Shown here: positions 1 through 64,000 of the stretch, piece by piece
Numbering within the stretch: position 1 is the stretch's first letter
Layout: the number at the start of each line of letters is the position of its first letter
Origin: an uncultured Methanolobus sp.
Lineage (GTDB): Archaea > Halobacteriota > Methanosarcinia > Methanosarcinales > Methanosarcinaceae
Length of the DNA: 64,000 nucleotides
NCBI GenBank assembly: GCA_963675495.1
Contig: OY776215.1
Location: 1,856,001 to 1,920,000, forward strand
Direction of reading: 5' to 3'
Notes under the pieces: model-generated
Seen by the model: the letters and a program-made list of their open reading frames with translations, nothing else
Database searches by the model: none
What the model was told of the DNA's origin: nothing
Translations under genes and position numbers: made by a program

Positions 1-384
1 TTTCGGGTTGATGGTGAATCCTGACACATCATTGACAATATTTGCACCGTGTTTCAGGGATTCTTCTGCAACGCTGGCATATACTGTATCTACGGAAATG
101 AGAGCATCTACATTATCCTTCAGGATATCCAGTGCAGGGATCATGCGGTCCAGTTCCTCATCCTCTCCGATAACAGGACTTGCAAGTGGCCATGTTGATC
201 GGGCGCCAATATCTATTATAGCTGCTCCGCTGTCAACCATTTTATGTGCTACATCAAGAAGAGAATCAGTACTAACAACCGAACCCTTATAGAAGGATTC
301 CTTGCTCAGGTTGATAACTCCCATTAATCTCACGGGGTGTTCATCGCCAACCTTCAAGCCGCATATGTCAACATCAACAACCAT
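1..384 (-). CDS. folP: Dihydropteroate synthase (5' part; runs off window start)
   Basis: Manual translation from ATG at 384: MVVDVDICGLKVGDEHPVRLMGVINLSKESFY...IIDIGARST...ISVDT...GANIVNDVSG, which are DHPS motifs; downstream of folD on the same strand. Confidence 0.88.
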   Translation of the reverse strand, partial: MVVDVDICGLKVGDEHPVRLMGVINLSKESFYKGSVVSTDSLLDVAHKMVDSGAAIIDIGARSTWPLASPVIGEDEELDRMIPALDILKDNVDALISVDTVYASVAEESLKHGANIVNDVSGFTINPK

Positions 385-473
385 TATTCAACCAATTAGT
401 ATTAATTCGGGGTAAGATTCGTAAAGTAAATCAATCAAAATAGTATTCTGCTAATAAAATATAAATGTGCTTA

Positions 474-1334
474 TCAGGCATTATTTGCTGCCGTAAGCAC
501 GTGTTCCATAAGGATTGCGATGGTCATTGGTCCAACGCCTCCGGGAACCGGAGTTATGAGTGAAGCCTTCTTCACCACATTATCAAAATCAACATCACCG
601 TAAACCTTGCCGTTCTCTTCAGTGATTCCCACATCAAAAATTACTGCGCCTTCCTTTACCATATCTGCTTTGATAAGGTGCTTGACTCCTGTACCAACAA
701 CAAGGATATCGGCATCAAGGGTGAATTTCTTCAGGTCATCTGTGAAAACATGGCACACAGAAACTGTTGCATTCCTGTTCACAAGCATTGCTGCCATGGG
801 TTTTCCCACGACGTTACTGTGTCCTACAATAACTGCATGTTTGCCCTGTATTGGCACATTGTATTCTTCAAGCGCTCTTATGACACCTTTCGGAGTGCAG
901 GGTACAAGACCCTCCTCACCTATCAGGAGTTTGCCCATGTTATATGCGTGGAATCCATCTGCATCCTTTGCAGGATCGATGGCAAGCATTGCAGATTTAT
1001 CATCAAGGTGTTTTGGAAGAGGTAACTGAAGGAGAATCCCATGTATATCTTTCCGTGAGTTCAATTCACGGATACGTTCCATGAGTTCTTCCTGGGTGGT
1101 AGATTGCGGCATGTTGTGATCCTCTGCATGTATGCCGACCCTTTCACATGCCTTGTGCTTAAGGCGCACATACATTTTGGATGCCGGATCCTCACCTACA
1201 AGTATTGTTGCAAGTCCGGGAATTATTCCCTTCTCTGCACTAAGCTGGTCAACTCCCTGCTTTACCTGTTCTTCCACTTTCTTTGACAGGCTTCTCCCAT
1301 CTATCTTCCTGGAATCGTAGTTCTCTTCTGACAT
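474..1334 (-). CDS. folD: Bifunctional methylenetetrahydrofolate dehydrogenase/cyclohydrolase
   Basis: [31 protein letters not shown] and [12 protein letters not shown] motifs; start taken at MSEENY (1334). Confidence 0.96.
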
Positions 1335-1384
1335 TATGCAAACACCTGTGATATTTTCCTTATACAGGATTGCTTTTTGATTAT

Positions 1385-2623
1385 TTATTGTTTGTATATC
1401 GGGAATCTGCTGCAAAGCTGCTCAACATCAGAGCTGATTCCATGGAGGACTGAGTCATCATTGAGGTTGTTGATAACTTCTGTTATGAATCCTGCAATTT
1501 CCTTCATGTCGTCTTCTTTCATTCCTCTGGTTGTTGAAGCAGGTGTGCCGATCCTGACTCCGCTTGTGATGAACGGACTTCTTGTCTCAAATGGAATAGT
1601 ATTCTTATTGAGCACAATGCCTGCTTTGCTTAGAGCAGCTTCTGCTTCCTTTCCTGTGATGTCGAACTTGTTAAGGTTCAAGAGCATTACGTGGTTGTCA
1701 GTTCCACCTGAAACAATATCAAAACCATTGTTCTGCAGTTCAGTTGCCAGGACACTTGCGTTCTTTACGGTTTGGAACTGGTCTGTCTTGAAGTCCTCTC
1801 CCAGTGCTTCCTTAAATGCAACAGCCTTTGCTGCGATGATGTGCATGAGCGGACCGCCCTGGATTCCAGGGAAAACTGCCTTGTTAAGTCCCTTTGCATA
1901 TTCTTCTTTACACATGACCATTCCACCCCTTGGACCCCTGAGTGTCTTGTGGGTTGTGGTTGTGACAAAGTCTGCGTAAGGTACGGGGCTTGGGTGCGCG
2001 CCGGCAGCAACAAGTCCTGCAATATGTGCGATATCTGCAAGCAGGTATGCTCCTACTTCATCAGCTATCTCTTTGAACGCCTTGAAATCAATTGTTTTTG
2101 AATATGCTGAAGCGCCACAAACTATCATCTGTGGTTTGTTCTCTTTTGCCATTTCCATAAGCGCATCATAATCAAGGGCTTCTGTTTCCTTGTCAACACC
2201 ATATGGTACTACATTATAGAGCTGTCCTGCAAAGTTAACAGGGCTTCCATGCGAAAGATGACCACCATGTGTAAGGTCCATGGACATTATGGTGTCACCG
2301 GGTTTTATAACTGAGAAATAGCATGCCATATTGGCACCGGATCCAGAGTGTGGCTGGACATTCACATGCTCTGCACCGAAGATCGCCTTTGCTCTCTCAA
2401 TGGCAAGGTCTTCTGCAATATCAACGAATTCGCATCCGCCGTAGTAGCGCTTTCCTGAATAGCCTTCAGCATATTTGTTTGTCATTACAGAGCCCTGGGC
2501 CTGCATTACTGCGCGGCTTGCATAGTTCTCTGATGCGATCAGGTTCAACTTGTAATCCTGGCGGTTTGCTTCCAGCCTGAGGGCCTCTGCAATATCCGGG
2601 TCAACTTCTGAGATATGAGACAT
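1385..2623 (-). CDS. glyA: Serine hydroxymethyltransferase (bacterial-type, THF-dependent)
   Basis: LIASEN, NKYAEGY, GGHLSHG and [16 protein letters not shown]-lysine motifs. Confidence 0.97.
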
Positions 2624-2699
2624 TGTTACCAACCGTTAGATTCGATAGTGATATATTTGAAATATTTTCTGGCCTTGCCAGAAATAGATGAGTGTTGAT

Positions 2700-3308
2700 T
2701 TATGAATGTACTACAATTCTACCTTCCACTTTAAGTTTACCCTCAACGAATAGTTTGACAGCTTCCGGGTAGACTTTGTGCTCCTGTTCAAGTATGCGTG
2801 CTGAGAGGTCATCAGCAGTATCTGTATCAAGGACAGGTACACATTTCTGGATGATTATAGGACCTGTATCCATTCCTTCATCAACAAAATGTACTGTGCA
2901 GCCGCTAACCTTCACGCCATACTCAAAAGCCTGTTGCTGTGCATGTAGTCCTTTGAAAGAAGGGAGCAATGCAGGGTGGATGTTTATTATTTTGTTTTTA
3001 TATGCTGCAATTAGGTTTTTTCCTACTATGCGCATGTATCCTGCAAGAAGTATAAGGTCAACATCGTTGTCTTTCAGGACTTCTAATATGTCTTTTTCGT
3101 AATCCTGCTTATTTGGGTAATCAGAGGGATCGATGAAAACATCAGCTATCCCATGATTTTGGGCACGCTCAAGCGCATAGGCATCTCCAACATCGCTAAT
3201 GACGACAGATATCCTTGCGTTTTTGATGTAGCCCGTTTCGATATTGTCGATAATTGATTGAAGATTCGATCCTCTTCCTGAAACAAGTACTGCGATGTTG
3301 GTGGTCAT
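2700..3308 (-). CDS. purN: Phosphoribosylglycinamide formyltransferase
   Basis: SGRGSNLQ, LAGYMRI, INIHPALLPSF, GCTVHFV and DTGPII motifs. Confidence 0.97.
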   Translation of the reverse strand: MTTNIAVLVSGRGSNLQSIIDNIETGYIKNARISVVISDVGDAYALERAQNHGIADVFIDPSDYPNKQDYEKDILEVLKDNDVDLILLAGYMRIVGKNLIAAYKNKIINIHPALLPSFKGLHAQQQAFEYGVKVSGCTVHFVDEGMDTGPIIIQKCVPVLDTDTADDLSARILEQEHKVYPEAVKLFVEGKLKVEGRIVVHS

Positions 3309-3411
3309 TGTTAGTCCTAAAAGAGATTTCTATATATTAGCGTTTTGGATTTGCTCAAAACAACTGAAAACTATGCAATAAACGATTTAAGGTGAACACT
3401 GGATTAGAACA

Positions 3412-4380
3412 TCAAATATTGATATTGTGCTTTTTAGTCCTTTCATCGATCAGTTCTGCCAGTTCCTCAGTGCCGGACAGCTTGTCAAGCTCACATTTCT
3501 CAATAAGAATTGTGTTCTCAACTGTTTCTGATTTCATCTGGCCGTTAATTATAAAGACTGATTTTGTCCTTGTTACGCAGGATATACTACTCATAAGGTC
3601 AGCCCGCTTTATCATTGCGCTGCTATAAGTGCTGACACCTGTCAATAGTGTGTCAGACGTATCTTTTGATATTGCTTTGAAAGGCGCCTGGCTTGTTGAC
3701 ATGACCTGGTAGCCAAGAGCATAGAGCATACCCAGGATACCATCATCCGGTTGTGTCTCAGGTACTTTTTCCTGTTTAGCCTCAACATTTACCTTTTTCT
3801 CAAAACCACGGAGAATATCTATTGATTTTGCAAGGGCAACATCCAGTAGTTCCTCAAGATGAAGGACTATATCAATAGATGCATCCATACCGCCTTCTTC
3901 GTATTTGCTTATGGTCCTTCTGGAAACCCCAAGCTCGGTGGCAAGGGCTCCGAGTGACATTTCGGTCCGTTTACGGGCTTCTTTAAGTACATCACCATCT
4001 ATCGAAACATAAAGTCCGCCAGGGGCTGCTGATACAAGGGGAGGTATCTCCTCCACAAAATAATCATAAAGTGTTTGCACACTGAGGGCCGGAATCTCAT
4101 AACGCATATACACTACGCTATCCTCAAGCATCTGGTCACGGGTCTTTGCACCAATAAGTACTGCAGTCCCTCCAAGATAGCGCGCAAGGCTTTTCATTTC
4201 TCTTGCAGTTTCCTCATTTAGTCCGTCAATATTGTATAGTACTTTATAAAAAATGAGTGTTTCATCTTTCCTTGCTGCAAGGTCAAAGCTTCGTGGTCTA
4301 ATATTGCATCTTTTTGATACAATGAAGCCTGCTTGCTGTAATACATCAATGATTTGATGTATCAGGATTTCTTTCGTCAT
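3412..4380 (-). CDS. Conserved archaeal Cro/C1 HTH transcriptional regulator (MJ1164-like)
   Basis: RSFDLAARK N-terminus; central HTH SLGALATELGVSRRTISKYEEG. Confidence 0.85.
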   Translation of the reverse strand: MTKEILIHQIIDVLQQAGFIVSKRCNIRPRSFDLAARKDETLIFYKVLYNIDGLNEETAREMKSLARYLGGTAVLIGAKTRDQMLEDSVVYMRYEIPALSVQTLYDYFVEEIPPLVSAAPGGLYVSIDGDVLKEARKRTEMSLGALATELGVSRRTISKYEEGGMDASIDIVLHLEELLDVALAKSIDILRGFEKKVNVEAKQEKVPETQPDDGILGMLYALGYQVMSTSQAPFKAISKDTSDTLLTGVSTYSSAMIKRADLMSSISCVTRTKSVFIINGQMKSETVENTILIEKCELDKLSGTEELAELIDERTKKHNINI

Positions 4381-4639
4381 GACAGAATAGGCTTTGTTTG
4401 CACATCTATATAGCTTTATCGTAAAAATTATAGTTATAACATTTGTTTAGCTTTTTTGGAGTCATCTCTAATCCTCTTTACCTAGTAAATTATTTATTAG
4501 ATGTGTTGAAATACAATTGTATATACAATAATTGCCTTTTTTCTAATAATAGTTAAGAATTGCCATGATGTTAGTATGAATATGAAGGTTTAGGATACGA
4601 ACAAAGGGGATGCAAAAAAATTATTAGGAGAAATCCTTT

Positions 4640-6709
4640 ATGCCTATATCCAATAGAACAGAAATCAATCATCTGGTAAGTGAAAATAAAAAATCCAGTG
4701 AAAAAATGGATATAATGCCAATGGTAATTCTTTTTCTGGATACGAAAGGTAGTGTTTCATTTGTTAACAAAAGAATTCTTGAATTGACCGGCCATAAAGA
4801 AAAAGATATTTCAGGGACTCAATGGTTTGACGTACTAGTACCACATGAATTTAAATCTGAATCTCGTTCTATATGGAATAAATTCATTTCTGATAAAATA
4901 ACTTCTGTTGAGAATCTTGAGATTCCCCTTCTGAAAGCAGATGGCACAAAAATTTCCGTTCTTTGGAATGCCGTTTCATTCACAGATGATGGTCTTTTTA
5001 AAGGTATCATTATTTCAGGTGAAGAAATTACCCGACAAAAGATCTCTCAAAAAGAACTTCAAGAAAGTGAGCTGCTTTTCAAGAGAGTGGTAGAGTTCTC
5101 TCCTGTATCTGTTGCTTTGTTGGATTCCAGTTTTAGCCCTATTTATTTTAACAGGAAATTCACGGAAACTTTCGGTTACACTCTTGAAGATGTATCGGAA
5201 ATGGATCAATGGTGGGAGTTTGTACATCCCAACCAGGAACGTAGGAAAACAATTTTTGAATCATGGTGTTCAAGCCAATCTTCATCATGGGATGAAATAA
5301 ACAATGTTTATACCAAAGAATGTGGAATATTGTGCAAAAATGGTTCTGTAATAGATGTTTTGTTTAGTTTTGCAAAAATAACAGATGATGCATCTATCCT
5401 TGTTTTTAAAAATATAACTGAAGTGAAAGCTGCAAAGAAAGCTTTTTTCTTAGATGAACTGAGGTTAGAGGCCCTTGTTGAACTTAATCAGTTTATTGGT
5501 TCAACAACAGACAATGTCATAAATTTCTCGCTTGAAAAAGCTGTTGAGCTCACAGAAAGCCAGGTTGGATATATTGCTTTTATAAATGAGGATGAGGCCA
5601 CTGCAAATGTGTATGGCCTATCAAAAAAAGCAAGGGAACTTTGTGTAATTGATAGCATAAGTACTATCTTCAGTTTTGAAGAAATGGGACTTTGGGGTGA
5701 ACCCATACGACAGCGTAAACCAGTAGTAACGAATGATTATGCACGGGATGTTTCCTTTAAAAAAGGACTGCCTAAAGGTCATATGGATCTCCGAAACCAT
5801 CTTGGGATTCCTGTGTTCGATAATGACCGGATTGTTATGCTTGCAGGTGTGGGAAATAAAGACAGTGATTATAACAGTTCTGATATCAGGCAAATGACGC
5901 TTCTTGTGCAAGGAACGTGGAAGTTTATACAAAGGAAACAGAGTGAGGATAAAATAAAAGCATATTCAGATGAGCTGGCTAAAAACTACAAGGAACTTGA
6001 ATCGCTGGATCGAATGAAAGATGAATTCATGGCAAATATAACCCATGAACTAAAGACCCCCCTTATTCCTATCAAAGGGTACAGTGAACTTCTTTTCGAT
6101 GGACACCTTGGAACCATGGAGGAAGATCAAAGGAAAGGTGTAGGAATTATTTTGCAAAATGCTAAAAGATTGCATAAATTGATAGATTCCCTGCTGTATA
6201 TGCAAAATATTCGTTCAGGGAATATTCAGTATCATCTTGATTCTATTGATATTGTCAATTTACTTGACAAAGTAATTGGTGATCAGTTATCTATGCGAAG
6301 TGAAAAAAGTCCGGTTTTGAATAAAGGATATGTTTCACCTCTTCCTTTTGTTTGTGGGAATGTAACTTATTTGGAGCAGGTATTTTCCCATATACTTGAA
6401 AATGCATTTAAATTTACATCTTCTGAAGGTTCGGTAACTATGGATGCATTTCAAGAAAAGGGCAATGTACATGTTGTTGTAAAAGATACTGGAATAGGCA
6501 TTCCCAAAGATGAAATAAAACATATTTTCAAAAGATTCTATCAGATGGACGGTTCTCTTACACGTCGATATGGTGGTAATGGTCTTGGATTATATCTTTG
6601 TAAGAGTATAGTAGAGGAACACGCCGGTTCTATCTGGGCAACAAGTGAAGAAGGCAAAGGAACTGAGATACATGTGCTCCTCCCAAAAATCAATGACGAA
6701 AAATCCTGA
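4640..6709 (+). CDS. PAS-PAS-GAF sensor histidine kinase (cytoplasmic, orphan)
   Basis: Two PAS-like segments and a GAF; H-box ITHELKTPL; ENAFKFT, DTGIGIP and GGNGLGL ATPase boxes. Confidence 0.93.
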   Translation: MPISNRTEINHLVSENKKSSEKMDIMPMVILFLDTKGSVSFVNKRILELTGHKEKDISGTQWFDVLVPHEFKSESRSIWNKFISDKITSVENLEIPLLKADGTKISVLWNAVSFTDDGLFKGIIISGEEITRQKISQKELQESELLFKRVVEFSPVSVALLDSSFSPIYFNRKFTETFGYTLEDVSEMDQWWEFVHPNQERRKTIFESWCSSQSSSWDEINNVYTKECGILCKNGSVIDVLFSFAKITDDASILVFKNITEVKAAKKAFFLDELRLEALVELNQFIGSTTDNVINFSLEKAVELTESQVGYIAFINEDEATANVYGLSKKARELCVIDSISTIFSFEEMGLWGEPIRQRKPVVTNDYARDVSFKKGLPKGHMDLRNHLGIPVFDNDRIVMLAGVGNKDSDYNSSDIRQMTLLVQGTWKFIQRKQSEDKIKAYSDELAKNYKELESLDRMKDEFMANITHELKTPLIPIKGYSELLFDGHLGTMEEDQRKGVGIILQNAKRLHKLIDSLLYMQNIRSGNIQYHLDSIDIVNLLDKVIGDQLSMRSEKSPVLNKGYVSPLPFVCGNVTYLEQVFSHILENAFKFTSSEGSVTMDAFQEKGNVHVVVKDTGIGIPKDEIKHIFKRFYQMDGSLTRRYGGNGLGLYLCKSIVEEHAGSIWATSEEGKGTEIHVLLPKINDEKS

Positions 6710-6758
6710 GCATCAGAGAATCATTTAACACTGATCAGTCATATTTGCTATTGGTTCA

Positions 6759-8063
6759 ATGAATACTGAATACACTAAAATGGTTATAGGTATTGATGAT
6801 ACGGATTCCAGGGATGGTATGTGTACTACCTACCTCTGCGCTCTTTTAAGGGATGAGCTCTCATCTTTTGCAAATATCATAGCAGAACCTATACTTGTCC
6901 GCCTTAATCCTACTATTCCATACAAGACCCGTGGGAATGCATCTGTAGCATTGTTTGTCCAGTGCAAAGAACCGGGGAAAGTAATGGAACATGTTACGCA
7001 AAGGGTTACTTCCATGGCATGCATGGACAATGAGAACACCAACCCGGGTATCGTTTTCATCACGGATGACCGGTTTGACAAAGTTAGGGAGGAACTGAGT
7101 GATTTTTTCAGGCGTGCTGTGAAAGAAGTCATCACAATAGATGAAGCGAAAGAACTGTCTTCAAGGCTCGGACTTGATTTTAAAGCGTTCAAGAATGGCC
7201 GTGGACTTATCGGTGCTCTTTCTGCATGTGGTGCAATTCTAAGTCCTGATTGGGATCATACATATGAGTATCTTGCATACAGAAAAACGGATGTATGGGG
7301 TACCCAGCGCTGCGTTGATGAAGATTCTTTCTTTGAAGCTGATTCACAGACATATCCCGATACATGGGACACCGTCGACATAAAAAATAACATGGTAGTT
7401 TGCGTACCTCACTCTGGTGATCCTGTGCTTTACGGAATAAGAGGACGCAGTGCATCTTATGTGGAAAAGGCCGCATCCTTTGTTAGTTCCGAGTCGGTAG
7501 AACGTATATGCACATATAAGACAAATCAGGGCACTGACATGCATCTTATCCCGGTATCAACAATCAGTGATATTCAGGAAATGCATTCCTATATTTTGGA
7601 AGGAGTTGTCTTTTGTGAACCAAAGACAATCAGGGGAGGCCATACCATATTCTCTCTTAAGGATGCTGTTGGGGAAATAATTGACTGTGCTGCCTTTGAG
7701 CCTACAAAGAACTTCAGGGAACTTATACGTAAATTGATACTAGGTGACAGGGTCGTTGTCTATGGTAGTGTTACTGAAAAAACCGTGAACATTGAAAAAA
7801 TAAAGATAACGGGGCTTTCTCCAAAATATGAACTTAGAAATCCGCTATGCACATCCTGCGGAAAGAGAATGAAATCCGCTGGCTCAGGTCAGGGCTACAG
7901 ATGCAAAAAATGTGGCACAAAGTCTGATGTTACAGAACGACTGGAAGTGAAAAGAGAAATAGAAGTTGGATTCTATGAGGTTCCACCATGTGCTAGAAGG
8001 CATCTTGCAAAGCAGCTTCTGAGATTTGAGGAAGGGAGTGTTCCTGTTTTCCCGGGCAGATGA
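6759..8063 (+). CDS. tiaS: tRNA(Ile2) 2-agmatinylcytidine synthetase
   Basis: IGIDDTDS..GMCTT, LVRLNPTIPYKTRGN, AAFEPTK OB fold, C-terminal Zn ribbon, RRHLAK. Confidence 0.95.
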   Translation: MNTEYTKMVIGIDDTDSRDGMCTTYLCALLRDELSSFANIIAEPILVRLNPTIPYKTRGNASVALFVQCKEPGKVMEHVTQRVTSMACMDNENTNPGIVFITDDRFDKVREELSDFFRRAVKEVITIDEAKELSSRLGLDFKAFKNGRGLIGALSACGAILSPDWDHTYEYLAYRKTDVWGTQRCVDEDSFFEADSQTYPDTWDTVDIKNNMVVCVPHSGDPVLYGIRGRSASYVEKAASFVSSESVERICTYKTNQGTDMHLIPVSTISDIQEMHSYILEGVVFCEPKTIRGGHTIFSLKDAVGEIIDCAAFEPTKNFRELIRKLILGDRVVVYGSVTEKTVNIEKIKITGLSPKYELRNPLCTSCGKRMKSAGSGQGYRCKKCGTKSDVTERLEVKREIEVGFYEVPPCARRHLAKQLLRFEEGSVPVFPGR

Positions 8064-8076
8064 TCTTTAGCATTGT

Positions 8077-8856
8077 TTATCTGAGGGAGTTCAGCTCTGC
8101 TATTGCAGGAGCTTTTTGTTTGTGCAGGTTCACATTGATGCGCTTTACCACTGAATCTCTCTGGATACTTGTGATGCCAAGTGTATTCTGTGCAACCTGT
8201 GGGCTTTCTCCTTCCAGTAAAAGAGCAAGGAACCTGTCGACCAGTTCATATGTGATTCCGAGTTCTTCCTCGTCGGTCTGGTCTGCCCACAATCTTGCCG
8301 AAGGAGCCTTTGTGATTATCTCTTCCGGAACTCCCACGAGTGCTGACATCTCTTTGACCTCCGTTTTATAGAGGTCACCAATTGGTTCAATGTCAACTCC
8401 TCCATCCCCGTATTTGGTGAAATAGCCTAAAAGTATCTCTGTTTTGTTGCCCGTTCCCATAACCATCCTTGACATCATGTTCGCGTAATAATAAAGGACA
8501 GACATACGTATTCTCGCCTTGAGGTTTCCATTGGAATGTGAATTGGAAGCTGAACTCTCTGGAATTGAGCCCAGATATGTAGAAAGGATCTCTGATATAT
8601 CAACGGTTTTAAATTCAATTCCCAGTCTACTTGCCACTTCAGTGGCATCGAGTACGTCTTCTGCAGGTGTAAGGTTAAGCTCCGGCATGTGTATGCCAAG
8701 GACATTCTCTTTACCAAGGGCTTCAACTGTAAGGTAAGCTGTCAGAGCGGAATCTATACCCCCGCTGAGGCCTATTACTGCACCTTTAACACCTGCTTCA
8801 GTTGTTTTTTCCCTGATGAATTCAACGATGATATCTTTAGCTTTTAAGATGTCCAT
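8077..8856 (-). CDS. nadE: NH3-dependent NAD+ synthetase
   Basis: GLSGGIDS, GNLKARIRM, GYFTKYGDGG and KAPSARLW motifs. Confidence 0.96.
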   Translation of the reverse strand: MDILKAKDIIVEFIREKTTEAGVKGAVIGLSGGIDSALTAYLTVEALGKENVLGIHMPELNLTPAEDVLDATEVASRLGIEFKTVDISEILSTYLGSIPESSASNSHSNGNLKARIRMSVLYYYANMMSRMVMGTGNKTEILLGYFTKYGDGGVDIEPIGDLYKTEVKEMSALVGVPEEIITKAPSARLWADQTDEEELGITYELVDRFLALLLEGESPQVAQNTLGITSIQRDSVVKRINVNLHKQKAPAIAELNSLR

Positions 8857-8902
8857 TTTATCAAGCCTGCCAATCTTTAATTGTGAATGCTCACAATTAT
8901 AC

Positions 8903-9610
8903 TTATTTGTTGGCTTTAGGAGGGAATAACTTGATACCTTCTTCGGTTATGTCATAGTTGATAATGTCCAGTGAGATCTTTGTCCCTCTCATTTTGGGTA
9001 TGTACATGAACCGCTCCATTTTTCCTGTATACGGATTTTCTTTTGTCATCAGCCTGATAGTTCCATAAGTGGAATATTCAGCTATGCGGTGTGTGAGTTC
9101 ATGTGCAGTTGCATCCATTACCATTAAAGATGTCCTTTTTTGATTTGAAAGCACATATGCTAATTTTTCAATTTTGTCTTTGAATGTCTTTAAGTCCATA
9201 CCTATTGAAAAAGTACCCATGTTATCAAAGACAACAACCTCAATATCTTCCTGAATGATGTGTCCAAGGTTGTTTAGGTCATCTATATACATGCTGACAT
9301 TGTTATATCCATCAGCTACATTTTTAGCTCTCATTTCAAGGAAGTGTATCATAGAAAGCTGTTTGTTCTCCACGAAAGGTTCAAGATCAAACCCTAGCGC
9401 TTTACCATGAGCGATTATTTTTTCCGGAACCTCTTCGGTTGCTATCATTGCACATTTTTTACCCTGTTTGCAGGCATTGTAAAGGAATTGGATACATAAA
9501 ATAGTTTTACCAGTTCCCGGCTCACCTGTTATAAGAACACATTCCCCTTCGGGAAACCCACCCTGTAATCTTTTGTCCAGGTCAATATTTCCACTTGATA
9601 TTCTTGTCAT
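8903..9610 (-). CDS. KaiC/RAD55-like RecA-superfamily ATPase (single domain)
   Basis: RISSG..DLD..LQGG, Walker A GEPGTGKT, C-terminal KMRGT. Confidence 0.88.
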   Translation of the reverse strand: MTRISSGNIDLDKRLQGGFPEGECVLITGEPGTGKTILCIQFLYNACKQGKKCAMIATEEVPEKIIAHGKALGFDLEPFVENKQLSMIHFLEMRAKNVADGYNNVSMYIDDLNNLGHIIQEDIEVVVFDNMGTFSIGMDLKTFKDKIEKLAYVLSNQKRTSLMVMDATAHELTHRIAEYSTYGTIRLMTKENPYTGKMERFMYIPKMRGTKISLDIINYDITEEGIKLFPPKANK

Positions 9611-9746
9611 GACTTATCATTTCCTTTTCTCTTTATACAACCTATAATTATATATTTTTATTTGTATAATCTATGGGAGTGTGAAGTATGTTCATTTTTG
9701 AAACTGACAAAGAATTAATCTATGTTCAGACGGTATTTGCTATTAC

Positions 9747-10226
9747 ATGGAATATTACATTGCAGATTCTGCGGTCTTCATAATGGGGGCCGGAGTTGAA
9801 CCACACAGGATGATAACTATACCATCGGTTGTCAATGAACTCAAAAGTAATGAAGCATCCATGCGTTTTGAGCTCGCTCGTGAAAGCGGGGCACGTGTGG
9901 AAATGCCGGAGGATGGTTTTCGAAAGACTGTCCTGGACATAGCAAACAAGACAAGGGACTGTGAAGAATTATCGGCAACTGATATTGATATCCTTGCCAA
10001 GGCCCTTGAATATAAGGAGAATTCAGTCCTCTTAACAGATGACTATGCAGTCCAGAACGTTGCCAGGGTTTTGGGTATAGGGGTAAAGCCGGTAGCCCAG
10101 AAAAAGATAAAGGATGTGCTGGTGTGGCAAAAGGAATGTGTAGGTTGTCGCAGACGTTTTGATAGTGGTGAAGTATGTCCGGTTTGTGGTTCTGCACTTA
10201 AGAAAAAGCGTAAAAGAAAAATATAA
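9747..10226 (+). CDS. nob1: Nob1-family PIN rRNA maturation endonuclease
   Basis: IADSAVFI, LSATDIDILA, LLTDDYAVQNVA, C-terminal CxxC...CPVCG Zn ribbon. Confidence 0.92.
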   Translation: MEYYIADSAVFIMGAGVEPHRMITIPSVVNELKSNEASMRFELARESGARVEMPEDGFRKTVLDIANKTRDCEELSATDIDILAKALEYKENSVLLTDDYAVQNVARVLGIGVKPVAQKKIKDVLVWQKECVGCRRRFDSGEVCPVCGSALKKKRKRKI

Positions 10227-10281
10227 CATCTCTGTTGTTATATAACAAATTATAGGTTAAACATGAACATGCGGGATTCAT

Positions 10282-10893
10282 ATGAAGAATATTGATAAAT
10301 TGATCCAAAAAGCCCTTGAATTGCAGGCAAATGGTCTTGTCACAAGGCAAATTGCAGATGAACTAAACGTTTCCCGGGAGACTGTCACTTGGCTCCTGAC
10401 CCGTGCAAAGAAGGAAGAAGTATCTCCCGCTCCCAAGGACATATCAGTCAACTGGAGCAGCATAGGAAAGAGTGCATACAGGATGCGCCATATTGGAATT
10501 GCAATGTGTGACATGGTGCTGGACACTGTAGAAGAAACAGGTAATGATATTGATATGGTGGTCGGTATTGGTCTTAGCGGTGTTCCTCTTGCAAGTCTTA
10601 TGGCAGAAGAACTGGATACTGAGATATCAGTGTACCATGCCTACAACGACCAGGATGATGATTCCAAGTTAAAGGGTGCATTCAGCAGGAACTTTGCAGG
10701 AATCAAAGGAAAGAAATGTGTCATAGTGGATGATGTCATAACTACAGGTACAACTATGAATGATGTTGTTACCCATCTAAGGAGCTCAGGTGCAAAACCA
10801 ATTGCAATTGCAGTGCTTGTAGACAAGAGCGGCTCTGAATCTGTTTCAGAGGTTCCGATACATGCCCTTGTAAGCATTGTACGCGTGGATTGA
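10282..10893 (+). CDS. gfcR: PyrE-like protein with N-terminal HTH (GfcR-type regulator)
   Basis: [19 protein letters not shown] plus PRPP-binding [12 protein letters not shown]. Confidence 0.85.
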
Positions 10894-10934
10894 ATATAAA
10901 AAAGAATTTAAGTTTAATAGATATTAGGTAGGAG

Positions 10935-13058
10935 TTATTCAACTCCTACGGAACCTATTTTTTCTACTAGTTTTGAGAGCACTTCTGTGCGCATACCTTC
11001 TACGAATTTTATACTTCCGACGACAAGGTGTCCTCCACCGTTGACTCCTCCGCCTTTTACCTCTTCGTAGAGTTCCCTTACCATCTGTGGTATGTTCATC
11101 ATGACTCCTTTTGAGCGGATAACAGCAAAGTCAGGTCCGTATCCTATAGTTACGACAGGTTTGTCTCCGTATCTCTGACACAATTTGTCGTGAACTTCTC
11201 CTGAAGTTTTTCCGGGAGGTGGGAACGTGAACTTGTGAGCATGGTTCTCAACATCGAGAACATTCAGGACAGCTCCGTTTGGAAGGTCCTGTGCTTTCAC
11301 GTGTAACATACATACATCTATCTGTTCGGCTATCATTTCGTTTGCCTGTTCGCAAAACACGTTGACAAGGTTCTTGTGTATCAGGTGGTCGCCAAAGTCC
11401 AGGATATCGTCAACGATGCCTTTTCCGCTGTTGAACTTAAGCCAGTACGCCGCAAAGTCAAGGGCAAGTGCCATATCTTTGAGGTTCTGCAGGGTATACT
11501 TGTCAGATACCAGTTCTATGTATCTTTTTGCCTCTTCTGCTTCTGAGCGGTCACCAAGAGCAGCTACTGCAGGGAGGTGCTTGATATCATCTTCCACGTT
11601 GACATTTATCATGCGTGCTACTTCGGTACAGAGCATACCTGCTGTCATACCGAAATCTCCTCCGACATGTGCCGGGTTAACATGGGTTAGTAGGTATTTG
11701 TCAACCTCATCATCGGGCTGGTGGTGGTCCATGACTATCATCTGGATGCCGTATACCTGTGCCTGCCTCATTGCAGTCACGTTCTCTATGGAGGATCCAT
11801 TGTCCACACTTATGACGAGTGGCATCTTTTGTCCATGTCTTGCCACATCTTCAAGGGCAAAGTTGATATCACGGACGACATCCGTCATTTCGTAGAATGG
11901 TGCCTTTGAAGGTGCACGTTTGTAGAAGTAATATTCTCCGTCCTGTCCGTTCACTTCTCTTATGAGTGGAATAATGGCCTTCTCAATGGCCAGAGCCGCG
12001 GTCATTCCGTCAGCATCTGCATGGTGACGCAATAGGATAGGGGTAGATTTGATAATTGCCTTCCTTATTTCCTTTGCAGCTTTCTTCATGGTTGGCCTGA
12101 GTTTCTCAAGGACCTCACTCTCAACCATATATTCTATCTCATATGGTTCTGCCCTGCTGTCAATGGCAGCTTCTATGCGCTGGAGTATCTCAGTTTCCTG
12201 TGGTCCGGTTAGTCTTTTAAGGCTCTGGATCTCAAGCTGGACACTACCTCCACGGGAAGATATGTCTCCTGTGGCTGCAACTATCATGTCAGAGTCTATT
12301 TGAGGGTATGCTCTTTCACCGGCACTCTCAAAAGCAGCACCTGAGACCTGCCCTGTTTCGTCAGCAATAGTAAAGATAGTTGGTCCTGCTGTTTGCTTGA
12401 CCTGAATGACCTCTCCCTGGATCTTTACCTTTTTGCCCACCAATTGGGTGACTTCGCTTGCAAGTTTTATTGGGAGGTCCTTTTCAAGTTCCACGGTCTC
12501 GTATTCTTTGAGCTTACGCGGTACCAGATCCATTTTACCTCTTGGTTTTATTTCCTTGAGGCCTACAATTACAGCTTCTCCTACTTCCAGTGGTCCACTC
12601 ATATTGCTTGAATGTATAAGTCCCCTGAGATTGGAATTGAGGTCAACGAAAACTCCGAATTCCGCAATGTTCCTGACGACTGAATGATACATCTTACCAA
12701 CTTCAAGTTCATCCAGGGTGCATGAGTTGTCAAGCTTGTACACGATCTGTTTCTTTGTACATGAGGAACAAACTTCATTCCCTTCGTAAAGCCTGTCCAT
12801 AGGTGTTCCACATATCTTACACTTGTAAAAAATACCTTTACCGGAGCATGCAACGCATGTCTCCCTGTCCTCTATCTCTCCGCTTCCTCCACAGTTATTA
12901 CAGGAAGAGCCATTCTTCAAAAAACTGGCCATATCCTTTTCTGAAAGCTTCATAAAGTCTACTGACTTTGATTTCCCAGTACCTTTGCATTCCGGACATT
13001 TGGTAGTGCCAGTGACACTATAGCCTTTTCCGTTGCAATCCTTACATTTCTCGCTCAT
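10935..13058 (-). CDS. RecJ-like DHH phosphoesterase with DnaJ-type Zn finger, S1 and OB domains
   Basis: Repeated CxxCxGxG, S1 (FGVFVDL), OB (QTAGPTIF), RHHADADG, MDHH, GGGHLVVG. Confidence 0.9.
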   Translation of the reverse strand: MSEKCKDCNGKGYSVTGTTKCPECKGTGKSKSVDFMKLSEKDMASFLKNGSSCNNCGGSGEIEDRETCVACSGKGIFYKCKICGTPMDRLYEGNEVCSSCTKKQIVYKLDNSCTLDELEVGKMYHSVVRNIAEFGVFVDLNSNLRGLIHSSNMSGPLEVGEAVIVGLKEIKPRGKMDLVPRKLKEYETVELEKDLPIKLASEVTQLVGKKVKIQGEVIQVKQTAGPTIFTIADETGQVSGAAFESAGERAYPQIDSDMIVAATGDISSRGGSVQLEIQSLKRLTGPQETEILQRIEAAIDSRAEPYEIEYMVESEVLEKLRPTMKKAAKEIRKAIIKSTPILLRHHADADGMTAALAIEKAIIPLIREVNGQDGEYYFYKRAPSKAPFYEMTDVVRDINFALEDVARHGQKMPLVISVDNGSSIENVTAMRQAQVYGIQMIVMDHHQPDDEVDKYLLTHVNPAHVGGDFGMTAGMLCTEVARMINVNVEDDIKHLPAVAALGDRSEAEEAKRYIELVSDKYTLQNLKDMALALDFAAYWLKFNSGKGIVDDILDFGDHLIHKNLVNVFCEQANEMIAEQIDVCMLHVKAQDLPNGAVLNVLDVENHAHKFTFPPPGKTSGEVHDKLCQRYGDKPVVTIGYGPDFAVIRSKGVMMNIPQMVRELYEEVKGGGVNGGGHLVVGSIKFVEGMRTEVLSKLVEKIGSVGVE

Positions 13059-13232
13059 TGTATCTAGTGTTAGATAGTATATGTTGGATTTATGTGTTTG
13101 CTTGTGCTTAAGAGACAAAACGGACCGACAATTATATATTGCATTTGTATATTAGCCGCATGTACTTGTTTTTGAAATCTAGTTTGAAATTATTAACATC
13201 AAAATCAATCACATTAATAAACGATAAACGAG

Positions 13233-13336
13233 TTCTATAATTTGTTGGGTCTGAACTGTTATTTCAATAATAACAATAGCTTTCATGCTTTCGTGTACAT
13301 CCCCTCAAACAAGAATTCAGACCCAGCCTTCTATAA
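13233..13336. mobile_element. Possible MITE / IS-end relic
   Basis: Inverted repeat TGGGTCTGAA (13246-13255) / TTCAGACCCA (13316-13325), extendable imperfectly to about 21 bp, flanked by direct repeats TTCTATAA (13233-13240, 13329-13336). Confidence 0.45.
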
Positions 13337-13468
13337 AAACTCAATCTCCTGTTTTTGTCTTCCTCTTCTTGTATTATTCTAAATTCTTTCCTTATAGTCA
13401 CCGATATATTCTTAAGAAACAGGTTCTTTATATATACTATACTTAAAATTATTCAGGAGAGTGGTTAC

Positions 13469-14233
13469 ATGCCTTTAGTTGATTTTATTTTACCTTTAGC
13501 TATCGTGGCAGTTTTTATACTGTCCAAAGCGATCAAGATCGTAAATGAATATGAACGTGTTGTTATCTTCCGTCTGGGAAGATTAAGCGGGATAAAAGGT
13601 CCCGGTCTGTTCCTGATCATCCCTATAATCGATACGGTTGTGAAGATAGACCTGCGTGTTGTCACTATTGATGTACCCAAACAGGCGGTCATAACCAAGG
13701 ATAACGTAACAGTAGCTGTTGATGCTGTAGTCTATTATCAGGTAATTGACCCTTCAAAGGCTGTCAATGAGGTCGAGAACTTCAAGTATGCTACTGCTAT
13801 GCTTTCACAAACGACACTGCGTGATGTTATCGGCCAGATAGACCTTGATGATGTTCTTTCAAAAAGAGATGATATCAACAAGAGTATTCAGGAATCACTG
13901 GACATTTCCACTGACCCGTGGGGTATCAAGGTTACTAGTGTTACTTTAAGAGATGTCAGTATAGACGATACCATGCTGCGTGCAATTGCAAAGCAGGCGG
14001 AAGCAGAGCGTGAGAAGCGATCCCGTATCATACTTGCAGACGGTGAGTTCATTGCCGCTACAAAGATGAAAGATGCTGCACGCCTTTACGAGGAAGTGCC
14101 GGTTGCCATCAAACTCAGGGAACTGCAGACATATGCCGAAATAGCAAGGGAAAAGAATATGATCGTCGTGGCCAACTCAGCAAATGTTGGGGAAGTTGCA
14201 GCCCTTTCAAAGGCCTTTACTAAGAAAGATTGA
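13469..14233 (+). CDS. Stomatin/SPFH (band 7) family membrane protein
   Basis: EYERVVIFRLGR, GPGLFLIIP, ITKDNV, QTTLR and QAEAERE motifs. Confidence 0.95.
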   Translation: MPLVDFILPLAIVAVFILSKAIKIVNEYERVVIFRLGRLSGIKGPGLFLIIPIIDTVVKIDLRVVTIDVPKQAVITKDNVTVAVDAVVYYQVIDPSKAVNEVENFKYATAMLSQTTLRDVIGQIDLDDVLSKRDDINKSIQESLDISTDPWGIKVTSVTLRDVSIDDTMLRAIAKQAEAEREKRSRIILADGEFIAATKMKDAARLYEEVPVAIKLRELQTYAEIAREKNMIVVANSANVGEVAALSKAFTKKD

Positions 14234-14244
14234 ATGGAGGAAAT

Positions 14245-15573
14245 ATGAGACACAAGTGCCGGTTGTTCCTGAGCACTTTTCTTTTTTTGACATTGGCCTT
14301 GTCCCTGTTATCAGGTCTGGCATGCGCTGCCGGGCAGGAGAAAGTACTGGTTCTTGATATCTCAGATTCTATCACTCCGGTTTCAGATGACATTGTAGCT
14401 GATGCCATAGCATTTGCAGAGAACGATGACTATGAAGCTCTTGTGATCACTCTTAATACTCCTGGTGGAGGACTGGATGAAACTCTTGATATCATTGAAC
14501 AGATCGCTGCAACCGATGTCCCTGTTATAGGATTTGTCTATCCCGAAGGGACAAAAGCATGGTCTGCAGGCACTCTTATTTTGATAAGTACGGACATCGC
14601 CGCAATGGCGCCATACACTATCATAGGTTCTGCACAGCCTGTCACTGTAACAGCCAGCGGTTCTGAACCTGTTGAAGAGGCCAAGATAATCAATGCCCTT
14701 GTGAAAAGGGCCACAGAAAATGCGAAAAAGCACGACCGCAACCAGACGGCCGCAGAGGAGTTCATTACCGAGAACCTCAATCTTGATGCGGATACTGCTC
14801 TTGAGTATGATGTTATTGAGTATGTTGCCCCTTCAATAGATGATCTTATGTCACAGGTCGACGGGGTAGAGGTCAAAGAAAGGGTGCTGAATACAGAGGG
14901 TGCGGATATAACGTATTATGAACCATCCCTGCGCCTTGCATTCATGAACATCATCTCTAATCCCATAGTGTCCTCGTTGCTTCTGCTCCTTGGAGTCTAT
15001 GCAATAATACTGGGAATTTCAAATCCAGGATTTGGCGCGGAACTTTTCGGTATAGTTGCCATTGCTCTGGGACTGATTGGTACCGGATTTGATGTGAATA
15101 TCGGTGCTCTGTTCCTCATAATCGTTGGTGTGATATTGCTTGTGCTGGAATTCCAGGCTCCGGGTTTCGGGGTTTTCGGAATAGCGGGGTTTGTATGCAT
15201 AATTGCTGGCAGTGTACTGCTGGCTCCTACGGATTTCCCACGCAACTATACGCCTGCGGAATTCCAGAGGACGCTGATAATTTCGGTCTCAGCCCCGACT
15301 ATTGTCCTCGGGCTTTTCCTTGTTTTTGTCATTTACAAGGTGGTTGAGGTAAGAAAGAGACGACCGTTGTTCGGTGAACTGGTCGGTGACAGTGCGCAGG
15401 CTCTTGACCCTATCGGTAATGGTCAGGAAGGGTACGTTCTCCACCATGGGCAATACTGGAAAGCACGCTCATCGGACATAATTGAAAAAGACGATAAAGT
15501 GACAATAATTGAAAAAGATGGTGTGGTGCTTGTGGTTGAGAAATTAGAGAAAGAGGGTGAATTAGATACGTAA
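14245..15573 (+). CDS. nfeD: NfeD-family membrane-bound serine protease (stomatin partner)
   Basis: LNTPGG, AWSAG, AMAP..IGSAQPV, TM block, C-terminal OB domain; follows the stomatin gene. Confidence 0.93.
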   Translation: MRHKCRLFLSTFLFLTLALSLLSGLACAAGQEKVLVLDISDSITPVSDDIVADAIAFAENDDYEALVITLNTPGGGLDETLDIIEQIAATDVPVIGFVYPEGTKAWSAGTLILISTDIAAMAPYTIIGSAQPVTVTASGSEPVEEAKIINALVKRATENAKKHDRNQTAAEEFITENLNLDADTALEYDVIEYVAPSIDDLMSQVDGVEVKERVLNTEGADITYYEPSLRLAFMNIISNPIVSSLLLLLGVYAIILGISNPGFGAELFGIVAIALGLIGTGFDVNIGALFLIIVGVILLVLEFQAPGFGVFGIAGFVCIIAGSVLLAPTDFPRNYTPAEFQRTLIISVSAPTIVLGLFLVFVIYKVVEVRKRRPLFGELVGDSAQALDPIGNGQEGYVLHHGQYWKARSSDIIEKDDKVTIIEKDGVVLVVEKLEKEGELDT

Positions 15574-15602
15574 TATAAAGAAATAAGAAAGGCAAAACCT
15601 TT

Positions 15603-16922
15603 CTATTTTCTTTTTACCATTTCTATTACACGTTTCTTTTTTTCGATGGCATTGAGTGCTGCTGTATCAATTGCTTTTTTCATCTCATCGTAGTCACGTG
15701 GGTTCTTGTCACCTATCATTTTCTTGATGGGGGTGTATGCTGATTCCCTAAAGCGTGGCGTGAAATCCCTGACCTCTCCGTCAATTGTTATTTCAGAACC
15801 TGTGCCTTCCACTACTTTTCCGATAACTGCAATGTCTACATCTGCACTTCGTATGGTCTTCATTATATCTTCAGCGTATTCTTCAGGTGCAATTATAAGC
15901 AAAGCATCAAGAGATACTCCAAGATAATCAATTTCCAAAGACTCAAGCATCTCAAGGACTACTGGATTGACGAGTTTTCTCATCTTCTTCTCTTCGAATG
16001 TGAGTTTGACACCTGCTGTTCTGGATATTTCCTTTGCATCTCCGCGGATACCGCCGTTTGTGACATCTGTCATTGCATGGATGTGTTTCACAAGGCCGGA
16101 TTCCAGCAGTTTATCACATGCTTCCAGGAATTTTATATTGATGGTTTCATCCACAATATCATGCATTTCATAATAGAGCGCTGTTGTGGATATGGTTCCA
16201 CCTCCTGCCCCCTCTGTCATGAGTATAACGTCTCCTACCTGTGTCTGCTCACGTGATGTCAGGTCTGCTGAAACTCCCACGGCACCGACTGCACCGGTCA
16301 TGCGTTCACCTATGACCATGTCACCACCGATTCTAAGGGTGCTGCCTGTTATGAGTGGGATGCCTGATAGCTCGGCAACTGCGGTTATACCTGCTATGTG
16401 GTCAAAGATCTTGCCGACATCACCATCATCGGCCACGTGGATATCTGATAACATTGCAATGGGTCTTGAACCCATGACGTATACGTCACGCAGTGCTGCT
16501 CTTGCAACGTGGAATCCTGCAAGGAATGAGTAATCGCTAAGTCTGGAATGCATTCCATCAACAGTGAGGATTACATATTCTCCACCGTCTGCTTTGACAA
16601 CTCCTGAGTCATCAAGGTGGGTGGTGTCAACGACCGCTTCGGTCTTTCCGATTACCTCAGCTATCTTTTCATGAGTGTAGAAATCGCCAAGACCTCTGGA
16701 ACCAACGCCAAACTCTCCCATTGTAACACCGGAAACCGTGGGTTCAAGTACGTCTCCTTTCAGATCAAGGGTAGCTCTGGCTTCAGTGATCGTTGCCTGT
16801 GCGAGTTTACGTGCATGTTCGGGACTTGTCTTTTTTACTTCAAGTATCCTGGCAGTGAGTTTATCTTCGATGTCAGACTCGTTGTTTTTAAGCCCTCGTT
16901 TTGCGTAGCCTTCGATATCCAT
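15603..16922 (-). CDS. AIR synthase-related (PurM/HypE-like) archaeal protein
   Basis: MGEFGVGSRG.GDF, VDGMHSRLS and AMTDVTNGGIRGDA motifs. Confidence 0.85.
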   Translation of the reverse strand: MDIEGYAKRGLKNNESDIEDKLTARILEVKKTSPEHARKLAQATITEARATLDLKGDVLEPTVSGVTMGEFGVGSRGLGDFYTHEKIAEVIGKTEAVVDTTHLDDSGVVKADGGEYVILTVDGMHSRLSDYSFLAGFHVARAALRDVYVMGSRPIAMLSDIHVADDGDVGKIFDHIAGITAVAELSGIPLITGSTLRIGGDMVIGERMTGAVGAVGVSADLTSREQTQVGDVILMTEGAGGGTISTTALYYEMHDIVDETINIKFLEACDKLLESGLVKHIHAMTDVTNGGIRGDAKEISRTAGVKLTFEEKKMRKLVNPVVLEMLESLEIDYLGVSLDALLIIAPEEYAEDIMKTIRSADVDIAVIGKVVEGTGSEITIDGEVRDFTPRFRESAYTPIKKMIGDKNPRDYDEMKKAIDTAALNAIEKKKRVIEMVKRK

Positions 16923-16934
16923 GTTATCATCTCT

Positions 16935-17543
16935 TTAGCACATATTAACAAAGTTCTTCAACATCTTAAGGCCCACATCACCGCTTTTCTCTGGGTGGAA
17001 TTGAGTGCCAATGACATTACCTGCATCATTGACCACGGCGGCTGCAAAGTCTGTGCCATAATCACATGATATGAGCGTGTTCTTCTCTCCGGTGTCCACA
17101 AAATATGAGTGAACAAAGTAAACAAAGGACCCATCAGGGATGTCTTCAAAAAGAGGGTGCCTTTGTGTTATTTTTATTGAGTTCCAACCCATGTGCGGAA
17201 CTTTAAGCTCAGAATGTGGGAATCTGAGTACCTTACCCTTTACAAGGTCAAGACCTTCTGTGACACCGCCTTCCTCTGATGTGCTCATCATCATCTGCTG
17301 TCCCAGGCAGATACCAAGCATTGGTTTGCCCGAGGCAACATACTCATCGATAGTGTTTCGCACTTTCTCTACGTTCTTCATTGCGTCCCTGAATGCCCCG
17401 ACACCGGGAAGGATTACACCGTCTGCACTTTTAATCTCTGCAGGGTCGCTTGATATGAGTACGTTGGCACCTGCGTGTTCCAGTCCTTTTTGAACACTCC
17501 TTAGGTTGCCAAGTCCGTAATCGATGATGACTATCTTCTTCAT
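16935..17543 (-). CDS. hisH: Imidazole glycerol phosphate synthase glutaminase subunit
   Basis: IIDYGLGNLRSV, LGICLGQQ, VPHMGWN, YFVHSY and QFHPEKS motifs. Confidence 0.97.
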   Translation of the reverse strand: MKKIVIIDYGLGNLRSVQKGLEHAGANVLISSDPAEIKSADGVILPGVGAFRDAMKNVEKVRNTIDEYVASGKPMLGICLGQQMMMSTSEEGGVTEGLDLVKGKVLRFPHSELKVPHMGWNSIKITQRHPLFEDIPDGSFVYFVHSYFVDTGEKNTLISCDYGTDFAAAVVNDAGNVIGTQFHPEKSGDVGLKMLKNFVNMC

Positions 17544-17680
17544 GTGTGAATTAAAGAATGGTTTTGGTACATGAATGTAACGATAATTAGTTGGTAAGGA
17601 ATAATTATTTACGTTTTGTTGGCAAGTATCAAAAGGATATCATTTGATTCTAACATGCACTCTTAAAAAGGAGCTACAAT

Positions 17681-18370
17681 ATGCCAGAGGAAGATATTAC
17701 AAAAAATTTGAAAGACATGGTTTTTGGATTAGGTACTGATTTTGTTGGTATTGCCGATTCAAGGGCATTTGAAAGTCCGGATTATGTGGGAAACAAGCCC
17801 CAGGACGTGATGCCTGATCTGAAATCCGTTGTGATACTTGGTGTTTCCGTGCCCAATGGAGCTTTTGATACATTGCCCAAAGGAAGGGCTGAGTATACCA
17901 ATACACTCATGGCGGCTACAGCTACACTCAGGATTATTGCATTTCAGATAGCTAAATTCATAGAGAAGAGCGGATACAAGGCAACAATAGCTCCAAGTGA
18001 AGGAAGTGAATTCGGATATTGGTATGCTGACCGTGAGACACTGAAAGGAGATTTTTCCTTTAAATATGCTGCATATAATGCAGGACTTGGAAACTTTGGT
18101 ATGAACCATCTTCTTATTACAAAAGATTTCGGACCAAGAATACGAATGACTGCCATACTTACCGATGCACCTTTTGCTCAGGCGAAAACACCTCAGATGC
18201 CTTTGGTCAATGATTCATGCAGGGATTGTCTGAAGTGTATAGAGATATGTCCTGTAGGTGCTCTGACGGAAGAAGGTGTGATTTACAGGGAAAAGTGTGC
18301 GGATTATATGTTCAATGTCCTCGGAGGACTAAGATGTGGGTTGTGTTTGAAAGTGTGTCCACTCTATTGA
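17681..18370 (+). CDS. QueG/reductive dehalogenase-like 4Fe-4S protein
   Basis: SFKYAAYNAGLGNFGMNHLLIT..FGPRIRMTAILTD; CxxCxxCxxxCP and C...CGLCLKVCP. Confidence 0.82.
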   Translation: MPEEDITKNLKDMVFGLGTDFVGIADSRAFESPDYVGNKPQDVMPDLKSVVILGVSVPNGAFDTLPKGRAEYTNTLMAATATLRIIAFQIAKFIEKSGYKATIAPSEGSEFGYWYADRETLKGDFSFKYAAYNAGLGNFGMNHLLITKDFGPRIRMTAILTDAPFAQAKTPQMPLVNDSCRDCLKCIEICPVGALTEEGVIYREKCADYMFNVLGGLRCGLCLKVCPLY

Positions 18371-18741
18371 TTCGGAAGGATTTTAGTTCTAAGAACCCTC
18401 TATTTTTTACTCTCAATAAGCAGATGGTACAAATACTGTCTTCTCTCAGTACTTTTTAGTTTTTTCTGATCATGAATGAAAAACACATTTTCCAGCTCAT
18501 GTGGCCTTAAGGCTGTTTTTTAGGTCAGTATTTGTAAATTTATGATCTTACTGGTATGTTGATGCATTCTACTTGTTAGGGAAAAGTCATCGTTTGGTAC
18601 TTTTTACTCCCAGTCTTTTCCAGTTTCTCAAAATCTTCGTTCTAATCCTTGGATACTAAATTATTCAGCACACTATATAAAAATCAGGAACAAAACAATA
18701 AATTTATATCTAATGTACATTTCATTGCATTCGGTGATTTT

Positions 18742-19230
18742 TTGACCATTCTTGAAAAACTGTTTAATGACGATAGGGCAATTGAGCTTCCTATCAATAT
18801 CGTTGTAATGCTGGTGGTTGGTATGGTTGCTCTTGCGGCACTTGTAGCGATAATCCCTCCTCCAACTAAGAATATGTCCGTGAATATTATTGAATCAGGC
18901 GAGCAAAGTGCAGGCTCAACTCCTGGTAATACTATTATCGTGGATTCAACAGTAGCAAATTCTCCATTTGACGTCGATGTTGATATATCTGTGTCCGATC
19001 CAGATGGTTATCCTGTGAGGGATGCAAATGTTATCTTACGTGGACTTGGTGGAGTGGCAACAGGTATTACAGATAACGATGGTAATTGCTCTCTCAGCAC
19101 AACAAGCAGTAGCTCACCTGTAAGCCTTGGTTCCAACCAGAACGAAGGAACTCTGGATTTAACAATCTCAGCTAACGGTTTCTATGATTTTGAAAAGACA
19201 GATGCTGTAATGGTTGTCAGGACTTCATGA
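18742..19230 (+). CDS. Pilin-like membrane-anchored protein with Ig/carboxypeptidase-regulatory-like domain
   Basis: TTG start after GGTGA; DDRA|IELPINIVVMLVVGMVAL class-III-signal-like N-terminus; DPDGYPVRDANV..G.TDNDG. Confidence 0.6.
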   Translation: MTILEKLFNDDRAIELPINIVVMLVVGMVALAALVAIIPPPTKNMSVNIIESGEQSAGSTPGNTIIVDSTVANSPFDVDVDISVSDPDGYPVRDANVILRGLGGVATGITDNDGNCSLSTTSSSSPVSLGSNQNEGTLDLTISANGFYDFEKTDAVMVVRTS

Positions 19231-19260
19231 TCCTGACATCTATTTTCTTTTAAGATTATC

Positions 19261-19692
19261 ATGTTCTCTGATGAATCTGCATCCGTAGGCCTTCCCATAA
19301 GGATCGTGGTGCTCACGATAATCGGGATGATCGGCATCTATGTGATAGTCGCTTCTATCATGAGCACTCCCTTTGTTCCGGGTTCTATGTTCGCGTCTTC
19401 AAATTGCAGCAGCTTCAACATGAATGGAACTGTTTGTGATTCTCCTGATCTGGTAGTCAGTGTCTTTGACAATGACAGAAGGCCTATTGGCGGTGCTAAT
19501 GTCATAGTCTGGGGACCGTGTAAGGAAAAAGCTGTAGGCGGTGTCACTGATGGCAATGGTGACTTCCATTACAAACTGCTGAACATTTCCCTGCCGCAGG
19601 GAAAAACGGAAGGCTATCTTTCTGTCAAGGTAATGCAGGAAGGCTATCTGGATTATACCAATGATTTCCTCTTGAAAGTTAAAAAAGTATGA
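19261..19692 (+). CDS. Pilin-like protein, paralogous to the preceding gene
   Basis: DESA|SVGLPIRIVVLTIIG N-terminus; DNDRRPIGGANV..GVTDGNG. Confidence 0.6.
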   Translation: MFSDESASVGLPIRIVVLTIIGMIGIYVIVASIMSTPFVPGSMFASSNCSSFNMNGTVCDSPDLVVSVFDNDRRPIGGANVIVWGPCKEKAVGGVTDGNGDFHYKLLNISLPQGKTEGYLSVKVMQEGYLDYTNDFLLKVKKV

Positions 19693-19761
19693 GATTCCGG
19701 TTGTGGAATTCTCCTGCGTGTTTTTTTAGATACTTATTTTATGGGTGGTTTTTGTTTTGCT

Positions 19762-20451
19762 TCATGCACTCTTGCTGTTTGCCATATAGAATTTCAAGAG
19801 CACCGCCATTGCAAATACAAAGGCAACAGCAAATGAGAAATAGGCAGATCGTATGACATCCCAGCGTCCGGCCGTGATGAGTACTCCGGTGAGTATCAGT
19901 ATGGCGGCTCCCACAATGCCTGAAAGCTCCACAGGAACCTTTACTGAACCTATATTGATGCGGTTGTGATTCTCAGCTTTCTCAAGGCGCATGTTAAGTT
20001 GCGATATCTCGTTTTTGATCTCAAGCGTGAATGCTTCAGCATTTTCATTTTTATCCTGGCCAAGTTGTTCCGAGAGCTTCAGATTTTCTTCCCGAAGCTC
20101 TGTTATCTGTGAGTTAAGAACGGCAAGTTCTGAGCCAAATTCCTGTATCCTTGTCTCAAAATCCGGGTTCTGGAGATTGCCATGTTTTAGTTCATCAATC
20201 TCAGAACGAACGGAGTTAATCTCTTCTTTCGTACTCTCGATAGCTTCCTCAAAAACAACGTTAGTCTCATATTCCGGGATAGCATCTTCCAGGGGAACGT
20301 CCACTGAGAGCCTGCGTTCCACTGCACGTAATCGTTTTTCCACGCTTCGAACGGTCTGGTCAAGAGAGTGTAACCTGCCGTTGATGTCTTCTTTTATCTG
20401 ATTCTCGTTTTTCAAGGTCTGTCCACCAACAAACCTGTCATTTTTTATCAA
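19762..20451 (-). CDS. Hypothetical coiled-coil protein with two C-terminal TM helices
   Basis: 229-aa ORF with a heptad-rich core and hydrophobic C-terminus. Confidence 0.7.
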   Translation of the reverse strand: MIKNDRFVGGQTLKNENQIKEDINGRLHSLDQTVRSVEKRLRAVERRLSVDVPLEDAIPEYETNVVFEEAIESTKEEINSVRSEIDELKHGNLQNPDFETRIQEFGSELAVLNSQITELREENLKLSEQLGQDKNENAEAFTLEIKNEISQLNMRLEKAENHNRINIGSVKVPVELSGIVGAAILILTGVLITAGRWDVIRSAYFSFAVAFVFAMAVLLKFYMANSKSA

Positions 20452-20477
20452 AGGTATTAAAATCCTTCGATTCTATC

Positions 20478-20741
20478 TCAAGTTTCAGATAATTGAAGCG
20501 TTATATTCTCAGGAGTGACATTAAGGACGTAGTACTTTTGTTTGTCCAGCCTGATGTAGGTGGAATTTTTAGGATAGAAAAGGTTCAGCCCATTCCCATG
20601 ATAACTTTTTGATAAAAGGAGCTCGATAGAAAATGAATTATCACCGGACATCCCATCGTACATTATATCTAAGGAGGTTCCGAAAAAGCTGCTTTTTATC
20701 TTTCTCCTTCCTCCGGTTGCAATGGTAAATGCTTCTGCCAT
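20478..20741 (-). CDS. Small hypothetical protein
   Basis: 87-aa ORF with GGAGG RBS, co-oriented with neighbours. Confidence 0.65.
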   Translation of the reverse strand: MAEAFTIATGGRRKIKSSFFGTSLDIMYDGMSGDNSFSIELLLSKSYHGNGLNLFYPKNSTYIRLDKQKYYVLNVTPENITLQLSET

Positions 20742-20786
20742 GGCTTCCTCCTTTGATAATAATACTGTTCTGTGTTACTGGCTCGC

Positions 20787-22082
20787 TTACCAGCAAATCC
20801 CTTCATAATCGATTTCGACACTGAGTTTTTCAGGCTTTATCAGATGCCTGCCGTCTATGACGATCCTGTTTGCCATGAGCTCGAACTCTTTGTCCAGTTT
20901 CCTGAACTCGTCCCACTCTGTCATTATAAGGCATCCATCGGCCTCTTGCAGGGCCTCGGATGAGTTCTTGCAATATGTGATATTGTGGAATATCTTCTTC
21001 ATACTCTCCTCTGCCATGGGGTCGTATGCAGCAACATCAGCTTCAAGTCGCAGCAGTTCAGCTATTACAGGGATGGAGCGTGATTCTCTGATATCATCGG
21101 TGTCGTTCTTGAAGGCCAGACCAAGCACGGCGATTCTCTTGTTCTTGAGATTCTCGAGTTTCTTTTGGAGCAGTTCCACCATCTTCAGGGGCTGCTTGTC
21201 ATTCACACCCACCACGGACTTGAGTAGCTGTGGTTCGTATCCGATGTCCTTTGCTTTACCAATTATAGCCTTGACGTCCTTGGGGAAACATGAACCGCCA
21301 AAACCGGCACCGCAGTTGAGGAATTGGCGTTCTATTCTGAAGTCTGTGCCCACGGCATCCATGACCTCGTAGGTGTCGATACCAAGCTGCTTGCAGATGT
21401 TTCCAATTTCGTTCGCGAAGGATATCTTTGTTGCCAGAAATGAGTTGTTGACGTATTTGATCATCTCGGCTGTCCTGGGATTGGTATGCGTGACCTCGCA
21501 GTCCAGCTTGCGGTAGAGTTCGGACACTACAAAGAATGACCTCTCATCTATGGCACCCACCACGATCTTGTCAGGGTGCATGAAATCATAGACAGCCTTG
21601 CCTTCTCTCAAAAACTCCGGGTTCATGGCAACTCCGAAATCCTTTCCTGCCTTTTTGCCGGAGTACTCTTCAACGGTAGTCAGCACAACCTTCTCAGTTG
21701 TCTCAGGCACCACGGTACTCTTGACAACAATAACATGATAGTGATCCTTCTTCGCAATAGCTTTTCCAAGGCTGGCACTTGCAGCCTTCACAATGGAGAG
21801 GTCGATGCTCCCGTCCTCTCCAGATGGCGTCCCCACACAGATAAATGAAGCATCGGAATTCTGCACCGCATAATCATAATCCGATGTTGCAATGAGTGTT
21901 TTCTGTGTATGCTTTTCCATGAGCTCATCCAGCCCCTCCTCCCAGATAGGTGCAATCCCTGCATTGATCTGTTTTACCTTCTCTTCGTCAATGTCAATAC
22001 AGATAACTTCGTGACCAAGTTCTGCAAAGCATGCGGCTGAGACCGACCCGACATAGCCTGAACCTATAATTGATACTTTCAT
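20787..22082 (-). CDS. ugd: UDP-glucose/GDP-mannose 6-dehydrogenase
   Basis: GSGYVG, FICVGTP, KSTV, NPEFLREG, GFGGSCFPKD and GLAFK..TDDIRES motifs. Confidence 0.94.
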   Translation of the reverse strand: MKVSIIGSGYVGSVSAACFAELGHEVICIDIDEEKVKQINAGIAPIWEEGLDELMEKHTQKTLIATSDYDYAVQNSDASFICVGTPSGEDGSIDLSIVKAASASLGKAIAKKDHYHVIVVKSTVVPETTEKVVLTTVEEYSGKKAGKDFGVAMNPEFLREGKAVYDFMHPDKIVVGAIDERSFFVVSELYRKLDCEVTHTNPRTAEMIKYVNNSFLATKISFANEIGNICKQLGIDTYEVMDAVGTDFRIERQFLNCGAGFGGSCFPKDVKAIIGKAKDIGYEPQLLKSVVGVNDKQPLKMVELLQKKLENLKNKRIAVLGLAFKNDTDDIRESRSIPVIAELLRLEADVAAYDPMAEESMKKIFHNITYCKNSSEALQEADGCLIMTEWDEFRKLDKEFELMANRIVIDGRHLIKPEKLSVEIDYEGICW

Positions 22083-22177
22083 GATGAGATTCTCCTTGTG
22101 CTAGAAGATTGTTGGGGAGTGTATATTAGGTTAATGACTCTTTTTATTTATGAAACATTTAGCCCAGTTTAACCATA

Positions 22178-25102
22178 TTAACTGCTTGGTGCTGTAATAT
22201 ACTCATAAATTGAGTCTTCAACAGGATGATTCATCCGATATTTTACTTTCACAACTGACACATTTTTATTATCTTCATCAACCAAAGTAGCTTCTTCGAA
22301 GCTTTCATCAATAGGAGTTATATCTCCCATATAGTAGAAATCGTTACTTTCCCCATTACTTTTTTTGATGAATAAAAGTAATCGAAGTCCGTTTCTGTAA
22401 TTTCTGATGGTAGTAACATCTTTGCTATCTAATTTTCTTCTAGATTTAGACATCCATTCAAATTCAGAATTATTGACAAAACCTTCTTCATATTTCGTAG
22501 TACTCGAAATATGCTCTTCTTTGTGATAGTTTACAAATATTGGACAATTTGTTTTTTGAGGACTGATGAGATAGCCTCCAACATTTTGTGCTAAAGGATT
22601 TTGCTTCCAATTTAGAATTCTAAAAACATCTTTTCGAGAATATTTTTGATACAATAGGAAACCATCAACATACTTATCTTTGTCAAAGTTTCGATCATAA
22701 ATTGTTTCGGAATAGTCTAGCATATCATTTAGAAAACGCAAGAAAGTTTCATTTTTGAGTGTATCAACAAATTGATCACTAAATGAGAGAGTTCCGTTTT
22801 GATAAGAAACGATGCTTAAATCGTATATTTCACTAACACTAATTAGATTCCCATTATGCCTTTCAGTTACAAAGTCAAAATTGATGTTTTTGACACATGA
22901 TTCTATTGTTTCATCAGGAATCGAAATATCATATTTATCAAAAATAATTGCTTTAAAATCTTCCTTTAGCAGACTATTTTTAGCAATCAAGTTCTTAAGT
23001 ATAATAACTTCCTCAACTCTCTTAGTGTTTGCAATTTCATTGGAGAACAATTCAAGGAGCTTGATTTCTTTATCAGATAGTTTGTTTTGGAAATTTTCCT
23101 CTTGATTTGATACAAAATTAAAATAGGATTTTGAATAGTTTACATACAATTGTGGATCTCGAGAACCATGTTCCACAAAGTCCATCATCATAGGAATTTT
23201 ACCAATCTTGAACTTGAGGAGTTCGTAATCTTTGACAAGGTCTTTTTTGAGCTGTAAATTCGCTTTGTCGATTGATGCAAAAATCCTATCATGTGTAATT
23301 TTATCAAAATTAATAGTTGAAGCACCAGGAATTAAACTACTTCCACTTAACATTAATTTACGCAATGTATCCTTGTTGTAACTAGTATCTCCATACAATG
23401 CAATTGGAACTAAGTAGTTATTATTGTAATTACCTATGAAATCAATTACAGTTAGGTATTCTTTATCGTTAGCTTTACGCAAACCTCTTCCTAACTGTTG
23501 GACAAAAATAATGGCTGATGCTGTTGGTCTCAACATAATTATTTGATTCACTTTTGGAATATCTACTCCTTCATTGAAGATATCAACAGTAAATATATAA
23601 TCTAATTTTTCCGATGGATCGAAACTTTCCAATCTGTTAATTGCATCAATTCTCTCTTCTTCGGTATTTTTTCCAGATAATGAAACAGTTCTGTAACCTA
23701 TTGAATTAAATTCATCAGAAAGACCCTGACTTTCAGCTACACAACTGCAAAATATTAATCCTCTAATACAACCATTGTCACATCCATAAAATTCCGCTTT
23801 TTCAATTATTCTATTTACACGTTCTTTTGCAGTTAATAAAGAAAAAGTTGCACTTTCATCTAAAGGTTTGCCATCTACTATAATATCAGTAACTCCAAAA
23901 TAATGAAAATTTGATAACATCTTTTCTTCTAAAGCTCTATGCAAGCGAATTTCGTACGCAATAGTGTGTTCAAATTGAGAAAAGATATCAAAACCATCTG
24001 TTCTTTCAGGAGTAGCAGTCATGCCCAACAAAAATTTTGGTCTAAAATGATTGAGGATTTTTTGATAAGTTTCTGCACCTGCTCGATGAGTTTCATCTAT
24101 AACTATGTAGTCAAAATGATTTTCATCAAATTGATTTAGGTGATCATCTCTGGAAATAGTTTGAATGGTAGAAAATATGAAATCGGCATCAATTTCTCTT
24201 TTATTACCTGAGTAAATGCCCATTCTTCGGCTGTCGCCAAAGATATGTTTGAAGCTTTTCATAGCTGCTTCAGCAATATTTCTTCGATGTACTACAAATA
24301 AAAACTTATTAGGATTGTATGCTTTCACATCAAATGCAGAGAGATATGTTTTTCCTGTTCCAGTTGCAGAAATTAACAGAGCCTTATCTTTATTCTTTGA
24401 TCTTAAATCTCTCAGATTTGACAATGCTTCTTTTTGCATTTCATTAGGATTTATTGAATCAGTGTGATGAGCACCGATGCTTTTTATTGAACTTGAAATG
24501 AATTTCTTTTTTAAATTATAATCCGATGCATATGAATCAATGAATTCATCATTCACCAATACAGCATTTTCAAACTCATTTCTAAATTCATTAATTGAGT
24601 CAATTATTAATTTTGATTCAGGAGTAGCTGAAATTTTTAAGTTCCATTCTTTATTTGAACATAATGCATTCGCTGTAAGATTACTACTGCCAATAATCAA
24701 GTTATAGCTATTGTTTTTTTTGAATAGATACCCTTTTGCATGAAAATCACAATTTACAGCGATTTTTAAATCGATATTTTTAAACTTTAATAGAGACTTC
24801 AATGCTTCTGGCTGAGTGAAATATTGATATTGGGAAACCAACACTTTTCCATTAATTCCAGCATTTTGAAGTTCTTCAAATGAATTAATCAGACTAGTTA
24901 CACCACTTTTCGTTGCAAAAGCTATTGAAAACCAAAATTCATCACAATTTTTTAGCTCTCGAGATATAGTATGTAGTACTTTTTTCCCATTGGTACTATC
25001 ATTTACTAGCAACTCTGGAAGATACTCTTTTTTTGAAGCTAATGACTGGTCAATGAAACCAGTTTTCAAGCTATCTAATAAATGTACAGGAAAGTGATCC
25101 AT
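22178..25102 (-). CDS. SauUSI-like type IV restriction endonuclease (PLD nuclease - SF2 helicase - DUF3427)
   Basis: PLD FHAKGY...IGSSNLT; ATGTGKT, DETH, MTATPER, DIFNEGVDIP, QQLGRGLR; C-terminal KYSRKDVFRILNW...WMSKS...FYYMG; markedly AT-rich. Confidence 0.85.
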   Translation of the reverse strand: MDHFPVHLLDSLKTGFIDQSLASKKEYLPELLVNDSTNGKKVLHTISRELKNCDEFWFSIAFATKSGVTSLINSFEELQNAGINGKVLVSQYQYFTQPEALKSLLKFKNIDLKIAVNCDFHAKGYLFKKNNSYNLIIGSSNLTANALCSNKEWNLKISATPESKLIIDSINEFRNEFENAVLVNDEFIDSYASDYNLKKKFISSSIKSIGAHHTDSINPNEMQKEALSNLRDLRSKNKDKALLISATGTGKTYLSAFDVKAYNPNKFLFVVHRRNIAEAAMKSFKHIFGDSRRMGIYSGNKREIDADFIFSTIQTISRDDHLNQFDENHFDYIVIDETHRAGAETYQKILNHFRPKFLLGMTATPERTDGFDIFSQFEHTIAYEIRLHRALEEKMLSNFHYFGVTDIIVDGKPLDESATFSLLTAKERVNRIIEKAEFYGCDNGCIRGLIFCSCVAESQGLSDEFNSIGYRTVSLSGKNTEEERIDAINRLESFDPSEKLDYIFTVDIFNEGVDIPKVNQIIMLRPTASAIIFVQQLGRGLRKANDKEYLTVIDFIGNYNNNYLVPIALYGDTSYNKDTLRKLMLSGSSLIPGASTINFDKITHDRIFASIDKANLQLKKDLVKDYELLKFKIGKIPMMMDFVEHGSRDPQLYVNYSKSYFNFVSNQEENFQNKLSDKEIKLLELFSNEIANTKRVEEVIILKNLIAKNSLLKEDFKAIIFDKYDISIPDETIESCVKNINFDFVTERHNGNLISVSEIYDLSIVSYQNGTLSFSDQFVDTLKNETFLRFLNDMLDYSETIYDRNFDKDKYVDGFLLYQKYSRKDVFRILNWKQNPLAQNVGGYLISPQKTNCPIFVNYHKEEHISSTTKYEEGFVNNSEFEWMSKSRRKLDSKDVTTIRNYRNGLRLLLFIKKSNGESNDFYYMGDITPIDESFEEATLVDEDNKNVSVVKVKYRMNHPVEDSIYEYITAPSS

Positions 25103-25103
25103 T

Positions 25104-25499
25104 TTAATATTCCTTCATTAATTTTGAAACAATTGGAAGATCTGCTTCAGCCCAATCCAAAGTCGATAATTTTTCTGGATTTAACCACTTGAAAGCAATG
25201 TGTTCTTTAAGATTTAAATCTAAATTTAATGCATTGCAAATGAAACTGTGCATAGTGATGCTAAAATCGGGATACTGATGATTTACAGTTAAGAACTCTC
25301 TCTCTATTTCTACATTTATATCAAGTTCTTCCAATAATTCGCGTTCTAATGCTTGCTCTTTAGTTTCATCTGATTCTATTTTCCCACCCGGAAATTCATA
25401 TTTTAAAGAAATATAATCGTACTCTCCATGATTTCTTTGAACACATAGGACTTTTTCATCATCCATGATTATTGCTGCAACTACTTCATAGTGTTTCAT
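25104..25499 (-). CDS. MutT-type Nudix hydrolase
   Basis: Nudix box EFPGGKIESDETKEQALERELLEEL; C-terminal WAEADLP; stop 1 nt before the helicase start. Confidence 0.93.
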   Translation of the reverse strand: MKHYEVVAAIIMDDEKVLCVQRNHGEYDYISLKYEFPGGKIESDETKEQALERELLEELDINVEIEREFLTVNHQYPDFSITMHSFICNALNLDLNLKEHIAFKWLNPEKLSTLDWAEADLPIVSKLMKEY

Positions 25500-25683
25500 T
25501 TTTTTAGCAACCCTGAAAATATAATATCTAAAATAACTGATAAATCTTTTTATATTTTTATGTAAACATTAAATAAAAAAATATACATGAGCTATTTAAT
25601 CTCACAAAACCAGTTTTTACATAACAATAACACACAGGGTAAAACCAAATACTCTACTTTAAAGCAGTGCTATTGAAAAATGA

Positions 25684-25869
25684 TTAAAAGCAACACAATG
25701 GACTGCTTGCCTGTTCCCCAGTGACCTCAAGCACCAGTTCAATAGCCTCCTTGATATTTTCAAGGGCTTCTTCTCTGGTATCACCCTCACTGATCGCTGC
25801 CGGAAGTTCAAGGCAACGCACAGTGTATCCGCCCTCTTCTGCTATTTCAAGAACGATTGTGTACTCCAT
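25684..25869 (-). CDS. hicB: HicB-like antitoxin (UPF0150), orphan and possibly truncated
   Basis: EEGGYTVRCLELPAAISEGDTREEALENIKEAIEL. Confidence 0.8.
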   Translation of the reverse strand: MEYTIVLEIAEEGGYTVRCLELPAAISEGDTREEALENIKEAIELVLEVTGEQASSPLCCF

Positions 25870-26104
25870 AAATATCCATCAGTGGTTCTGGTATATTAAA
25901 TTGATTTGCGATGTGAGTCAGTAATTAACTGATTCTTTGATTGCTTCCGAGTACTTACGTCTCTTTTTTTATCGTTAACTCTCTCACAGGTGTCCACATT
26001 CTGGTAGCACTGTTGTGGTCACCTTCTGAAAAAGCACCAATCACTCAACCTTTATTACTTATAAACACATACAAAAATTTAGAACATTATCCTCTCAGAT
26101 ATCC

Positions 26105-26551
26105 ATGAACACAAGCACACAACACCTCGAAAAAGAACAATTGCTTCCTCTGCTCAAAGACTTCTTTCAGAAAGAGGAATACGTTGAGCTTGCCTACCTT
26201 TTTGGTTCCGTAGCAGAGGGGAAAGCCGGTGTTCTGAGTGACATCGATATAGGTGTCTATTTGTCAGAATCGCTGACAAAAGCACAGAGGAACCATAAAC
26301 GCATTGAACTTATCGGCAGTCTAGTAACTTTACTCAAAAGAGACAGCATTGACCTTCTGATAATCAACGATACACCACCAGTGCTTAGTTTTGAAATAAT
26401 ACGACCAAACGTCCTTATCCATGCGAGGGACCGCAGCCTGAAGGTGGATGTGGAGCAACGCATCATGTCAATGTATCTGGACTGGAAATACTATGAGGAC
26501 CGCCTGAATCAAAACCTTCTCAAAAGGATTATGGAAAGGGGGCTGGCTTGA
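26105..26551 (+). CDS. mntA: MntA-type minimal nucleotidyltransferase antitoxin (type VII TA)
   Basis: AYLFGSVAEG...SDIDIGV, IDLLIIN. Confidence 0.9.
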   Translation: MNTSTQHLEKEQLLPLLKDFFQKEEYVELAYLFGSVAEGKAGVLSDIDIGVYLSESLTKAQRNHKRIELIGSLVTLLKRDSIDLLIINDTPPVLSFEIIRPNVLIHARDRSLKVDVEQRIMSMYLDWKYYEDRLNQNLLKRIMERGLA

Positions 26552-26974
26552 ATGCGTGATGATGATAAGATACTTCGGAAATTGAATTTCATGCAGAGAT
26601 GTGTCAGTTATCTGAAGTCCGTAGATGCCGGAAGCACCGAGCTGGAGAGTAATTACCAACTGCGCAGCGCAGTTGAGCGTAATTTTCAGCTTGCAATTGA
26701 AAGTGCAATAGACATCGGTGAAATAATAATATCCAGAGAAGGATTTGAAAGACCTGAGATGTACAGAAGTGTGTTCCTCATACTTGGTAAAAATGGGATA
26801 GTACCCGGTGCATTTGCAAAAGAATTTGCTCAGGCAGCCGGTTTTAGAAATATCCTTGTTCACATGTATGAAGAAGTGGACCTCGATATTCTGTATACGT
26901 TCCTGACCGAAAAGCTGGATGATTTTGATGATTTTGCCCGATATGTCGCAGAATATCTAAGCACACGTTACTAA
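26552..26974 (+). CDS. hepT: HepT/DUF86 HEPN RNase toxin (type VII TA)
   Basis: AVERNFQLAIE; HEPN motif GFRNILVHMY (RX4HXY); abuts mntA. Confidence 0.9.
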   Translation: MRDDDKILRKLNFMQRCVSYLKSVDAGSTELESNYQLRSAVERNFQLAIESAIDIGEIIISREGFERPEMYRSVFLILGKNGIVPGAFAKEFAQAAGFRNILVHMYEEVDLDILYTFLTEKLDDFDDFARYVAEYLSTRY

Positions 26975-27040
26975 CTCTTCCTGTACTTTCTCACGAATTA
27001 CTGAATAAGATCCAAATTGAAGAGCCTGCTTACAAGCTCT

Positions 27041-28912
27041 TCAGACTTCCTTCACCCACAGTACTTCGCCCTCTTGCATAGCATACAAGATCTCCTGGGC
27101 GACCTCGGAATTCGTTCTCATCTTGATATCACCATGTCTGCCCACAGTAGCGGAGAACATGAAGCCTTCACCTGCATAGACTTCCACATCACGACCTGAT
27201 GCTTCGGGGACATTGAGTATCACATGCTTTTTTGTACGTTCGATGATTGGGTGGTGTTCTTTACTTGAACGTGGTTTACGCTCCTCGTTCTCCTGGGACC
27301 TACGCTCCTCTCCAGGCTCGAACTTACGTACATCGATATGAATGCCAAGCACTCTCTCAATATCATCGATGGTTTTGCCGCTCTTACCAATCACTCTGGG
27401 CATGTCCTTGTCCCTCACACGCACCATAGCGCGGTTATCTGAGACCATTTCCACCTCTATCGGGCCATTTGCATAGTTGCTGATGACTTCCTTCACCTCT
27501 TCTTCTGCAAACTTCCAGGATGGGTTTCTCTTCTGCTCACCGCCAAGGGGCATAACAACTACCTGCTCTCCGTAGGTGTATATCTCAAACTCGTTCTTGC
27601 CGGTCTCAAGATCAGATATGAGGATTACAGGTCTTGCAAGGTCGGCTTCCATCATGCCTGCCGGAACCTTCACAGTGAACTCCAGCACCTGCACCTTTGC
27701 GATCTCTCCCTTATCGATGAAGATCACTGTATCCACAACCTGTGGGATCACACCAAGCTCCACCCTGCCGATAAGCCTCTGGATAGCATCAACCGCGCGG
27801 TTGGCATGCACAACCCCGATCATACCTACACCGGCAAGTCGCATATCTGCAAAGGTCTCAAAGTCCCGTGTCTTACGTACCTCGTCATATATGGTATAAT
27901 CCGGGCGCACAAGCAACAGCACATCTGCCGTATTCTCAAGGCTGCCATCAAGTGGTGCGTACTGTGTGATCTCTGGTGGTACCTGAAGGTCACGAGGCGA
28001 TTCCATTGTCTTGACCACAAATCCCCTGTCATTAAGATATATCGCGACACTTGCTGCGAAAGTTGATTTTCCAGCACCAGGTGGTCCTGCTATCAGAATA
28101 CCCCTTTGAGTGTTTATCCTCTCTTTCAGCATATCGCTCAAACGGTATTCTTCCAGTGACACCGATGCCACAGGACGCACAATGGTTATCTCTACATCAT
28201 CGGAAAATGGAGGATTGGATATGGCAATCCTCATATTCCTTATCTGAAGCACCGTTGCACCGCTAAAGGACATTTCCATAAAAGATTCCTGATCAGAGCG
28301 TGTCCTGTCCAACAGCTCTCTTGATATTATTTTCAATTCCTGGTATGTGCAAGGCTCGTTCCTTATTTTCACATATTTCACATTCCCTATTGATCCTCTC
28401 TTTGCCATAGGGGAAACCTTGTGCTTCAGGTGGACTGACATCGTGTCAGGTGTGAAGAAGTCATCAACAAGTAATGGCCCGAACTCTTCAAATGGAGGTT
28501 TTACAAAATCAACTTCAAGTCCCTTTGCCTTTGCAACAAGGGATTGCACCCTGTCACCGGTGACAAAATTTGCATCCAGCTCCTCTGCTGTTTCTCTTAT
28601 TAATGCGTCTATCTCGCCACCCTTGGCAAGCTTGACCTGCTCAAGGTTTGGTCTTGGTCCGGTGAAAAATATTCTGATATCGCCTTTCTCTGCGTATCTC
28701 TGGAGGTCCTGTATCTCCTCAAGACCTTTGTATCCTATCTCAAGTCCTCTATTGGCCTGGGCTTCCAGTTCAGCCACCACAGCTTCAGGGACATGGATAT
28801 CAACATCCCTTAGTCCACCATCACGTATCCTTCCTGAAAGGATACCATCGATGACCGCACTTGTATCAGGGACTATTTTTTGCCTGTTTTCTGCACTTTC
28901 TTCCATAGTCAT
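27041..28912 (-). CDS. PINA: PIN domain - ATPase - KH Holliday junction branch-migration protein
   Basis: VPDTSAVIDG PIN domain, GPPGAGKST, TMESPRDL, YDEVR, KH motif VIGKSGKTI. Confidence 0.92.
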   Translation of the reverse strand: MTMEESAENRQKIVPDTSAVIDGILSGRIRDGGLRDVDIHVPEAVVAELEAQANRGLEIGYKGLEEIQDLQRYAEKGDIRIFFTGPRPNLEQVKLAKGGEIDALIRETAEELDANFVTGDRVQSLVAKAKGLEVDFVKPPFEEFGPLLVDDFFTPDTMSVHLKHKVSPMAKRGSIGNVKYVKIRNEPCTYQELKIISRELLDRTRSDQESFMEMSFSGATVLQIRNMRIAISNPPFSDDVEITIVRPVASVSLEEYRLSDMLKERINTQRGILIAGPPGAGKSTFAASVAIYLNDRGFVVKTMESPRDLQVPPEITQYAPLDGSLENTADVLLLVRPDYTIYDEVRKTRDFETFADMRLAGVGMIGVVHANRAVDAIQRLIGRVELGVIPQVVDTVIFIDKGEIAKVQVLEFTVKVPAGMMEADLARPVILISDLETGKNEFEIYTYGEQVVVMPLGGEQKRNPSWKFAEEEVKEVISNYANGPIEVEMVSDNRAMVRVRDKDMPRVIGKSGKTIDDIERVLGIHIDVRKFEPGEERRSQENEERKPRSSKEHHPIIERTKKHVILNVPEASGRDVEVYAGEGFMFSATVGRHGDIKMRTNSEVAQEILYAMQEGEVLWVKEV

Positions 28913-29027
28913 GAATAGGGATGCTGACTATTTAATTAAGTCGCCACACCTTTAAATCAGGTGTAAAAAAGAATAGAAGGGTAAATGGGAGGATTCTTGA
29001 TGTTTAGTAATATTATGAGACGGACGG

Positions 29028-29390
29028 TCAATACACATCTTCGGGGTTGAATACCTTTTCTCCGACCTCTTCACCATCTATTGTCCTGTAAAAGCATGAA
29101 CGGAAACCTTTATGGCATGCTCCTCCTTCCTGTTGTACCAATAACAGGACCGCATCCATATCGCAGTCTATCCTTATTTCCACAACTTTCTGCATGTGTC
29201 CGGAGCTCTCTCCCTTTTTCCACAGGCGTTGTCTACTGCGGCTCCAGTAGTGGACTATACCGGTCTCAATAGTCTTTTCAATTGCTTCTTTGTTCATAAA
29301 GGCGCACATGAGTACTTCTTTTGTTTCACTGTCCTGAGCAATGGCCTGTATGAGACCGTTATCATACTTCATATCATCAGGTTTTATCAT
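29028..29390 (-). CDS. hisI: Phosphoribosyl-AMP cyclohydrolase
   Basis: [24 protein letters not shown] and [10 protein letters not shown] motifs. Confidence 0.96.
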
Positions 29391-29483
29391 GGCATCACTA
29401 ATTACTATATACTATAAAATACTATTATACTTCATTATTAATATAATTGATAAAGAAATAATTGCGTTATATGGGGTCTAATT

Positions 29484-30248
29484 ATGGATTATAGTTTTGA
29501 TGGTACAGGTGGATATAGAATCTCAACAGGGATAGCCGGATTGGATGTGCAGCTTGGGGGAGGAGTACCTCCCGGAACAACTATTCTGATTCTTGCGGAG
29601 CCAGGTGCCAATTCCGATATTTTTGCCCAGCAATTTGTTTATGGCGGTCTTCTGAATGACGAGGAAGTATTCTACTTCACGTCCGAACATCCCGGACAGG
29701 ATATAGTTCATGAGATGGAGAACATGAAATGGGATGTCGAAAAGTATCTTGAGGATGGACGTCTTGATTTCGTTGATGCTTATGGGCCACGTTTTTACAA
29801 TGTGCTTCCAAAAGAGCTAAAAAGTAATCTTTCTGCAAAGGATTTCCTTAAGAAAGGTACGGATTCGATGAATCTCCTGAAAGCTACGGTAGCGCAAAAA
29901 AGAGATACAAAGTACCGTGGTGTTGTAGACTCTATTTCATATTTCCTGCGTGGCTACAGTCTTAATACAGTAGTCGATACCATTGAACTGATATCTTCCG
30001 TTGGCAGGGCAACAGGCGCCATTCACTTAGTATTGATGACAAGTGGTATGCATGATTCAATTACGGAGAACACCCTTCGCCACATATGTGACGGTGTCAT
30101 TGAGTTCAGACTCAAGGAACGTGGAAGCGAGATAGAGCGTACTATAATGATAAGGAAGATGCGTGGAATGCTTGTTCCTAACCGGACAATTTCCTATATG
30201 GTAACACAGAAGGGAATCGAACTGGAAACCACTACACGTGTTCTTTAA
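29484..30248 (+). CDS. KaiC/RAD55-like protein with degenerate Walker A
   Basis: ISTGIAGLDVQLGGG, AEPGANSD (no Lys), VVDSIS, ICDGVIEF, RKMRG. Confidence 0.85.
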   Translation: MDYSFDGTGGYRISTGIAGLDVQLGGGVPPGTTILILAEPGANSDIFAQQFVYGGLLNDEEVFYFTSEHPGQDIVHEMENMKWDVEKYLEDGRLDFVDAYGPRFYNVLPKELKSNLSAKDFLKKGTDSMNLLKATVAQKRDTKYRGVVDSISYFLRGYSLNTVVDTIELISSVGRATGAIHLVLMTSGMHDSITENTLRHICDGVIEFRLKERGSEIERTIMIRKMRGMLVPNRTISYMVTQKGIELETTTRVL

Positions 30249-30342
30249 TACTTTTCACCTTTCCAGTTAAGGAATCATTATTTCTAGTTCCTTATACTTT
30301 TTATTCATAGAAAGCTATTTTACTTAATCGATAAAATGGGTA

Positions 30343-31590
30343 ATGATCATAATGAAACAGGACTTAGTGCGAATTTTGAGGGATATTTTCACATCATCAG
30401 GTTATAATGTTACGGATTCTTTCCGGCATGACCTAATTGCTGAGAGGAACGGCTTGAAGACGTTCATTAAACTTTCATATGGCCCGGACCTTACAGAGAT
30501 AAGGGAATTTGTAAGCCAGATAACAGATGGGGAAGGTCTCTATGTGATTGCCGGGGAGGCAAACAATGAAGTCCTTCGTCAGGCAGAGGCATCTGGTCTT
30601 AAAGTCTGGAGTCGTGATGACATGGCTCTGAAAATAGGCAGGGCAGTACTCGCTGACATGGAAGGATCAACAGCAGAACTTGACCTGCTTGAGACGAGCA
30701 GGAAAAAACCGGTTAACAGGTCGGATGAGATCGCTAAAGAAGCTATAAATGCTATATTTGGTACGGGTTCTTCTCCCCATGTAGAAAAATCAGCGTTAGA
30801 GGAACCGTTGGTTTCGCGTTTCTCCAGGCCATCCGCACCAGTGGTGGAACGAGTTACAGAAGTACAATATTATCGTCCAAGTGCTACCTCTTCCGAATCA
30901 GAGGGTGTTGAAATATTAGAGACTCCTGATATATCAGAAACATCTGGCTTATCAGAGGTGCAAGATGTTCCGGAGGAACCTCGTGTTGAAGCTCCTGTAT
31001 CTCCTGTTCAGAAAGTACCAATGGACTCAGTTATCATGAGCCTGCATTCACCACCTATCAATGTATCAAGGGACCGTGCAGTTTCAATAGCAATGCCCCA
31101 TGTAAGAGGTGCTAATACAGCAATATTGAAATTCGTACCTTTCTGGCAGTACCATTATTCGCTTGGTGTGGAACATCGCTACAAATCCAAAATAATCGAC
31201 ATATCCGGTGATGGTTCCGGTTGTCTTAATGCACTCAATGGAAACTTAGAGGAAATGCGTTTGACCGATGTACGTGAGAGCGTTGTCGTTCCTGATGTGG
31301 AGTATGATGTAAAAATGCCTGTTACCACCAATGAAGAAGCTCAAAATCAACTTCTTGGTATGATAGTAGATGAATACACACGTGACCTGCGTTTTGATGA
31401 TTCCCAGGGTGAAGCTATCATTTCCGAGCACAAAAAGTTTAAACCAAACCCATCAGATATTAATTTGCAGGTGGATCTTGTCTATGTGCCCGTATGGGAA
31501 ATAAAGGGTCAGAGGAATTCTTTAGAGATAAATGCTTATAGCGGTGAGGTCTTGCAGAACCCTGTAGATGATGATGTTGAGTTCGTATGA
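30343..31590 (+). CDS. Conserved hypothetical protein (restriction-endonuclease-like N-domain, low-complexity linker, C-domain)
   Basis: 415-aa ORF; IFTSSGYNV...DLIAER N-terminus; Pro/Glu-rich linker; YVPVW..INAYSGEV. Confidence 0.7.
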   Translation: MIIMKQDLVRILRDIFTSSGYNVTDSFRHDLIAERNGLKTFIKLSYGPDLTEIREFVSQITDGEGLYVIAGEANNEVLRQAEASGLKVWSRDDMALKIGRAVLADMEGSTAELDLLETSRKKPVNRSDEIAKEAINAIFGTGSSPHVEKSALEEPLVSRFSRPSAPVVERVTEVQYYRPSATSSESEGVEILETPDISETSGLSEVQDVPEEPRVEAPVSPVQKVPMDSVIMSLHSPPINVSRDRAVSIAMPHVRGANTAILKFVPFWQYHYSLGVEHRYKSKIIDISGDGSGCLNALNGNLEEMRLTDVRESVVVPDVEYDVKMPVTTNEEAQNQLLGMIVDEYTRDLRFDDSQGEAIISEHKKFKPNPSDINLQVDLVYVPVWEIKGQRNSLEINAYSGEVLQNPVDDDVEFV

Positions 31591-31617
31591 GGCTTGTTGT
31601 AGGAACAAACAAACAAG

Positions 31618-31644
31618 TTCGTAACTATACGAATAGTTTATATA
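31618..31644 (+). promoter_or_regulatory. MsvR-like operator TTCGTA-N4-TACGAA next to a TATA box
   Basis: Perfect 6-4-6 inverted repeat at 31618-31633; TTTATATA at 31637-31644. Confidence 0.65.
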
Positions 31645-31716
31645 CCAAAAACACATATAAGGGATTACCCGGTAGTCACCTAGTAGTAATTTCAAATAAA
31701 TAACGAGGAATCAATC

Positions 31717-32046
31717 ATGGTAGAAGTAACTGATAATGCAGCAGTCGAATTAAAATCACTGCTTGAAGAACAGGATAAGAAGGATGTAGCTCTCAGAGTT
31801 TTCGTTGCAGGCATGAGCTGCTGCGGTGTGCAGTATGGAATGTCACTCGAAGAAGAGATCAATGAAGAGAACGATCTTGTAGTTGAAGTAAAAGGTCTTA
31901 AGATCGTAATGAACAAGGATGATGCAGATGGTCTTGCAGGTGCAAACATCGACTACGTAGATGGTCCATCAGGAAAGGGCTTTGTCATTGACAATCAGTC
32001 CGGTGGCGGCTGCAATTCATCATCATGTGGCGGCGGCTGCTGCTAA
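31717..32046 (+). CDS. HesB/IscA-family Fe-S carrier protein
   Basis: VTDNAA, LRVFVAGMSCCGVQYGMSL, IDYVD...GFVIDN, Cys-rich tail. Confidence 0.9.
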   Translation: MVEVTDNAAVELKSLLEEQDKKDVALRVFVAGMSCCGVQYGMSLEEEINEENDLVVEVKGLKIVMNKDDADGLAGANIDYVDGPSGKGFVIDNQSGGGCNSSSCGGGCC

Positions 32047-32056
32047 GCAACAATTT

Positions 32057-32083
32057 AATGAACTTAATGAACTAAACGAATTG
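32057..32083 (+). repeat. Three imperfect 9-bp tandem repeats
   Basis: AATGAACTT AATGAACTA AACGAATTG between the iscA-like gene and nac. Confidence 0.5.
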
Positions 32084-32114
32084 GGTATTTTACATTCATA
32101 TCAAAGGTGGTTAC

Positions 32115-32465
32115 ATGTTTCCGGGAATAGGTGGCAGGGGAATGAACCCTGCAAAAGTTAAGCAGATGATGAAACAGATGGGTATTAACATCACTGACGT
32201 AGATGATGTTGAACAGGTCATTATAAGAACAGCTACAAAGGACATCGTTTTCAACGATGCCAATGTCTCGATAATGAATGCTCAGGGTACAGATACCTAT
32301 CAGATAGTCGGTACTCCGGAAGATGTAGCCAGGGAATTACAAATACCCGATGATGATGTGAGGCTCGTTGCAGAGCAGACTGGTGTTTCTGAAGATCAGG
32401 CCCGTGAGGCATTGAAAGATGCAAATGGTGACCTTGCAGAGGCAATCCTGTCACTCTCATCTTAA
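32115..32465 (+). CDS. nac: Nascent polypeptide-associated complex protein
   Basis: GMNPAKVKQMMKQMGI, YQIVG, UBA DDVRLVAEQTGVS...GDLAEAI. Confidence 0.95.
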   Translation: MFPGIGGRGMNPAKVKQMMKQMGINITDVDDVEQVIIRTATKDIVFNDANVSIMNAQGTDTYQIVGTPEDVARELQIPDDDVRLVAEQTGVSEDQAREALKDANGDLAEAILSLSS

Positions 32466-32827
32466 TTCTTTTTATTTCATTTTATTTTTTGGCTTATTTG
32501 CGGCTGTTTTTACAGATCTTTCTTTTTGCAACATGTTTTCTTAATTTCTTTTCGGTTTTATTTAAACGTAGTTTTATAAATTTTAAGAGACCAAAATAGG
32601 TATATATCAATATCATGATTATACATTATAATTGAAAGTATCTTGCATATTGTCTGTGGTTCTTTCAACGCGGTCCCTTTCATGTCCCGGGGTTCTTTCG
32701 TGGGCCTTTGTTTGTTTTTCAAAATGACATGATACGGTTGCCCTGCAAAAAAATGTCCGATTGACCTGAAATATACTTGAGGTCATGGCGAATACCTCAA
32801 CGGTAAATAATAATGAAGGGAGTAAAC

Positions 32828-34717
32828 ATGTCTGAGAATTTTGATGTCAAGTTGGATAGTAAAAGCTATCTTCCCGATCCTTCTGTAAAGGAAAATTCAT
32901 GGTTGCAGGATTATGAAACTGCCTACAATGAGTTTTTAAAAGATCCTGAAAAACACTGGGAGAATGTTGCAGAAGAACTTGTGTGGTTTAAGAAATGGGA
33001 TAAAGTAAAGGAATGGAACCATCCGAATGCAAAATGGTTTACAAATGGCAAGTTGAACATCACCCATAACTGCCTGGACCGGCATGTGTTCAATGGCAAA
33101 AGGAATAAAGTAGCCATGATCTGGGTAGGTGACAATGGTGAGGAGCAAATTCTAACATATCGCCAGCTTTATCGTGATGTCATGAGATTTGCCAACGGCC
33201 TGAAGTCACTTGGGGTCGAAAAAGGCGACAGGGTATGCATCTATATGCCGCTTGTTCCCGAGCAGATCATCGCAATGCTTGCATGTGCCCGTATTGGTGC
33301 TGTACATAGTGTCGTGTTCGGAGGCTTCGGTGCCAATGCGTTGCATTCCAGAATAAAGGATGCACAGGCAAAGATCGTAATCACAGCAGATGCAACTCTC
33401 AGGCGTGGAAAGCGCATAGACCTCAAGACACTGGTAGATGAGGCTGTTGTCAACGCTTCATGCGTGGAAAAGATCGTGGTTCTCAGAAGAATGACTCCAC
33501 AACTGGAACTTTTCTCAGAGATAGAAGTCGATTTCCATGAGATAATGGACGAAGTGGAAAAAGAATGTGAGCCAGAGGTCATGGACGCGGAGGATCCGCT
33601 GTTCATTCTCTATACCAGTGGAACTACAGGTCCTGCAAAGGGCATAGTCCATGCATGTGGTGGCTACATGGTCGGTACCTATTATACTACAAAGAATATG
33701 TTTGACCTGAAAGAGAATGATGTCATGTGGTGTACTGCAGACCCAGGTTGGATCACAGGTCACAGTTACATTGTCTATGGTCCTCTTTCAATGGGTGCAA
33801 CGATCCTGATCTCCGAAACAACACCTGACTATCCAGACCCCGGTGTCTGGTGGAGCATGATCGAAGAGTTCGATGTAACTGTTTTCTATACAGCACCTAC
33901 GGCAATCCGCATGTTCATGAGAATGGGTGAGGAGTGGCCTGATCAGTATAACCTTAGTTCACTGCGTGTACTGGGTTCGGTTGGTGAGCCTCTTAATCCA
34001 GAAGCATTCGAGTGGTATTACCGTGTCATAGGCAAGGAGAAATGCCCGATTCTTGACACATGGTGGCAAACAGAAACAGGTATGCACATGCTTACAACAA
34101 CGGTTGGAGAGCCGATGAAACCTGGATTTGCAGGAAGAGCTGTTCCTGGTGTTATTGCTGATGTCGTGGATGAGCATGGCGAACCTGTGCCTGCCGGAAC
34201 AGGTGGTTTCCTTGTCATAAAAGAACCATGGCCTTCCATGATGAGAACCGTTTACGGTAATGACGAGCGGTATGATCAGTATTGGAATACTATAGGGAAC
34301 TATTACATGGCAGGCGACCTTGCAGTAAAAGATGATGATGGATACATAATGATCCTGGGTCGTTCTGATGATGTCCTGATAGTTGCAGGTCACAATATAG
34401 GCAGCGCCGAGGTGGAAAGTGCCCTGGTGTCCCACGAGGCGGTAGCAGAAGCAGCTGTAATTGGAAAACCCGACCCTCTCAAGGGTGATTCCATAAAGGC
34501 TTTCATTATATTGCGTATGGGTTTTAGTCCCAGTGACAAGTTGAAACTGGAGCTTCTTTACCATGTAAGGATGAACCTTGGCCCTATAGCAATGCCATCT
34601 GAGGTCGAGTTTAGGGACTCTTTGCCAAAGACTCGCAGTGGAAAAATAATGAGACGTTTGCTCAAGGCACAGGAACTTGGACAGGATCCAGGGGACATTT
34701 CCTCACTGGAGGATTGA
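32828..34717 (+). CDS. acs: Acetyl-CoA synthetase (AMP-forming)
   Basis: [35 protein letters not shown] and [12 protein letters not shown] motifs. Confidence 0.96.
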
Positions 34718-34788
34718 TCTCCTCTTTTTTTTTAAAAATAGTAACAGTTATGAAGTATACACTACTTTAATTAGTGCAGGTGATTACC

Positions 34789-35580
34789 ATGGTAGACTTT
34801 TTTGATATTTATCTTTCAGAGGATTGTCCTTACGGTGATGAGACCACAGAGCTCCTTGAAATAGAAGGTGATGGAAGAATCCGTATAAAATCAAGAGAGC
34901 ACGGGGTTGCTGCATGTATGGATGACCTCGCGTTTTTTTACAAAAAGAACAGTCTTGAAGTCGTAAACACGGTTCCAAATGGTGCGGAGTTCAACCCAAA
35001 CGATGTGATATTTGAGGCTCAGGGTGATCTTCCTACGCTTTTCAAACTCTGGCGGATATCGCAGACTTTCCTTTCAATGGTGTGTTCAATTGCATCAAAG
35101 ACTCGTTTTGCTGTTGAGCTTGCAAGAAAATCAAATCCTGATATAATGATAGCCACAAGTCGCAAAACCCATCCGGGATTTCGTAAATATGAGCTCAAGG
35201 CTGTAAAAACAGGTGGTGGAGATCACCATCGTAATTCCCTTAGTGATTCTATTCTCATAACGCAGAATCATCTGGATGTCATGGATAAACAGGTAAATCT
35301 CAAGGCAATGCGCAAGATAGAGATTGAACCACGGACCACAGAAGAGGCTTACGAGTCTGCTCCGGTGGCTGACATGCTTCTGCTGGATCACTACGAGCCT
35401 CAGGATCTTGAGTCACTTGTGCCAAAACTGCGCGCACTCAATCCCAACCTGGAGATTGCAGTTGGTGGGATAGATATCGGCATGATTCCTGAATATGCAA
35501 AATATGTGGACGTCATTGTGACCACTGCGCCTTATTATTCAAAGCCTCTTGACCTGACTTCTAAAATCAGGCGCATGTGA
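34789..35580 (+). CDS. ModD/NadC-family phosphoribosyltransferase
   Basis: EDCPYGDETT, ATSRKTHPG, GGGDHHRNSLSDSILI..NH. Confidence 0.82.
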   Translation: MVDFFDIYLSEDCPYGDETTELLEIEGDGRIRIKSREHGVAACMDDLAFFYKKNSLEVVNTVPNGAEFNPNDVIFEAQGDLPTLFKLWRISQTFLSMVCSIASKTRFAVELARKSNPDIMIATSRKTHPGFRKYELKAVKTGGGDHHRNSLSDSILITQNHLDVMDKQVNLKAMRKIEIEPRTTEEAYESAPVADMLLLDHYEPQDLESLVPKLRALNPNLEIAVGGIDIGMIPEYAKYVDVIVTTAPYYSKPLDLTSKIRRM

Positions 35581-35771
35581 ATATATAAGGTGGACGTAAA
35601 CTTTATATGTAATTATTCACATGGTTGTGTGTGTAATTCGCATTACCATCTTGAAGAGGTTTGTGTCTCTAGGGGACTTGGGTGACAAGACCTGCTTTAA
35701 GGCATGGCGATGTGTGGTATCGATAAGTAACAATAATTAATTCATTGATTATACAATACAGAGGTACTTAT

Positions 35772-36041
35772 ATGAGCAAAGTGGAACTTTTAGATTTCAG
35801 TGCAACCTGGTGCGGACCTTGTAAAATGCAGAAGCCTTTCCTTGAAAAAGTTGAGGCAGAACTTGGTGACAAGGTTGAAGTTAAGGAAATAGATGTAGAT
35901 CAGAACCAGGCGCTTGCAGGAAAGTATGGCATCCAGGCGGTACCTACTCTTATCATTCTAAAGGATGGGGAAGTAGCAAAACGCTTTACAGGACTTACCA
36001 CTGCGGGTGTCCTCATCGAAGAACTAAATAAGGTGCTTTAA
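35772..36041 (+). CDS. trxA: Thioredoxin
   Basis: DFSATWCGPCK, YGIQAVPTL. Confidence 0.95.
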   Translation: MSKVELLDFSATWCGPCKMQKPFLEKVEAELGDKVEVKEIDVDQNQALAGKYGIQAVPTLIILKDGEVAKRFTGLTTAGVLIEELNKVL

Positions 36042-36133
36042 GCACCGGTTCTTTATTTTTAGTCTATTTTCCAACGTATTTTTTGAAAAAACGTAAATAA
36101 CTTAAGATCAATCATTTTCGAGGGTTTAGAAAA

Positions 36134-37147
36134 TTGAAGGAACTGATCGATCTTGGTGTCATGGTTTTCAGGGTGAAGAACTCCCGTGGTTCTTTCAAGC
36201 CGCACCTTTCTGTTAAGTTCAAATCTGTTGAAGGGGACCTTGTCACATTTTCTATTGATACTACAAGGACTCCTGCGAAATACCAACAACCTGATGCTTA
36301 TCTTATTACACATGCCCATTCCGATCACAATGGAAAATCCGCAATGTTGTCCGAGCGCGCGGTATGTTCGGACAAGACTGCCCTCGCTCTTGAGATTCGC
36401 CACCAGCGCAAATATGCAGGCAGGATGTTCAAAGTTGGCGAAACTATCGACATCAAAGGCGTAAAGGTGCAGACCTTCCCTAATTTTCACACAGTTGGTT
36501 CAACGTCATTCATGTGGGAAAATGAACTTGGTACAAAGATACTTGTGACCGGTGATGTAAAGGATGCTTCCATGCTCCCTAACTGCGATCTCCTGATAAC
36601 CGAAGCCAACTATGGTGATCCCGGAGACACAAGCTGTTATTTTGAGGATGACATCACAGGTTTTGAGAATGCTTTTAAAGCAGATCCTTCCATTGCTTTT
36701 GGGGCCTATGCATTTGGCAAAGCGCAGAGGGCTGTGGAACTGCTTAGAGAACTTGGTTATGATGGTATAATAGAGATGGACGATCAATCTCTTTCACTGA
36801 CCAGAACTCTCCTTGAGGATGCCGGGGAACTTGCATGTCTCGGAGAGAGCTGCGGAGATTGTATAAGTGTCGTTCCTCCGTGGGACCTGGGTAAACTACC
36901 GTCTCATATTTCTAAATATGTAATGACAGGGCGCAGCGATTATCGCTATCCTGCAATCCAGATAAGTGATCATCTGGATGCCAGGGGGCTTGTGGAGATG
37001 GTAAAGGACATAGACCCTGAATTCACAGTTGTCTATCATCCGAATGGACACCGCCCCGGAAAATTTGCAAATCATCTCAATTCCATCGGATTTAATGCCC
37101 TTTCCATTGATATGATCACTAATGTACTGAGCAATGAATTTGTGTGA
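36134..37147 (+). CDS. MBL-fold metallo-hydrolase (beta-CASP-like nuclease)
   Basis: THAHSDH, HTVGS, VTGD, ITEANYG, AYAFGKAQR, SDHLD, VYH. Confidence 0.85.
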   Translation: MKELIDLGVMVFRVKNSRGSFKPHLSVKFKSVEGDLVTFSIDTTRTPAKYQQPDAYLITHAHSDHNGKSAMLSERAVCSDKTALALEIRHQRKYAGRMFKVGETIDIKGVKVQTFPNFHTVGSTSFMWENELGTKILVTGDVKDASMLPNCDLLITEANYGDPGDTSCYFEDDITGFENAFKADPSIAFGAYAFGKAQRAVELLRELGYDGIIEMDDQSLSLTRTLLEDAGELACLGESCGDCISVVPPWDLGKLPSHISKYVMTGRSDYRYPAIQISDHLDARGLVEMVKDIDPEFTVVYHPNGHRPGKFANHLNSIGFNALSIDMITNVLSNEFV

Positions 37148-37234
37148 TATGCTGTCTGGCAGGATAAACATTTATATAAGTACTGGTTTTTATAGTACCC
37201 ACACTATCCAAGTTGTACCAGGAGATCAGATCAA

Positions 37235-37648
37235 TTGTCCAAATCATCCAAAAAAAAGCAATCAGAGGCTGCATCTAAGCAGGAATCCATTGATATTGCG
37301 CAACCAGCTCCTACTTCATCCGGCTCCGGTAAGGTCTCATTTAAAGTGAGGACTCCGGAAGAAAGGAAAAAAGCTCACATGGAGGGTATCATCAAAACGG
37401 CAGTTGCAGCTATTATCGGTGTAATAGCGGGTATTCTTGCCTACATACAGCTTGGTATTGCTGATGACCCCACTGTGAAATGGTATGCAATACTGACCAT
37501 CGTTGCTGCGCTTTCCTTCTACGCAATGAAACTGGTATTCCCACTATTCAAGATCAAAGTAAAGGAATTCGGCTTTAAGGACTGGTTCTATGTTGAGTTC
37601 ATTGTTATAGATTTCTGTCTGGTAACATGGACACTGCTCCTTAATTGA
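37235..37648 (+). CDS. Archaeal EMC6-like membrane protein
   Basis: Three TM helices, FGFKDWFYV..VTWTLLLN C-terminus, directly upstream of ABCE1. Confidence 0.75.
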   Translation: MSKSSKKKQSEAASKQESIDIAQPAPTSSGSGKVSFKVRTPEERKKAHMEGIIKTAVAAIIGVIAGILAYIQLGIADDPTVKWYAILTIVAALSFYAMKLVFPLFKIKVKEFGFKDWFYVEFIVIDFCLVTWTLLLN

Positions 37649-37699
37649 TCTTCTCTTTTTACCTTTATCTATTATATTTATCACTGACAGGGATTTTAC

Positions 37700-39472
37700 A
37701 TGCGAATTGCCATATTGAATAAAGACAGATGCCAGCCAAGACGTTGCAGCCATGAATGTGAAAAGTACTGTCCTCGTGTAAGGACTGGGGATGAGACTAT
37801 TATTTTCGGAGACGATGGTAAGCCAATAGTGTCCGAAGAGCTTTGTGTAGGCTGTGGTATCTGTGTCCACAAGTGTCCTTTTGAAGCTATAATGATCATT
37901 GGTCTTCCTGAAGCCCTTACAGAACCAACCCACAGGTATGGTCAAAACGGATTTGCCCTCTATGGTCTGCCAATCCCACAGGTTGGCAGGGTCACTGGTA
38001 TTCTTGGACCCAACGGTATCGGTAAAAGTACGGCAGTCCAGATACTTTCCGGCACTCTTGTACCAAATTTCTCACAGGAAAGTGGCAATTGGGATAAGGT
38101 ACTTGAACATTATTCCGGTACAGCTCTCCATGACTATTTCAGCGATGTGATAGACGGCAACATCAAAGTTTCCCAGAAACCGCAGTATGTGGATATGATT
38201 CCCAAGGCCTTTAAGGGAAAGACCAGCGAACTTCTTGACAAGACCGATGAGAAAGGCAATCTTTCGGAACTGGTTGAGCGTCTCAACCTCTCACATGTCC
38301 TTGACCACAAGATAACGGAACTCAGTGGTGGTGAACTACAGAGGGTAGCTATTGCCGCATGTGCTGCAAAGGATGCTGACTTCTACTTCTTCGATGAGAT
38401 CAGTCCTTATCTTGATATCTACCAGCGTATCAATACAGCGCAACTAATTCAGGAAATTGCAGAGGAAAAAGCCGTACTTGTCGTAGAGCATGACCTTGCT
38501 ATACTTGACATGCTTGCCGATGTTGTGCATGTTGCATATGGTGAACCAGGAGGCTACGGTGTGATGACCCACCCTAAAAGCGTGCGTGTTGCCATAAATC
38601 AGTACCTTAAAGGCTACCTTCCTGAAGAGAACGTGCGTGTACGTCCTGAAGCCATCAAGTTTGAGGTTCATCCTCCAAGAGTAGGAGCGGATATTAACAC
38701 CCTTGTGGATTATGACGGATTTTCCAAAAAATATGGTGAAGGATTCTCTCTCTCAACTGATGGCGGTTCACTAAAGCAAGGAGAAGTTCTGGGTATAGTG
38801 GGTCCCAACGGTATAGGTAAATCCACATTTGTAAAGATACTTGCAGGAGAGGTGCAGCCGGATGAGGGTGACCTTGACCTTGACATAAAAATATCATACA
38901 AACCGCAATACATCAAGGCTGACACGGCTATTCCGGTGCAATATTACCTGCGCGGTCTGTCCAGCAGGTTCGACACAAGTTATTATCAGTCAGAGATTGC
39001 CATACCTTTGCAGATAGAACGGCTTTATGATCACCTGATAACAGAGCTCAGTGGTGGAGAACTCCAGAGGGTAGCTATTGCAGCATGCCTTTCGCAGGAT
39101 GCTGACATGTATATTCTTGATGAACCAAGTGCCCACCTTGATGTAGAACAACGTTCAATGGCGACAAAAGTGATCAAAAGGTTTGCAGAGAACAACCGTA
39201 AGACTGCAATGGTCGTTGACCACGATATCTATATGATAGACATGCTGAGTGAACGTCTCATAGTCTTTGAGGGTGAGCCTGCAGTTTACGGTAAGGCACA
39301 CAATCCTTCAAGCATGCAGGATGGTATGAACAAATTCCTGGCAAACCTTGACATAACATTCAGACGTGATGAAGATACTTCCCGTCCAAGGGTAAATAAA
39401 CAGGATTCAAGGCTTGACAGGGAACAAAAAGCCAAAGGAGAATATTACTACCACAATATTATGGATGAGTAA
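37700..39472 (+). CDS. rli: ABCE1 (RLI) ribosome recycling ATPase
   Basis: N-terminal 2x[4Fe-4S] (CQPRRC..C..YCP; CVGCGICVHKCPF); two ABC domains GPNGIGKST / LSGGELQR. Confidence 0.97.
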   Translation: MRIAILNKDRCQPRRCSHECEKYCPRVRTGDETIIFGDDGKPIVSEELCVGCGICVHKCPFEAIMIIGLPEALTEPTHRYGQNGFALYGLPIPQVGRVTGILGPNGIGKSTAVQILSGTLVPNFSQESGNWDKVLEHYSGTALHDYFSDVIDGNIKVSQKPQYVDMIPKAFKGKTSELLDKTDEKGNLSELVERLNLSHVLDHKITELSGGELQRVAIAACAAKDADFYFFDEISPYLDIYQRINTAQLIQEIAEEKAVLVVEHDLAILDMLADVVHVAYGEPGGYGVMTHPKSVRVAINQYLKGYLPEENVRVRPEAIKFEVHPPRVGADINTLVDYDGFSKKYGEGFSLSTDGGSLKQGEVLGIVGPNGIGKSTFVKILAGEVQPDEGDLDLDIKISYKPQYIKADTAIPVQYYLRGLSSRFDTSYYQSEIAIPLQIERLYDHLITELSGGELQRVAIAACLSQDADMYILDEPSAHLDVEQRSMATKVIKRFAENNRKTAMVVDHDIYMIDMLSERLIVFEGEPAVYGKAHNPSSMQDGMNKFLANLDITFRRDEDTSRPRVNKQDSRLDREQKAKGEYYYHNIMDE

Positions 39473-39489
39473 TTTCTTCTCCTTTTTTC

Positions 39490-40290
39490 TTATTTTTTAT
39501 CTACAAGCTCTTTTTTCATCATCTGGTAAAAATCCTCGTAAGCATGTTTTTCTTGCCAGGGGTAATGTCCACAGTTGTCCAGCAGCATGAACCTGAAGTC
39601 CTTGATAACCTTTGAAAGAGGGGCTTTCACTCCTTCAAATGGATGTGGGTCGTGATTTCCGTGAATTGCCATTACGGGGCACTTTATCTGCTCTCCCATA
39701 TTGAGCAATTTTCCGCTTCTTCTCAAATAGCTGGCTTCGTTCCATATACTTCTATTAACATCATGCATAAACCCTGTATTTGTTCCTTCGTAAGGAACGA
39801 AGTCAAAAGAATCAGCAGCTGAAATAAGTTTACCGAATTTTGCAAACACATGATTTTTATTTGTCACAGATGGGTCACTCATACTTGAACTGAGATGCAG
39901 GTACTCTTCTATTTCGCTTTCACTCATGCGTTCAAGTCTTGTTTGCATGATCGTGGAGGCATATCTTTCTTCAAAGGGTCCGCTTGCTACGAGTATTAGT
40001 TTTTTCACATAAGATGGGTAACGTGCAGCAAACATAAAGGCAAGCCATGCACCCCAGGAATGCCCTGTCAGTGACACAGGCAGTTTCCCGTGTTTTTTTA
40101 GCATTCTTCTTAGTTCTCCTATCTGTCCTTCGATACTCATTGATGTCTGCAGCGGTTCCAATACGCCCAATCCGCTCCTTTCTGACAGTCCCATTGCCAG
40201 CTCTGCAACTGTTCCCGGCGCTCCGGGACCTCCATGGATGACTGCAACTGTGTATGGGGCTGTTCCATGTTTTCTGGGATTTGGGTTCAT
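39490..40290 (-). CDS. Alpha/beta fold hydrolase
   Basis: HGGPG, GHSWG nucleophile elbow, HGNHD, CGHYPW. Confidence 0.92.
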   Translation of the reverse strand: MNPNPRKHGTAPYTVAVIHGGPGAPGTVAELAMGLSERSGLGVLEPLQTSMSIEGQIGELRRMLKKHGKLPVSLTGHSWGAWLAFMFAARYPSYVKKLILVASGPFEERYASTIMQTRLERMSESEIEEYLHLSSSMSDPSVTNKNHVFAKFGKLISAADSFDFVPYEGTNTGFMHDVNRSIWNEASYLRRSGKLLNMGEQIKCPVMAIHGNHDPHPFEGVKAPLSKVIKDFRFMLLDNCGHYPWQEKHAYEDFYQMMKKELVDKK

Positions 40291-40444
40291 GTTTTATCTC
40301 TGGGATCTTTATGGTTTGTCAGACTTTATATTTCATCCATGAATTAAAAAAGGATATGCTTATATATTATATATATATAAATATATTATGACTGGTGACA
40401 ATGTTAATGTACATTGATACTGTTTTTCCCATGGATGTGGTATT

Positions 40445-41278
40445 ATAGCAGAAACAAAATTCTATAACAACGTAACTGTCCTTGACAGTGTTGACAAAGG
40501 TGATTTTAAAGCAGAGATCCTTCAGTACAATTCTTTAACCGGTAGCAAGGACCCTGCCATTGCAAGGAACCTGCATTATACACAGATGGCAGGTATGCAT
40601 CTGAAACAGGTAAAAGTAACCTTGAATGATAGTGGTGTTATAGTCGAACCGGGTGCTCTTTATTTCCATAAAGGAAACATTAAGTGTGATGCCAATATAG
40701 GTGGTGTTGGCGGTCTTGCAAAGAAGATGCTAAAGAACAAGCTTACAAACGAGTCTGCTTTCAATCCTCTCTACAAAGGCACAGGTGAGGTATTCCTTGA
40801 GCCCAGTTTTAGTCATTTCCTGGCAGTAACGCTGGACAATGGTACTATTATTGTAGACAAGGGTATATTCTACTGTTCCGAATCCTCTCTGGATGTTGGT
40901 GTGGCAAGCCAGAAGAATATAACTGCAGGACTATTCGGTGGTGAAGGCTGGTTCCAGACAAAGATAAGCGGTACTGGTACATGTATTCTTGAAAGCCCGG
41001 TTCCAATGGGTGAAATATTGAAATATACACTTGACAATGAAAGACTTCAGGTTGACGGGAACTTTGCTCTTTTAAGGTCTGATTCAGTAAAATTCAGTGT
41101 TGAAAGATCCGGAAAAGGCATTGCGGGTAAACTAACGTCCGGTGAAGGTCTTCTGCAAACATTTGAAGGGACAGGAACTGTATGGCTTGCACCTACACAG
41201 CCTGTTTACAATTCCATTTCTGCTGGCAGTATTTCATCACTGGCTGCTGCACCTTATAACAGGAACAATCCAGCATAA
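40445..41278 (+). CDS. AIM24-family protein (probable ATA start at 40445; first ATG at 40586)
   Basis: VEPGALY, YKGTGEVFLEP, LFGGEGWFQT, VDGNFAL, SGEGLLQTFEGTG; frame stays open and protein-like for 47 codons upstream of the ATG. Confidence 0.85.
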   Translation: MAETKFYNNVTVLDSVDKGDFKAEILQYNSLTGSKDPAIARNLHYTQMAGMHLKQVKVTLNDSGVIVEPGALYFHKGNIKCDANIGGVGGLAKKMLKNKLTNESAFNPLYKGTGEVFLEPSFSHFLAVTLDNGTIIVDKGIFYCSESSLDVGVASQKNITAGLFGGEGWFQTKISGTGTCILESPVPMGEILKYTLDNERLQVDGNFALLRSDSVKFSVERSGKGIAGKLTSGEGLLQTFEGTGTVWLAPTQPVYNSISAGSISSLAAAPYNRNNPA

Positions 41279-41314
41279 TAGGAGCTTTTTGCTCCTTTAT
41301 TTTCCCCTTTTTTC

Positions 41315-41647
41315 TCAGCCCTGCTCCTTAGCTTGGTAATTTCTGGCAAAACTAAAAGCCTGATATATGTTGTACAGCCAGAAAACGATCAGTATCAATA
41401 TAGGTATTACAAGATATGATGCAACAATCAGTATAAACGCAATTACAAAATAGTAAGAACCTCTGGCAAAATCTCCGTTGTGCATCTGCCCAAGTCCCGG
41501 GAACACCAGTGAATAGAGTGCGGATCTCCATGGCACCGGTTTATGTTCTTCGTCTTCCTCTACTTCTATAACGTACTTCTCTTCTTCATCTGTCAGACCT
41601 ATTCCCCCATAACTATGTAATAGGTTATAGTTCCCTTTGCATAACAA
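41315..41647 (-). CDS. Small membrane protein (TM2-like, PGLGQ motif)
   Basis: SALYSLVFPGLGQMHNG followed by a hydrophobic helix; true start uncertain (possibly CTG at 41596). Confidence 0.7.
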   Translation of the reverse strand: MLCKGNYNLLHSYGGIGLTDEEEKYVIEVEEDEEHKPVPWRSALYSLVFPGLGQMHNGDFARGSYYFVIAFILIVASYLVIPILILIVFWLYNIYQAFSFARNYQAKEQG

Positions 41648-41659
41648 TTTTGCCAGATG

Positions 41660-42076
41660 TTAATTACGTTTTTGAAGGTTCTTTTTTGCTTTTTCGATTT
41701 CAGAAGATGTATTTTGGAGTACGTTTCCAAAGGTTTCCATATTTTGACTTTTGCCTGTACTTTCTTTTTTCATCTTTGTACCTTTTCCAAGGTACCATGT
41801 CAAAAACTCAGTGTACAGTATTATTCCTATAAGAGTGGACCAGAGCATCAGCAATATGTGGAAATTATTTATGGGTACAAGTCCGTTTGCAAGGAGCATC
41901 TGTCTGTATGAAAGGAAAGCCATTGAAGTTCCTGGCATTAAGAGTATAAAAATCAGGGGTGTAAGGAACAGAATAATGAGTGCAAGTCTGGATGACATAT
42001 TGATCAGGACAAAAAGTACTACCACGGCAAATAATGCAAAAAGCATCCCTGATCCTACAAAAGCTAGAATTCCCAT
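41660..42076 (-). CDS. Hypothetical membrane protein
   Basis: Three hydrophobic segments, GGAGA RBS, co-oriented with the ABC permease cluster. Confidence 0.7.
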   Translation of the reverse strand: MGILAFVGSGMLFALFAVVVLFVLINMSSRLALIILFLTPLIFILLMPGTSMAFLSYRQMLLANGLVPINNFHILLMLWSTLIGIILYTEFLTWYLGKGTKMKKESTGKSQNMETFGNVLQNTSSEIEKAKKNLQKRN

Positions 42077-42096
42077 AGTCTTTTTCTCCTGTTAGT

Positions 42097-43941
42097 TTAT
42101 TTCGTTTGCTTATATACTCTGATTATATATAAATATAAGAAGCCAGGTACAACGCCAATCAGGAGGAAAAGGCTGACAAATGAAGATGCTAAAAATCCTG
42201 CAGCTTCAACCCTTGTGATCTCAGGCTCAGTTGTTGCAGTTTCATCACTATTTTCAAAGGGACTATCATATGGTTCATTGTAGCTGCTCTGCTCAATGTA
42301 GATGTCATCTTCCACAAGAGCATCATCAATGTAAAGGAAAGGCTCAGCTGAAACAGCGTTTTCTTTTTTACGCTCTTCGTCTGTAATACTCAGTTCAGTC
42401 ATAGGCAGGTAGTATTCTCCTGCCCTTTCCGCCCGTACAATATAAGTGAACTTCCTGGTCTCTCCTGATTTCAGTATTCCAGTCCACTTGTAATCTCCTT
42501 CGATAAAGGTGAGCTCATCAGGGATGCGTTCCTTGTAAGATACTTTAAAAGTGTCATCGCCTTCATTAGTTACTATGACAGTGACATTTATTTCCTCTCC
42601 CACAAGCATATAACTGGAACTGAGTTCTTTTTCTACAATGACCTTCGAGCCACTTACATGAAAGAGTGCATCAGTTTTTTCAGATTCCAGTGTGTAGGTT
42701 TCTCCTCCATCTTTCCATATCACTGTTGCAGGCATGAATGTAAAATCTCCAGGTTCTGTAGGTGATACAAAGTATTCTATTGTCTTTGTGCTCCTGGCAT
42801 CAAGCAACACTGCCCATTCTGTATTTTCTATATCATTGGGAATAAAAGATGCGGGCAATTCATCTGTGACTGTGACAGCTGTCTGGAAGTTTGCCTTATT
42901 CTCAAGAGTAATAATTATCTGGAAGTACTGTTCAGTTCCAAATTCGGGATTTTCGGATGCTTTTTCCCTTGTAATTATCTCTTTTTCGATGGATATGTAG
43001 GGTTTGACGTTCACTTCTATCGAGGTTTCGCTGCTATATTCATTTCCCCTGTAATCATAGCCCTGAACTTTTGATATTATACTTATGTTCTTACCTATGG
43101 GTCCGGTTTCAGGCTTAACTTTGATTATGAACTTTTTTTGTTTTCCGGGTTCTAGTAGTGAATGTTGCTGAGTTAGTTCTTCTACATCTCCTTCATCACA
43201 TTCCGTGGTCAGTATTATCCCATGTAATGGTATTGTACCGTTGTTCGTAACCAGAAGTTCATATTCCGCATACTCATCTGGTTCATAGCTATCTTTTACG
43301 TCTGCAGAATCTAATTTTATATCAGGTGATCCAGGTTTTAGTGTTTCAAGAAAAACCTCTTTTGTATCCTTTTTCAGATACACTACATTGATCATGAATT
43401 CATCAGACAATTTCTGATGGTCTCCTGTTTTATAAGTCCCCTCAAACTTGTTGCCATCATACTCTCCTGATATTACTGCTCCGTCCTCATTAATATCTCC
43501 AAAGATGATTTTGTATCCATCTCCTGTTAGCGTGTCATCTGTCCTGAATGATGTCTTGGGAATGTCAGTTACCCATACAAGCTCTGATTTTTGTTTGTAT
43601 ATTTCCAGTGAGACTTTCTCCTGGCTTATGGCAAGTACATTGATCTTGAGCTCACCGTTATAGATGTGCTCACTGTTCAATCCAGTATCAACCTTAACAG
43701 CCTCTTTGAAAATCGAGTTCCTGTAAACCAACAATGTAGCCGAGGATCCATTATCAACGTTGATCTCATGTATTTTAATAGTGAAACCTTCCAGGTATGC
43801 TCTTTCAGTAATTCCAAGATCATAGGAACCCTGGAAAATCCATATGTTCTCCTCCCTGATTCCATAAGCGTTTGCAGGTATAATGAGAATTAGCAGTATT
43901 ATGCTTAGAAGGAGAACTTTTCTTGTTGGCATTAATATCAT
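42097..43941 (-). CDS. Cell-surface protein (S-layer/BatD/DUF11-like Ig repeats) with C-terminal TM anchor
   Basis: Signal peptide, repeated VTN.G..../VTDELP / ERIPDEL beta-sandwich motifs, acidic linker, C-terminal TM. Confidence 0.78.
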   Translation of the reverse strand: MILMPTRKVLLLSIILLILIIPANAYGIREENIWIFQGSYDLGITERAYLEGFTIKIHEINVDNGSSATLLVYRNSIFKEAVKVDTGLNSEHIYNGELKINVLAISQEKVSLEIYKQKSELVWVTDIPKTSFRTDDTLTGDGYKIIFGDINEDGAVISGEYDGNKFEGTYKTGDHQKLSDEFMINVVYLKKDTKEVFLETLKPGSPDIKLDSADVKDSYEPDEYAEYELLVTNNGTIPLHGIILTTECDEGDVEELTQQHSLLEPGKQKKFIIKVKPETGPIGKNISIISKVQGYDYRGNEYSSETSIEVNVKPYISIEKEIITREKASENPEFGTEQYFQIIITLENKANFQTAVTVTDELPASFIPNDIENTEWAVLLDARSTKTIEYFVSPTEPGDFTFMPATVIWKDGGETYTLESEKTDALFHVSGSKVIVEKELSSSYMLVGEEINVTVIVTNEGDDTFKVSYKERIPDELTFIEGDYKWTGILKSGETRKFTYIVRAERAGEYYLPMTELSITDEERKKENAVSAEPFLYIDDALVEDDIYIEQSSYNEPYDSPFENSDETATTEPEITRVEAAGFLASSFVSLFLLIGVVPGFLYLYIIRVYKQTK

Positions 43942-43958
43942 CTATATATTTGTATGTT

Positions 43959-45059
43959 TTAAATGTTATGTTCTTCTTTCCTGACGGCCGTTACCATTGA
44001 AACATAGAGGAAAATTGCCACAAGGATATAGATCACCATCCATTTCCAGCTTTCCAGTGCTCCTATGCTTTCTATGGAAAGGCGGGTAACCATGTTCATT
44101 GGGGAGTTTGTGAACAGGTAAGAGGCCATGAACAGGAAGATAAGGATAAGTGAATATAGTAACTGTGCGACTCCTCTTTCCCTGAACAGGACTGCAATTA
44201 TGGTACTTGAAAGTACCAGTACAGCAGCGATAACTGTTACAAGTAGTAATATCTGCAGTGAATTTTGTATCGATACCCTGTTCATTGACAGTAGCAACAT
44301 CCAGACGAACGATTGCAGAGGAACTATCAATATTGCCAGTATCACCTTTCCATTAATGATGTCAAGCATGGATGCCGGAGATACAAGGAGCATATCCATG
44401 GTCTTGCGCTCGTATTCCTCAGTGATGAAATCAATTATCAGTCCTCCTGATATGAATGCCGGAGTGAATACAAGCAAGGGTAGGAGTGCTACATAAATAA
44501 ATTCAAAGTAGGTGGAAGATGTTTTGATACCTCTTTCTATTATGTTGAACTCGATAGGTGTGTATCCGGGCAATCTCTGTGTCCTTATGTCCCTCACACT
44601 CTGCTCGTATTTCTCCAGTGGCTCCTTAAGTTGAAGAGAGACAACAGTTGCCTTTATTTCTGATTTCGGCAGGTATATGTCTATATTAAGCAGCTCAGTT
44701 CCGGTAGATGTCCCCCATGGAGCCACAATTATCGCATCTAACTTATGATCATAGAAGTCCGTATATGCCGACTGGAAGTCGTCATAAAGATATGTTCTGA
44801 CATTGCTCTGCTGCAATATCTCGTAAAGTTCATTATCCTGCGTCCCAACCATAGCAATTGAAGTTCCTTCAAGTTCCATATTTCCCAGTGTGCTCGGATC
44901 GTAGAATGATGTAAGTCCGATTACCAGGAAGGTTGCAAACGATGCTATGAAAAGCTGGATTATAATGGCAAGTATGAATGTCTTTTCGCTCATGAGCTCT
45001 TTGAATTCCTTTTTAGCTATGGTCTTCATTTTGCTGCATGAATTTCCATATTTACTCAA
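43959..45059 (-). CDS. ABC-2 type transporter permease
   Basis: IAKKEFKEL N-terminus; ITEEYERKTMDMLLVSP...GK EAA-like loop. Confidence 0.9.
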   Translation of the reverse strand: MSKYGNSCSKMKTIAKKEFKELMSEKTFILAIIIQLFIASFATFLVIGLTSFYDPSTLGNMELEGTSIAMVGTQDNELYEILQQSNVRTYLYDDFQSAYTDFYDHKLDAIIVAPWGTSTGTELLNIDIYLPKSEIKATVVSLQLKEPLEKYEQSVRDIRTQRLPGYTPIEFNIIERGIKTSSTYFEFIYVALLPLLVFTPAFISGGLIIDFITEEYERKTMDMLLVSPASMLDIINGKVILAILIVPLQSFVWMLLLSMNRVSIQNSLQILLLVTVIAAVLVLSSTIIAVLFRERGVAQLLYSLILIFLFMASYLFTNSPMNMVTRLSIESIGALESWKWMVIYILVAIFLYVSMVTAVRKEEHNI

Positions 45060-46876
45060 AAGAACACCTCCCTCAGGATTATCACGTTATACAAGCTGTG
45101 AAAAAGGGTTGCAAGCACTACGGCTACAACGTAATAACGTGGTCCTTTCTTGTACATTACCAGTGAGCTGATGAGAACTGTTGTGATATGCAGGAACAAT
45201 GGTATCAATAGCAAAGTGCCCATTGTCATTACTGACCCGAAGGCTGAACTTGCAATTGGTGCCAGTGTGAGGACAGCAACAGCTTTTTCCCCTACGAAGA
45301 ATCCTGCACCTGATAATATGGAATACTTTATTGCATTGAGTAATGTGATGTCAGCTATCTTCCTTCTAAAAAGTGTGTAGATGCCAATTGATTTTACAAG
45401 CTCCTCCGCCATTGCGGACAGCAGGATCATGGCTATTATCGAATAAGGCACAGGCAAATTGAAAAGCATGACTATGAGCATCAGTTGTGCCATATAAACA
45501 AAAGGAATGAATATTACGCTAAGCAAGAACACGGAACCATACGGATATGAAAGGAACAGTTCGAAACAGTCAACTATTTTTCCAGTTATGGATTTTTGTG
45601 TGAACAGATCCTCTTCCCTGAAAATGAAGGTTCCAAAGGCATATACTGAGATTGCTACGAAGTAGAATGGCAGGGTTGAGAAAAGATATGTGTTTATCAG
45701 CACTTCCTCGTTCTCAATGAGCCTGACTATGAGCGTTATAGGGGAAATGGAACTGATGGCATGGATATTTGCAAACATTGCAGGGAAGAACAGGTATCCT
45801 GATATGATCACCGACAGGAATACACTTGCAAAAGTCAGTTCCTTAAAACTTCTGGAAAGGATGGCACTGTAGAATGAAAGTGCAAAGAAGAGAAGTACTA
45901 CTGGGAATATGGCTGCGAGTACAAGACATACTCTCTCGACACCTGCAAAACTTGACGGTATGCCGATTATGTATAGAGTTATCGCTGTCTGGATAGCCAT
46001 TGTGATGAAAAGATAGGGGATCGTTTTCCCAACCACAACATCTATGCCACGCAAAGGTGCAGCAAGTACAAGTTCTCCCTTCTTGTTTGTACGCTCATCC
46101 ATCAGGCTTGTGGAGTAGAATTGTGAAATGAAGTAAATTGGGAATATGAACAGGAATGCATAAAGTATAGCTGTGAATGGGATAGGTGGTGAAAAGTTGG
46201 AAGGTGTGGATATTGTCTGCCTTTCAAAGAAGGTCTTCCCTTCCATGGCATCAAGAGCTGCGATATCTTCCGGGGAGATCGTTGCTGATCCTGTTCTTAC
46301 AGACCCGCTACTTTCACGTTCGTTTATATCATATTCACCGGGCACATCGTCAAGACCTGAAGATCCGTTCGCTTCTCTTCTAATGCCATTTACTGTTTCT
46401 TCAGCTCCTGCAAGCTGGAAGTTCTGCGGTCTTTCCAGGTCATGGACAGTGACCCATACCGGATGACTATTGTTAACATCATTATATGAGGTTAGAACCA
46501 CTTCGCGATATGTTTTAAAAGTACTGTCCAATGAATCGCCTGCAGCTGCTGCTTTACGTGTATCCCCCAGATAGACATTGTTTCCTATGATGGCCATATC
46601 AGCACCATATTCATAATAGCTACCTGCGGTGAATCTGTCTACGAGAATATGATCGAATCTTTGGTCGGTTTCGATAACCGGCTGGATATCAGGCTGTGAA
46701 ATAGCTACAAGATATATTTTCTGGTTCATACTCATCCCTGTCTGGGATGCAGCATAAGAGGCAATTATTACCAGTATCAAAGATAATATAAGCATGATCA
46801 TTGACCGTGCATCGAATTTAAGCTTTGATCTAAAAAATTCCCATTTTGCAATAGTGAACCAAGCAGGCATCATCAT
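45056..46876 (-). CDS. ABC-2 permease fused to a PrsW-family intramembrane protease domain
   Basis: IAKWEF; DERTNKKGELVLAAP..GK; C-terminal EELVK, GFFVGEK, LH and FHSLYN motifs. Confidence 0.82.
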   Translation of the reverse strand: MMMPAWFTIAKWEFFRSKLKFDARSMIMLILSLILVIIASYAASQTGMSMNQKIYLVAISQPDIQPVIETDQRFDHILVDRFTAGSYYEYGADMAIIGNNVYLGDTRKAAAAGDSLDSTFKTYREVVLTSYNDVNNSHPVWVTVHDLERPQNFQLAGAEETVNGIRREANGSSGLDDVPGEYDINERESSGSVRTGSATISPEDIAALDAMEGKTFFERQTISTPSNFSPPIPFTAILYAFLFIFPIYFISQFYSTSLMDERTNKKGELVLAAPLRGIDVVVGKTIPYLFITMAIQTAITLYIIGIPSSFAGVERVCLVLAAIFPVVLLFFALSFYSAILSRSFKELTFASVFLSVIISGYLFFPAMFANIHAISSISPITLIVRLIENEEVLINTYLFSTLPFYFVAISVYAFGTFIFREEDLFTQKSITGKIVDCFELFLSYPYGSVFLLSVIFIPFVYMAQLMLIVMLFNLPVPYSIIAMILLSAMAEELVKSIGIYTLFRRKIADITLLNAIKYSILSGAGFFVGEKAVAVLTLAPIASSAFGSVMTMGTLLLIPLFLHITTVLISSLVMYKKGPRYYVVAVVLATLFHSLYNVIILREVFF

Positions 46877-46999
46877 TTTATTACGCGCTTATTATATTAA
46901 TATATATTTCTAAACTTGCTATATAATTACGAAGGGTTATATGCAGGTATTTGTCTAAATTTATATGATTATTTACTAATAATACAAAGGAGTGATAGA

Positions 47000-47809
47000 T
47001 TGGTAGACATTTTAGCTCAAACTATACCTTATACAGAGATAACGATAGCAAACATAGTATTTGCACTGGTGATTCTGATTGCAGGTCTTCTTGTTGCCGG
47101 AATTCTTTCCGGTATGTTTAGTAAAGGCCTAAAAAAGACTAAACTCCCTGAGCTTGTAACTGAATTTCTCGTTCGTTTCCTGCGTGCGTTGCTCTATGTG
47201 GGTGTATTGCTTGCAGTTGTGAGCACCCTTGGGATCGACACAAGTTCTGTGGTGGTAGGTCTTTCAGCAGTTATTGGACTGGTACTTGGTTTTGGTATGC
47301 AGGATTCATTGAACAATATGGCTGCAGGTGTGTGGATAGCCTCCCTGAGACCCCTTGACAAAGGAGAGTATGTAACTGTGGATGGTCTTTCAGGCACTGT
47401 TCATGCAGTTGGTATCATGGCGACAGAACTCCTTACTCCTGATAACCAGTTTATCACATTGCCTAATAAGCTTGTATGGGGAAGTCCTATTGTGAATGCA
47501 AGTCGTATGCCCACACGCAGAGTTTCAGTGGATGTTGGTGTAGGCTATACCACAGACATTCCAAAAGCCGTACAGATCGCTCTGGGTGTCATCAAACAGG
47601 ATTCCCGTGTGCTTGCTGAACCTGCACCGGCAGTTGTTACAACGGAACTTGCAGATTCATCTGTAAACCTGCAGCTTCGTGCCTGGGTCAATACCGATGA
47701 TTTCTGGGGCGTTAAGAACGATCTGACAATAGCTATACATGCAGAATTTGGCAAGGAAGATATTGAAATTCCCTTCCCGCAGCTGGATGTACATATGTAC
47801 AAGAATTAA
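47000..47809 (+). CDS. mscS: Small-conductance mechanosensitive channel
   Basis: GLVLGFGMQDSLNNMAAG, GTVHAVG, TLPN, IEIPFPQLDVH. Confidence 0.93.
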   Translation: MVDILAQTIPYTEITIANIVFALVILIAGLLVAGILSGMFSKGLKKTKLPELVTEFLVRFLRALLYVGVLLAVVSTLGIDTSSVVVGLSAVIGLVLGFGMQDSLNNMAAGVWIASLRPLDKGEYVTVDGLSGTVHAVGIMATELLTPDNQFITLPNKLVWGSPIVNASRMPTRRVSVDVGVGYTTDIPKAVQIALGVIKQDSRVLAEPAPAVVTTELADSSVNLQLRAWVNTDDFWGVKNDLTIAIHAEFGKEDIEIPFPQLDVHMYKN

Positions 47810-47895
47810 ACCGTTTTAATGCATAGTTATCCTTCAACTATGCTTTTCTATATTTTATAACATTGTTTATATATAGTGAAGTGTGTACTCTTTTT

Positions 47896-48810
47896 GTGGA
47901 ACCTGGTATAATCGAAGTTAACGGACTCAGAAAAGAATACGGCGATTTCGTTGCTGTTGATGACCTTTCTTTCTCAGTGGGCAAAGGGCAGATATTCGGA
48001 ATAGTTGGTCCGAACGGTGCTGGTAAGACCACCACACTAAAAATGCTCAGCAGTCTTGTCAGGCCAAGTACTGGCAGTATCTATATGAAAGGTCTGGATG
48101 TCTCAAAGGATGCTGTTGAGATAAAATCATTCCTTGGTTTTCTTCCGGAAGAGTCTCCTCTTTACGAAGGTATGGGTGTAGAGGATTACCTCCTTTTCTT
48201 TTCAGAGCTATACTGTATTCCAAAGGACCGTGCGAAGAAAAGGATACGTGAACTTCTTTTTGATCTTTCTCTCAATGCTGACGGCAAAAAGATAGGCGAT
48301 CTTTCAAAGGGAATGAAGCGTAAAGTTGCCATAGCTCGTTCTCTTATCAATGACCCTGACATCCTGATATATGATGAACCGGCATCAGGATTAGACCCAA
48401 TGACTTCCCGTTATATCACTGATTACGTACGATCACTGAAAAATTCTGGCAAGACCATCATATTCAGTGCCCACAATCTCTTCCAGGTTGAAAGTCTCTG
48501 TGACAGGATACTTATTCTCAAGGCAGGCAAGCTGGTAACTCTTGGTACAGCTGAAGAAATAAGAACGGAATATGGCAAGATACAGTACCGTCTTGAGTTC
48601 AAAGTTGATGCCATCGATGAATACGTTGTATCAGAGGTCAAGACAGTGGATGGTAACTATGTTGTTACAACCAGTGACATTGATGTGGTTAACCAGACTA
48701 CTAAATGGGTGGCATCCAGAGGTGGGGATATAGTGGAGATGCGAACTATTGTACCTTCCCTTGAAGAGATCTTCCTTGAACTTATGGGCGTCGAACTTTT
48801 CGTAGACTGA
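47896..48810 (+). CDS. ABC transporter ATP-binding protein
   Basis: GPNGAGKTT, LSKGMKRK, IYDEPASGLDP, PSLEEIFL. Confidence 0.94.
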   Translation: MEPGIIEVNGLRKEYGDFVAVDDLSFSVGKGQIFGIVGPNGAGKTTTLKMLSSLVRPSTGSIYMKGLDVSKDAVEIKSFLGFLPEESPLYEGMGVEDYLLFFSELYCIPKDRAKKRIRELLFDLSLNADGKKIGDLSKGMKRKVAIARSLINDPDILIYDEPASGLDPMTSRYITDYVRSLKNSGKTIIFSAHNLFQVESLCDRILILKAGKLVTLGTAEEIRTEYGKIQYRLEFKVDAIDEYVVSEVKTVDGNYVVTTSDIDVVNQTTKWVASRGGDIVEMRTIVPSLEEIFLELMGVELFVD

Positions 48811-48855
48811 TTATTCTCAAAAGATTACAGTTTTAAAGAATGCTTTTTTATATTA

Positions 48856-48888
48856 TAGTTGTGTATGCAACAATTGCAAACGCAACTA
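48856..48888 (+). promoter_or_regulatory. Probable MarR operator (inverted repeat)
   Basis: TAGTTGTGTATGCAA-caa-TTGCAAACGCAACTA (13/15 match) between the TATA (48847-48853) and the marR start. Confidence 0.72.
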
Positions 48889-48892
48889 ATAG

Positions 48893-49390
48893 GTGGTAGC
48901 TCTGACACATTCCGCTCAACATGAAAACCTTTGTAGTATTAAAAAACACGAATCCATAGGCAGGGATATATCCCACATTTTCAGGTCCATCAACATATAT
49001 CTTTCAAAAGAGCTGGAACCGTATGGCATTGGGAGTGGACAGTTTCCTTTTTTCAAGCTTTTGATGCATCACGAAGGTGTGAGTCAGGAATCACTTGCAA
49101 GTTCATTGAAATATGATCGTGCAACCATCACCCGCTCTGTGAACAAACTCGAAGAAATGGGTTATGTTATCAGGAAAAGGGATCCCTGCGACAAACGTGC
49201 CTATTGTGTTTACCTTACTGGCAAAGGGCGTGAAATGAAACCTGTGTTGATCGATATCAGCTCAAAGCTCAATGATGTGCTCTTGTATGGTTTTAACACT
49301 GAAGAAAAGGCTATGTTTATTTCCATGATGGAAAAAGCTGCCAAAAACATAGCATCTGAAAACGAAATGAAGAAGGCTTCAAATGAATAA
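48893..49390 (+). CDS. MarR-family transcriptional regulator
   Basis: SQESLA...DRATITRSVNKLEEMGYV.R..DKRA..VYLT.KG. Confidence 0.93.
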   Translation: MVALTHSAQHENLCSIKKHESIGRDISHIFRSINIYLSKELEPYGIGSGQFPFFKLLMHHEGVSQESLASSLKYDRATITRSVNKLEEMGYVIRKRDPCDKRAYCVYLTGKGREMKPVLIDISSKLNDVLLYGFNTEEKAMFISMMEKAAKNIASENEMKKASNE

Positions 49391-50840
49391 TACTACAGAT
49401 AATGATACTCAGAGGCCTGCATTTGATGCTCCGAATGCAACTTCCGGTATGAAAGCCATGTTGGGTGACCCAAAAAAGGCTATAATTAAACTGGCATTGC
49501 CCATGATGCTTGGTATGTCTATCCAGACCCTGTACAATCTTGTTGACACTTTCTGGGTTTCCGGACTGGGTTCGGATGCTCTTGCAGCAGTGGGTTTTGT
49601 ATTCCCATTCTTCTTTGTCATCATTGCATTATCAAACGGCCTTGGAGTTGGTGCCGGTTCAGCAATATCCCGAAGACTTGGTTCAAGGGATAAAAAAGGT
49701 GCTGACAATGTTGCAGTTCATACGATGATGCTGATGGTTTTGATGTCTGCTGTTTTCACTATAACACTCTTCGTATTTGCAGAACCGATATTTGCTATGA
49801 TCGGCGCCGGAAAAACAACCGCAATGGCGACTTCTTATGGTCGTATTATCTTTGGAGGCAGTATTCTCCTGTTCTTCACCAATGTTGCAAACGCGATCCT
49901 TCGTAGCGAGGGCGACACCAAACGGGCTATGCATGCTATGATATTTGGCTCACTTCTGAACATAGTACTTGATCCTATCTTCATCTATCAGTTCAAGATG
50001 GGTGTTGCAGGTGCGGCATGGGCTACAGTGGTATCAATGGGAGTAACTGCCGTTCTCATGTCCAGCTGGTTGTTCTTCAAAAAAGATACTTACCTTTCCT
50101 TTGATTTCAAGGATTTCAGTTTTGAGAGGGGGATTCTCAGGGATATATCCAGGGTTGGCATTCCAGCAACTGTACAGCAGGCGTCAATGGCTCTTATGAT
50201 GCTTGTGATGAATGTGATCATAATAGCAGTCAGCAATACTGACGGAGTAGCTGTTTACACTGTTGGATGGCGTGTTGCAACCATCGCTATTGCCCCACTA
50301 ATTGGTATTTCTACAGCCGTGGTGACAATGACTGGTTTTTCATACGGTGAAGGCTCATATGACAAGGTGTCCTTCTCTCACATATATTCAATGAAGATGG
50401 GTCTTCTTGTAGAGACGGTAATCGCTTTTTTTACTTTCATCCTGGCCCCTCAGATAGCTTATGCCTTCACTATGTCAGCAAGTGCTTCTCACATAACGGA
50501 TGACCTTATTGTGTTTCTAAGGATTATTTGTATTTTCTACCCCACGGTCTCTCTTGGTATGCTTTCTTCATCTCTTTTCCAGGGAGTTGGAAAAGGATTT
50601 TATGCGCTTGTTGCAACAATCCTGCGTGCTGTCATATTCGTACCCGCTTTCGCTTTATTTTTTGCTTTTAATCTGAATATGGGGCTTATTGGTGTTTGGT
50701 GGGGTATGGTCGTAGGTAACATAATGGGTTCGATCTTCATCTTTGTGTGGGCAAGAGTTTACGTAGGGAAATTGCTGAATACAGGAAAGCCTCTAGATCC
50801 ACATTATAAATTACCGGATCATGAAGAACTAAGGGTATGA
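49383..50840 (+). CDS. MATE-family efflux transporter
   Basis: LALPMM..QTLYNLVDTFWVSGLG..ALAAVG, LRSEGDTK, NIVLDPIFI, GVAGAAWAT. Confidence 0.95.
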   Translation: MNNTTDNDTQRPAFDAPNATSGMKAMLGDPKKAIIKLALPMMLGMSIQTLYNLVDTFWVSGLGSDALAAVGFVFPFFFVIIALSNGLGVGAGSAISRRLGSRDKKGADNVAVHTMMLMVLMSAVFTITLFVFAEPIFAMIGAGKTTAMATSYGRIIFGGSILLFFTNVANAILRSEGDTKRAMHAMIFGSLLNIVLDPIFIYQFKMGVAGAAWATVVSMGVTAVLMSSWLFFKKDTYLSFDFKDFSFERGILRDISRVGIPATVQQASMALMMLVMNVIIIAVSNTDGVAVYTVGWRVATIAIAPLIGISTAVVTMTGFSYGEGSYDKVSFSHIYSMKMGLLVETVIAFFTFILAPQIAYAFTMSASASHITDDLIVFLRIICIFYPTVSLGMLSSSLFQGVGKGFYALVATILRAVIFVPAFALFFAFNLNMGLIGVWWGMVVGNIMGSIFIFVWARVYVGKLLNTGKPLDPHYKLPDHEELRV

Positions 50841-50950
50841 TACCCTTATTTTTTCTAGATCGCTTTACTCTCTCTCTTTTTTAATACAATATTTATATAT
50901 GCTCTCAAATTTATTTCTGCATAATCTGTTTATGGGGTTATTTGATCAAT

Positions 50951-51883
50951 ATGTCAACGTTAATGAAAATTATCTTCCTGGTAGTCTTATTCAGTATTTC
51001 GACCGGGGTTACTGGTGCAATAAATGAATATGCTGAAGAGGAGCAACAGATGCTTGACCTTATCAACGAGGAAAGAGCATTATATGGACTTGAACCATTT
51101 AGCTTCAATGCAGTCTTGAACGATGCTGCAAGTGAGCATAGTAAAGAGATGATCGAAGAAGATTACTTTTCTCATGATTCCTATGATGGAACTTCTTTTT
51201 CAGAAAGACTTAGCAATGCAGGCTATGATATTGTGTACGCAGGTGAGAACATTGCTTTGCATTATCCTCCAGACCTAATCGCAGCTCACGAAGGTCTTAT
51301 GAATTCTCCGGGGCATAGGGCGAATATACTTAACTCTGATTACAATGAGATAGGAATTGGTATCTGGGTTGGGGAGTACTCCGGTTACAGCAATGTTGCT
51401 ATGTACACTCAGGATTTTGGTTGGAGTGATTCAGTTGCAGAAAACCTTCAGATCACTTCTTTTACTCCTTCAGACAATATTGTTGAATCTGAATTATCTC
51501 CAATGACATTTTCAGTTGATACTAATATCGAGTGTGATATTTCATGGTCATTTGACGGTGAGAACGCAAAGGTAGAAAACAACGTACTGTCTTCAGATTG
51601 TGAGTTGATACCTCAGGTGCCAGGTACGTACTATGTAAAAGCAATTGCCTCACAGATGAATCAGGATGTGGTAACTCAATGGACCTGGATTGTCACAGAA
51701 GAAACTGTTCAGATGAAAGGGGATGCTAATAGCGATGGCCTGGTAAATCTTCGTGATCTCAGTGCTTTTGCTCTGGTTTATAATGGCACGAGCACAGAAT
51801 CCAGTAAATGGGCCGACTTCAATGATGATGGCTTGATAAATCTTCGCGATCTCAGTGCTTTTGCGCTGGTATATGAAAGTTAG
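50951..51883 (+). CDS. Secreted CAP/SCP-domain protein with Ig-like and dockerin-like domains
   Basis: Signal peptide; LINEER, YFSH, GENIA, LMNSPGHRANIL, YTQDFG; duplicated D.N.DG..NLRDLSAFALVY. Confidence 0.88.
   Translation: MSTLMKIIFLVVLFSISTGVTGAINEYAEEEQQMLDLINEERALYGLEPFSFNAVLNDAASEHSKEMIEEDYFSHDSYDGTSFSERLSNAGYDIVYAGENIALHYPPDLIAAHEGLMNSPGHRANILNSDYNEIGIGIWVGEYSGYSNVAMYTQDFGWSDSVAENLQITSFTPSDNIVESELSPMTFSVDTNIECDISWSFDGENAKVENNVLSSDCELIPQVPGTYYVKAIASQMNQDVVTQWTWIVTEETVQMKGDANSDGLVNLRDLSAFALVYNGTSTESSKWADFNDDGLINLRDLSAFALVYES
51734..51874 (+). repeat. Two 48-bp imperfect repeats encoding the dockerin halves
   Basis: 51734-51781 and 51827-51874, 93 bp apart. Confidence 0.8.
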
Positions 51884-52021
51884 TTTGCTAATATTTGCAG
51901 TAGTTGCTTTTCAAAAGCTATTTAAAACCCACCGGGATATATTCATTAATGTTCTTGTGGTATCTGTCCTTTTTTAATGGATATTGTATCAGGACCAGGC
52001 AATAAATGATATGGGGCTCCC

Positions 52022-53215
52022 ATGGTAGCAAGATCAAGGAAAATAGCAGTTCAGGACGATAATTCAGAACAAGTTGACAAACATACAGAAGAAAAAGGTA
52101 TACTTCTTTTTGAAACCACAGGCAAAGAGAAAGTATACAGGTATAAAGATTCTATCTTGTTAAGTTTGCCTGAGGGGAGAAATACACTTACAACTTCATG
52201 GTTGAACGGTGGTTACAGGGAAGACATGAGGACAATTTTCAATCATATGGTTCCAAAAAGTAAGCATGCTCCAAAGGATCTTGATGGTGGCAACATTCCT
52301 GCTTACCTGACCATTATTGCAAAAAGGCTGGGTGCAGATCCTGATACATCTTCAGGGCTGTTGACAGCTGCTAATATGGATAATGTTTCAATCGTGACCA
52401 AATCTTTCCGTGGTGTAGAGGTAACTGCTGTCATGACTGCGGGTATTGAGGTTAATGGGGGGCGTGTAGGTGACCCAGCATCTTATTATCAGGAAGATGG
52501 TTCTCATCAGTTCATTCAGGGAACTATTAACACTATGTTGGTAATAGGGGCCAACCTTCCACCATATGCTATGACAAGAGCTGTGGTTACTGCCTCTGAA
52601 GCAAAGACTGCCGCCTTGCAGCAGTTGATGGCACCCAGTCGCTATTCTACTGGAATTGCCACAGGTTCAGGAACAGATATGATAGCTGTTGTCGCAGACT
52701 CTACAAGTTCTCTTTTGTTGACAGATGCAGGTCAGCATTCCAAGCTTGGTGAGCTTATAGGGAAAGTTGTGATCGAATGCACGCTTAAAGCACTTGAGAT
52801 GCAGTCGGATCTGACCCCACTTTCCCAGAGAGATATACTCGTGAGGCTTGAACGTTTTGGAATAGAAGAGACTAGGTACTGGAAAGTTGCATCACATATG
52901 AATGGGGATAATCGCAAAGCGGTTTTTTTAAAAAAATTGCGGGAAATGTCAAAGGATCCTGTACTAGTAGGGGCAACAGGTTCAATATTGCATATTGTAG
53001 ATGAGATATCATGGGGTCTTGTTCCTGAAACTGCTGGCAGGAAGGTAGCTGTTTCTATTATGAAAGGATTGCCTGAAATGCTTGATATAGATGTTCCCAT
53101 TCCTTTTGATGAACTGACTGACGAAAAAGATACAATAATTGACAATTGGATCCGTGTTACTGCCTGGTTGGCGAAAAATTGTGATCCCGAAGATATTTGT
53201 AATTCCAGAAAATGA
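52022..53215 (+). CDS. cbiZ: Adenosylcobinamide amidohydrolase (with C-terminal extension)
   Basis: TSWLNGG, GLLTAANM, TAGIEVNG, GTIN, TASEAKTAAL, ATGSGTD, GQHSKLGELIG. Confidence 0.9.
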   Translation: MVARSRKIAVQDDNSEQVDKHTEEKGILLFETTGKEKVYRYKDSILLSLPEGRNTLTTSWLNGGYREDMRTIFNHMVPKSKHAPKDLDGGNIPAYLTIIAKRLGADPDTSSGLLTAANMDNVSIVTKSFRGVEVTAVMTAGIEVNGGRVGDPASYYQEDGSHQFIQGTINTMLVIGANLPPYAMTRAVVTASEAKTAALQQLMAPSRYSTGIATGSGTDMIAVVADSTSSLLLTDAGQHSKLGELIGKVVIECTLKALEMQSDLTPLSQRDILVRLERFGIEETRYWKVASHMNGDNRKAVFLKKLREMSKDPVLVGATGSILHIVDEISWGLVPETAGRKVAVSIMKGLPEMLDIDVPIPFDELTDEKDTIIDNWIRVTAWLAKNCDPEDICNSRK

Positions 53216-53232
53216 ATCCTCAGGGTGAGTAA

Positions 53233-54213
53233 ATGAAAGAACTGATGAATTTTTCTCTTTGTGATCATGACATGAAGATGTTCGATTCTAACTGGGGCAT
53301 GATAAGGAATTTCCTTGTCAGACATGACCTGGATGGTCTGGAACTCTTTGTGGATTCGTCTCCGCTTCCAGATGTGCCCGTTGATCTTATAGTGGGTGTA
53401 CATCTTCCTTATTGGATGGGGCGACATAGAGCCTGGGCTGATCCTTCTGCTTTTTCACAGGAAATGGAGGAGTTTGAGATGGCTTACGTTTTTGGTGGTA
53501 ACAGCCGCGAGGAAGTTATTGATAATTTCAGGGGGTCACTTGAGAATGCTGCACATCTGGATGCTTCGTATGCAGTGTTCCATGTTTCTTATGCCGAACT
53601 GGAACAGGTCTTTACACGTTGCTTTGATTGTACCGACCATGATGTGCTTGCAACAACTGCTGAATTCCTGAATGAGGCTGTCTCAATTTATCAGAATGGT
53701 GAACCACCGGTCAGGATATTCTTTGAGAATCTCTGGTGGCCAGGTCTTACATTCCTTGATTCCAAAAATGTTGAATATTTTACAGACCTTCTTGATTTCG
53801 AGAATTGGGCTTTCGTGCTGGATACCGGCCATCTTATGAATGCTACTATGAAGTGTGAAGATGAGGAATGCTCAATAGATGTTGTATTGGATCTACTTTC
53901 CACTCATTCTGAGGATTTTATCAAGCGAATTGAAGGCATGCATTTCCACTGCAGTTTATCAGGTGAGTTCATGCGTAACTCCATGGGAAACGAGGTTCCC
54001 AAGGGATTTGAAAATATGCATTTCAATGACCGTCTTTTATCGGTTATGGAGGTTCTTGAGCAGATGGACCATCATATGCCTTTTACCAGTGAGAAATGTT
54101 CTAAGATAGTTGACTTGGTATCTCCTGATTTTCTGACCCACGAATTTGTTTCAACTGATTTACAATCTCTCGATATGAAAATAGCTACACAGAAACGAGC
54201 ATTGTATGGGTGA
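53233..54213 (+). CDS. Xylose isomerase-like TIM-barrel protein
   Basis: DGLEL, GVHL, YAVFHV, FENLWWPG, LDTGHLMN, DHH.PF, THE metal ligands. Confidence 0.82.
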   Translation: MKELMNFSLCDHDMKMFDSNWGMIRNFLVRHDLDGLELFVDSSPLPDVPVDLIVGVHLPYWMGRHRAWADPSAFSQEMEEFEMAYVFGGNSREEVIDNFRGSLENAAHLDASYAVFHVSYAELEQVFTRCFDCTDHDVLATTAEFLNEAVSIYQNGEPPVRIFFENLWWPGLTFLDSKNVEYFTDLLDFENWAFVLDTGHLMNATMKCEDEECSIDVVLDLLSTHSEDFIKRIEGMHFHCSLSGEFMRNSMGNEVPKGFENMHFNDRLLSVMEVLEQMDHHMPFTSEKCSKIVDLVSPDFLTHEFVSTDLQSLDMKIATQKRALYG

Positions 54214-54278
54214 TTTTTGTATCCATATTATTGCGGGCGCACAGTCTTCATATTTATATTCTATCTGTCATATTTATA

Positions 54279-54303
54279 AAATGGTCTGTTAAATGGACCG
54301 TTT
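54279..54303 (+). promoter_or_regulatory. Palindrome upstream of the ArsR-type regulator (possible autoregulatory operator)
   Basis: AAATGGTC-N9-GACCGTTT, overlapping the end of TTTATAAA (54273-54280). Confidence 0.5.
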
Positions 54304-54345
54304 ATGTGGAAAAGTATATATTCAACTCGACATGTACTCTTAATT

Positions 54346-54900
54346 ATGAGTACTCTCGATAACAATGATTCCGAGAATCCAGAAAATATGGACCGATTGA
54401 AACTTTTTAGTGCACTTGGAAGTGAAACCAGACTAAGAATGTTACAACAGCTTACTGAGGGTGAAATGCATATATCTGAACTTGCAAGGATGCTAAGTAT
54501 TTCTGTTCCGGTTGCTGCAAAGCATGCAAATATACTTGAAGCCGCTGACCTCATACAGCGTAAGGTGTATGGTAAAACCCATGTTTTACAATTGAATAAT
54601 AAGAACATTTTCCATGCATTGGATATATTTGCACCTTCCAGAACGGTTGAAGTGGAAAAGGGCGCAACACTTCTGCAAGCACTTAAAAAGGCTGCAGTAG
54701 TGGAAGTGAAGAACGTTCACGGACAGGATAACATTGTTTCCACAAATGGTGAAGAAGGTTTCTTTATATATGAGGTGGATGGTGAATTCTCTGAACAGAA
54801 TGTCAATGACTATAAATTTGACAAAGAAGGAACAGTCATGTGGAAGAAGCTGGAACCAATAAGCATCTTAAAGGTGAATGTCAAATTCAAAAAGGAATGA
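54346..54900 (+). CDS. ArsR-family HTH regulator with C-terminal DUF4430/transcobalamin-like domain
   Basis: LFSALGSETRLRML..MHISELARML..VAAKHANILEAADLI; C-terminal GATLLQAL...IVSTNG..GFFIYEVDGE..VNDY..V.W. Confidence 0.8.
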   Translation: MSTLDNNDSENPENMDRLKLFSALGSETRLRMLQQLTEGEMHISELARMLSISVPVAAKHANILEAADLIQRKVYGKTHVLQLNNKNIFHALDIFAPSRTVEVEKGATLLQALKKAAVVEVKNVHGQDNIVSTNGEEGFFIYEVDGEFSEQNVNDYKFDKEGTVMWKKLEPISILKVNVKFKKE

Positions 54901-55023
54901 TATTTTTTTAGTAGTCAGGAACCATCAAATTCATTATTTTTTTGGTCCCTTATTTTTCTTTTTTTCTTTTGAAATCCATTGTCAGCTCCTTTTTCAGTGG
55001 TGAGATGTCCATCTACATGCTTT

Positions 55024-55072
55024 GGTGAATACTTTCACCCTGCTTGCCAGTGGCTTATATCTGCATCTGGCA
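55024..55072 (+). promoter_or_regulatory. Promoter of the radical SAM-DUF4130-MutS5 operon with two inverted repeats
   Basis: GGTGAA-N4-TTCACC (55024-55039); TGCCAG...CTGGCA (55045-55072) bracketing TTATAT (55055-55060). Confidence 0.5.
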
Positions 55073-55084
55073 TATTGTCTATTA

Positions 55085-56227
55085 ATGATTCCCAGAAATC
55101 CTGTTAATGAGCACCATATGACGCTTATGGAAAGGATGAGACTGCTGTCTGAAGGTACCAAATATGATAGTTGCAACCAGAGTGCAGTCTGCCATGCTTT
55201 CGGACCCGATGGTCGTTGCATACAACTCTACAAGACTTTGATGACAAATTCATGTTCAGGGGAGTGCACATATTGTCCGAACAGGTGTGGCAGGGATTCT
55301 GTGCGTGCATCATTAAGCCCGGAAGAAATCGTAAAGATCACATGGTCTTTCTACCGAAGAAATGCAATAGAAGGCCTGTTCCTGTCCTCTGGTGTGATAG
55401 GGGATTCCGAAAGGACGGCAGAGAAGCAATTAGATGTTGCAAGACTTCTGAGAGGGCAGGGATTTACCGGTTATATCCATATTCGAGTAATGCCAGGTAC
55501 TCCAAAATATTTGCTTGAGGAAATTGCTGATTATGCAAATAAGTTCGGCGTGAATGCAGAAACTACAAACTCACTTAATTATTCGGAAATATGCCCGAAT
55601 TTTGATTATCAAAATGATGTACTCCAGCGTTTACAATGGACACGGGATCTTATTAATAAAAAAAGACGAGAGCCAGGTTCCAGGAGTCGGATAATTGGTG
55701 CCAATGATACTCAGTTTGTGGTTGGAGCCCTGCAGGAATCTGACAGGGAGATAATCGGAACTGTTGAGAAGTTCATGGACAGATACGAATTGAGAAGGCC
55801 TTACTTTATGAGCTTCGACCCGGTTCCATTCACTCCTCTTGAAAACAATGAGCCTTCTCCCCAGTGGAGAGAAGCAAGATTATATCAGACTTCCTATCTT
55901 TTGAAGGACTATGGTATGAGTGCCAATGACCTGGATTCTGTTCTTGACGATAATGGCTTTCTTTGCGATACAGATCCTAAAATGCTCCTTGCATCGTGTC
56001 GTCCTGATATGTTTCCAGTGGACGTAAATTCTGCAAGCAGGAACGAATTGCTCACTGTGCCTGGGATTGGTCCTGTGGGGGCCAACAGGATAATTCAGTC
56101 AAGGCCTATAGCATCGGAAAAGGAACTTGCGCGCATGGGTGTTGTTCTTGGTCGTGCACGTCCGTTCATTGAAATAAACGGGAAAAAACAGACAAACTTA
56201 TTCTCGTTTACGGGGGTGGGTGCATGA
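55085..56227 (+). CDS. Putative DNA modification/repair radical SAM protein with HhH (TIGR03916-like)
   Basis: TKYD..C, CHAFGPDGRC, CxxxCxxC (CSGECTYC), IEGLFLSSGV, GYIH, REARLYQ, FPVDVN.AS..ELL.VPGIG. Confidence 0.9.
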   Translation: MIPRNPVNEHHMTLMERMRLLSEGTKYDSCNQSAVCHAFGPDGRCIQLYKTLMTNSCSGECTYCPNRCGRDSVRASLSPEEIVKITWSFYRRNAIEGLFLSSGVIGDSERTAEKQLDVARLLRGQGFTGYIHIRVMPGTPKYLLEEIADYANKFGVNAETTNSLNYSEICPNFDYQNDVLQRLQWTRDLINKKRREPGSRSRIIGANDTQFVVGALQESDREIIGTVEKFMDRYELRRPYFMSFDPVPFTPLENNEPSPQWREARLYQTSYLLKDYGMSANDLDSVLDDNGFLCDTDPKMLLASCRPDMFPVDVNSASRNELLTVPGIGPVGANRIIQSRPIASEKELARMGVVLGRARPFIEINGKKQTNLFSFTGVGA

Positions 56228-57069
56228 TAGTGGCCTTCAGGGAAAATGTAGAAGGTGTTTTGCTTGCCTGTGATGCGCTCTTAGGTAATCCGGATTGTGA
56301 TCTCATTTCCGCAAAGGACAGAGATGGGCTGAAACAAAAGATGGAGTTTACAGGAGTTGATGAAGTGAAAACTCTGGGATTCAGATGTATGGTAGATACA
56401 ACAAAGCTTGTATGCAACATATTTGGAAAACGGGGTTCAAGAATGTTTCAGCGTGATCCGGATGTTGAAGGGTACATAGCAATGGTATTGAGACATCGAA
56501 GCTCGCGACCGATCGAACTGGTACATTTTCTGTGTTCTTGTGAGGGGAATGCCGAACTTCTTTATTCAGGTAAGAGCAGCACGGGTAAAAAATATTACAA
56601 TTACATGCGGGATGTAAGTCGTTCATATCATCGTTTGTGCATGTTTGCACGGCCTGCTTTTGTTAATGGGGTGTTGTCTGTCAAAATAGAGTCATCACAT
56701 CAGATAGGAGATCTCTTCTGTCGCTGGCTTTCAAGGAAAAACCCCGACCTTCCTGTTTCGGTAATAGAGGGGGACATTGCCTGGATAGGAAATGGCGCTC
56801 ATGTAGGCCTTGAACACTTCACAAAGGTGCCTTCTTCATTGGCAGGTAGCCTTGAGTTTACCAATGAACGTGATGAGGTTGATGATCTGTGGGATATGTA
56901 CTACGATTCTCAGATGATTCACAACCGGAGAAATAAAAGCCATGCCAAGCAGCTGCAACCAAAGGCTTCTGCATCCATGAGCAAGATGTCGGAAAGGGAC
57001 CGGTACAAGGTTGAAAAAGGTATTGCGAACTGCACCCTGGATTCTTTTGCGTCTGAGTTGGAGGTATAA
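56224..57069 (+). CDS. DUF4130 / TIGR03915-like DNA metabolism protein
   Basis: DVSRSYHRLCMFAR, IESSHQI, DDLWDMYYDSQMIHNRRN; ATGA overlap with the radical SAM gene. Confidence 0.8.
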   Translation: MIVAFRENVEGVLLACDALLGNPDCDLISAKDRDGLKQKMEFTGVDEVKTLGFRCMVDTTKLVCNIFGKRGSRMFQRDPDVEGYIAMVLRHRSSRPIELVHFLCSCEGNAELLYSGKSSTGKKYYNYMRDVSRSYHRLCMFARPAFVNGVLSVKIESSHQIGDLFCRWLSRKNPDLPVSVIEGDIAWIGNGAHVGLEHFTKVPSSLAGSLEFTNERDEVDDLWDMYYDSQMIHNRRNKSHAKQLQPKASASMSKMSERDRYKVEKGIANCTLDSFASELEV

Positions 57070-59183
57070 TGTTAGCTGATGTCAGGACTTTACAGGATAT
57101 TCCTCGCATAGGGGACAAAATGTCGAAACGTTTTGTAGAGCATTTCGGTAGTGAAAATCAGGCACTTGACGTTATACTTGCCGGTGATATCGCCAGTATT
57201 TCCGAGGTAGAGGGTATTGGTCAACGTTATGCGATCTCTCTTATACAGGATGTAGCTTCCAGAGTTGAAGGAGTTAATGTCTCTGATTTTTTGAGAACCA
57301 AGGAGGCAATGGATGTCTATGAAAAATTGCTTGACCTAGTAAAGGAATTTGCTCATACCCGATATTCCAAAGATAAACTACATGTTTTTTTCCCGTATCC
57401 TTCTAGCAAGATCCAAAAGATAATGCAGGTCCGTGAATCAGTTTCGTATTACATGGAAACTGCCAATCTGCTTGAGGGGGATGGGACTATTGTTGACTTG
57501 TTGTCAAAAGCCACACAGTTAAATTTTAAACACCAGTGCCCCAAGATTCGCGACAGGGTTATCATAACATCTGACCATGATAGTTACGAGTATGCAAGAA
57601 AACGGTTTGCAGGATTGGTTGATGTAAACTTTGCACGTTCCCTTTCTGAATTCATAGATGTTTCAAGGGGTTTCTCTCAGGTTATTGCTGTGGGAGATGA
57701 TTACCTGTCATTTGATCTTCCAGAAGATGTGGACCCTGAATTCTATTCTGACTTACAGGAAATAGATGATTTCAAGGTTATACCTGAAAAAGAAATAGTG
57801 GCATTTTCCCGCAATCTCAAATCGATAGAATCTTCTATTAAAGTGATAAGGTTGCTCCGTTCCAGGGGAATTAGTTTCTTTGACAGCATGGATGATGATA
57901 AACTTGAGTTGCTTGCTTCTACATTGGCTCTTATAGACGAGAGTGGTGATATTGTCTATGGGACTGATGAGGAAGTGGACCGAATTTCGGATGCAAAAGA
58001 CAAGCTTAGTTCTACTGTTACAGAAACTGTACGTATTGTAAATGATGGTCTGAACTCCTGTCTGGAAAATAGTCAGATGACACTCAGTGGACAGGATATG
58101 CTGAAAGTGATGAATGGTTCCATTGAGCTGAAAGAGATACTTGGAAAGAAGCTGCACAAAAGTTATTACTCCATTGTTAAAGAAGGTGCGGACAGAATAT
58201 GCAATGAACTTCAGCTTGAGAAAAAGGAAAGATTGATGGTCGATTCCTTTTTCCCGGAAGAGATTATGCATCCTGTGGAAGCAAATGTTGATAATCTTAA
58301 TGCTTTGAAACAGCACCTGAATAAAAAGGCCCTGAAAAGAAAATTCGATCATAAGCGTGAAGTCTCACGCATATTGTCTTCCTACAAAACAATTGTTCGG
58401 GAAATGGTTCGCGAAGTACTTGATTTTGATGTGGGATTTGCAATCGGTTCTTTTGCTCTTGCATATGATCTTGTTATGCCTACAATTATAGATGGTACAG
58501 GCATTGGTTTTAATGGTGGAAGGAACCTGTTTTTGCTTTCCAGACATGGTGATGTGGTACCAATTGACTATTCAGTGGGTGAGAACGGTTTCAGTCCTAA
58601 AAGTGAGGCCAGCAGGGTCGTACTTTTGAGTGGCGTCAATTCAGGAGGTAAAACCTCCCTTCTGGAACTTCTTGCCCAGAGCAGTATCCTTGCCCAGATG
58701 GGATTTCCTGTTCCTGCACAGCATATGGAACTATCTCTTACTGAGTCGATGTACTACTTTGCTAAATCAAAAGGTACATTAGATGCAGGTGCATTTGAAA
58801 CGACCCTTACTGAGTTCTCTGTGGTAGCTGATGATTCTGCAAAATTTGTATTGGCAGATGAGCTTGAATCCATCACAGAGCCTGGAGCTTCTGCAAAGAT
58901 CATGGCTGGAATACTTGAAGTTTTAACCGAGAATGAAAGCACTATGTCTATATTTGTGTCACATCTTTCAGAGCAGATAGTGGAGAATACTACCTGTGAT
59001 ATCAGGGTTGATGGGATAGAGGCAAGCGGGCTGGATGCCGAGCTTAATTTAATAGTTGACAGGAGTCCCCGTTATAATTATGTTGCAAAAAGCACCCCTG
59101 AACTGATTGTAGAGAGGCTATCAAAAAAGACAGGCGGAAAAGAACAGGCTTTCTATGATAAATTAAGGAGTAAGTTTCAGTAG
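57069..59183 (+). CDS. mutS5: Archaeal MutS5 (MutS2-like) ATPase with N-terminal HhH
   Basis: HhH LQDIPRIG / SEVEGIG; SGVNSGGKT; GTLDAGAFETTL; LADELESITEPGA; FVSHL; no mismatch-binding or Smr domain; TAATG overlap with the DUF4130 gene. Confidence 0.88.
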   Translation: MLADVRTLQDIPRIGDKMSKRFVEHFGSENQALDVILAGDIASISEVEGIGQRYAISLIQDVASRVEGVNVSDFLRTKEAMDVYEKLLDLVKEFAHTRYSKDKLHVFFPYPSSKIQKIMQVRESVSYYMETANLLEGDGTIVDLLSKATQLNFKHQCPKIRDRVIITSDHDSYEYARKRFAGLVDVNFARSLSEFIDVSRGFSQVIAVGDDYLSFDLPEDVDPEFYSDLQEIDDFKVIPEKEIVAFSRNLKSIESSIKVIRLLRSRGISFFDSMDDDKLELLASTLALIDESGDIVYGTDEEVDRISDAKDKLSSTVTETVRIVNDGLNSCLENSQMTLSGQDMLKVMNGSIELKEILGKKLHKSYYSIVKEGADRICNELQLEKKERLMVDSFFPEEIMHPVEANVDNLNALKQHLNKKALKRKFDHKREVSRILSSYKTIVREMVREVLDFDVGFAIGSFALAYDLVMPTIIDGTGIGFNGGRNLFLLSRHGDVVPIDYSVGENGFSPKSEASRVVLLSGVNSGGKTSLLELLAQSSILAQMGFPVPAQHMELSLTESMYYFAKSKGTLDAGAFETTLTEFSVVADDSAKFVLADELESITEPGASAKIMAGILEVLTENESTMSIFVSHLSEQIVENTTCDIRVDGIEASGLDAELNLIVDRSPRYNYVAKSTPELIVERLSKKTGGKEQAFYDKLRSKFQ

Positions 59184-59203
59184 CTGAAACTACACTGTTT
59201 AGA

Positions 59204-59779
59204 TTAAAGCACGCCTTTAGTGCTTTTTATTTCTTCTCCTTCGATGACCATGGCTCTTCTAAGGGCGTAGGCGAATGCCTTGAAAAGTGCTTCTATCTTG
59301 TGGTGGTCATTATCACCGTAAACGTGGACATGCATATTTGTCTTTGAGTTCTGGGCAATGGCTTCAAAGAAATGAACTACCATCTGAGTGCTGAATTCTC
59401 CTACTTTTTGGGCTTTGAACTCTGCATCCATAACCAGGTAGCTGCGTCCTCCAAGGTCAAGAGCCACAGTTGCCAGTGCTTCATCCATTGGTATACGTGC
59501 TTCTCCGAATCTTGCAATGCCGGCTTTGTCAGCAAGTGCCTCTGCTATTGCTTGGCCCAAGACTATTCCAGTATCCTCTATCAGGTGATGGTCATCAACA
59601 ATGAGGTCGCCAGTAGCTTTTACAGTGAGGTTGAAGTTCCCATGCTTTGTGAATGCAGTGAGCATATGATCGAAAAATCCAATACCAGTGCTGATGTTTG
59701 CAAGGCCTTTTCCGTCAAGTTCCAGCTCAATATTGATGTCTGTTTCACTGGTTTTGCGTGATATATTTGCTTTTCTCAT
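59204..59779 (-). CDS. hisB: Imidazoleglycerol-phosphate dehydratase
   Basis: [29 protein letters not shown] and NDHHKIEA motifs. Confidence 0.97.
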
Positions 59780-59804
59780 GGGTGCACCTGATTATTCTGG
59801 TGTT

Positions 59805-60545
59805 TTATAATTCTTCACTGATAATATTTATCGCTTCTGGAAGTGTGAACTTTCCGGTATATAATGCACTTCCGACAACAACTGCATCTGCACCGGTCTT
59901 TTTTAAGGCAATGAGGTCATCAAGGCTTGTAACGCCACCTGATGCGATTACAGGAATGCTGACTGACTTTACCAGTTCTTTAGTAGGTGTTGTATTGACA
60001 CCTTGCAGCAATCCTTCGGAATCTATGTTTGTAAAAAGAATACTTCCGGCACCAAGTTCTTCGAACCTGATTCCCATTTCAACTGCTGTGAATTCTGACT
60101 GTTTTTTCCATCCTTCAATGGCCACTTTACCATTCTTGGAATCAAGGGCAACGTTGATGTGTTTGCTTCCAAACGCATCTGCAAGTTCTTCGATGAGTTT
60201 CGGATTATTTATGGCTGCAGTGCTTAATATGACCCTGTCTACTCCGATATTTAACAAGTCAGCTGCATTTTTAAAAGAGCGTATTCCTCCGCCAACCTGA
60301 ATTTGCATTCCAAGCGGTTTGCATTCCTTTACTATTTTTTCGATAATAGGAGCATTCTTGCGTTCACCATCAATAGCACCATCAAGGTCTATGAGATGTA
60401 GTGTTTTTGCACCCTGGGATGCCCAGTCTTTGGCTACTGCCGCAGGATCATCTATTGAGACCATTTCACTGCCAGGAATTCCCTGAACCAGTTGTACACA
60501 TTTGCCGTTTCTCATGTCAACGGCAGGGATAATTTCAAAGGTCAT
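59805..60545 (-). CDS. hisA: ProFAR isomerase
   Basis: IIPAVD..GKCVQL.QG, LHLIDLDGA, QVGGGIRS, VIASGGV. Confidence 0.97.
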   Translation of the reverse strand: MTFEIIPAVDMRNGKCVQLVQGIPGSEMVSIDDPAAVAKDWASQGAKTLHLIDLDGAIDGERKNAPIIEKIVKECKPLGMQIQVGGGIRSFKNAADLLNIGVDRVILSTAAINNPKLIEELADAFGSKHINVALDSKNGKVAIEGWKKQSEFTAVEMGIRFEELGAGSILFTNIDSEGLLQGVNTTPTKELVKSVSIPVIASGGVTSLDDLIALKKTGADAVVVGSALYTGKFTLPEAINIISEEL

Positions 60546-60551
60546 GCTACC

Positions 60552-61406
60552 TCAAGGCATCATTCGCTCGATAGGCACTACCAGTATGTCTTTGGCACCT
60601 GCCTTCTTGAGTTCACCCACCGTAGCAAAGATGGTGGCGGCGTCAACAACTGCATGTACTGCAAGTACTGAGTCATCTGATTCAACTTTCATTATCGTAG
60701 GGCCAGCCATTCCGGGAAGGACTTTCTTGATAGTTTCCAGTGAATCCGTAGCTACATTCATCATAAGGTAACGCTTTCCTTTTGCTCTTAGGACACTCTC
60801 AACGGCGGTTTGTATCTGCTCTATCTTACCGTTGTTTTCCTGCGTCTTCTTATTTGCAATAAGATATACTGATGATGTGAATGTTTTTTCTATCATTTTC
60901 AGATGATTTGTGACAAGGGTTGTGCCTGAGCTGGATATATCCACGATAGCATCGGCAATCCCTACGTGAGGTGTCATCTCACATGCACCACTAACCTTTA
61001 CTACTTCGATGTTTACTCCAAGGTTTTCGAAGTACTTGGCAGTTATATTTGGGAACTCAGTGGCAACGCGCATCCCTTCGAGTTCTTTTGCAGAAGTGAT
61101 GGGGGAATCTTCAGGTACAGCCAGAACGAGATTTGCACCTCCAAATTTAAGGTCAAGAAGTATTTCCACATCTGATTCTGTTTCATGTATAAGGTCCAGG
61201 CCAGTAATGCCTACGTCGGCTGCGCCATCCTGTACATATTCGGGAATGTCTGCTGCTCTTGCAAACAGGTAAGTGATCTCAGGATCGGTTGTTTTAGCAA
61301 AAAGTTTCCTTGTCCCACCTTCAAGTACAGGCAATCCTGCTTCTTTGAGGAGACTTACGGTGGGGTCATGTAAGCGCCCTTTATTGGGTATAGCAATACG
61401 TATCAT
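60552..61406 (-). CDS. hisG: ATP phosphoribosyltransferase (long form)
   Basis: IAIPNKGRL, RAADIP.YV, RVATEFP, SGACE, DISSSGTTL. Confidence 0.97.
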   Translation of the reverse strand: MIRIAIPNKGRLHDPTVSLLKEAGLPVLEGGTRKLFAKTTDPEITYLFARAADIPEYVQDGAADVGITGLDLIHETESDVEILLDLKFGGANLVLAVPEDSPITSAKELEGMRVATEFPNITAKYFENLGVNIEVVKVSGACEMTPHVGIADAIVDISSSGTTLVTNHLKMIEKTFTSSVYLIANKKTQENNGKIEQIQTAVESVLRAKGKRYLMMNVATDSLETIKKVLPGMAGPTIMKVESDDSVLAVHAVVDAATIFATVGELKKAGAKDILVVPIERMMP

Positions 61407-61663
61407 ATGGATCCTTCTGTGTAATTATAATCAGTATCAATTGAACGTTATTTGAAAGACTTTTATAGCATATAGACTTCACGCTGATTCATATTCCTTC
61501 TGTGAATTTAATAAATGCACATTAATTACTGGGGGTTATAATTACATATGGGTATTATTATATAGTGTATGGGTGCTAGGTATAGCGAAGGATACATAGT
61601 TAACTTTAATTATCTATTCTTATCTTTTACTTGTTTATTAATTGATATTCTAGAGGATTATAT

Positions 61664-62860
61664 ATGATGCGAAATATCAAAGTCGAACACCTGATAGAAA
61701 CGCCGGTGGAAAAACAGCAGATTGAACTTGTGGAGAGAAAAGGTGTGGGTCACCCTGATAGTATCTCCGACGGTCTTGCAGAGGCAGTAAGCCGCGCATT
61801 GTGCAAGGAATATGTAGATAAATGTGGTGTAGTTCTCCACCACAATACTGATGAGACCCAGATCGTGGCAGGAAGGTCAAACCCTCAGTTCGGTGGCGGA
61901 GAGGTTACTCAGCCTATATACACTTTGCTTGTGGGAAGAGCAACCAAGGAATTTGAAGGCGTGGAGATTCCGGCAGAGTCTGTTGCATTAGCTGCTGCGA
62001 GAAACTATATCAGAAACACAATTGTTGATATTGACCTTGAGAGGGATATCATTGTTGACTGCAAGCTCGGGACAGGTTCATCTGATCTCAGGGATGTTTT
62101 CCAGAGAGACAGGGTTCCTGTGGCAAATGATACTTCTTTTGGTGTTGGGCATGCTCCATTTTCAGAACTTGAACAGATCGTATATGAGTCTGAAAGAAAG
62201 CTGGTCACTGACCTGAAAAAGAAAATACCTGGTATTGGAACAGACATTAAGGTCATGGGTCTTAGGGAGAATGACGATATAAACCTGACAATATGCTGTG
62301 GTATGGTTGGAAGATATGTTGATGACATGGATCACTACATCAATATCAAGGAAGAGATGGCTGATTATGTTACTGATCTGGCACTCAAACGTACGGATCG
62401 TAAGGTTAAGACCTTCATCAATGCAGCGGATAATGTGGAATGTAAGTCAGTGTTCCTGACTGTGACAGGTACTTCTGCTGAAATGGGTGATGATGGTTCA
62501 GTGGGTCGTGGTAACCGTTGTAACGGACTCATTACTCCAAACAGGCCAATGAGTATGGAGGCGACCAGTGGTAAGAACCCTATCAACCATATTGGTAAGA
62601 TCTACAACCTTCTTTCCACCCAGATGGCAAAGGATATTGTGAAGGCTGTCCCTGATGTCCAGGATGTCTACATCAAGCTTCTTTCACAGATCGGTCAGCC
62701 AATAGACCAGCCACTTGTAGCAAGCGCGCAGATCATTCCTGACGATGGTGCAAACTTTGCTTCCATAAGGGCGGAAACAGAGGTTGTCATGGATGAGTGG
62801 CTTGCTGATATCACCAGAATAACCAAGATGGTCATAAACGGCGAACTGGATACTTTCTGA
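61664..62860 (+). CDS. mat: S-adenosylmethionine synthetase (archaeal type)
   Basis: [50 protein letters not shown]. Confidence 0.97.
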
Positions 62861-62873
62861 TATTGATATTAGG

Positions 62874-62910
62874 AGTTCATCCTGAATTCAGGATGAACTT
62901 TTTCTTTTTT
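62874..62910 (+). terminator. Terminator-like perfect palindrome plus T-tract after mat
   Basis: AGTTCATCCTGAATTCAGGATGAACT (26-bp perfect palindrome, 62874-62899) followed by T-rich runs. Confidence 0.7.
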
Positions 62911-63067
62911 TAGTTTTTCTTTGTTTCTACTGAATGCGTCTTTTTCCCCTTTGATTTATACGTTTATCTGCGTCATGTGTATTTTTCGGCGAAAGAGCTA
63001 AGTATGATTGTGCGTATTGGAGTGTTGCATCGCACGGCAACGTCGTGCCGAAGCATGATTTGTTAGA

Positions 63068-63175
63068 CCCGCCTTAACTCAGTGGTAGAGTGCGCGGCTG
63101 TAGTTTGATTCATGTGACATGATCACATTACGCGCAGGCACCGCGATGTCCCCGGTTCGAGTCTGGGAGGCGGGA
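63068..63175 (+). tRNA. tRNA-Tyr(GTA) with a 36-nt intron at 37/38
   Basis: Acceptor CCCGCCT/AGGCGGG; anticodon GTA at 63100-63102; intron 63104-63139 with bulge-helix-bulge (CTGT/GCAG helix); T-loop TTCGAGT. Confidence 0.95.
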
Positions 63176-63250
63176 CTTACAAAATCAACAAAAAGCCTTA
63201 AATACAAGAGTCTCCTTTTAGGGGTGCTCACAAGCGAAAACTTACCTCAT

Positions 63251-63323
63251 GTCCGAATAGTGTAGAGGCCTATCATGGAGCCCTGTCGAGGCTCCGACCC
63301 GGGTTCGAATCCCGGTTCGGGCG
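63251..63323 (+). tRNA. tRNA-Asp(GTC)
   Basis: Acceptor GTCCGAA/TTCGGGC; anticodon arm GAGCC-CTGTCGA-GGCTC; T-arm CCGGG-TTCGAAT-CCCGG. Confidence 0.96.
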
Positions 63324-63335
63324 TAATTTCTTAAT

Positions 63336-63366
63336 CCCGGTTTTTCCGGGCTTTTTTTATCTTTTT
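63336..63366 (+). terminator. Hairpin plus T-tract after tRNA-Asp
   Basis: CCCGG-ttttt-CCGGG followed by CTTTTTTT. Confidence 0.6.
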
Positions 63367-63493
63367 ATTACTTTATGATTGCTTATTTGTAAATCTAGTT
63401 TATATACTTATTTTTCTACCTAATAGTTTTAATAAATATTAGGTTTTAAATCACTATTTATCCATAGTTTTGCTTCTTTTGCACGTGGTACGT

Positions 63494-63601
63494 ATGAATA
63501 ATTGCGGTAATTTAAGTACACTCAAAATAGTTATCATGTTGTCTGTTTATCTTGCAATGATACTTGCAATTGTATTAGCTGCAGGACTAATGGGGGTATG
63601 A
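63494..63601 (+). CDS. Candidate small single-TM protein (35 aa)
   Basis: MNNCGNLSTLKIVIMLSVYLAMILAIVLAAGLMGV, preceded by GTGGT; below the ORF-track cutoff. Confidence 0.35.
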   Translation: MNNCGNLSTLKIVIMLSVYLAMILAIVLAAGLMGV

Positions 63602-64000
63602 ATGGCAGTATTCAAGAAGAAAAATTTCCATAAGGTTTTATACATGTATTTGAGACACTCTGTTTGTGGAACTCTTTATAAGAAAAAGCAACTTGAAGAT
63701 ACAACAAATCGTCTTATTTGTATCTGTCTATCTTTTTATTATGCTTGCATTCGTTTTACTCGATTGGTTTTTTCCAGGTATTCAGTGAATTAATATTCTC
63801 TGGATTAACTCTCAATTGTGGGGCATGCTTCTTCATGTAGGCAACTTTTAGTTCATCTGCTCTTATTTACTCGTTAGATCTAGCCAATATATTCCCAAGC
63901 ACATATAAAAAATATTAACTGAGTGACTTTTATATATTGATTTGACATCATGTTCTATGAATTTTTTTTTCTGTGGTAATTCTATCGGGCATGATGCAAT

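Follow-up and report, generated by a model that had tools for sequence, protein, structure and literature searches.

A single forward-strand gene at 54346..54900 (stop codon included) is the subject of this report; it lies in the window, the 64,000-nucleotide stretch of Methanolobus DNA that was analysed. Its open reading frame, translation and Pfam matches describe a regulator of 184 amino acids that joins an ArsR-type winged helix-turn-helix (wHTH) to a DUF4430/SLBB domain. The gene is present as a single copy in its own genome, and a sequence search returned 107 relatives. As the first-pass annotation had stated, it lies downstream of cbiZ and a TIM-barrel gene, both on the same forward strand. 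The former encodes an adenosylcobinamide amidohydrolase (52022..53215, PF01955, E 1.6e-58); the latter, of the AP_endonuc_2 family, directly precedes the regulator (53233..54213, Pfam E 1.4e-8). The gap between cbiZ and the TIM-barrel gene is 17 nt, and the two probably share one operon. Against NCBIfam, the sole match of the window's TIM barrel at E ≤ 0.001 is CbiR, with E 1.4e-4 and 21.5 bits, far under the cut-off of 105. A 241-aa TIM barrel that occupies the same position in other genera matches CbiR at E 5.4e-14 and 52.3 bits, and BLASTP finds no likeness between this form and that of the window. CbiR itself is a cobamide-remodelling phosphodiesterase, and one archaeal homologue appears in the supplementary tables of the CbiR paper.

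The likely start codon of the regulator is the ATG at 54346, since a further in-frame ATG at 54304 lies 5' of a TATA-like box (AAAAGTATATATT, 54310..54322, forward strand) that was read from the sequence and whose position is conserved in orthologous promoters. The core of this box (54315-54321) sits ~31 nt ahead of the ATG at 54346, a spacing which implies that the mRNA would be leaderless or nearly so. Just 5' of the box, by-eye alignment of orthologous upstream regions shows a repeat, ATGGTCTGTTAA / ATGGACCGTTTA (54281..54304, forward strand), which is kept in close Methanolobus relatives and is not the same as the family-wide palindrome discussed below. This direct repeat was considered as an operator and set aside: no second copy occurs in the genome when up to one mismatch is allowed, and the matches with two mismatches looked random. 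Past the stop codon, a T-rich tract (54901..54980, forward strand) reads as a probable archaeal oligo-T terminator, so that the regulator would form a monocistronic unit, apart from the radical-SAM gene that follows.

The two domains of the regulator

The DNA-binding half of the protein belongs to the ArsR/SmtB winged-helix family, as indicated by both its HTH_5 score and its fold. Residues 26-71 (54421..54558, forward strand) match HTH_5 (PF01022, ArsR) with 33.4 bits and E 4.1e-8 against a Pfam cut-off of 22, as do 39/39 aligned relatives, and HTH_20 is matched at E 9.3e-7 (Pfam). The score for the NCBIfam HTH_metalloreg subfamily, 52.8 bits, is slightly below the cut-off of 55. A profile of the regulator reaches ArsR-family PDB chains at E 5.6e-11, and in Foldseek the model of the whole protein resembles SrnR, CzrA, NolR, CadC and SmtB, with E down to 1.1e-5. 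Among the relatives the recognition helix (ISVPVAAKH) hardly varies, and S53, V56 and H60 of the wHTH are invariant in 39 sequences. The translation contains no cysteines; a Cys-based alpha3/alpha3N metal or metalloid site is consequently absent, in agreement with the initial description of an ArsR domain that has no obvious Cys metal site. The alpha3/alpha3N cysteine site marks metal-sensing subgroups only, not the ArsR/SmtB fold family.

The C-terminal half (~residues 97-172, 54634..54861, forward strand) is a beta-grasp domain that resembles the transcobalamin beta domain and DUF4430 by PF14478, AF2 model, Foldseek and VIA-align, and it is presumed to bind a ligand. In the window's own protein the match to DUF4430 is weak (PF14478, residues 106-167, profile positions 1-69 of 72, E 1.3e-3, 19.6 bits, below the cut-off of 23.8). 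Among the aligned relatives, 34/39 match DUF4430 at E ≤ 0.01, the best at 1.7e-8; judged by these profiles, the domain is DUF4430 at the level of the family, where the match is solid. Because Foldseek with the whole protein returned only the ArsR half, the C-terminal domain was modelled in isolation with AF2 (pLDDT 78.6). Ranks 1-19 for this isolated domain, among the matches listed, are all transcobalamin, intrinsic factor, haptocorrin or the DUF4430 protein 3u7z, a block with a best E of 4.6e-3, TMq of 0.56-0.65 and rmsd of ~1.9 Å over 68-76 columns; the next row has E 1.6. The five top rows in VIA-align are again haptocorrin, transcobalamin, intrinsic factor and 3u7z (Z 9.4-10.1), followed after a gap by a tier of MoaD/SAMP/ThiS (Z ≤ 6.1). 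On the evidence of the model, the beta-grasp domain is nearer to the beta domains of B12 carriers than to other beta-grasp families, consistent with the first-pass annotation, which had read it as transcobalamin- or DUF4430-like; the ThiS/MoaD-like model that would have spoken against that reading did not result.

One detail of its motif assignment is less secure. The segment GFFIYEVDG, which had been put on the W.Y.VNG motif, is placed by MAFFT and hhalign on the F.sIdG of canonical DUF4430 repeats, so that the register of the C-terminal domain is unfixed at the level of residues. The MAFFT alignment of the domain set with canonical DUF4430 repeats has an uncertain register, in which the canonical Trp of the repeats is not evident in the regulator family, and hhalign of the domain alignment against five canonical repeats gave a probability of 0.23 over 15 columns. 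A profile of the domain run against PDB sequences returned chance matches only (E 0.36-0.52) and did not reach transcobalamin. Within the family, G106, L113, G138, Y142, E143, G146 and K167 of the domain are invariant in 39 sequences.

Gene contexts and a palindromic candidate operator

The regulator has a match in 121/401 sampled genomes of the phylum, among them 49/52 of the window's own family (f1), 51/54 of family f13, 4/4 of f7 and three genomes of a single genus in f6. It was not found in the sampled genomes of f4 (0/12), f5 (0/14), f8 (0/24), f11 (0/25), f12 (0/15) and f15 (0/28). Named relatives come from Methanolobus, Methanosarcina, Methanococcoides and ANME archaea. The M. mazei ArsR regulators MM2441 and MM2446 (PMC3510493) were considered as possible members and set aside on a comparison of context, as their described bicistronic setting (second gene, with MM2440) is unlike the Methanosarcina loci found here.

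Gene contexts were read at 120 regulator loci, and btuFCD, cbiZ, cbiMNQO, cobN or genes for surface DUF4430 proteins adjoin the regulator in ~12 of ~22 gene arrangements. The order cbiZ-TIM-regulator, as in this window, recurs at L001-L031. Elsewhere the regulator is followed on the same strand by btuF-btuC-btuD-cbiZ (L070, L076, L080), closes a btuFCD-cbiZ-regulator series (L051), or forms a TIM-regulator pair divergent from btuDCF (L061, L118). It also adjoins cbiM-PDGLE-cbiO-cbiQ (L102-L105), or btuF together with a toroid+DUF4430 protein and a propeller+DUF4430 protein (L109-L111). In Methanosarcina and relatives, cobN-DUF2149-exbB-DUF2162 is divergent from the regulator (L060, L062, L078, L114-L117; partial at L064 and L075). 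The usual neighbour at the f13 loci is an ADP-ribosylglycohydrolase and not a corrinoid gene. Linkage of the regulator to corrinoid and cobalt genes is thus recurrent and occurs in differing arrangements, many of them independent, as the B12 interpretation in the first-pass annotation anticipated of orthologues.

A 16-bp palindrome, TTAYC-N6-GRTAA, was discovered beside regulator genes. At width 16, Gibbs sampling of 49 de-replicated upstream regions reached an information content of 12.0, where shuffled sequences gave 9.4-9.6; most of this signal came from the conserved first codons (MSxLDNK) and was rejected as an operator. Only the non-coding sites of distant lineages were carried on. A position weight matrix (PWM) was made from 16 regulator-adjacent training sites (consensus TTACCCATATGGGTAA) and applied with a threshold score of ≥ 11. 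In a regex search, 11/12 of the intergenic matches, among the matches listed, lie beside the regulator, DUF2162, btuF or cbiM. With the caveat that related genomes are not independent, a PWM site is found upstream of cbiM in 15/48 regions of regulator-bearing genomes, as opposed to 0/36 in regulator-free genomes. The positive regions comprise 10/27 in f1, 4/17 in f13/f7 and 1/4 in the regulator-bearing f6 genus, the regions below threshold amounting to 17/27 in f1 and 13/17 in f13/f7. Sites upstream of cbiM number 0/20 in regulator-free families and 0/16 in regulator-free f6 genomes, and a second cbiM paralogue has a site in 0/3. As background, 6/400 random upstream regions of the window's own genome score ≥ 11. 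The palindrome is therefore enriched at cbiM promoters only where the genome carries the regulator, a co-occurrence that would also be expected from any lineage-specific factor.

In the genome of the window's organism, the TATA box of cbiM is flanked by two sites, one exact and one with a single mismatch (~1998349-1998408), and a site scoring 12.6 (44269-44284) lies 101 nt before the cbiZ2-btuFCD-3xDUF4430 genes, just 3' of a TATA-like box. Most of the intergenic matches that have a downstream gene in this genome (11/13) precede unrelated genes, such as those for Thi4, BioY-ECF, a topoisomerase and ribosomal protein L1. No palindrome site is found at the regulator's own promoter in the window (best PWM score −1.3), at the DUF2162-cobN cluster of the same genome, or at the adjacent cbiZ and TIM-barrel promoters (best scores 3.5 and 0.4, respectively). 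The neighbouring cbiZ, which had prompted the B12 idea, is accordingly without a candidate operator. Sites scoring ≥ 10.5 within ~1,000 nt upstream are found at 0/30 of the f1 cbiZ loci; two sites of score 10.6 lie further out, at 1,063 and 1,151 nt, and across the ~1,350 nt scanned no site reaches 11.5.

A proposed corrinoid-responsive factor and its rivals

The reading that we favour, with a probability of about 0.55, is that the regulator is an ArsR-SLBB one-component factor for cobalt and corrinoid uptake genes whose predicted ligand is a corrinoid. The ArsR-type winged helix, presumably dimeric, would bind the 16-bp TTAYC-N6-GRTAA palindromes that overlap the TATA/start region in two sets of promoters, those for cobalt uptake (cbiM-cbiQ-cbiO) and those for corrinoid uptake and salvage (cbiZ2-btuF-btuC-btuD plus a surface protein that carries three DUF4430 repeats). 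The transcobalamin-beta-like domain, in turn, would bind a cobamide or cobinamide. The corrinoid would most likely act as a co-repressor, such that the uptake genes are off in a replete cell, which is the job that cobalamin riboswitches perform in bacteria.

A regulator of the same one-component type might instead sense some other soluble ligand through its C-terminal domain, either another tetrapyrrole (coenzyme F430, a precursor such as sirohydrochlorin, or heme) or something unrelated, which we consider unlikely. By the names of its relatives, the family occurs mainly in Methanosarcinaceae and ANME-type archaea, which make F430. The authors of the 2007 paper on such fusions, and one of its reviewers, caution that the ligand of an SLBB domain fused to an HTH need not be B12 (PMC1796856). 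In a preprint, heme is put forward for a transcobalamin-like pair of bacteria (10.1101/864751). However, the regulator gene is absent from the other F430-making families of the phylum among the sampled genomes, and the genes that are linked to it or bear the motif are those of cobalt and corrinoid metabolism, namely cbiMNQO, btuFCD, cbiZ, the CbiR-like gene and surface DUF4430 proteins. The second cbiM paralogue, for which nickel is a guess, lacks the site in all three cases.

As the best-supported target, the cobalt transporter cbiMNQO could point instead to a sensor of the cobalt ion, in which Co(II) would sit on histidines of the ArsR domain, as in ArsR/SmtB Ni/Co sensors, and the C-terminal domain would serve dimerisation or stability only. 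H42, H60 and H79 are indeed invariant in 39 sequences, and the PDB relatives include the metal sensors CzrA, NmtR and SmtB. This reading is nevertheless quite improbable, given that the regulator is without cysteines and matches no metal-sensor equivalog above cut-off in NCBIfam, that its C-terminal domain has invariant residues of its own and a carrier-like fold, and that corrinoid transport and remodelling genes are linked to it as often as cobalt genes. Moreover, ArsR/SmtB metal sensors normally leave DNA upon metal binding, so that uptake would be on when cobalt is plentiful, which is the wrong logic. Neighbour counts alone would point elsewhere, as radical-SAM genes are the commonest (53/81 loci), followed by DUF4130 (51), MutS-like genes (49) and CbiZ (37). 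It is very improbable, though, that the regulator controls this downstream radical-SAM/DUF4130/MutS-like cluster, a DNA-repair-type module, with the proximity of cbiZ reflecting inherited gene order. The synteny is limited to f1 and is missing in f6, f7, f13, f28 and Methanosarcina, the T-rich terminator-like tract separates the regulator from the radical-SAM gene, and their spacer holds no 16-bp regex match among the matches listed. Paralogues and distant orthologues, furthermore, adjoin corrinoid and cobalt genes in varied arrangements.

The observation that an ArsR domain is fused to a transcobalamin-like domain beside cbiZ is confirmed, whereas its interpretation as a B12 sensor that replaces the riboswitch is partly supported: architecture, fold, linkage, the candidate operator and the absence of the riboswitch speak for it, and the cbiZ loci without an operator speak against it. 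A fuller version of the corrinoid-responsive scheme is tentative and, on balance, doubtful. Here, a protein-based B12 feedback circuit would be shared by the Methanosarcinaceae, by ANME-type archaea and by a small number of further lineages. In it, a corrinoid-loaded ArsR-SLBB repressor would act on 16-bp palindromes that lie in pairs on either side of the TATA box in operons for the uptake of cobalt and corrinoids. The set of target genes would differ from genus to genus, with cbiMNQO and btuFCD under control in Methanolobus and DUF2162-exbB-DUF2149-cobN in Methanosarcina, and the TIM barrel that constantly neighbours the regulator would be the archaeal counterpart of CbiR, an enzyme that remodels cobamides. 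If true, the regulator would belong to a sense-and-remodel module by which the cell selects the cobamides that it retains. Both methylotrophic methanogens and the archaea that oxidise methane rely strongly on corrinoid enzymes, and our literature search found no description of how archaea regulate the acquisition of B12 and cobalt. Confirmation of the sensor would provide a protein-based B12 biosensor part and would hint that several uncharacterised gene families, namely DUF2162, DUF2149 and CbiR-like TIM barrels, take part in the handling of cobalamin.

Comparison with known systems

The notion of a B12 sensor of this kind is plausible but not new: a paper of 2007 had already predicted that ArsR-SLBB fusions are B12-responsive one-component factors (Burroughs, Balaji, Iyer, Aravind 2007, Biol Direct 2:4, PMC1796856). 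The regulator has the same architecture and host group, namely one transcobalamin-like SLBB domain joined to an ArsR-like wHTH in euryarchaeal hosts, their example being a Methanosarcina protein. It also shares the predicted role, in which the factor responds to B12, to B12 precursors or to a different soluble ligand. Where the 2007 paper treats these fusions it gives no operator, regulon or experiment; the present analysis contributes the candidate palindrome, its targets and the CbiR-like neighbour, and the literature search found no later published test of the prediction. What is new is the linkage of the relatives to corrinoid genes, the palindrome at cbiM of regulator-bearing genomes, and the sites at cbiMNQO and cbiZ2-btuFCD-DUF4430 in the window's own genome. 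A candidate sensor, a candidate operator and named promoters turn the prediction of 2007 into a form that can be tested at the bench.

With the beta domains of transcobalamin, intrinsic factor and haptocorrin and with bacterial DUF4430 (5no0, 5np4, 2bb6, 2pmv, 4kkj, 3u7z) the C-terminal domain shares its fold, with 75-76 residues aligned at the Z-scores given above, an rmsd of 2.0-2.4 Å and an identity of 11-22%. Unlike these carriers, the regulator has no alpha-toroid partner domain, is intracellular and is fused to a DNA-binding domain. The isolated beta domain of transcobalamin binds cobalamin and cobinamide by itself (PMC5599065). The cobalamin riboswitch (RF00174) shares the proposed job, feedback on transporters for cobalt and corrinoids, among them cbiMNQO and btuFCD, and a review describes btuB and btuCDF as strongly B12-regulated (PMC8123684). 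The riboswitch is an RNA, whereas the regulator is a protein that is proposed to act at transcription initiation, and a search with the Rfam model found no RF00174 in the complete genome of the window's organism or in four archaeal control genomes.

CarH/LitR are B12-dependent repressors that combine a MerR HTH with a B12-binding domain, and thus protein factors with a cobalamin ligand, although CarH uses adenosylcobalamin as a light sensor and not as a nutrient signal. Both the DNA-binding and the B12-binding folds of these proteins differ from those of the regulator, in which Pfam found no CarH-type domains. The logic is shared with the archaeal vitamin regulators RbkR and ThiR, in which an HTH is fused to an enzyme-like ligand domain: in each case an archaeal one-component protein replaces, or would replace, the riboswitch of a bacterial vitamin pathway. 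The ligand domains of RbkR and ThiR are kinase-like, whereas that of the regulator would be an unrelated beta-grasp carrier domain.

Gene, flanking genes and domains of the regulator

The regulator is encoded on the forward strand at 54346-54900 of the window (184 codons) and is present as one copy in the window's genome. A TATA-like box, AAAAGTATATATT (54310-54322, forward strand), lies ~31 nt ahead of the ATG at 54346. The other in-frame ATG, at 54304, is 5' of this box, which makes 54346 the likely translation start and a leaderless mRNA probable, judging from the sequence. Past the stop codon, the same strand has a T-rich tract. Consistent with the gene content described in the first-pass annotation, ORF and Pfam analysis places the regulator 3' of cbiZ (52022-53215, E 1.6e-58) and a TIM barrel gene of the AP_endonuc_2 type (53233-54213), with genes for a radical-SAM/HhH, a DUF4130 and a MutS-like protein downstream. 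Between a MATE transporter gene and cbiZ sits a gene whose product has a CAP domain and a dockerin repeat (50942-51883), which looks like a recent insertion; of 32 orthologous loci sharing this order of genes, L021 alone carries one close to it in length (309 aa) in that position. At gathering score, Rfam matches nothing in the window apart from a tRNA gene (63251-63323).

Within f1, the family of the window, such a TIM barrel, 326 aa or 241 aa long, very often occupies the position immediately 5' of the regulator. The best NCBIfam match of the 241-aa form (L042:7188-7910) is CbiR, a phosphodiesterase that remodels cobamides (E 5.4e-14, 52.3 bits, cut-off 105), which is also the sole match at E <= 0.001 of the window's TIM barrel (E 1.4e-4, 21.5 bits, same cut-off); the two forms show no likeness by BLASTP. 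A report on Akkermansia CbiR describes it as an enzyme of the AP endonuclease 2 superfamily, hydrolysing the cobamide phosphoribosyl bond (10.1101/2020.09.02.280537). The TIM barrel may, by sequence, be an archaeal cobamide-remodelling enzyme, a lead rather than an assignment to CbiR. The MutS-like protein (57069-59183, 704 aa) has KamC, the lysine 5,6-aminomutase reactivase ATPase, as its best NCBIfam match, ahead of MutS2 (E 2e-24, 86 bits, cut-off 300). KamC reactivates a B12-dependent enzyme, and the likeness may be a further corrinoid link or equally just reflect a shared MutS ATPase domain. The radical-SAM/HhH protein (TIGR03916, 286 bits, cut-off 343) and the DUF4130/TIGR03915 protein together (55022-57069) make up a bacterial "putative DNA modification/repair" pair that is kept here in an archaeal family beside the MutS-like gene.

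The regulator carries an ArsR-type helix-turn-helix at residues 26-71 (Pfam HTH_5, E 4.1e-8) and contains zero cysteines, in agreement with the earlier description of an ArsR domain without an obvious Cys metal site. A weak, nearly full-length DUF4430 match covers residues 106-167 (E 1.3e-3, 19.6 bits vs a cut-off of 23.8). A word-indexed search found 107 relatives, with source names Methanolobus, Methanomethylovorans, Methanococcoides, Methanohalophilus, Methanohalobium and ANME-1/Methanophagales; HTH_5 is found in 39/39 aligned relatives and DUF4430 at E <= 0.01 in 34/39 (best 1.7e-8). Because the full-length AlphaFold model (pLDDT 82.8) matched ArsR structures only, the C-domain was folded alone from 31 sequences (pLDDT 78.6). 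Foldseek against the PDB gave this model zero matches at E <= 0.001; among the matches listed, ranks 1-19 hold nothing but transcobalamin, intrinsic factor, haptocorrin and 3u7z, a DUF4430 protein, with a best E of 4.6e-3, TMq 0.56-0.65 and rmsd ~1.9 Å, and the following row is at E 1.6. VIA-align, a search of 48,161 chains independent of Foldseek, has the same B12-carrier/3u7z proteins as its top five (Z 9.4-10.1, 75-76 residues aligned), followed by a gap, with MoaD, SAMP1, CysO and ThiS at Z <= 6.1. The model thus supports the transcobalamin/DUF4430-like C-domain proposed from the sequence, and the ThiS/MoaD-like fold that had been named as speaking against it was not obtained.

Distribution and gene neighbourhoods

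The regulator profile matches at E <= 1e-10 in 121/401 sampled genomes of the phylum. The gene is present in 49/52 genomes of f1, 51/54 of f13, 4/4 of f7, 2/3 of f28, 1/4 of f18 and 1/3 of f30; in f6 it is full-length only in three genomes of one genus (g82), six further matches being HTH-only (E ~1e-11). The profile has no match in f4 (0/12), f5 (0/14), f8 (0/24), f11 (0/25), f12 (0/15) or f15 (0/28). In Methanolobus, the number of matches reaches seven in some genomes, and in two other Methanolobus genomes a short relative that has the HTH and no C-domain (E 1e-21 to 1e-22) occurs immediately 5' of a second cbiZ (G176:C1:349721-351013; G188:C1:1338310-1339648).

ORFs from 120 loci (80 + 40) were clustered and cluster representatives run through Pfam. 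In f1, cbiZ is among the neighbours of the regulator in 37/81 loci. In other arrangements the regulator precedes btuF-btuC-btuD-cbiZ on the same strand (L070, L076, L080), follows btuFCD-cbiZ with cbiM further upstream (L051), or forms a TIM-regulator pair divergent from btuDCF (L061, L118). It adjoins cbiM-PDGLE-cbiO-cbiQ in f7 (L102-L105), btuF with an 802-aa toroid+DUF4430 protein and a propeller+DUF4430 protein in f6 (L109-L111), and ends a btuF-ABC-x-regulator run in f28 (L107). It is divergent from cobN-DUF2149-exbB-DUF2162 in L060, L062, L078 and L114-L117 (partially in L064 and L075). What recurs across lineages is the handling of cobalt and corrinoids, in layouts too different to represent a single inherited block. 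The expected linkage of orthologues to corrinoid genes was seen, by our own tally, in ~12 of ~22 arrangement classes (cobalt/corrinoid genes within 5 kb) and not in the rest, namely the usual f13 arrangement with an ADP-ribosylglycohydrolase gene ahead of the regulator, the Methanococcoides/Methanohalophilus type (argJ-PFK-PFK-TIM-regulator), regulator paralogues after type IV pilus genes, and a few singletons. L075 is a 2.8-kb contig labelled as a Clostridiaceae bacterium MAG, with the Methanosarcina-type ExbB-DUF2162-regulator order and the same palindrome at the same position as in the Methanosarcina-type loci; it is probably a mis-binned archaeal contig.

A candidate operator and its predicted targets

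The recognition helix, ISVPVAAKH, is nearly invariant in the aligned relatives, and an operator should therefore be common to the family. Non-coding sites 5' of the regulator in distant lineages suggested a palindrome, e.g. TTAACC-N4-GGTTAA in L109 and L110. The pattern TWAYC-N6-GRTWA has 33 matches in the 1.53 Mb of the 120 loci; among the 29 listed (L032-L121), 12 are intergenic and 11 of these 12 lie beside the regulator or linked genes. Five Methanosarcina-type loci have their site 60 nt before DUF2162; in L061 and L118 it stands between btuF and TIM-regulator, in L051 before cbiM, and in L084, L086 and L067 before the regulator. The first six regulator codons (ATGAScCAGaTAGATAA, MSQxDN) are conserved at the nucleotide level in many Methanosarcinaceae loci (e.g. 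L070, L076, L080) and resemble the palindrome (cf. GTTAACCAGATGGTTA in L109); they may contain an operator that overlaps the start of a leaderless mRNA, a sequence reading confounded with protein conservation.

A weight matrix (PWM) built from 16 regulator-adjacent sites was scored on independent region sets at a threshold of 11. Upstream of cbiM it was reached in 10/27 f1 regions (nine sites at -90 to -151, one at -321; 3/30 loci were left out as not matching the type-1 cbiM query), in 4/17 of f13/f7 (all >= 15) and in 1/4 of g82, compared with 0/20 in regulator-free families (maximum 9.8), 0/16 in regulator-free f6 genomes (maximum 5.5), 0/3 for a second cbiM paralogue of f1, and 6/400 random upstream regions of the window's genome. 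The resulting 15/48 regulator-bearing vs 0/36 regulator-free regions make a suggestive contrast, not a formal test; related genomes do not count as independent, and some controls are richer in G+C. The majority of cbiM promoters score below threshold.

In the window's genome, TTAYC-N6-GRTAA has 20 exact matches, of which two are fully intergenic and one of these lies 136 nt before cbiM. Genome-wide, 63 matches score >= 11.5, and 13 are intergenic and have a gene beginning no more than 350 nt away. Two of these 13 precede cobalt/corrinoid operons. At cbiM-cbiQ-cbiO, an exact and a one-mismatch site stand 44 nt apart on either side of the TATA box; at a second corrinoid locus (G000:C1:43500-51500, L236; cbiZ2-btuF-btuC-btuD, a 530-aa PGF-CTERM surface protein that carries three repeats of DUF4430, and a propeller protein of the PQQ-like kind), a site scoring 12.6 is immediately 3' of a TATA-like box. 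Archaeal repressors commonly bind in the TATA/start region, and the candidate sites fit repression. The remaining 11/13 precede unrelated genes, including those for topoisomerase, integrase, ribosomal protein L1, Thi4 thiazole synthase (14.2, 48 nt before the gene, G000:C1:2603513) and a BioY-ECF transporter operon (12.8, 123 nt before, G000:C1:1975446); the last two may reflect chance or cross-talk between vitamin genes. The three top intergenic scores (16.9, 16.3 and 14.9 at G000:C1:187401, 748083 and 153848) fall in gene-poor sequence with no ORF start within 350 nt.

Sites are absent from the regulator's own promoter (best -1.3) and from the window's cbiZ and TIM promoters (best 3.5 and 0.4), and 0/30 f1 cbiZ loci have a site at >= 11.5 (~1,350 nt upstream scanned); the link of the regulator to the adjacent cbiZ is therefore one of position only. 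The DUF2162-exbB-DUF2149-4xcobN cluster of the window's genome also has zero sites; at G000:C1:961311-991352, the DUF2162, ExbB-like and DUF2149 genes are followed by very large ORFs (1,358 to 2,115 aa), of which four have CobN/Mg-chelatase domains. In Methanosarcina the counterpart cluster runs divergently from the regulator and has the palindrome. The regulon, if real, varies between genera.

Interpretation and relation to known systems

Our main reading, held at slightly better than even odds (about 0.55), is that the regulator is an ArsR-SLBB repressor that responds to corrinoids and acts on the uptake of cobalt and corrinoids, SLBB being the beta-grasp superfamily that includes transcobalamin-like domains. 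It competes with control of the downstream radical-SAM cluster, whose genes accompany the regulator more often than cbiZ does in f1 (radical-SAM 53/81 loci, DUF4130 51/81, MutS-like 49/81), as a block that is confined to that family; cobalt and corrinoid genes recur beyond it. Direct sensing of Co(II) through histidines of the regulator would suit the cobalt operons and the three invariant residues H42, H60 and H79, and would leave the carrier-like C-domain a role in dimerisation or stability only. The C-domain ligand could also be another tetrapyrrole or some other compound; the fold matches are to B12 carriers and 3u7z, sequence profiles of the C-domain do not extend to the carriers, and the motif register is not fixed.

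A corrinoid-responsive ArsR-SLBB repressor would stand in for the cobalamin riboswitch, which the window's complete genome and four archaeal control genomes lack. A full-text search of a limited literature collection found no experimental or regulon study of archaeal SLBB/ArsR B12 regulators later than 2007. According to a report on transcobalamin, its isolated beta domain alone binds cobalamin and cobinamide (PMC5599065), which makes a lone SLBB domain a plausible sensor. The superfamily was defined by Burroughs, Balaji, Iyer and Aravind in 2007, and their paper describes intracellular transcobalamin-like SLBB domains fused to an ArsR-like wHTH, with an example from Methanosarcina, as well as to AraC-like HTH domains, and includes a reviewer's wish that the B12 claim be softened (PMC1796856). 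Regulators of the ArsR-SLBB kind have thus been predicted since 2007; the operator, the targets and the CbiR-like neighbour are the additions made here, and they make that prediction directly testable.

Follow-up and report, generated by a model that had tools for sequence, protein, structure and literature searches.

A probably co-regulated radical-SAM, DUF4130 and MutS5 operon in Methanolobus with a promoter element in common with DNA-repair genes

Three genes on the + strand of the window (the whole stretch of Methanolobus DNA that was analysed, 64,000 nucleotides), encoding a radical-SAM protein with a helix-hairpin-helix (HhH) region (hereafter referred to as rSAM), a DUF4130 protein and a MutS5-type ATPase, constitute a genuine, tightly spaced operon of a Methanolobus species (hereafter referred to as the triad). 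The explanation that we favour, with a probability of about 60%, is that of a co-regulated DNA-repair operon, in which MutS5 is linked to the rSAM-DUF4130 pair by co-regulation in one response and not as part of an obligate complex. The gene content of the triad, its spacing and phyletic spread, its promoter element and the set of genes bearing that element are established here. An earlier sequence-only reading had taken the locus for a repair operon acting as a three-part machine; the tight operon and the repair role are supported, whereas the obligate machine is not.

Operon layout

The gene boundaries agree with the co-oriented, overlapping genes described in that reading (Table 1). The rSAM stop codon TGA overlaps the DUF4130 ATG in the sequence ATGA (56224-56227), and the DUF4130 stop codon TAA has one base in common with the MutS5 ATG in TAATG (57067-57071). 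ATG 55085 and TTG 55022 are both candidate starts for the rSAM gene; the former is favoured because of the TATA-like box at 55055-55060, the spacing of which from the ATG fits a leaderless or near-leaderless transcript from a predicted start site. The five T runs following the upstream HTH gene resemble an oligo-T terminator of the archaeal type and would therefore mark the 5' boundary of the operon, and no + strand run of ≥5 T was found between 54995 and 57286. Judging from this layout, a single promoter most likely drives all three genes as one transcript. The rSAM/DUF4130 overlap was retained in 30 of the 31 named triad loci compared; in the same loci, the gap between DUF4130 and MutS5 was ≤30 nt in 28 cases, including 10 with an overlap, the spacer ranging from -19 to a maximum of +44 nt.

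Table 1. Coordinates of the triad and its features in the window.
Feature	Position	Strand	Remark
Upstream ArsR/SmtB-type HTH gene	54304-54900		family assigned
Oligo-T stretch, five runs of ≥5 T	54903..54994	+	directly 3' of ArsR/SmtB-type HTH gene
20-nt conserved promoter-proximal element AATACTTTCACCCTGCTTGC	55028..55047	+	sole conserved block in 11-locus alignment
TATA-like box TTATAT	55055..55060	+	30 nt before ATG 55085; read from sequence
Radical SAM/HhH gene, 380 aa, TIGR03916-like	55085..56227	+
CxxxCxxC radical-SAM cluster motif, C57/C61/C64	55253..55276	+	invariant in 10/10 aligned homologues
rSAM HhH DNA-binding region, residues 312-349	56018..56131	+	HHH_3 and HHH matches
rSAM PIP-box-like tail QTNLFSF, residues 369-375	56189..56209	+
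DUF4130 gene, 281 aa	56224..57069	+	start overlaps rSAM stop
DUF4130 PIP-box-like tail CTLDSF, residues 270-275	57031..57048	+
MutS5-type ATPase gene, 704 aa	57069..59183	+	ATG shares base with DUF4130 stop
MutS5 N-terminal HhH2 region, residues 6-60	57084..57248	+	HHH_5 match; helices in model
MutS5 Walker A GVNSGGKT, residues 522-529	58632..58655	+	invariant in 24/24 aligned MutS5 proteins

The rSAM and DUF4130 proteins

The domain content read earlier from the letters was recovered for all three proteins. The rSAM protein carries CHAFGPDGRC, the cluster motif C57xxxC61xxC64 and a C-terminal HhH region with a VPGIGP motif invariant in the alignment of homologues; it matched PF04055 with 32.7 bits (cut-off 29.5) and HHH_3 with 26.8 bits (cut-off 27). 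Its score against TIGR03916 was 286.8 bits (E 3.2e-85, profile positions 32-382 of 415), under the equivalog cut-off of 343.5, which makes the protein a clear relative, though one outside the equivalog range; the Methanocella-like and f4-g13 copies scored 291.3 and 338.1, respectively. The DUF4130 protein scored 36.1 bits against PF13566 (cut-off 27) and only 29 bits against TIGR03915 (cut-off 112.25), such that, among the families named in the sequence-only reading, PF13566 and MutS_V (see below) lay above their cut-offs and the two TIGR families below them. The structural model of DUF4130 weakly matched DHH/DHHA1 proteins (8a8k_A, E 1.1e-4, TM 0.39; RecJ, E 4e-3) and suggests a catalytically decayed DHH/RecJ-like fold; a DHH/DHHA1-like fold is likewise given in a preprint (bioRxiv 10.64898/2026.08.19.745780).

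Both proteins end in a PIP-box-like peptide. The rSAM tail keeps the Q, L and F of the pattern Qxx[LIM]xx[FYW][FYW], with the second aromatic residue missing, and its L372 and Q369 are invariant and nearly invariant, respectively, in the alignment (tails compared in six genera). The DUF4130 tail lacks the Q, its L272 is invariant and its F275 nearly so, and it is conserved across genera, like the rSAM tail. For comparison, FEN1 of the same genome terminates in QSTLDKWF.

The bacterial operon of TIGR03916 and TIGR03915/DUF4130 genes (COG4277 with COG1573) contains both of these families as direct neighbours with coupled translation, and its rSAM protein also combines CxxxCxxC with a C-terminal HhH. 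It is described as SOS-controlled, often with a UdgX-type uracil-DNA glycosylase (UDG) domain, and as part of the DNA-damage regulon (PMC8565304, PMC3765255), with bacterial homologues of the pair under LexA (PMC8565304), and an AlphaFold 3 heterodimer of the bacterial pair is presented in the preprint cited above. The Methanolobus locus differs from it in that its proteins fall below both equivalog cut-offs, in having a promoter element of an archaeal kind and no LexA, and in the addition of MutS5 and the PIP-like tails. No UDG domain was found in the three proteins and no UDG gene next to them, as the sequence-only reading had held: the UDG of this genome lies about 580 kb away, and its PF03167 matches (C1:2492761 and C1:197175) are both remote from the operon. 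The TIGR03916 family was called “SplB-like” by Aravind and co-workers (PMC3765255). The likeness to SplB (spore photoproduct lyase, SPL) concerns the working principle only, that of a radical-SAM enzyme acting directly on a DNA lesion; unlike SplB, the TIGR03916-like enzyme needs a DUF4130 partner, and no SPL family model was matched at E ≤0.01.

The MutS5-type ATPase

The third protein matched MutS_V with 34.6 bits (cut-off 30.2) and, at its N-terminus, HHH_5 with 25.2 bits (E 2.3e-5, cut-off 27), whereas neither MutS_I nor Smr was matched at E ≤0.01. Its AlphaFold2 model (pLDDT 85.7) matches MutS/MutS2 cores, Walker B (DELE), like Walker A, is invariant in the 24 proteins, and the C-terminal end is a short helical tail, FYxxLxxKF. 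Relatives of this gene are named “MutS2” or “MutS-related” in the sources; the label MutS5 used here is taken from the architecture of the protein and from the account of Lin 2007 (PMC2190696). The nearest described counterpart is archaeal MutS5 (Lin, Nei and Ma 2007; the P. furiosus and P. horikoshii proteins; MutS5a and MutS5b of H. volcanii). Like these, the protein is archaeal and has the MutS ATPase domain but neither a mismatch-recognition nor an Smr domain, and the difference from the characterised archaeal MutS5 lies in the position of the gene here, last in an operon with the rSAM pair. Published MutS5 proteins are described as having ATPase activity and non-specific DNA binding, P. 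furiosus MutS5 among the DNA binders (PMC2190696), and are classed outside mismatch repair (PMC7776575); binding of MutS5 to Holliday junctions is attributed to Ohshita 2017, as cited in PMC11276520.

A promoter element in common with DNA-repair genes

When 11 triad loci, representing at least five genera, were aligned, AATACTTTCACCCTGCTTGC was the only conserved block of the upstream spacer. The element starts 27 nt before the TATA-like box, and this spacing recurs at the other element sites in the genome. Its 17-mer core occurred 4, 8 and 10 times genome-wide at ≤0, 1 and 2 mismatches, versus 0, 0 and 0-1 occurrences for four controls, and an 11-mer of the element occurred 12 times, versus 3 for the reversed control. 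All 10 sites (≤2 mismatches) fall between genes, each with a TATA-like box 3' of it. The genes 3' of the sites encode, according to Pfam, topoisomerase IA, GyrI-like, UvrA, RecQ, Hef, RadA and XseA proteins, with further nucleoside deoxyribosyltransferase-like, SSB-like and Toprim proteins; that the element is common to a set of genes exceeds chance. An Orc1/Cdc6 gene is found about 2 kb from one of the sites. Because the element is common to uvrA, radA, recQ, hef, SSB/RPA-like, topoisomerase IA and other genes, we assign the operon to a DNA-repair regulon; this is independent support for the repair role that the sequence-only reading had proposed.

Other genomes were searched with a position weight matrix trained on the sites of the Methanolobus genome itself. 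A score ≥15 was obtained 5' of rSAM in all 35 triad loci with sequence, and elsewhere the element was called in families f4 (2/3), f5 (2/3), f26 (1/2), f27 (1/1) and f32 (1/1); distant stand-alone relatives of the rSAM gene often carry it upstream. Among the 25 rSAM genes covered outside triad loci, 15 lacked the element upstream, and it was missing or weak before the Methanocella-like pair in 3/3 loci (best score 7.2). The Methanocella(-like) MutS5 gene has its own copy of the element in 8/8 loci, so that MutS5 comes under the element outside the fused operon as well. This placing is confined to these two lineages, because no copy was found before MutS5 in the other lineages examined: the Methanosarcina clade (0/28 loci), the Methanoperedens clade with f2 and f3 (0/18), Methanohalobium (0/2), f4 (0/2) and the haloarchaea (0/19 loci). 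The element-bearing genes included those for RadA, UvrA, RecQ and an SSB-like protein in genome G193, Hef, an SSB-like protein and ribonucleotide reductase in G131, an Orc1/Cdc6 paralogue, an XPD-like helicase and MutS5 in G009, and an Orc1/Cdc6 paralogue, an SSB-like protein and rSAM in G219, in which the element also lies 5' of a TnpB-like gene and a RhuM gene. The Orc1/Cdc6 paralogue bearing the element scored 139.8 bits against 2v1u_A (Orc1-1-type), versus 68.8 bits against A. pernix ORC2; the copy upstream from its Methanolobus orthologue is degenerate.

A comparable system is the Orc1-2-dependent DNA damage response element of the Sulfolobales (Sun et al. 2018, PMC6061795), the Sulfolobus consensus of which, AATAGTTTCRGWDTACTCWS, is described as bound by Orc1-2 and required for induction. 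The two elements have AATANTTTCR in common, nine of the first ten bases agreeing with the Sulfolobus consensus, and both are non-palindromic and lie just 5' of the core promoter: ACTTTC at 55031-55036 corresponds to -54 to -49 from ATG 55085, and the range given for ANTTTC in Sulfolobus is -23 to -55. Both are also common to a set of genes, co-regulated in Sulfolobus, and in two of the lineages studied here the element lies 5' of an Orc1/Cdc6 paralogue. The 3' halves differ, however (CCCTGCTTGG in Methanolobus, GWDTACTCWS in Sulfolobus), as do the genes concerned: bona fide repair genes (uvrA, radA, recQ and hef) in Methanolobus, and upsA, upsE, tfb3 and cedA1 as the Sulfolobus promoters tested. 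The candidate paralogue is, moreover, closer to Orc1-1-type structures than to A. pernix ORC2. By analogy with the Sulfolobus element, the DNA-repair regulon is probably damage-responsive.

Phyletic spread and origin of the arrangement

Among 301 genomes of the phylum, MutS5 was present in 160 and DUF4130 in 41. DUF4130 adjoins rSAM in 41/41 genomes, all of which also hold MutS5, but the three genes are adjacent in only 24 of them, all methylotrophic Methanosarcinaceae. Within the phylum sampled, the three-gene order is confined to this one family, an outcome that the sequence-only reading had itself named as counting against its model. Adjacency was found in 0/15 f12 (Methanocella-like) and 0/2 f4-g13 genomes, though all three genes are present. 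Every sampled f1-f4 and f12 genome has MutS5, and the co-occurrence of DUF4130 and MutS5 is therefore explained by descent. On the MutS5 tree, adjacency requires two changes of state, one origin and one loss, suggesting a single origin of the operon fusion, within the methylotrophic Methanosarcinaceae; Methanohalobium has lost the pair and kept MutS5 at the same site. Nearly every triad locus sits in the same syntenic block (HTH, triad, hisB-hisA-hisG, metK), and the triad is retained in L035, L036 and L039 despite differences in both flanks. Elsewhere, the neighbours of MutS5 vary with the lineage: in Methanocella it lies beside an MrfA-like helicase, and in one Methanosarcina-like genome beside a hydrolase and polyphosphate kinase. 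Fusions or long fused forms of DUF4130 were not found in the sample, which is weak evidence, and neither was a third gene common to the other pair operons.

Discussion

The sequence-only reading had MutS5 take the place of the UdgX-type glycosylase in an obligate three-part machine, scanning or loading on DNA for the radical-SAM enzyme. Tight spacing across genera, retention of the triad in three loci with differing flanks, the presence of MutS5 in every DUF4130 genome and the placing of MutS5 and rSAM under the same element in separate lineages are all in keeping with such a machine, but adjacency traces to a single evolutionary event in one family, in 17 of the 41 genomes possessing the full set the three genes are not adjacent, Methanohalobium has retained MutS5 in place without the pair, MutS5 is far more widespread than DUF4130, and descent accounts for their co-occurrence. 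With no fusion and no recurrent third gene found in the sampled genomes of this phylum, we judge it quite unlikely. That the pair simply landed 5' of MutS5 once and was kept by descent in a stable syntenic block, with no common pathway, would agree with the syntenic flanks, the single event and the lineage-specific neighbours of MutS5; this, too, is unlikely, given the shrinkage of the spacer, the separate element copy of the Methanocella(-like) MutS5 and the persistence of the triad after the loss of both flanks. MutS5 might instead use ATP to reactivate or chaperone the radical enzyme, an idea suggested by its best NCBIfam match, NF052383 KamC (86.3 bits, residues 375-655), the MutS-like reactivase ATPase of lysine 5,6-aminomutase. 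This score is, however, far under the KamC cut-off of 300, the match spans the shared lever and ATPase region only, and the HhH2 DNA-binding head, the wide occurrence of MutS5 without an adjoining radical enzyme of this kind and the DNA binding described for P. furiosus MutS5 render the idea highly improbable.

A rival of another kind reads the element as the mark of a class of DNA-metabolism promoters that are constitutive or tied to replication or the cell cycle, rather than of a damage response. The inclusion of topoisomerase IA, SSB/RPA-like proteins, ribonucleotide reductase and an Orc1/Cdc6 paralogue closer to initiator types speaks for it, as do the site near an Orc1/Cdc6 gene and a report of Sulfolobus repair genes without clear induction after UV (PMC2246294). 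Most members are nevertheless repair and not replication genes, the match to the Sulfolobus element is to one found experimentally to be damage-responsive, and LexA controls the bacterial homologues of the pair, such that we regard this class as a rather unlikely candidate.

On the preferred reading, that of a co-regulated repair operon, a single promoter with AATACTTTCACCCTGCTTGC would drive all three genes, with induction by damage through a predicted binding factor. The rSAM and DUF4130 proteins would form a conserved two-protein module, probably working on DNA, which may be tethered to PCNA, as suggested by the PIP-box-like peptide at the end of each subunit; its radical chemistry may consist of SPL-like direct lesion reversal or of base modification. 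MutS5, for its part, would be a MutS-type ATPase distinct from this module and headed by an HhH2 region. The promoter element in common with classic repair genes provides a testable handle on the role of these poorly understood genes.

The three genes and their products

The radical-SAM/HhH, DUF4130 and MutS5-type genes (hereafter referred to as the triad, the first two forming the pair) are co-oriented ORFs, joined by an ATGA overlap between the radical-SAM and DUF4130 genes and a TAATG overlap between the DUF4130 and MutS5 genes, as had been described from the sequence alone. The genome is a single contig of 2.87 Mb, and the closest proteins come from Methanolobus. In a profile search, the radical-SAM protein matched PF04055 (32.7 bits), and the CHAFGPDGRC motif, the C57xxxC61xxC64 cluster and the C-terminal HhH were confirmed. 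The family assignments of the sequence-only reading held in part: the radical-SAM protein matched TIGR03916 (286.8 bits), but below the equivalog cut-off of 343.5, and the DUF4130 protein exceeded the Pfam DUF4130 cut-off (36.1 versus 27), but fell far below that of TIGR03915 (29 versus 112). The architecture expected for the third protein was recovered, with a MutS_V domain, an N-terminal HHH_5 and no MutS_I or Smr match in the profile search. Its Walker A and B motifs are invariant among 24 relatives, and its AlphaFold2 model (pLDDT 85.7) matches the MutS and MutS2 cores across 450-700 columns. A role for MutS5 as a KamC-type reactivase of the radical enzyme was considered and rejected.

The model of the DUF4130 protein (pLDDT 76.4) gave weak matches to DHH/DHHA1 proteins, namely PAP phosphatase (E = 1.1e-4) and RecJ, and no DHH triplet was seen on reading the protein sequence. 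This weak likeness agrees with a preprint (bioRxiv 10.64898/2026.08.19.745780) reporting a DHH/DHHA1-like fold for DUF4130 and a predicted heterodimer with the radical-SAM protein. The conserved C-terminal peptides of the radical-SAM (Q[TA]NLxxF) and DUF4130 (C[TRK]L[DG]xF) proteins resemble the FEN1 tail QSTLDKWF of the same genome; the invariant C-terminus of MutS5, FYxxLxxKF, lies outside the PIP pattern.

Operon boundaries

The triad lies between an ArsR/SmtB-type HTH gene and the convergent genes hisB, hisA and hisG, which are followed by an archaeal SAM synthetase gene. The HTH gene has five T runs just behind it. Between 54995 and 57286 the + strand contains no run of at least five T, so the three genes are not divided by any oligo-T terminator-like sequence, and they are probably transcribed together. 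The SAM synthetase gene, 2.5 kb downstream of the radical-SAM operon, is part of the synteny of the whole family and also occurs at loci without the pair.

Features of the triad locus (window positions) and element sites elsewhere in the genome (G000:C1)
Feature	Position	Strand	Remark
ArsR/SmtB-type HTH gene	54304-54900		directly upstream of triad
20-nt element	55028-55047		upstream of radical-SAM gene
TATA-like TTATAT	55055-55060		30 nt before ATG 55085
Radical-SAM gene	55085-56227	+	ORF
DUF4130 gene	56224-57069	+	ORF
MutS5 gene	57069-59183	+	ORF
SAM synthetase gene	61664-62860		
Element sites outside the window (G000:C1)	708296, 1090533, 1091730, 1194374, 1237772, 1418152, 1461107		
Further element sites outside the window (G000:C1)	2006310, 1120095, 2243604, 2478408, 1752029, 856435, 510751		1752029 on - strand

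Gene order across the phylum

We surveyed 301 genomes drawn evenly from the phylum Halobacteriota. Relatives of MutS5 were found in 160, radical-SAM relatives in 98 and DUF4130 in 41. DUF4130 always adjoined a radical-SAM gene and occurred in three lineages: the family of this genome (f1; 24 genomes, including this one), the Methanocella-like family f12 (15/15) and one genus, g13, of family f4 (2/2). MutS5 was present in all 41 DUF4130 genomes, and coordinate comparison showed that the 24 f1 genomes are the only ones in which it adjoins the radical-SAM gene, on the same strand and with a gap of ~850-960 nt. The two genes lie on different contigs or hundreds of kb apart in f12 (closest instance, 10.6 kb), and they are likewise apart in g13. 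The other 57 radical-SAM matches, with 35-47% identity, had no DUF4130, and the four of these that were scanned gave TIGR03916 scores of 154-213 bits.

Among the 80 loci nearest in the MutS5 alignment (Methanosarcinaceae, Methanoperedens and Methanocella), five of which were too short for a triad call, the triad was present in 31, from Methanolobus, Methanococcoides, Methanomethylovorans, Methanohalophilus, Methanosalsum and other Methanosarcinaceae. MutS5 lacked the pair, within flanks of up to 10 kb per side, in the 44 others, from Methanosarcina, Methanoperedens, Methanocella and Methanohalobium. In a FastTree phylogeny of the MutS5 proteins of this set, two state changes suffice for the presence of the triad, one between the Methanosarcina clade and the rest, and the other a loss in Methanohalobium, whose MutS5 branches among those of triad-bearing loci. 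In Methanohalobium and one further genome (G034), MutS5 and the same his genes come immediately after the HTH gene, an order indicating that the pair is a separable two-gene module on which MutS5 does not depend. Nearly all triad loci have syntenic flanks; in L035, L036 and L039 the triad is kept between different ones. With start codons chosen by rule, the overlap within the pair is kept in 30 of the 31 triad loci, and the DUF4130 and MutS5 genes overlap in 10, with the spacer not exceeding 30 nt in 28 and reaching a maximum of 44 nt. The DUF4130 gene of one locus (L008, genome G001) has a single in-frame TAG at ~10180-10200 on the - strand, which could reflect a pseudogene, a sequencing error or read-through in a pyrrolysine-using methanogen; its genus keeps the triad. 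In Methanohalophilus profundi (L078), DUF4130 and hisB are each split into two alignment pieces, probably by frameshifts in the assembly.

The tight co-oriented operon is real, and it is lineage-specific. The sequence-only reading had inferred a three-part repair machine in which MutS5 replaces a UdgX-type glycosylase, a view that the survey does not support. Gene order that arose from a single event in one lineage says little by itself. The neighbours of MutS5 vary by lineage, the UDG gene of this genome lies ~580 kb from the operon, and no fused form of DUF4130 of 502-2000 aa came out of an alignment search, which is weak evidence. Structure prediction of a MutS5-DUF4130 complex, run without controls, gave a best score of 0.31 against a mark of 0.32, a result that weighs neither for nor against binding. 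A conserved third gene following DUF4130 elsewhere was also rejected as a candidate, the 242-aa (L015) and 238-aa (L022) ORFs in this position being unrelated and without a Pfam match.

Other neighbours recur locally. In Methanocella(-like) loci (L014, at 5648-10363, and L016, L018, L088, L096, L100 and L102), MutS5 is preceded on its own strand, at a distance of 0-6.5 kb, by an MrfA/Hrq1-like helicase gene that encodes DEAD, WHD_HRQ1 and MrfA Zn-binding domains. In three Methanocella-like genomes (L015, at 6317-10721, L017 and L018), a family B DNA polymerase gene is followed by the pair, which has the same orientation and is 42 nt to 3.4 kb away.

A repeated promoter element in this genome

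Alignment of the spacers between the HTH and radical-SAM genes from 11 triad loci of at least five genera revealed only one conserved block, GAATACTTTCACCCCGCTTGG, followed by a TATA-like TTATATA. The element is absent from the Methanohalobium spacer. Its 11-mer has 12 copies in this genome, versus 3 for the reversed control, and its 17-mer has 4, 8 and 10 copies at up to 0, 1 and 2 mismatches, versus 0, 0 and 0-1 in four controls. The sites with up to two mismatches all lie between genes, each with a TATA-like box behind it at a constant distance, and in most cases an ORF begins 48-100 nt past the element. The genes 3' of the sites encode topoisomerase IA, a GyrI-like protein, UvrA, a nucleoside deoxyribosyltransferase-like protein, an SSB/RPA-like protein, RecQ, Hef, RadA and the triad, with XseA following a weaker site. 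Other sites precede a small Toprim protein and three small ORFs without a known family; the sub-threshold Pfam match of a 72-aa ORF (15.9 bits) was taken as chance.

A perfect copy at 1752029 has no clear downstream gene and lies ~2 kb from an Orc1/Cdc6 gene (1748867-1749826); this site may be part of a replication-origin region. A small ORF follows the element in two genera (G000:C1:2243475-2243564, 29 aa, and L176 of genome G193, 50 aa), with LVERAxxYEQFE in common.

The element in other genomes

The degenerate core was enriched over the reversed control in this genus, f12, f5 and some haloarchaea, and was absent from a Methanohalobium-like genome (0 versus 0 in the control). The element precedes the RadA, UvrA, RecQ and SSB-like genes in a Methanosarcina-like genome (G193); the Hef, SSB-like and ribonucleotide reductase genes in a haloarchaeon (G131); genes for an Orc1/Cdc6 paralogue, an XPD-like helicase and MutS5 in a Methanocella-like genome (G009); and those for an Orc1/Cdc6 paralogue, an SSB-like protein and a stand-alone radical-SAM protein in a genome of f5 (G219). 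It was also observed in G219 before TnpB-like (OrfB_IS605 / Cas12f1-like TNB) and RhuM-family genes (L157, L159).

Loci were then scored with a PWM built from the 12 sites of this genome, and counted if a score of at least 15 was obtained within -200 to +60 of the gene start. The element preceded the radical-SAM gene in all 35 triad loci and in f4 (2/3), f5 (2/3), f26 (1/2), f27 (1/1) and f32 (1/1), and none was counted in f12 (0/3), f6 (0/4), f13 (0/2), f17 (0/3) or f14, f15 and f16 combined (0/3). These counts identify the radical-SAM gene as a recurrent member of the element-bearing set across several families. MutS5 was preceded by the element in all eight Methanocella(-like) loci, and in none from the Methanosarcina clade (0/28), the Methanoperedens clade with f2 and f3 (0/18), Methanohalobium (0/2), f4 (0/2), f13 (0/1) or the haloarchaea (0/19). 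MutS5 has thus come under the element twice, in separate lineages and by different routes. Before PolB, two of three Methanocella-like loci have only a partial element. In several haloarchaeal genera (G186, G201, G060, G211 and G168), the element lies just past the 3' end of MutS5 and is oriented towards it, suggesting that a small convergent gene is under its control. A literature search, with most subscription journals outside its coverage, found no paper on MutS5 linked to the pair and no description of the element in methanogens or haloarchaea; 9-mers of the element matched nothing there but primer noise.

Comparison with known damage responses

In Saccharolobus islandicus, Sun et al. (2018, PMC6061795) report AATAGTTTCRGWDTACTCWS as common to the damage-induced promoters, its ANTTTC lying at -23 to -55 from the ATG; Orc1-2 footprints this element, which is needed for induction. 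It agrees with the Methanolobus element at 9 of the first 10 bases and in promoter location, but the 3' half of the Methanolobus element differs. The promoters tested in that paper were those of upsA, upsE, tfb3 and cedA1, whereas bona fide repair genes carry the element here. The bacterial pair, according to two reports, belongs to LexA regulons (PMC8565304, PMC3765255), and the putative control of the archaeal pair by the element mirrors this arrangement.

An Orc1/Cdc6 paralogue has the element 55-75 nt upstream in two distant lineages (L142 of G009 and L154 of G219) and is a candidate autoregulated regulator. By score it is closer to structures of the Orc1-1 type than to A. pernix ORC2, and its orthologue in this genome (G000:C1:2177858-2178958) has only a degenerate copy of the element upstream.

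Discussion

The best-supported account is that the triad is a co-regulated DNA-repair operon inside a regulon marked by a damage-response-like element. A broader model, to which we assign a probability of about 0.35, would place the triad in an SOS-like repair regulon of methanogens and their Halobacteriota relatives. Its mark would be the pre-TATA element (AATACTTTCACC..GC), a relative of the Sulfolobus Orc1-2 damage element, which would drive uvrA, radA, recQ, hef and an rpa/ssb-like gene. An old member of this regulon would be the orphan TIGR03916-like radical-SAM enzyme, and it is a regulon that MutS5 would have joined twice, with its own promoter in Methanocella and by operon fusion in the methylotrophic Methanosarcinaceae. 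The triad would then be induced by damage, with a PCNA-tethered radical-SAM/DUF4130 enzyme and a branched-DNA ATPase acting at the same stalled forks. Co-transcription, damage induction, the nature of the regulator, PCNA tethering and the enzyme chemistry are what we infer for the triad.

The common element, which is more telling than gene order, groups the pair and archaeal MutS5, neither of which is known to have an assigned pathway, with uvrA, radA, recQ and hef. It suggests a euryarchaeal counterpart, controlling repair genes, of the Orc1-2-type damage response that has been shown in Sulfolobales alone. Each step of this account is testable by ordinary methods in cultivable methanogens.

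Follow-up and report, generated by a model that had tools for sequence, protein, structure and literature searches.

Predicted PCNA-binding tails on both subunits of an archaeal radical SAM/DUF4130 protein pair

An archaeal protein pair, consisting of a radical SAM protein with a helix-hairpin-helix (HhH) domain and a DUF4130 protein, is predicted here to dock the C-terminal tails of both of its subunits in the PIP pocket of the sliding clamp PCNA, so that the heterodimer would be held on the clamp; the probability of this reading is put at roughly seven in ten. Because each protein carries a conserved, clamp-type tail, the clamp is probably the platform from which the pair acts on DNA. Judged from its sequences, it represents a new predicted family of PCNA clients, and a radical SAM enzyme thereby joins the list of such predicted clients. 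The COG4277/DUF4130 pair is widespread, occurring across the archaeal phylum that was sampled and in many bacteria; in the literature searched (outside of which lay subscription journals and bioRxiv supplements) no mention of a clamp motif on this pair was found.

The gene pair and its families

The stretch of DNA analysed (termed here the window) comprises 64,000 nucleotides from an uncultured Methanolobus species, and all of the genes described lie on its forward (+) strand. The radical SAM gene (COG4277/TIGR03916-like) spans positions 55085..56227, with its TGA stop codon at 56225-56227. Its start is ambiguous: TTG at 55022 (401 aa), ATG at 55085 (380 aa) and ATG at 55118 (369 aa) are each candidates; the 380-aa form has the length of most database homologues, and the 369-aa form served as the query in searches. 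The TIGR03915-like DUF4130 gene (56224..57069; 281 aa) begins at an ATG that shares bases with the stop codon of the radical SAM gene (ATGA), and its own stop codon is overlapped by one base by the ATG of a further gene (57069..59183), which encodes a 704-aa protein combining an HhH domain with a MutS-domain-V ATPase and which, owing to this overlap, probably belongs to the operon as its third member. The MutS-like ATPase is also found 3' of DUF4130 in loci of the genus and in five loci from two further genera of the same family. It was considered as a third clamp client and was rejected, as its C-terminus (...KLRSKFQ) has no PIP-like motif.

Profile matches bear out the family assignments made in an earlier note on this DNA, which had named a radical SAM protein and a DUF4130 protein. 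The first protein matches Radical_SAM (PF04055; 32.5 bits) and, at its C-terminal HhH domain, HHH_3 (26.7 bits, just under the cut-off of 27); TIGR03916 is by far its best family, with 286.5 bits (below the cut-off of 343.5) over model positions 32-382 of 415. The Cx3Cx2C motif, the C-terminal HhH domain and an adjoining DUF4130 gene are all found for this protein, and the cysteines of the motif (C46, C50 and C53 in the numbering of the 369-aa form) are invariant in an alignment of its homologues. The second protein passes the cut-off of DUF4130 (PF13566; 36.1 bits against 27) and does not pass that of TIGR03915 (29 bits against 112). At E <= 1e-30 the pair was found in 129 of the 401 sampled genomes of the archaeal phylum, none of the 401 yielding a TIGR03916 match above the cut-off. 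Among the controls of this search, TIGR03916 was detected in the bacteria Caulobacter vibrioides and Bacteroides thetaiotaomicron; at the threshold applied, the archaea Haloferax volcanii, Methanosarcina acetivorans, Methanocaldococcus jannaschii and Sulfolobus acidocaldarius gave no match to the family.

The AF2 models have a mean pLDDT of 88.9 for the radical SAM protein and a pLDDT of 85.3 for the DUF4130 protein. When closer solved relatives of the former were sought with Foldseek, only generic radical SAM folds were obtained (the best being HydE, E 1.4e-9, TM 0.50); for residues 1-213 of the latter, the likeness is to DHH/RecJ/Cdc45-type folds, with Z scores of 11.1-10.4 and an rmsd of 3.6-4.6 A across 194-202 residues.

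The radical SAM tail

The radical SAM protein ends in ...KKQTNLFSFTGVGA (given at greater length, to the end of the ORF, as ...INGKKQTNLFSFTGVGA), and its translation confirms the motif QTNLFSF at 56189..56209, where the earlier note had placed it. This is a canonical PIP-type motif, having Q at position 1, L (in general L, I or M) at position 4 and an aromatic residue, F, at position 7; five poorly conserved residues, TGVGA, follow. The second aromatic residue of the QXXhXXaa form, at position 8, is absent from this tail (T here, A or M in congeners), and several tails of the same genome--those of PolB, RFC-L, one Y-family polymerase and one Fen1--likewise end at position 7, without position 8.

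Similar short C-terminal Qxx[LIM]xx[FWY] motifs are carried by PCNA clients such as Fen1, PolB, PolD DP2, the RFC large subunit, a Y-family polymerase, NreA and NucS. The client tails of this genome read QSTLDKWF, QSSLFDF, QTGLMEFM, QKTLFDF, QTFLSDFL and QRTLDSFF, and QTNLFSF fits among them; what differs from the known clients is that the tail here belongs to a radical SAM enzyme paired with DUF4130, whose own motif (a second one for the pair) lacks the Q. The earlier note had also cited Fen1, PolB and RNase HII as archaeal partners with such motifs: Fen1 and PolB do carry a C-terminal PIP here, but RNase HII, which in this genome ends ...VENLMKEEK and has none, is not an applicable example. 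PCNA itself (245 aa) is encoded in this genome on the minus strand, at about 2192250-2192987.

How often such a tail arises was gauged against a crude set of 2382 ORFs from the window's own genome. Only 26 of these, the radical SAM protein included, have Qxx[LIM]xx[FWY] within their last 15 residues, and the remaining 25 include no fewer than 10 enzymes of replication or repair. The ORFs identified are two Fen1/XPG proteins, PolD DP2, PolB, two Y-family polymerases, NreA and the RFC large subunit, together with an Mre11-like protein, a TIGR00375 protein, an anti-phage PLD/SNF2 helicase and the helicase's DUF3780 neighbour. On a scoring matrix built from eight replication and repair tails of the same genome, the radical SAM tail ranks 11th of 2382.

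The tail is conserved well beyond this genome. Its Q..L..F is invariant in all 24 complete radical SAM tails of the genus, amid variation in the residues beyond it; the motif occurs in 85 of the 87 closest database clusters and, among the matches listed, in 90 of 120. In a set of 55 tails drawn from about 14 families of the phylum (one row with a masked tail having been dropped), 41 have it and six more are Q-less or shortened; the non-canonical tails number 14 in all, some of them far off (QTKLFP, QTTFASW and, at the very end, QGQLG). Since the sampled genomes are kin, these counts overstate the independence of the observations. The motif also recurs in six of eight named archaea, among them Woesearchaeota (QASLKKWF), Methanobacteriaceae and Methanomassiliicoccales. 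Conservation among archaeal homologues was the test set beforehand for both motifs, and both are conserved at the level of the genus and of the phylum, as well as in named archaea outside this lineage. Moreover, the radical SAM tail is kept in families that have no DUF4130 gene within 1.7 kb, which argues that it does not serve to bind DUF4130.

The DUF4130 tail

The DUF4130 protein ends in ...NCTLDSFASELEV (for the ORF at 56224-57069, given at greater length as ...KGIANCTLDSFASELEV), and translation again agrees with the earlier note in locating NCTLDSF at 57028..57048. The note had described both tails as PIP-box-like; the radical SAM tail is of the canonical type, and the DUF4130 tail has the conserved L..F but not the Q. 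Its position 1 is N in the window, and none of 23 tails from the phylum has a Q at the corresponding place, three residues ahead of the L. The motif lies on a 34-residue extension past the end of the Pfam domain (residue 247 of 281) and is followed by six variable residues.

Near the C-terminus, L/I/M at position 4 and an aromatic residue at position 7 are nonetheless conserved. L272 is one of only ten invariant or nearly invariant columns in an alignment of DUF4130 homologues; all 24 tails of the genus have TLDxF; and [LIM]xx[FWY] falls within the last 15 residues of all 70 database clusters and within the last 12 residues of 21 of the 23 complete phylum tails. In each of six named archaea the ORF downstream of the radical SAM gene is DUF4130, and these end in KLEDFG, RSLLEF, RTLDEY.., KKLDEF, ATLEDFL.. 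and TTLDSFL. The extension itself was found in every archaeal homologue examined, running 16-34 residues beyond the Pfam domain, and in few bacterial ones: of 11 stand-alone DUF4130 proteins from bacteria, nine have a domain that ends no more than seven residues from the C-terminus. Given the missing Q, and given that the bacterial DUF4130 proteins inspected showed no clamp motif at their C-termini, this tail is an archaeal addition rather than a swap.

The loose pattern [LIM]xx[FWY] is not rare by itself, as 401 of the 2382 ORFs (16.8%) contain it within their last 12 residues, so that the case for the DUF4130 tail rests on its conservation; the tight pattern [ST]L[DE]x[FWY] occurs in seven of the 2382, Fen1 and NreA among them.

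Docking of this tail was modelled directly. Three prediction runs pairing PCNA with DUF4130 residues 240-281--the tail being the only part of the pair covered, with the analysts' own alignments and with the result returned without an interface--scored 0.34, 0.25 and 0.40 (median 0.34), the best of three controls scoring 0.01; the runs had at least 39% of their contacts in common, and the pLDDT of the partner was 42 or more. Of 157 solved complexes, 116 reach the mark applied, as do 2 of 215 mismatched pairs, and passes that score 0.60 or less comprise just 18 of the 157 solved complexes together with both of the passing mismatches. Because PCNA-PIP complexes have already been solved, a pass may moreover reflect likeness to them. 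The peptide-PCNA modelling that the earlier note had suggested as a check thus lends weak support to predicted docking of the DUF4130 tail. In the AF2 model this tail contains a short helix at 272-276, within a block of pLDDT 61.

An alternative is that the radical SAM tail alone docks on PCNA and that the DUF4130 tail is a PIP look-alike that recognises something else, such as its radical SAM partner, the MutS-like ATPase of the operon or some other hub protein. The uniform lack of Q, the commonness of the loose pattern, the weakness of the complex prediction and the lack of a clamp motif at the C-termini of the bacterial proteins inspected all speak for this possibility, as does the conservation of the preceding RDRYKVERGI, whereby the whole C-terminal region may be a single functional unit. 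It is nevertheless considered unlikely. The L..[FWY], with acidic residues in between, is kept among proteins of only 20-45% identity, while the linker that precedes it varies in both length and sequence; the tail ranks 24th of 2382 on the PCNA-client matrix and 13th when the Q column is left out; and TLDSF is, according to the available text of PMC4929162, the core of the consensus PIP peptide KTTQSTLDSFFK that was co-crystallised with A. fulgidus PCNA. Furthermore, the DUF4130 motifs of the Methanomethylovorans type and of the f15 loci end in FF, like canonical PIPs, and the tail is kept in the f15 and f7 loci, where no MutS-like neighbour was seen within 1.5 kb.

Clamp motifs in archaea and bacteria

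In bacteria the radical SAM protein carries a different clamp motif. The earlier note stated that many bacterial TIGR03916 proteins end in a QLxLF-like beta-clamp motif, and this proved correct: Q[LMF]x[LM][FLW] is present within the last 35 residues of 64 of 71 complete named bacterial proteins of this type, the other seven having near variants. The same pattern is absent both from the window's radical SAM protein and from all eight of the named archaeal homologues, and its background frequency in this archaeon is 3 of 2382 ORFs.

The bacterial counterpart is an operon with a TIGR03914 UDG-family domain, TIGR03915 DUF4130 and TIGR03916 radical SAM. The COG1573-COG4277 operon of Bacteroidetes is described, in the accessible part of PMC8565304, as an SOS-regulated putative base-excision system, and what could be consulted of PMC3765255 calls the bacterial operon mutagenesis-related. 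Both families occur here too, and in the same order, radical SAM plus HhH and then DUF4130. The archaeal version differs in that its proteins score below the TIGR03915 and TIGR03916 cut-offs; in that none of the archaeal DUF4130 proteins tested is fused to a UDG domain, which is present in all four of the long bacterial ones tested; in that its PIP-type motif directly follows the HhH domain, whereas the bacterial QLSLF-type motif sits on a linker of 15-35 residues; and in that the archaeal DUF4130 has a tail of its own.

The history of the motif was examined by means of an unrooted tree of 80 radical SAM rows from which the tails had been removed. Thirty of the 31 bacterial rows form one clade (SH-aLRT 100), and the archaeal rows form several; the exception is a row from Anaerolineales that falls, on a long branch (1.32), among archaeal rows and whose tail contains QMRLL. 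A topology that unites all 31 bacterial rows is not rejected (p-AU 0.19). Convergent acquisition of PIP tails by separate archaeal lineages nested among bacteria, which would have made a stronger case, was considered and set aside, as the tree needs one swap only; with 30 of the 31 bacterial rows in one clade and the tree unrooted, a single ancient swap fits in either direction. Hence, of the note's proposal that the module was 're-wired' to the archaeal clamp, the split between PIP-type and beta-clamp-type motifs on the radical SAM protein stands, with either direction of change being compatible with the tree. That the type of clamp peptide tracks the domain of life is strong circumstantial evidence that this enzyme works on clamp-loaded DNA, albeit evidence that amounts effectively to a single evolutionary event, since the tree requires only one change between the bacterial and archaeal motifs. 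The correlation also narrows the search for a substrate to lesions or bases at replication forks and repair patches.

Another reading would have neither tail bind PCNA: both would be structural or regulatory elements, such as active-site lids or heterodimer contacts, with the likeness to clamp motifs being coincidental in both domains of life. In the AF2 model only about two residues separate the last strand (351-353) from the start of the radical SAM motif, which forms a short helical turn at 361-363, and such a near-absent linker could hinder docking or could mean that the segment is part of the fold; in addition, the available text of a preprint presenting an AF3 model of the heterodimer reports a large subunit interface (bioRxiv 10.64898/2026.08.19.745780). 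Model confidence is low for both tails, however: in the radical SAM protein the block 361-369 has a mean pLDDT of 45, residues 365-369 lying below 50. Two separate coincidences would also be needed, a beta-clamp consensus on a linker of variable length in bacteria, so much more frequent there than against the archaeal background, and a PIP in archaea. As the tails are, in addition, retained where DUF4130 is not adjacent, and as the C-terminal pattern is strongly enriched among replication and repair proteins of this genome, this reading is regarded as very improbable. Chance resemblance of tails under no selection is scarcely credible: short motifs do arise randomly, as the frequency of the loose DUF4130 pattern illustrates, but throughout the genus, family, phylum and other archaeal lineages the motif positions stay invariant while their flanks vary, both adjacent genes rank in the top 1% of the 2382 ORFs, and the conservation data already contradict it.

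In the favoured reading, that of a heterodimer docked on PCNA by both tails, the overlapping genes encode the radical SAM/HhH-DUF4130 pair in its archaeal version, each subunit of which would insert a short, flexible C-terminal peptide into a PIP pocket: the radical SAM subunit by its canonical motif and DUF4130 by the Q-less one on its added extension. The heterodimer would thereby be held on the sliding clamp, possibly across two protomers of the PCNA trimer, and may act where clamps are loaded, namely at replication forks and repair patches. Bacterial orthologues would achieve the same end through the QLSLF-type beta-clamp motif of the radical SAM subunit alone. A bolder version, offered tentatively and at somewhat less than even odds, is that a clamp-riding radical SAM complex exists in both bacteria and archaea, the archaeal form gripping two PCNA protomers by two tails, with a catalytic radical SAM/HhH subunit and an inactive RecJ/Cdc45-like DUF4130 subunit, and carrying out radical-based repair or modification of DNA at the fork or repair patch. 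If so, this would be a clamp-coupled radical DNA chemistry so far undescribed, and it would explain the SOS regulation of the bacterial operon.

An archaeal parallel is the NreB/SplB-like pair, in which, as far as the available text of PMC4929162 goes, a radical SAM enzyme of DNA-repair type is likewise combined with a PCNA-binding partner; there the enzyme is SplB-like (COG1533) and the PIP is on Nre, whereas here the enzyme belongs to COG4277 and both subunits carry a tail. Finally, an ArsR-type HTH protein that weakly matches DUF4430 (54304..54900) is encoded 120-220 bases upstream of the radical SAM gene; homologues of it lie upstream in six loci from two further genera of the family, and this conserved neighbour is a possible regulator.

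A coupled gene pair with putative clamp-docking tails

Three plus-strand genes of the window, which is from a Methanolobus genome, overlap end to end. The first, which ends at 56227 and has possible starts at 55022, 55085 and 55118, encodes a radical SAM protein with a helix-hairpin-helix (HhH) domain; the second (56224-57069), whose ATG overlaps the TGA of the first, encodes a DUF4130 protein; and the third (57069-59183), whose ATG overlaps the DUF4130 TAA by one base and which is translationally coupled to it, encodes a 704-aa MutS-like ATPase with an N-terminal HhH domain followed by MutS domain V. The radical SAM protein is nearest to TIGR03916 (286.5 bits, under the NCBIfam cut-off of 343.5); the DUF4130 protein belongs to Pfam PF13566 (36.1 bits, cut-off 27), its nearest NCBIfam family being TIGR03915 (29 bits, below the cut-off of 112); and the best NCBIfam match of the ATPase is a KamC-type ATPase (86 bits), with MutS2 at 60 bits.

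The radical SAM tail contains QTNLFSF (56189-56209, +; five residues, then the stop) and the DUF4130 tail NCTLDSF (57028-57048, +; six residues, then the stop), exactly as an earlier note had read them. That note took both tails to be PIP-box-like docking peptides for the archaeal sliding clamp PCNA; the canonical PIP pattern is here taken as Qxx[LIM]xx[FWY]. Judged from sequence, its core is supported: the tails are conserved, and the type of putative clamp-docking motif follows the domain of life. The pair would join the PCNA clients as a new, putative member, and an uncharacterised, widespread, damage-linked radical SAM enzyme gains a predicted place of action; the finding is moderately interesting because of this and because simple, decisive tests are available.

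Of the systems described so far, the bacterial COG1573-COG4277 operon comes closest; passages of PMC8565304 present it as an SOS-regulated, putative base-excision system. Passages of PMC3765255 tie DUF4130 to radical SAM enzymes and UDGs and predict for it a role related to mutagenesis. Passages around the search terms in these papers and in preprint 10.64898/2026.08.19.745780 make no mention of a clamp motif on the pair (the word 'clamp' has no occurrence in PMC8565304), and none was found in the searchable literature, to which subscription journals and preprint supplements do not belong.

Just upstream of the radical SAM gene lies that of an ArsR-type HTH protein with a weak DUF4430 match (54304-54900, +), which is kept upstream in six loci of two other genera and is a candidate for a possible dedicated operon regulator. 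Other upstream genes (within 52022-54213, +) encode a CbiZ adenosylcobinamide amidohydrolase (198 bits) and a xylose-isomerase-like TIM barrel (AP_endonuc_2) protein (35 bits). The MutS-like ATPase gene likewise lies 3' of the pair in two further genera of the same family and was not seen adjoining it in loci of two surveyed families (f15 and f7); it may encode a lineage-specific third component.

Motif type of the radical SAM tail in archaea and bacteria

Within the genus, the radical SAM gene is present in all 24 other searched genomes; among 24 complete tails (from 23 of those genomes and the window's own, one further locus being cut short) the Q, L and final F are invariably fixed, and the residue between and those after them vary. 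The canonical pattern occurs within the last 15 residues in 90 of the best 120 database clusters, including 85 of the closest 87 (with names such as Methanohalophilus, Methanosalsum and Methanocella-type); four have the strict beta-clamp pattern and 26 something else, five of these ending in DTTLE[RM]W-like and six in QLSW-type motifs. When 401 genomes of the phylum were searched with TIGR03916, 129 had matches at E <= 1e-30, and no match exceeded the curated cut-off. From 56 loci, picked to span about 14 family codes, 55 tails were read (one masked tail was left out): 41 are canonical, six are Q-less or shortened (e.g., ATLDRW, DTTLEMW, or QKRLF at the very end) and eight are of other types (QTKLFP three times, QTTFASW twice, QSRLSEF plus 10 residues, QKTLADE, and QGQLG at the very end). 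The window carries the pattern of paired tails into the Methanosarcinaceae, and the loci read carry it into much of the phylum. In many of the families sampled our own profile detected no DUF4130 gene within about 1.7 kb; the radical SAM tail is therefore not a DUF4130-binding element.

Some stand-alone radical SAM/HhH homologues end differently, namely in IQTKLFP or IQTKLIL at the extreme C-terminus (loci L169-L171, family f8) or in QTTFASW[CY] (L187 and L189, family f20); these variants lie off the canonical PIP motif, which could point to another partner or to decay of the motif. The pair itself was found in 33 of 52 genomes of the window's own family and in 0/13 and 0/4 members of two genera whose genomes measure 3-4 Mb (g14 and g17), and its distribution is therefore patchy even among close relatives.

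The bacterial counterparts were examined in a scan of named genomes covering 80 loci, 8 archaeal and 72 bacterial, one bacterial protein being cut by a contig end. Q[LMF]x[LM][FLW] occurs in the last 35 residues of 64 of the 71 complete bacterial proteins (QLSLF, QLELF, QMSLL, QMGLW etc.), mostly 0-2 residues from the end, and the seven misses are near variants (QRDLF, QPSLF, QQSLF, QTEMF, EVDLF, QLSLPF and QLGFGF). It occurs in none of the eight archaeal proteins, six of which carry [QD]xx[LIM]xx[FWY], and in only 3/2382 ORF tails of this archaeon. Because of these counts, the statement in the earlier note that many bacterial TIGR03916 proteins bear QLxLF-like beta-clamp tails proves right. 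In the alignment the archaeal motif directly follows the HhH domain, whereas the bacterial one lies beyond a variable linker of 15-35 residues.

In an unrooted tree of 80 proteins, whose tails were removed before alignment, 30 of 31 bacterial rows form one clade (SH-aLRT 100) and the archaeal rows several. The remaining one, an Anaerolineales row (L112) with a long branch, is placed with archaeal rows, and its tail contains the bacterial-type motif QMRLL; forcing all bacterial rows together is not rejected (AU test, p-AU 0.19). If its placement is real, it would represent a second, independent motif switch. A single swap is enough for the unrooted tree and is compatible with either direction. 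Of the claim that the module was 're-wired' to the archaeal clamp, the domain-specific motif type stands (64/71 versus 0/8), and the direction it implies is one of the two that fit the unrooted tree.

The DUF4130 tail and its predicted docking to PCNA

TLDxF is fixed in 24/24 DUF4130 tails of the genus, with variable residues after it. A word-based search yielded 70 clusters (Methanolobus, Methanococcoides and Methanomethylovorans, the last type ending in KLGDFF), all with [LIM]xx[FWY] in the last 15 residues and 68 in the last 12. An exhaustive HMMER search of cluster representatives gave only 37 matches, of which 34 were new and 26 of these bear the pattern; the other eight comprise four N-terminal fragments, one internal motif and three proteins without an extension at the end. 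Across 32 divergent sequences (18-80% identity), L272 is among only ten invariant or nearly invariant alignment columns. All six named archaeal loci with a downstream ORF encode DUF4130 there, ending in KLEDFG, RSLLEF, RTLDEYIPSD, KKLDEF, ATLEDFLGEG and TTLDSFL; two Methanobacteriales-type loci lack a downstream DUF4130 neighbour. Of 23 complete phylum tails, 21 show the pattern, and the other two, whose scores are roughly half those of the rest, seem to be truncated; a Q three residues before the L is present in none of the 23. Conservation among archaeal homologues has thus been borne out for both tails.

Pfam was run on 21 of roughly 75 downstream ORFs. In 9/11 bacterial stand-alone DUF4130 proteins no more than 7 residues follow the domain, and four long bacterial proteins are DUF4130-UDG fusions; archaeal proteins continue for 16-31 residues past the domain end (n=6), and the window's for 34. 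Because of this archaeal extension, and because the bacterial DUF4130 C-termini examined have no clamp motif, the tail is an addition common to archaeal forms rather than a swap. It shares the core TLDSF with the consensus PIP peptide KTTQSTLDSFFK, which passages of PMC4929162 describe as co-crystallised with PCNA of A. fulgidus.

In the AF2 model of the radical SAM protein (369-aa form; mean pLDDT 88.9), a final strand (351-353) precedes a short helical turn within the motif (361-363), and residues 365-369 have pLDDT < 50; no close solved relative of this model was found. In the DUF4130 model (mean pLDDT 85.3), a helix spanning 254-265 leads through a coil to a short helix on LDSFA (272-276; block confidence 61). 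Residues 1-213 of this model are structurally similar to proteins of the DHH/RecJ/Cdc45 type (Z 11.1-10.4 and rmsd 3.6-4.6 A over 194-202 aligned residues), in agreement with passages of preprint 10.64898/2026.08.19.745780, where a confident heterodimer of the bacterial pair is also predicted.

When the genome's PCNA was modelled with DUF4130 residues 240-281, from alignments of our own, the median score was 0.34 (runs 0.34, 0.25 and 0.40; best of three controls 0.01), with contact agreement of at least 39% and partner pLDDT of at least 42; the output gave scores but no interface. The mark applied is reached by 116/157 solved complexes and 2/215 mismatched pairs, though at scores <= 0.60 by only 18 of the 157 and by both passing mismatches. 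Because PCNA-PIP complexes are already solved, the pass may reflect likeness to them; it lends weak support, raising the predicted docking of the DUF4130 tail only slightly.

Rarity of the motif in the window's genome

Among 2382 crude, non-overlapping ORFs of at least 100 aa, 26 bear Qxx[LIM]xx[FWY] within the last 15 residues. Pfam and NCBIfam scans of the remaining 25 identified two Fen1/XPG proteins, PolD DP2, PolB, two Y-family polymerases, the RFC large subunit (753.9 bits), NreA (C-terminus QRTLDSFF), an Mre11-like protein (407 bits, under its cut-off), a TIGR00375 protein (351.7 bits), which we take to be of the EndoQ family, a reported PCNA client, an anti-phage PLD/SNF2 helicase with its DUF3780 neighbour, and a DUF488 protein; 12 lack a DNA link or a family. 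Because of these identities, the C-terminal pattern is a good predictor of clamp clients in this organism. By a log-odds matrix built from eight of the genome's pattern-bearing tails, the radical SAM tail ranks 11/2382 and the DUF4130 tail 24/2382 (13/2382 without the Q column). The loose DUF4130 pattern, [LIM]xx[FWY] in the last 12 residues, is common (401/2382); the tight form [ST]L[DE]x[FWY] occurs in 7/2382, Fen1 and NreA among them.

Unlike textbook archaeal RNase HII, which carries a C-terminal PIP motif, that of this genome (contig region G000:C1:82699-83316; locus L199:1474-2172, -) has no C-terminal PIP-like motif and ends in VENLMKEEK. Outside the window, the 149-aa DUF488 protein (G000:C1:771506-771955, -) has QTSLFNF at its very C-terminus, ranks 10/2382 by the same log-odds matrix, directly above the radical SAM protein, and is, by its tail sequence, another candidate clamp client. 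Two components of one defence system likewise have PIP-like tails: the PLD/SNF2 helicase (NF042964, 1272.8 bits; G000:C1:205627-208335, -, also outside the window) ends in QHLLKGW, and its anti-phage-associated DUF3780 neighbour (G000:C1:211969-212604, -) in QGSLLDF.
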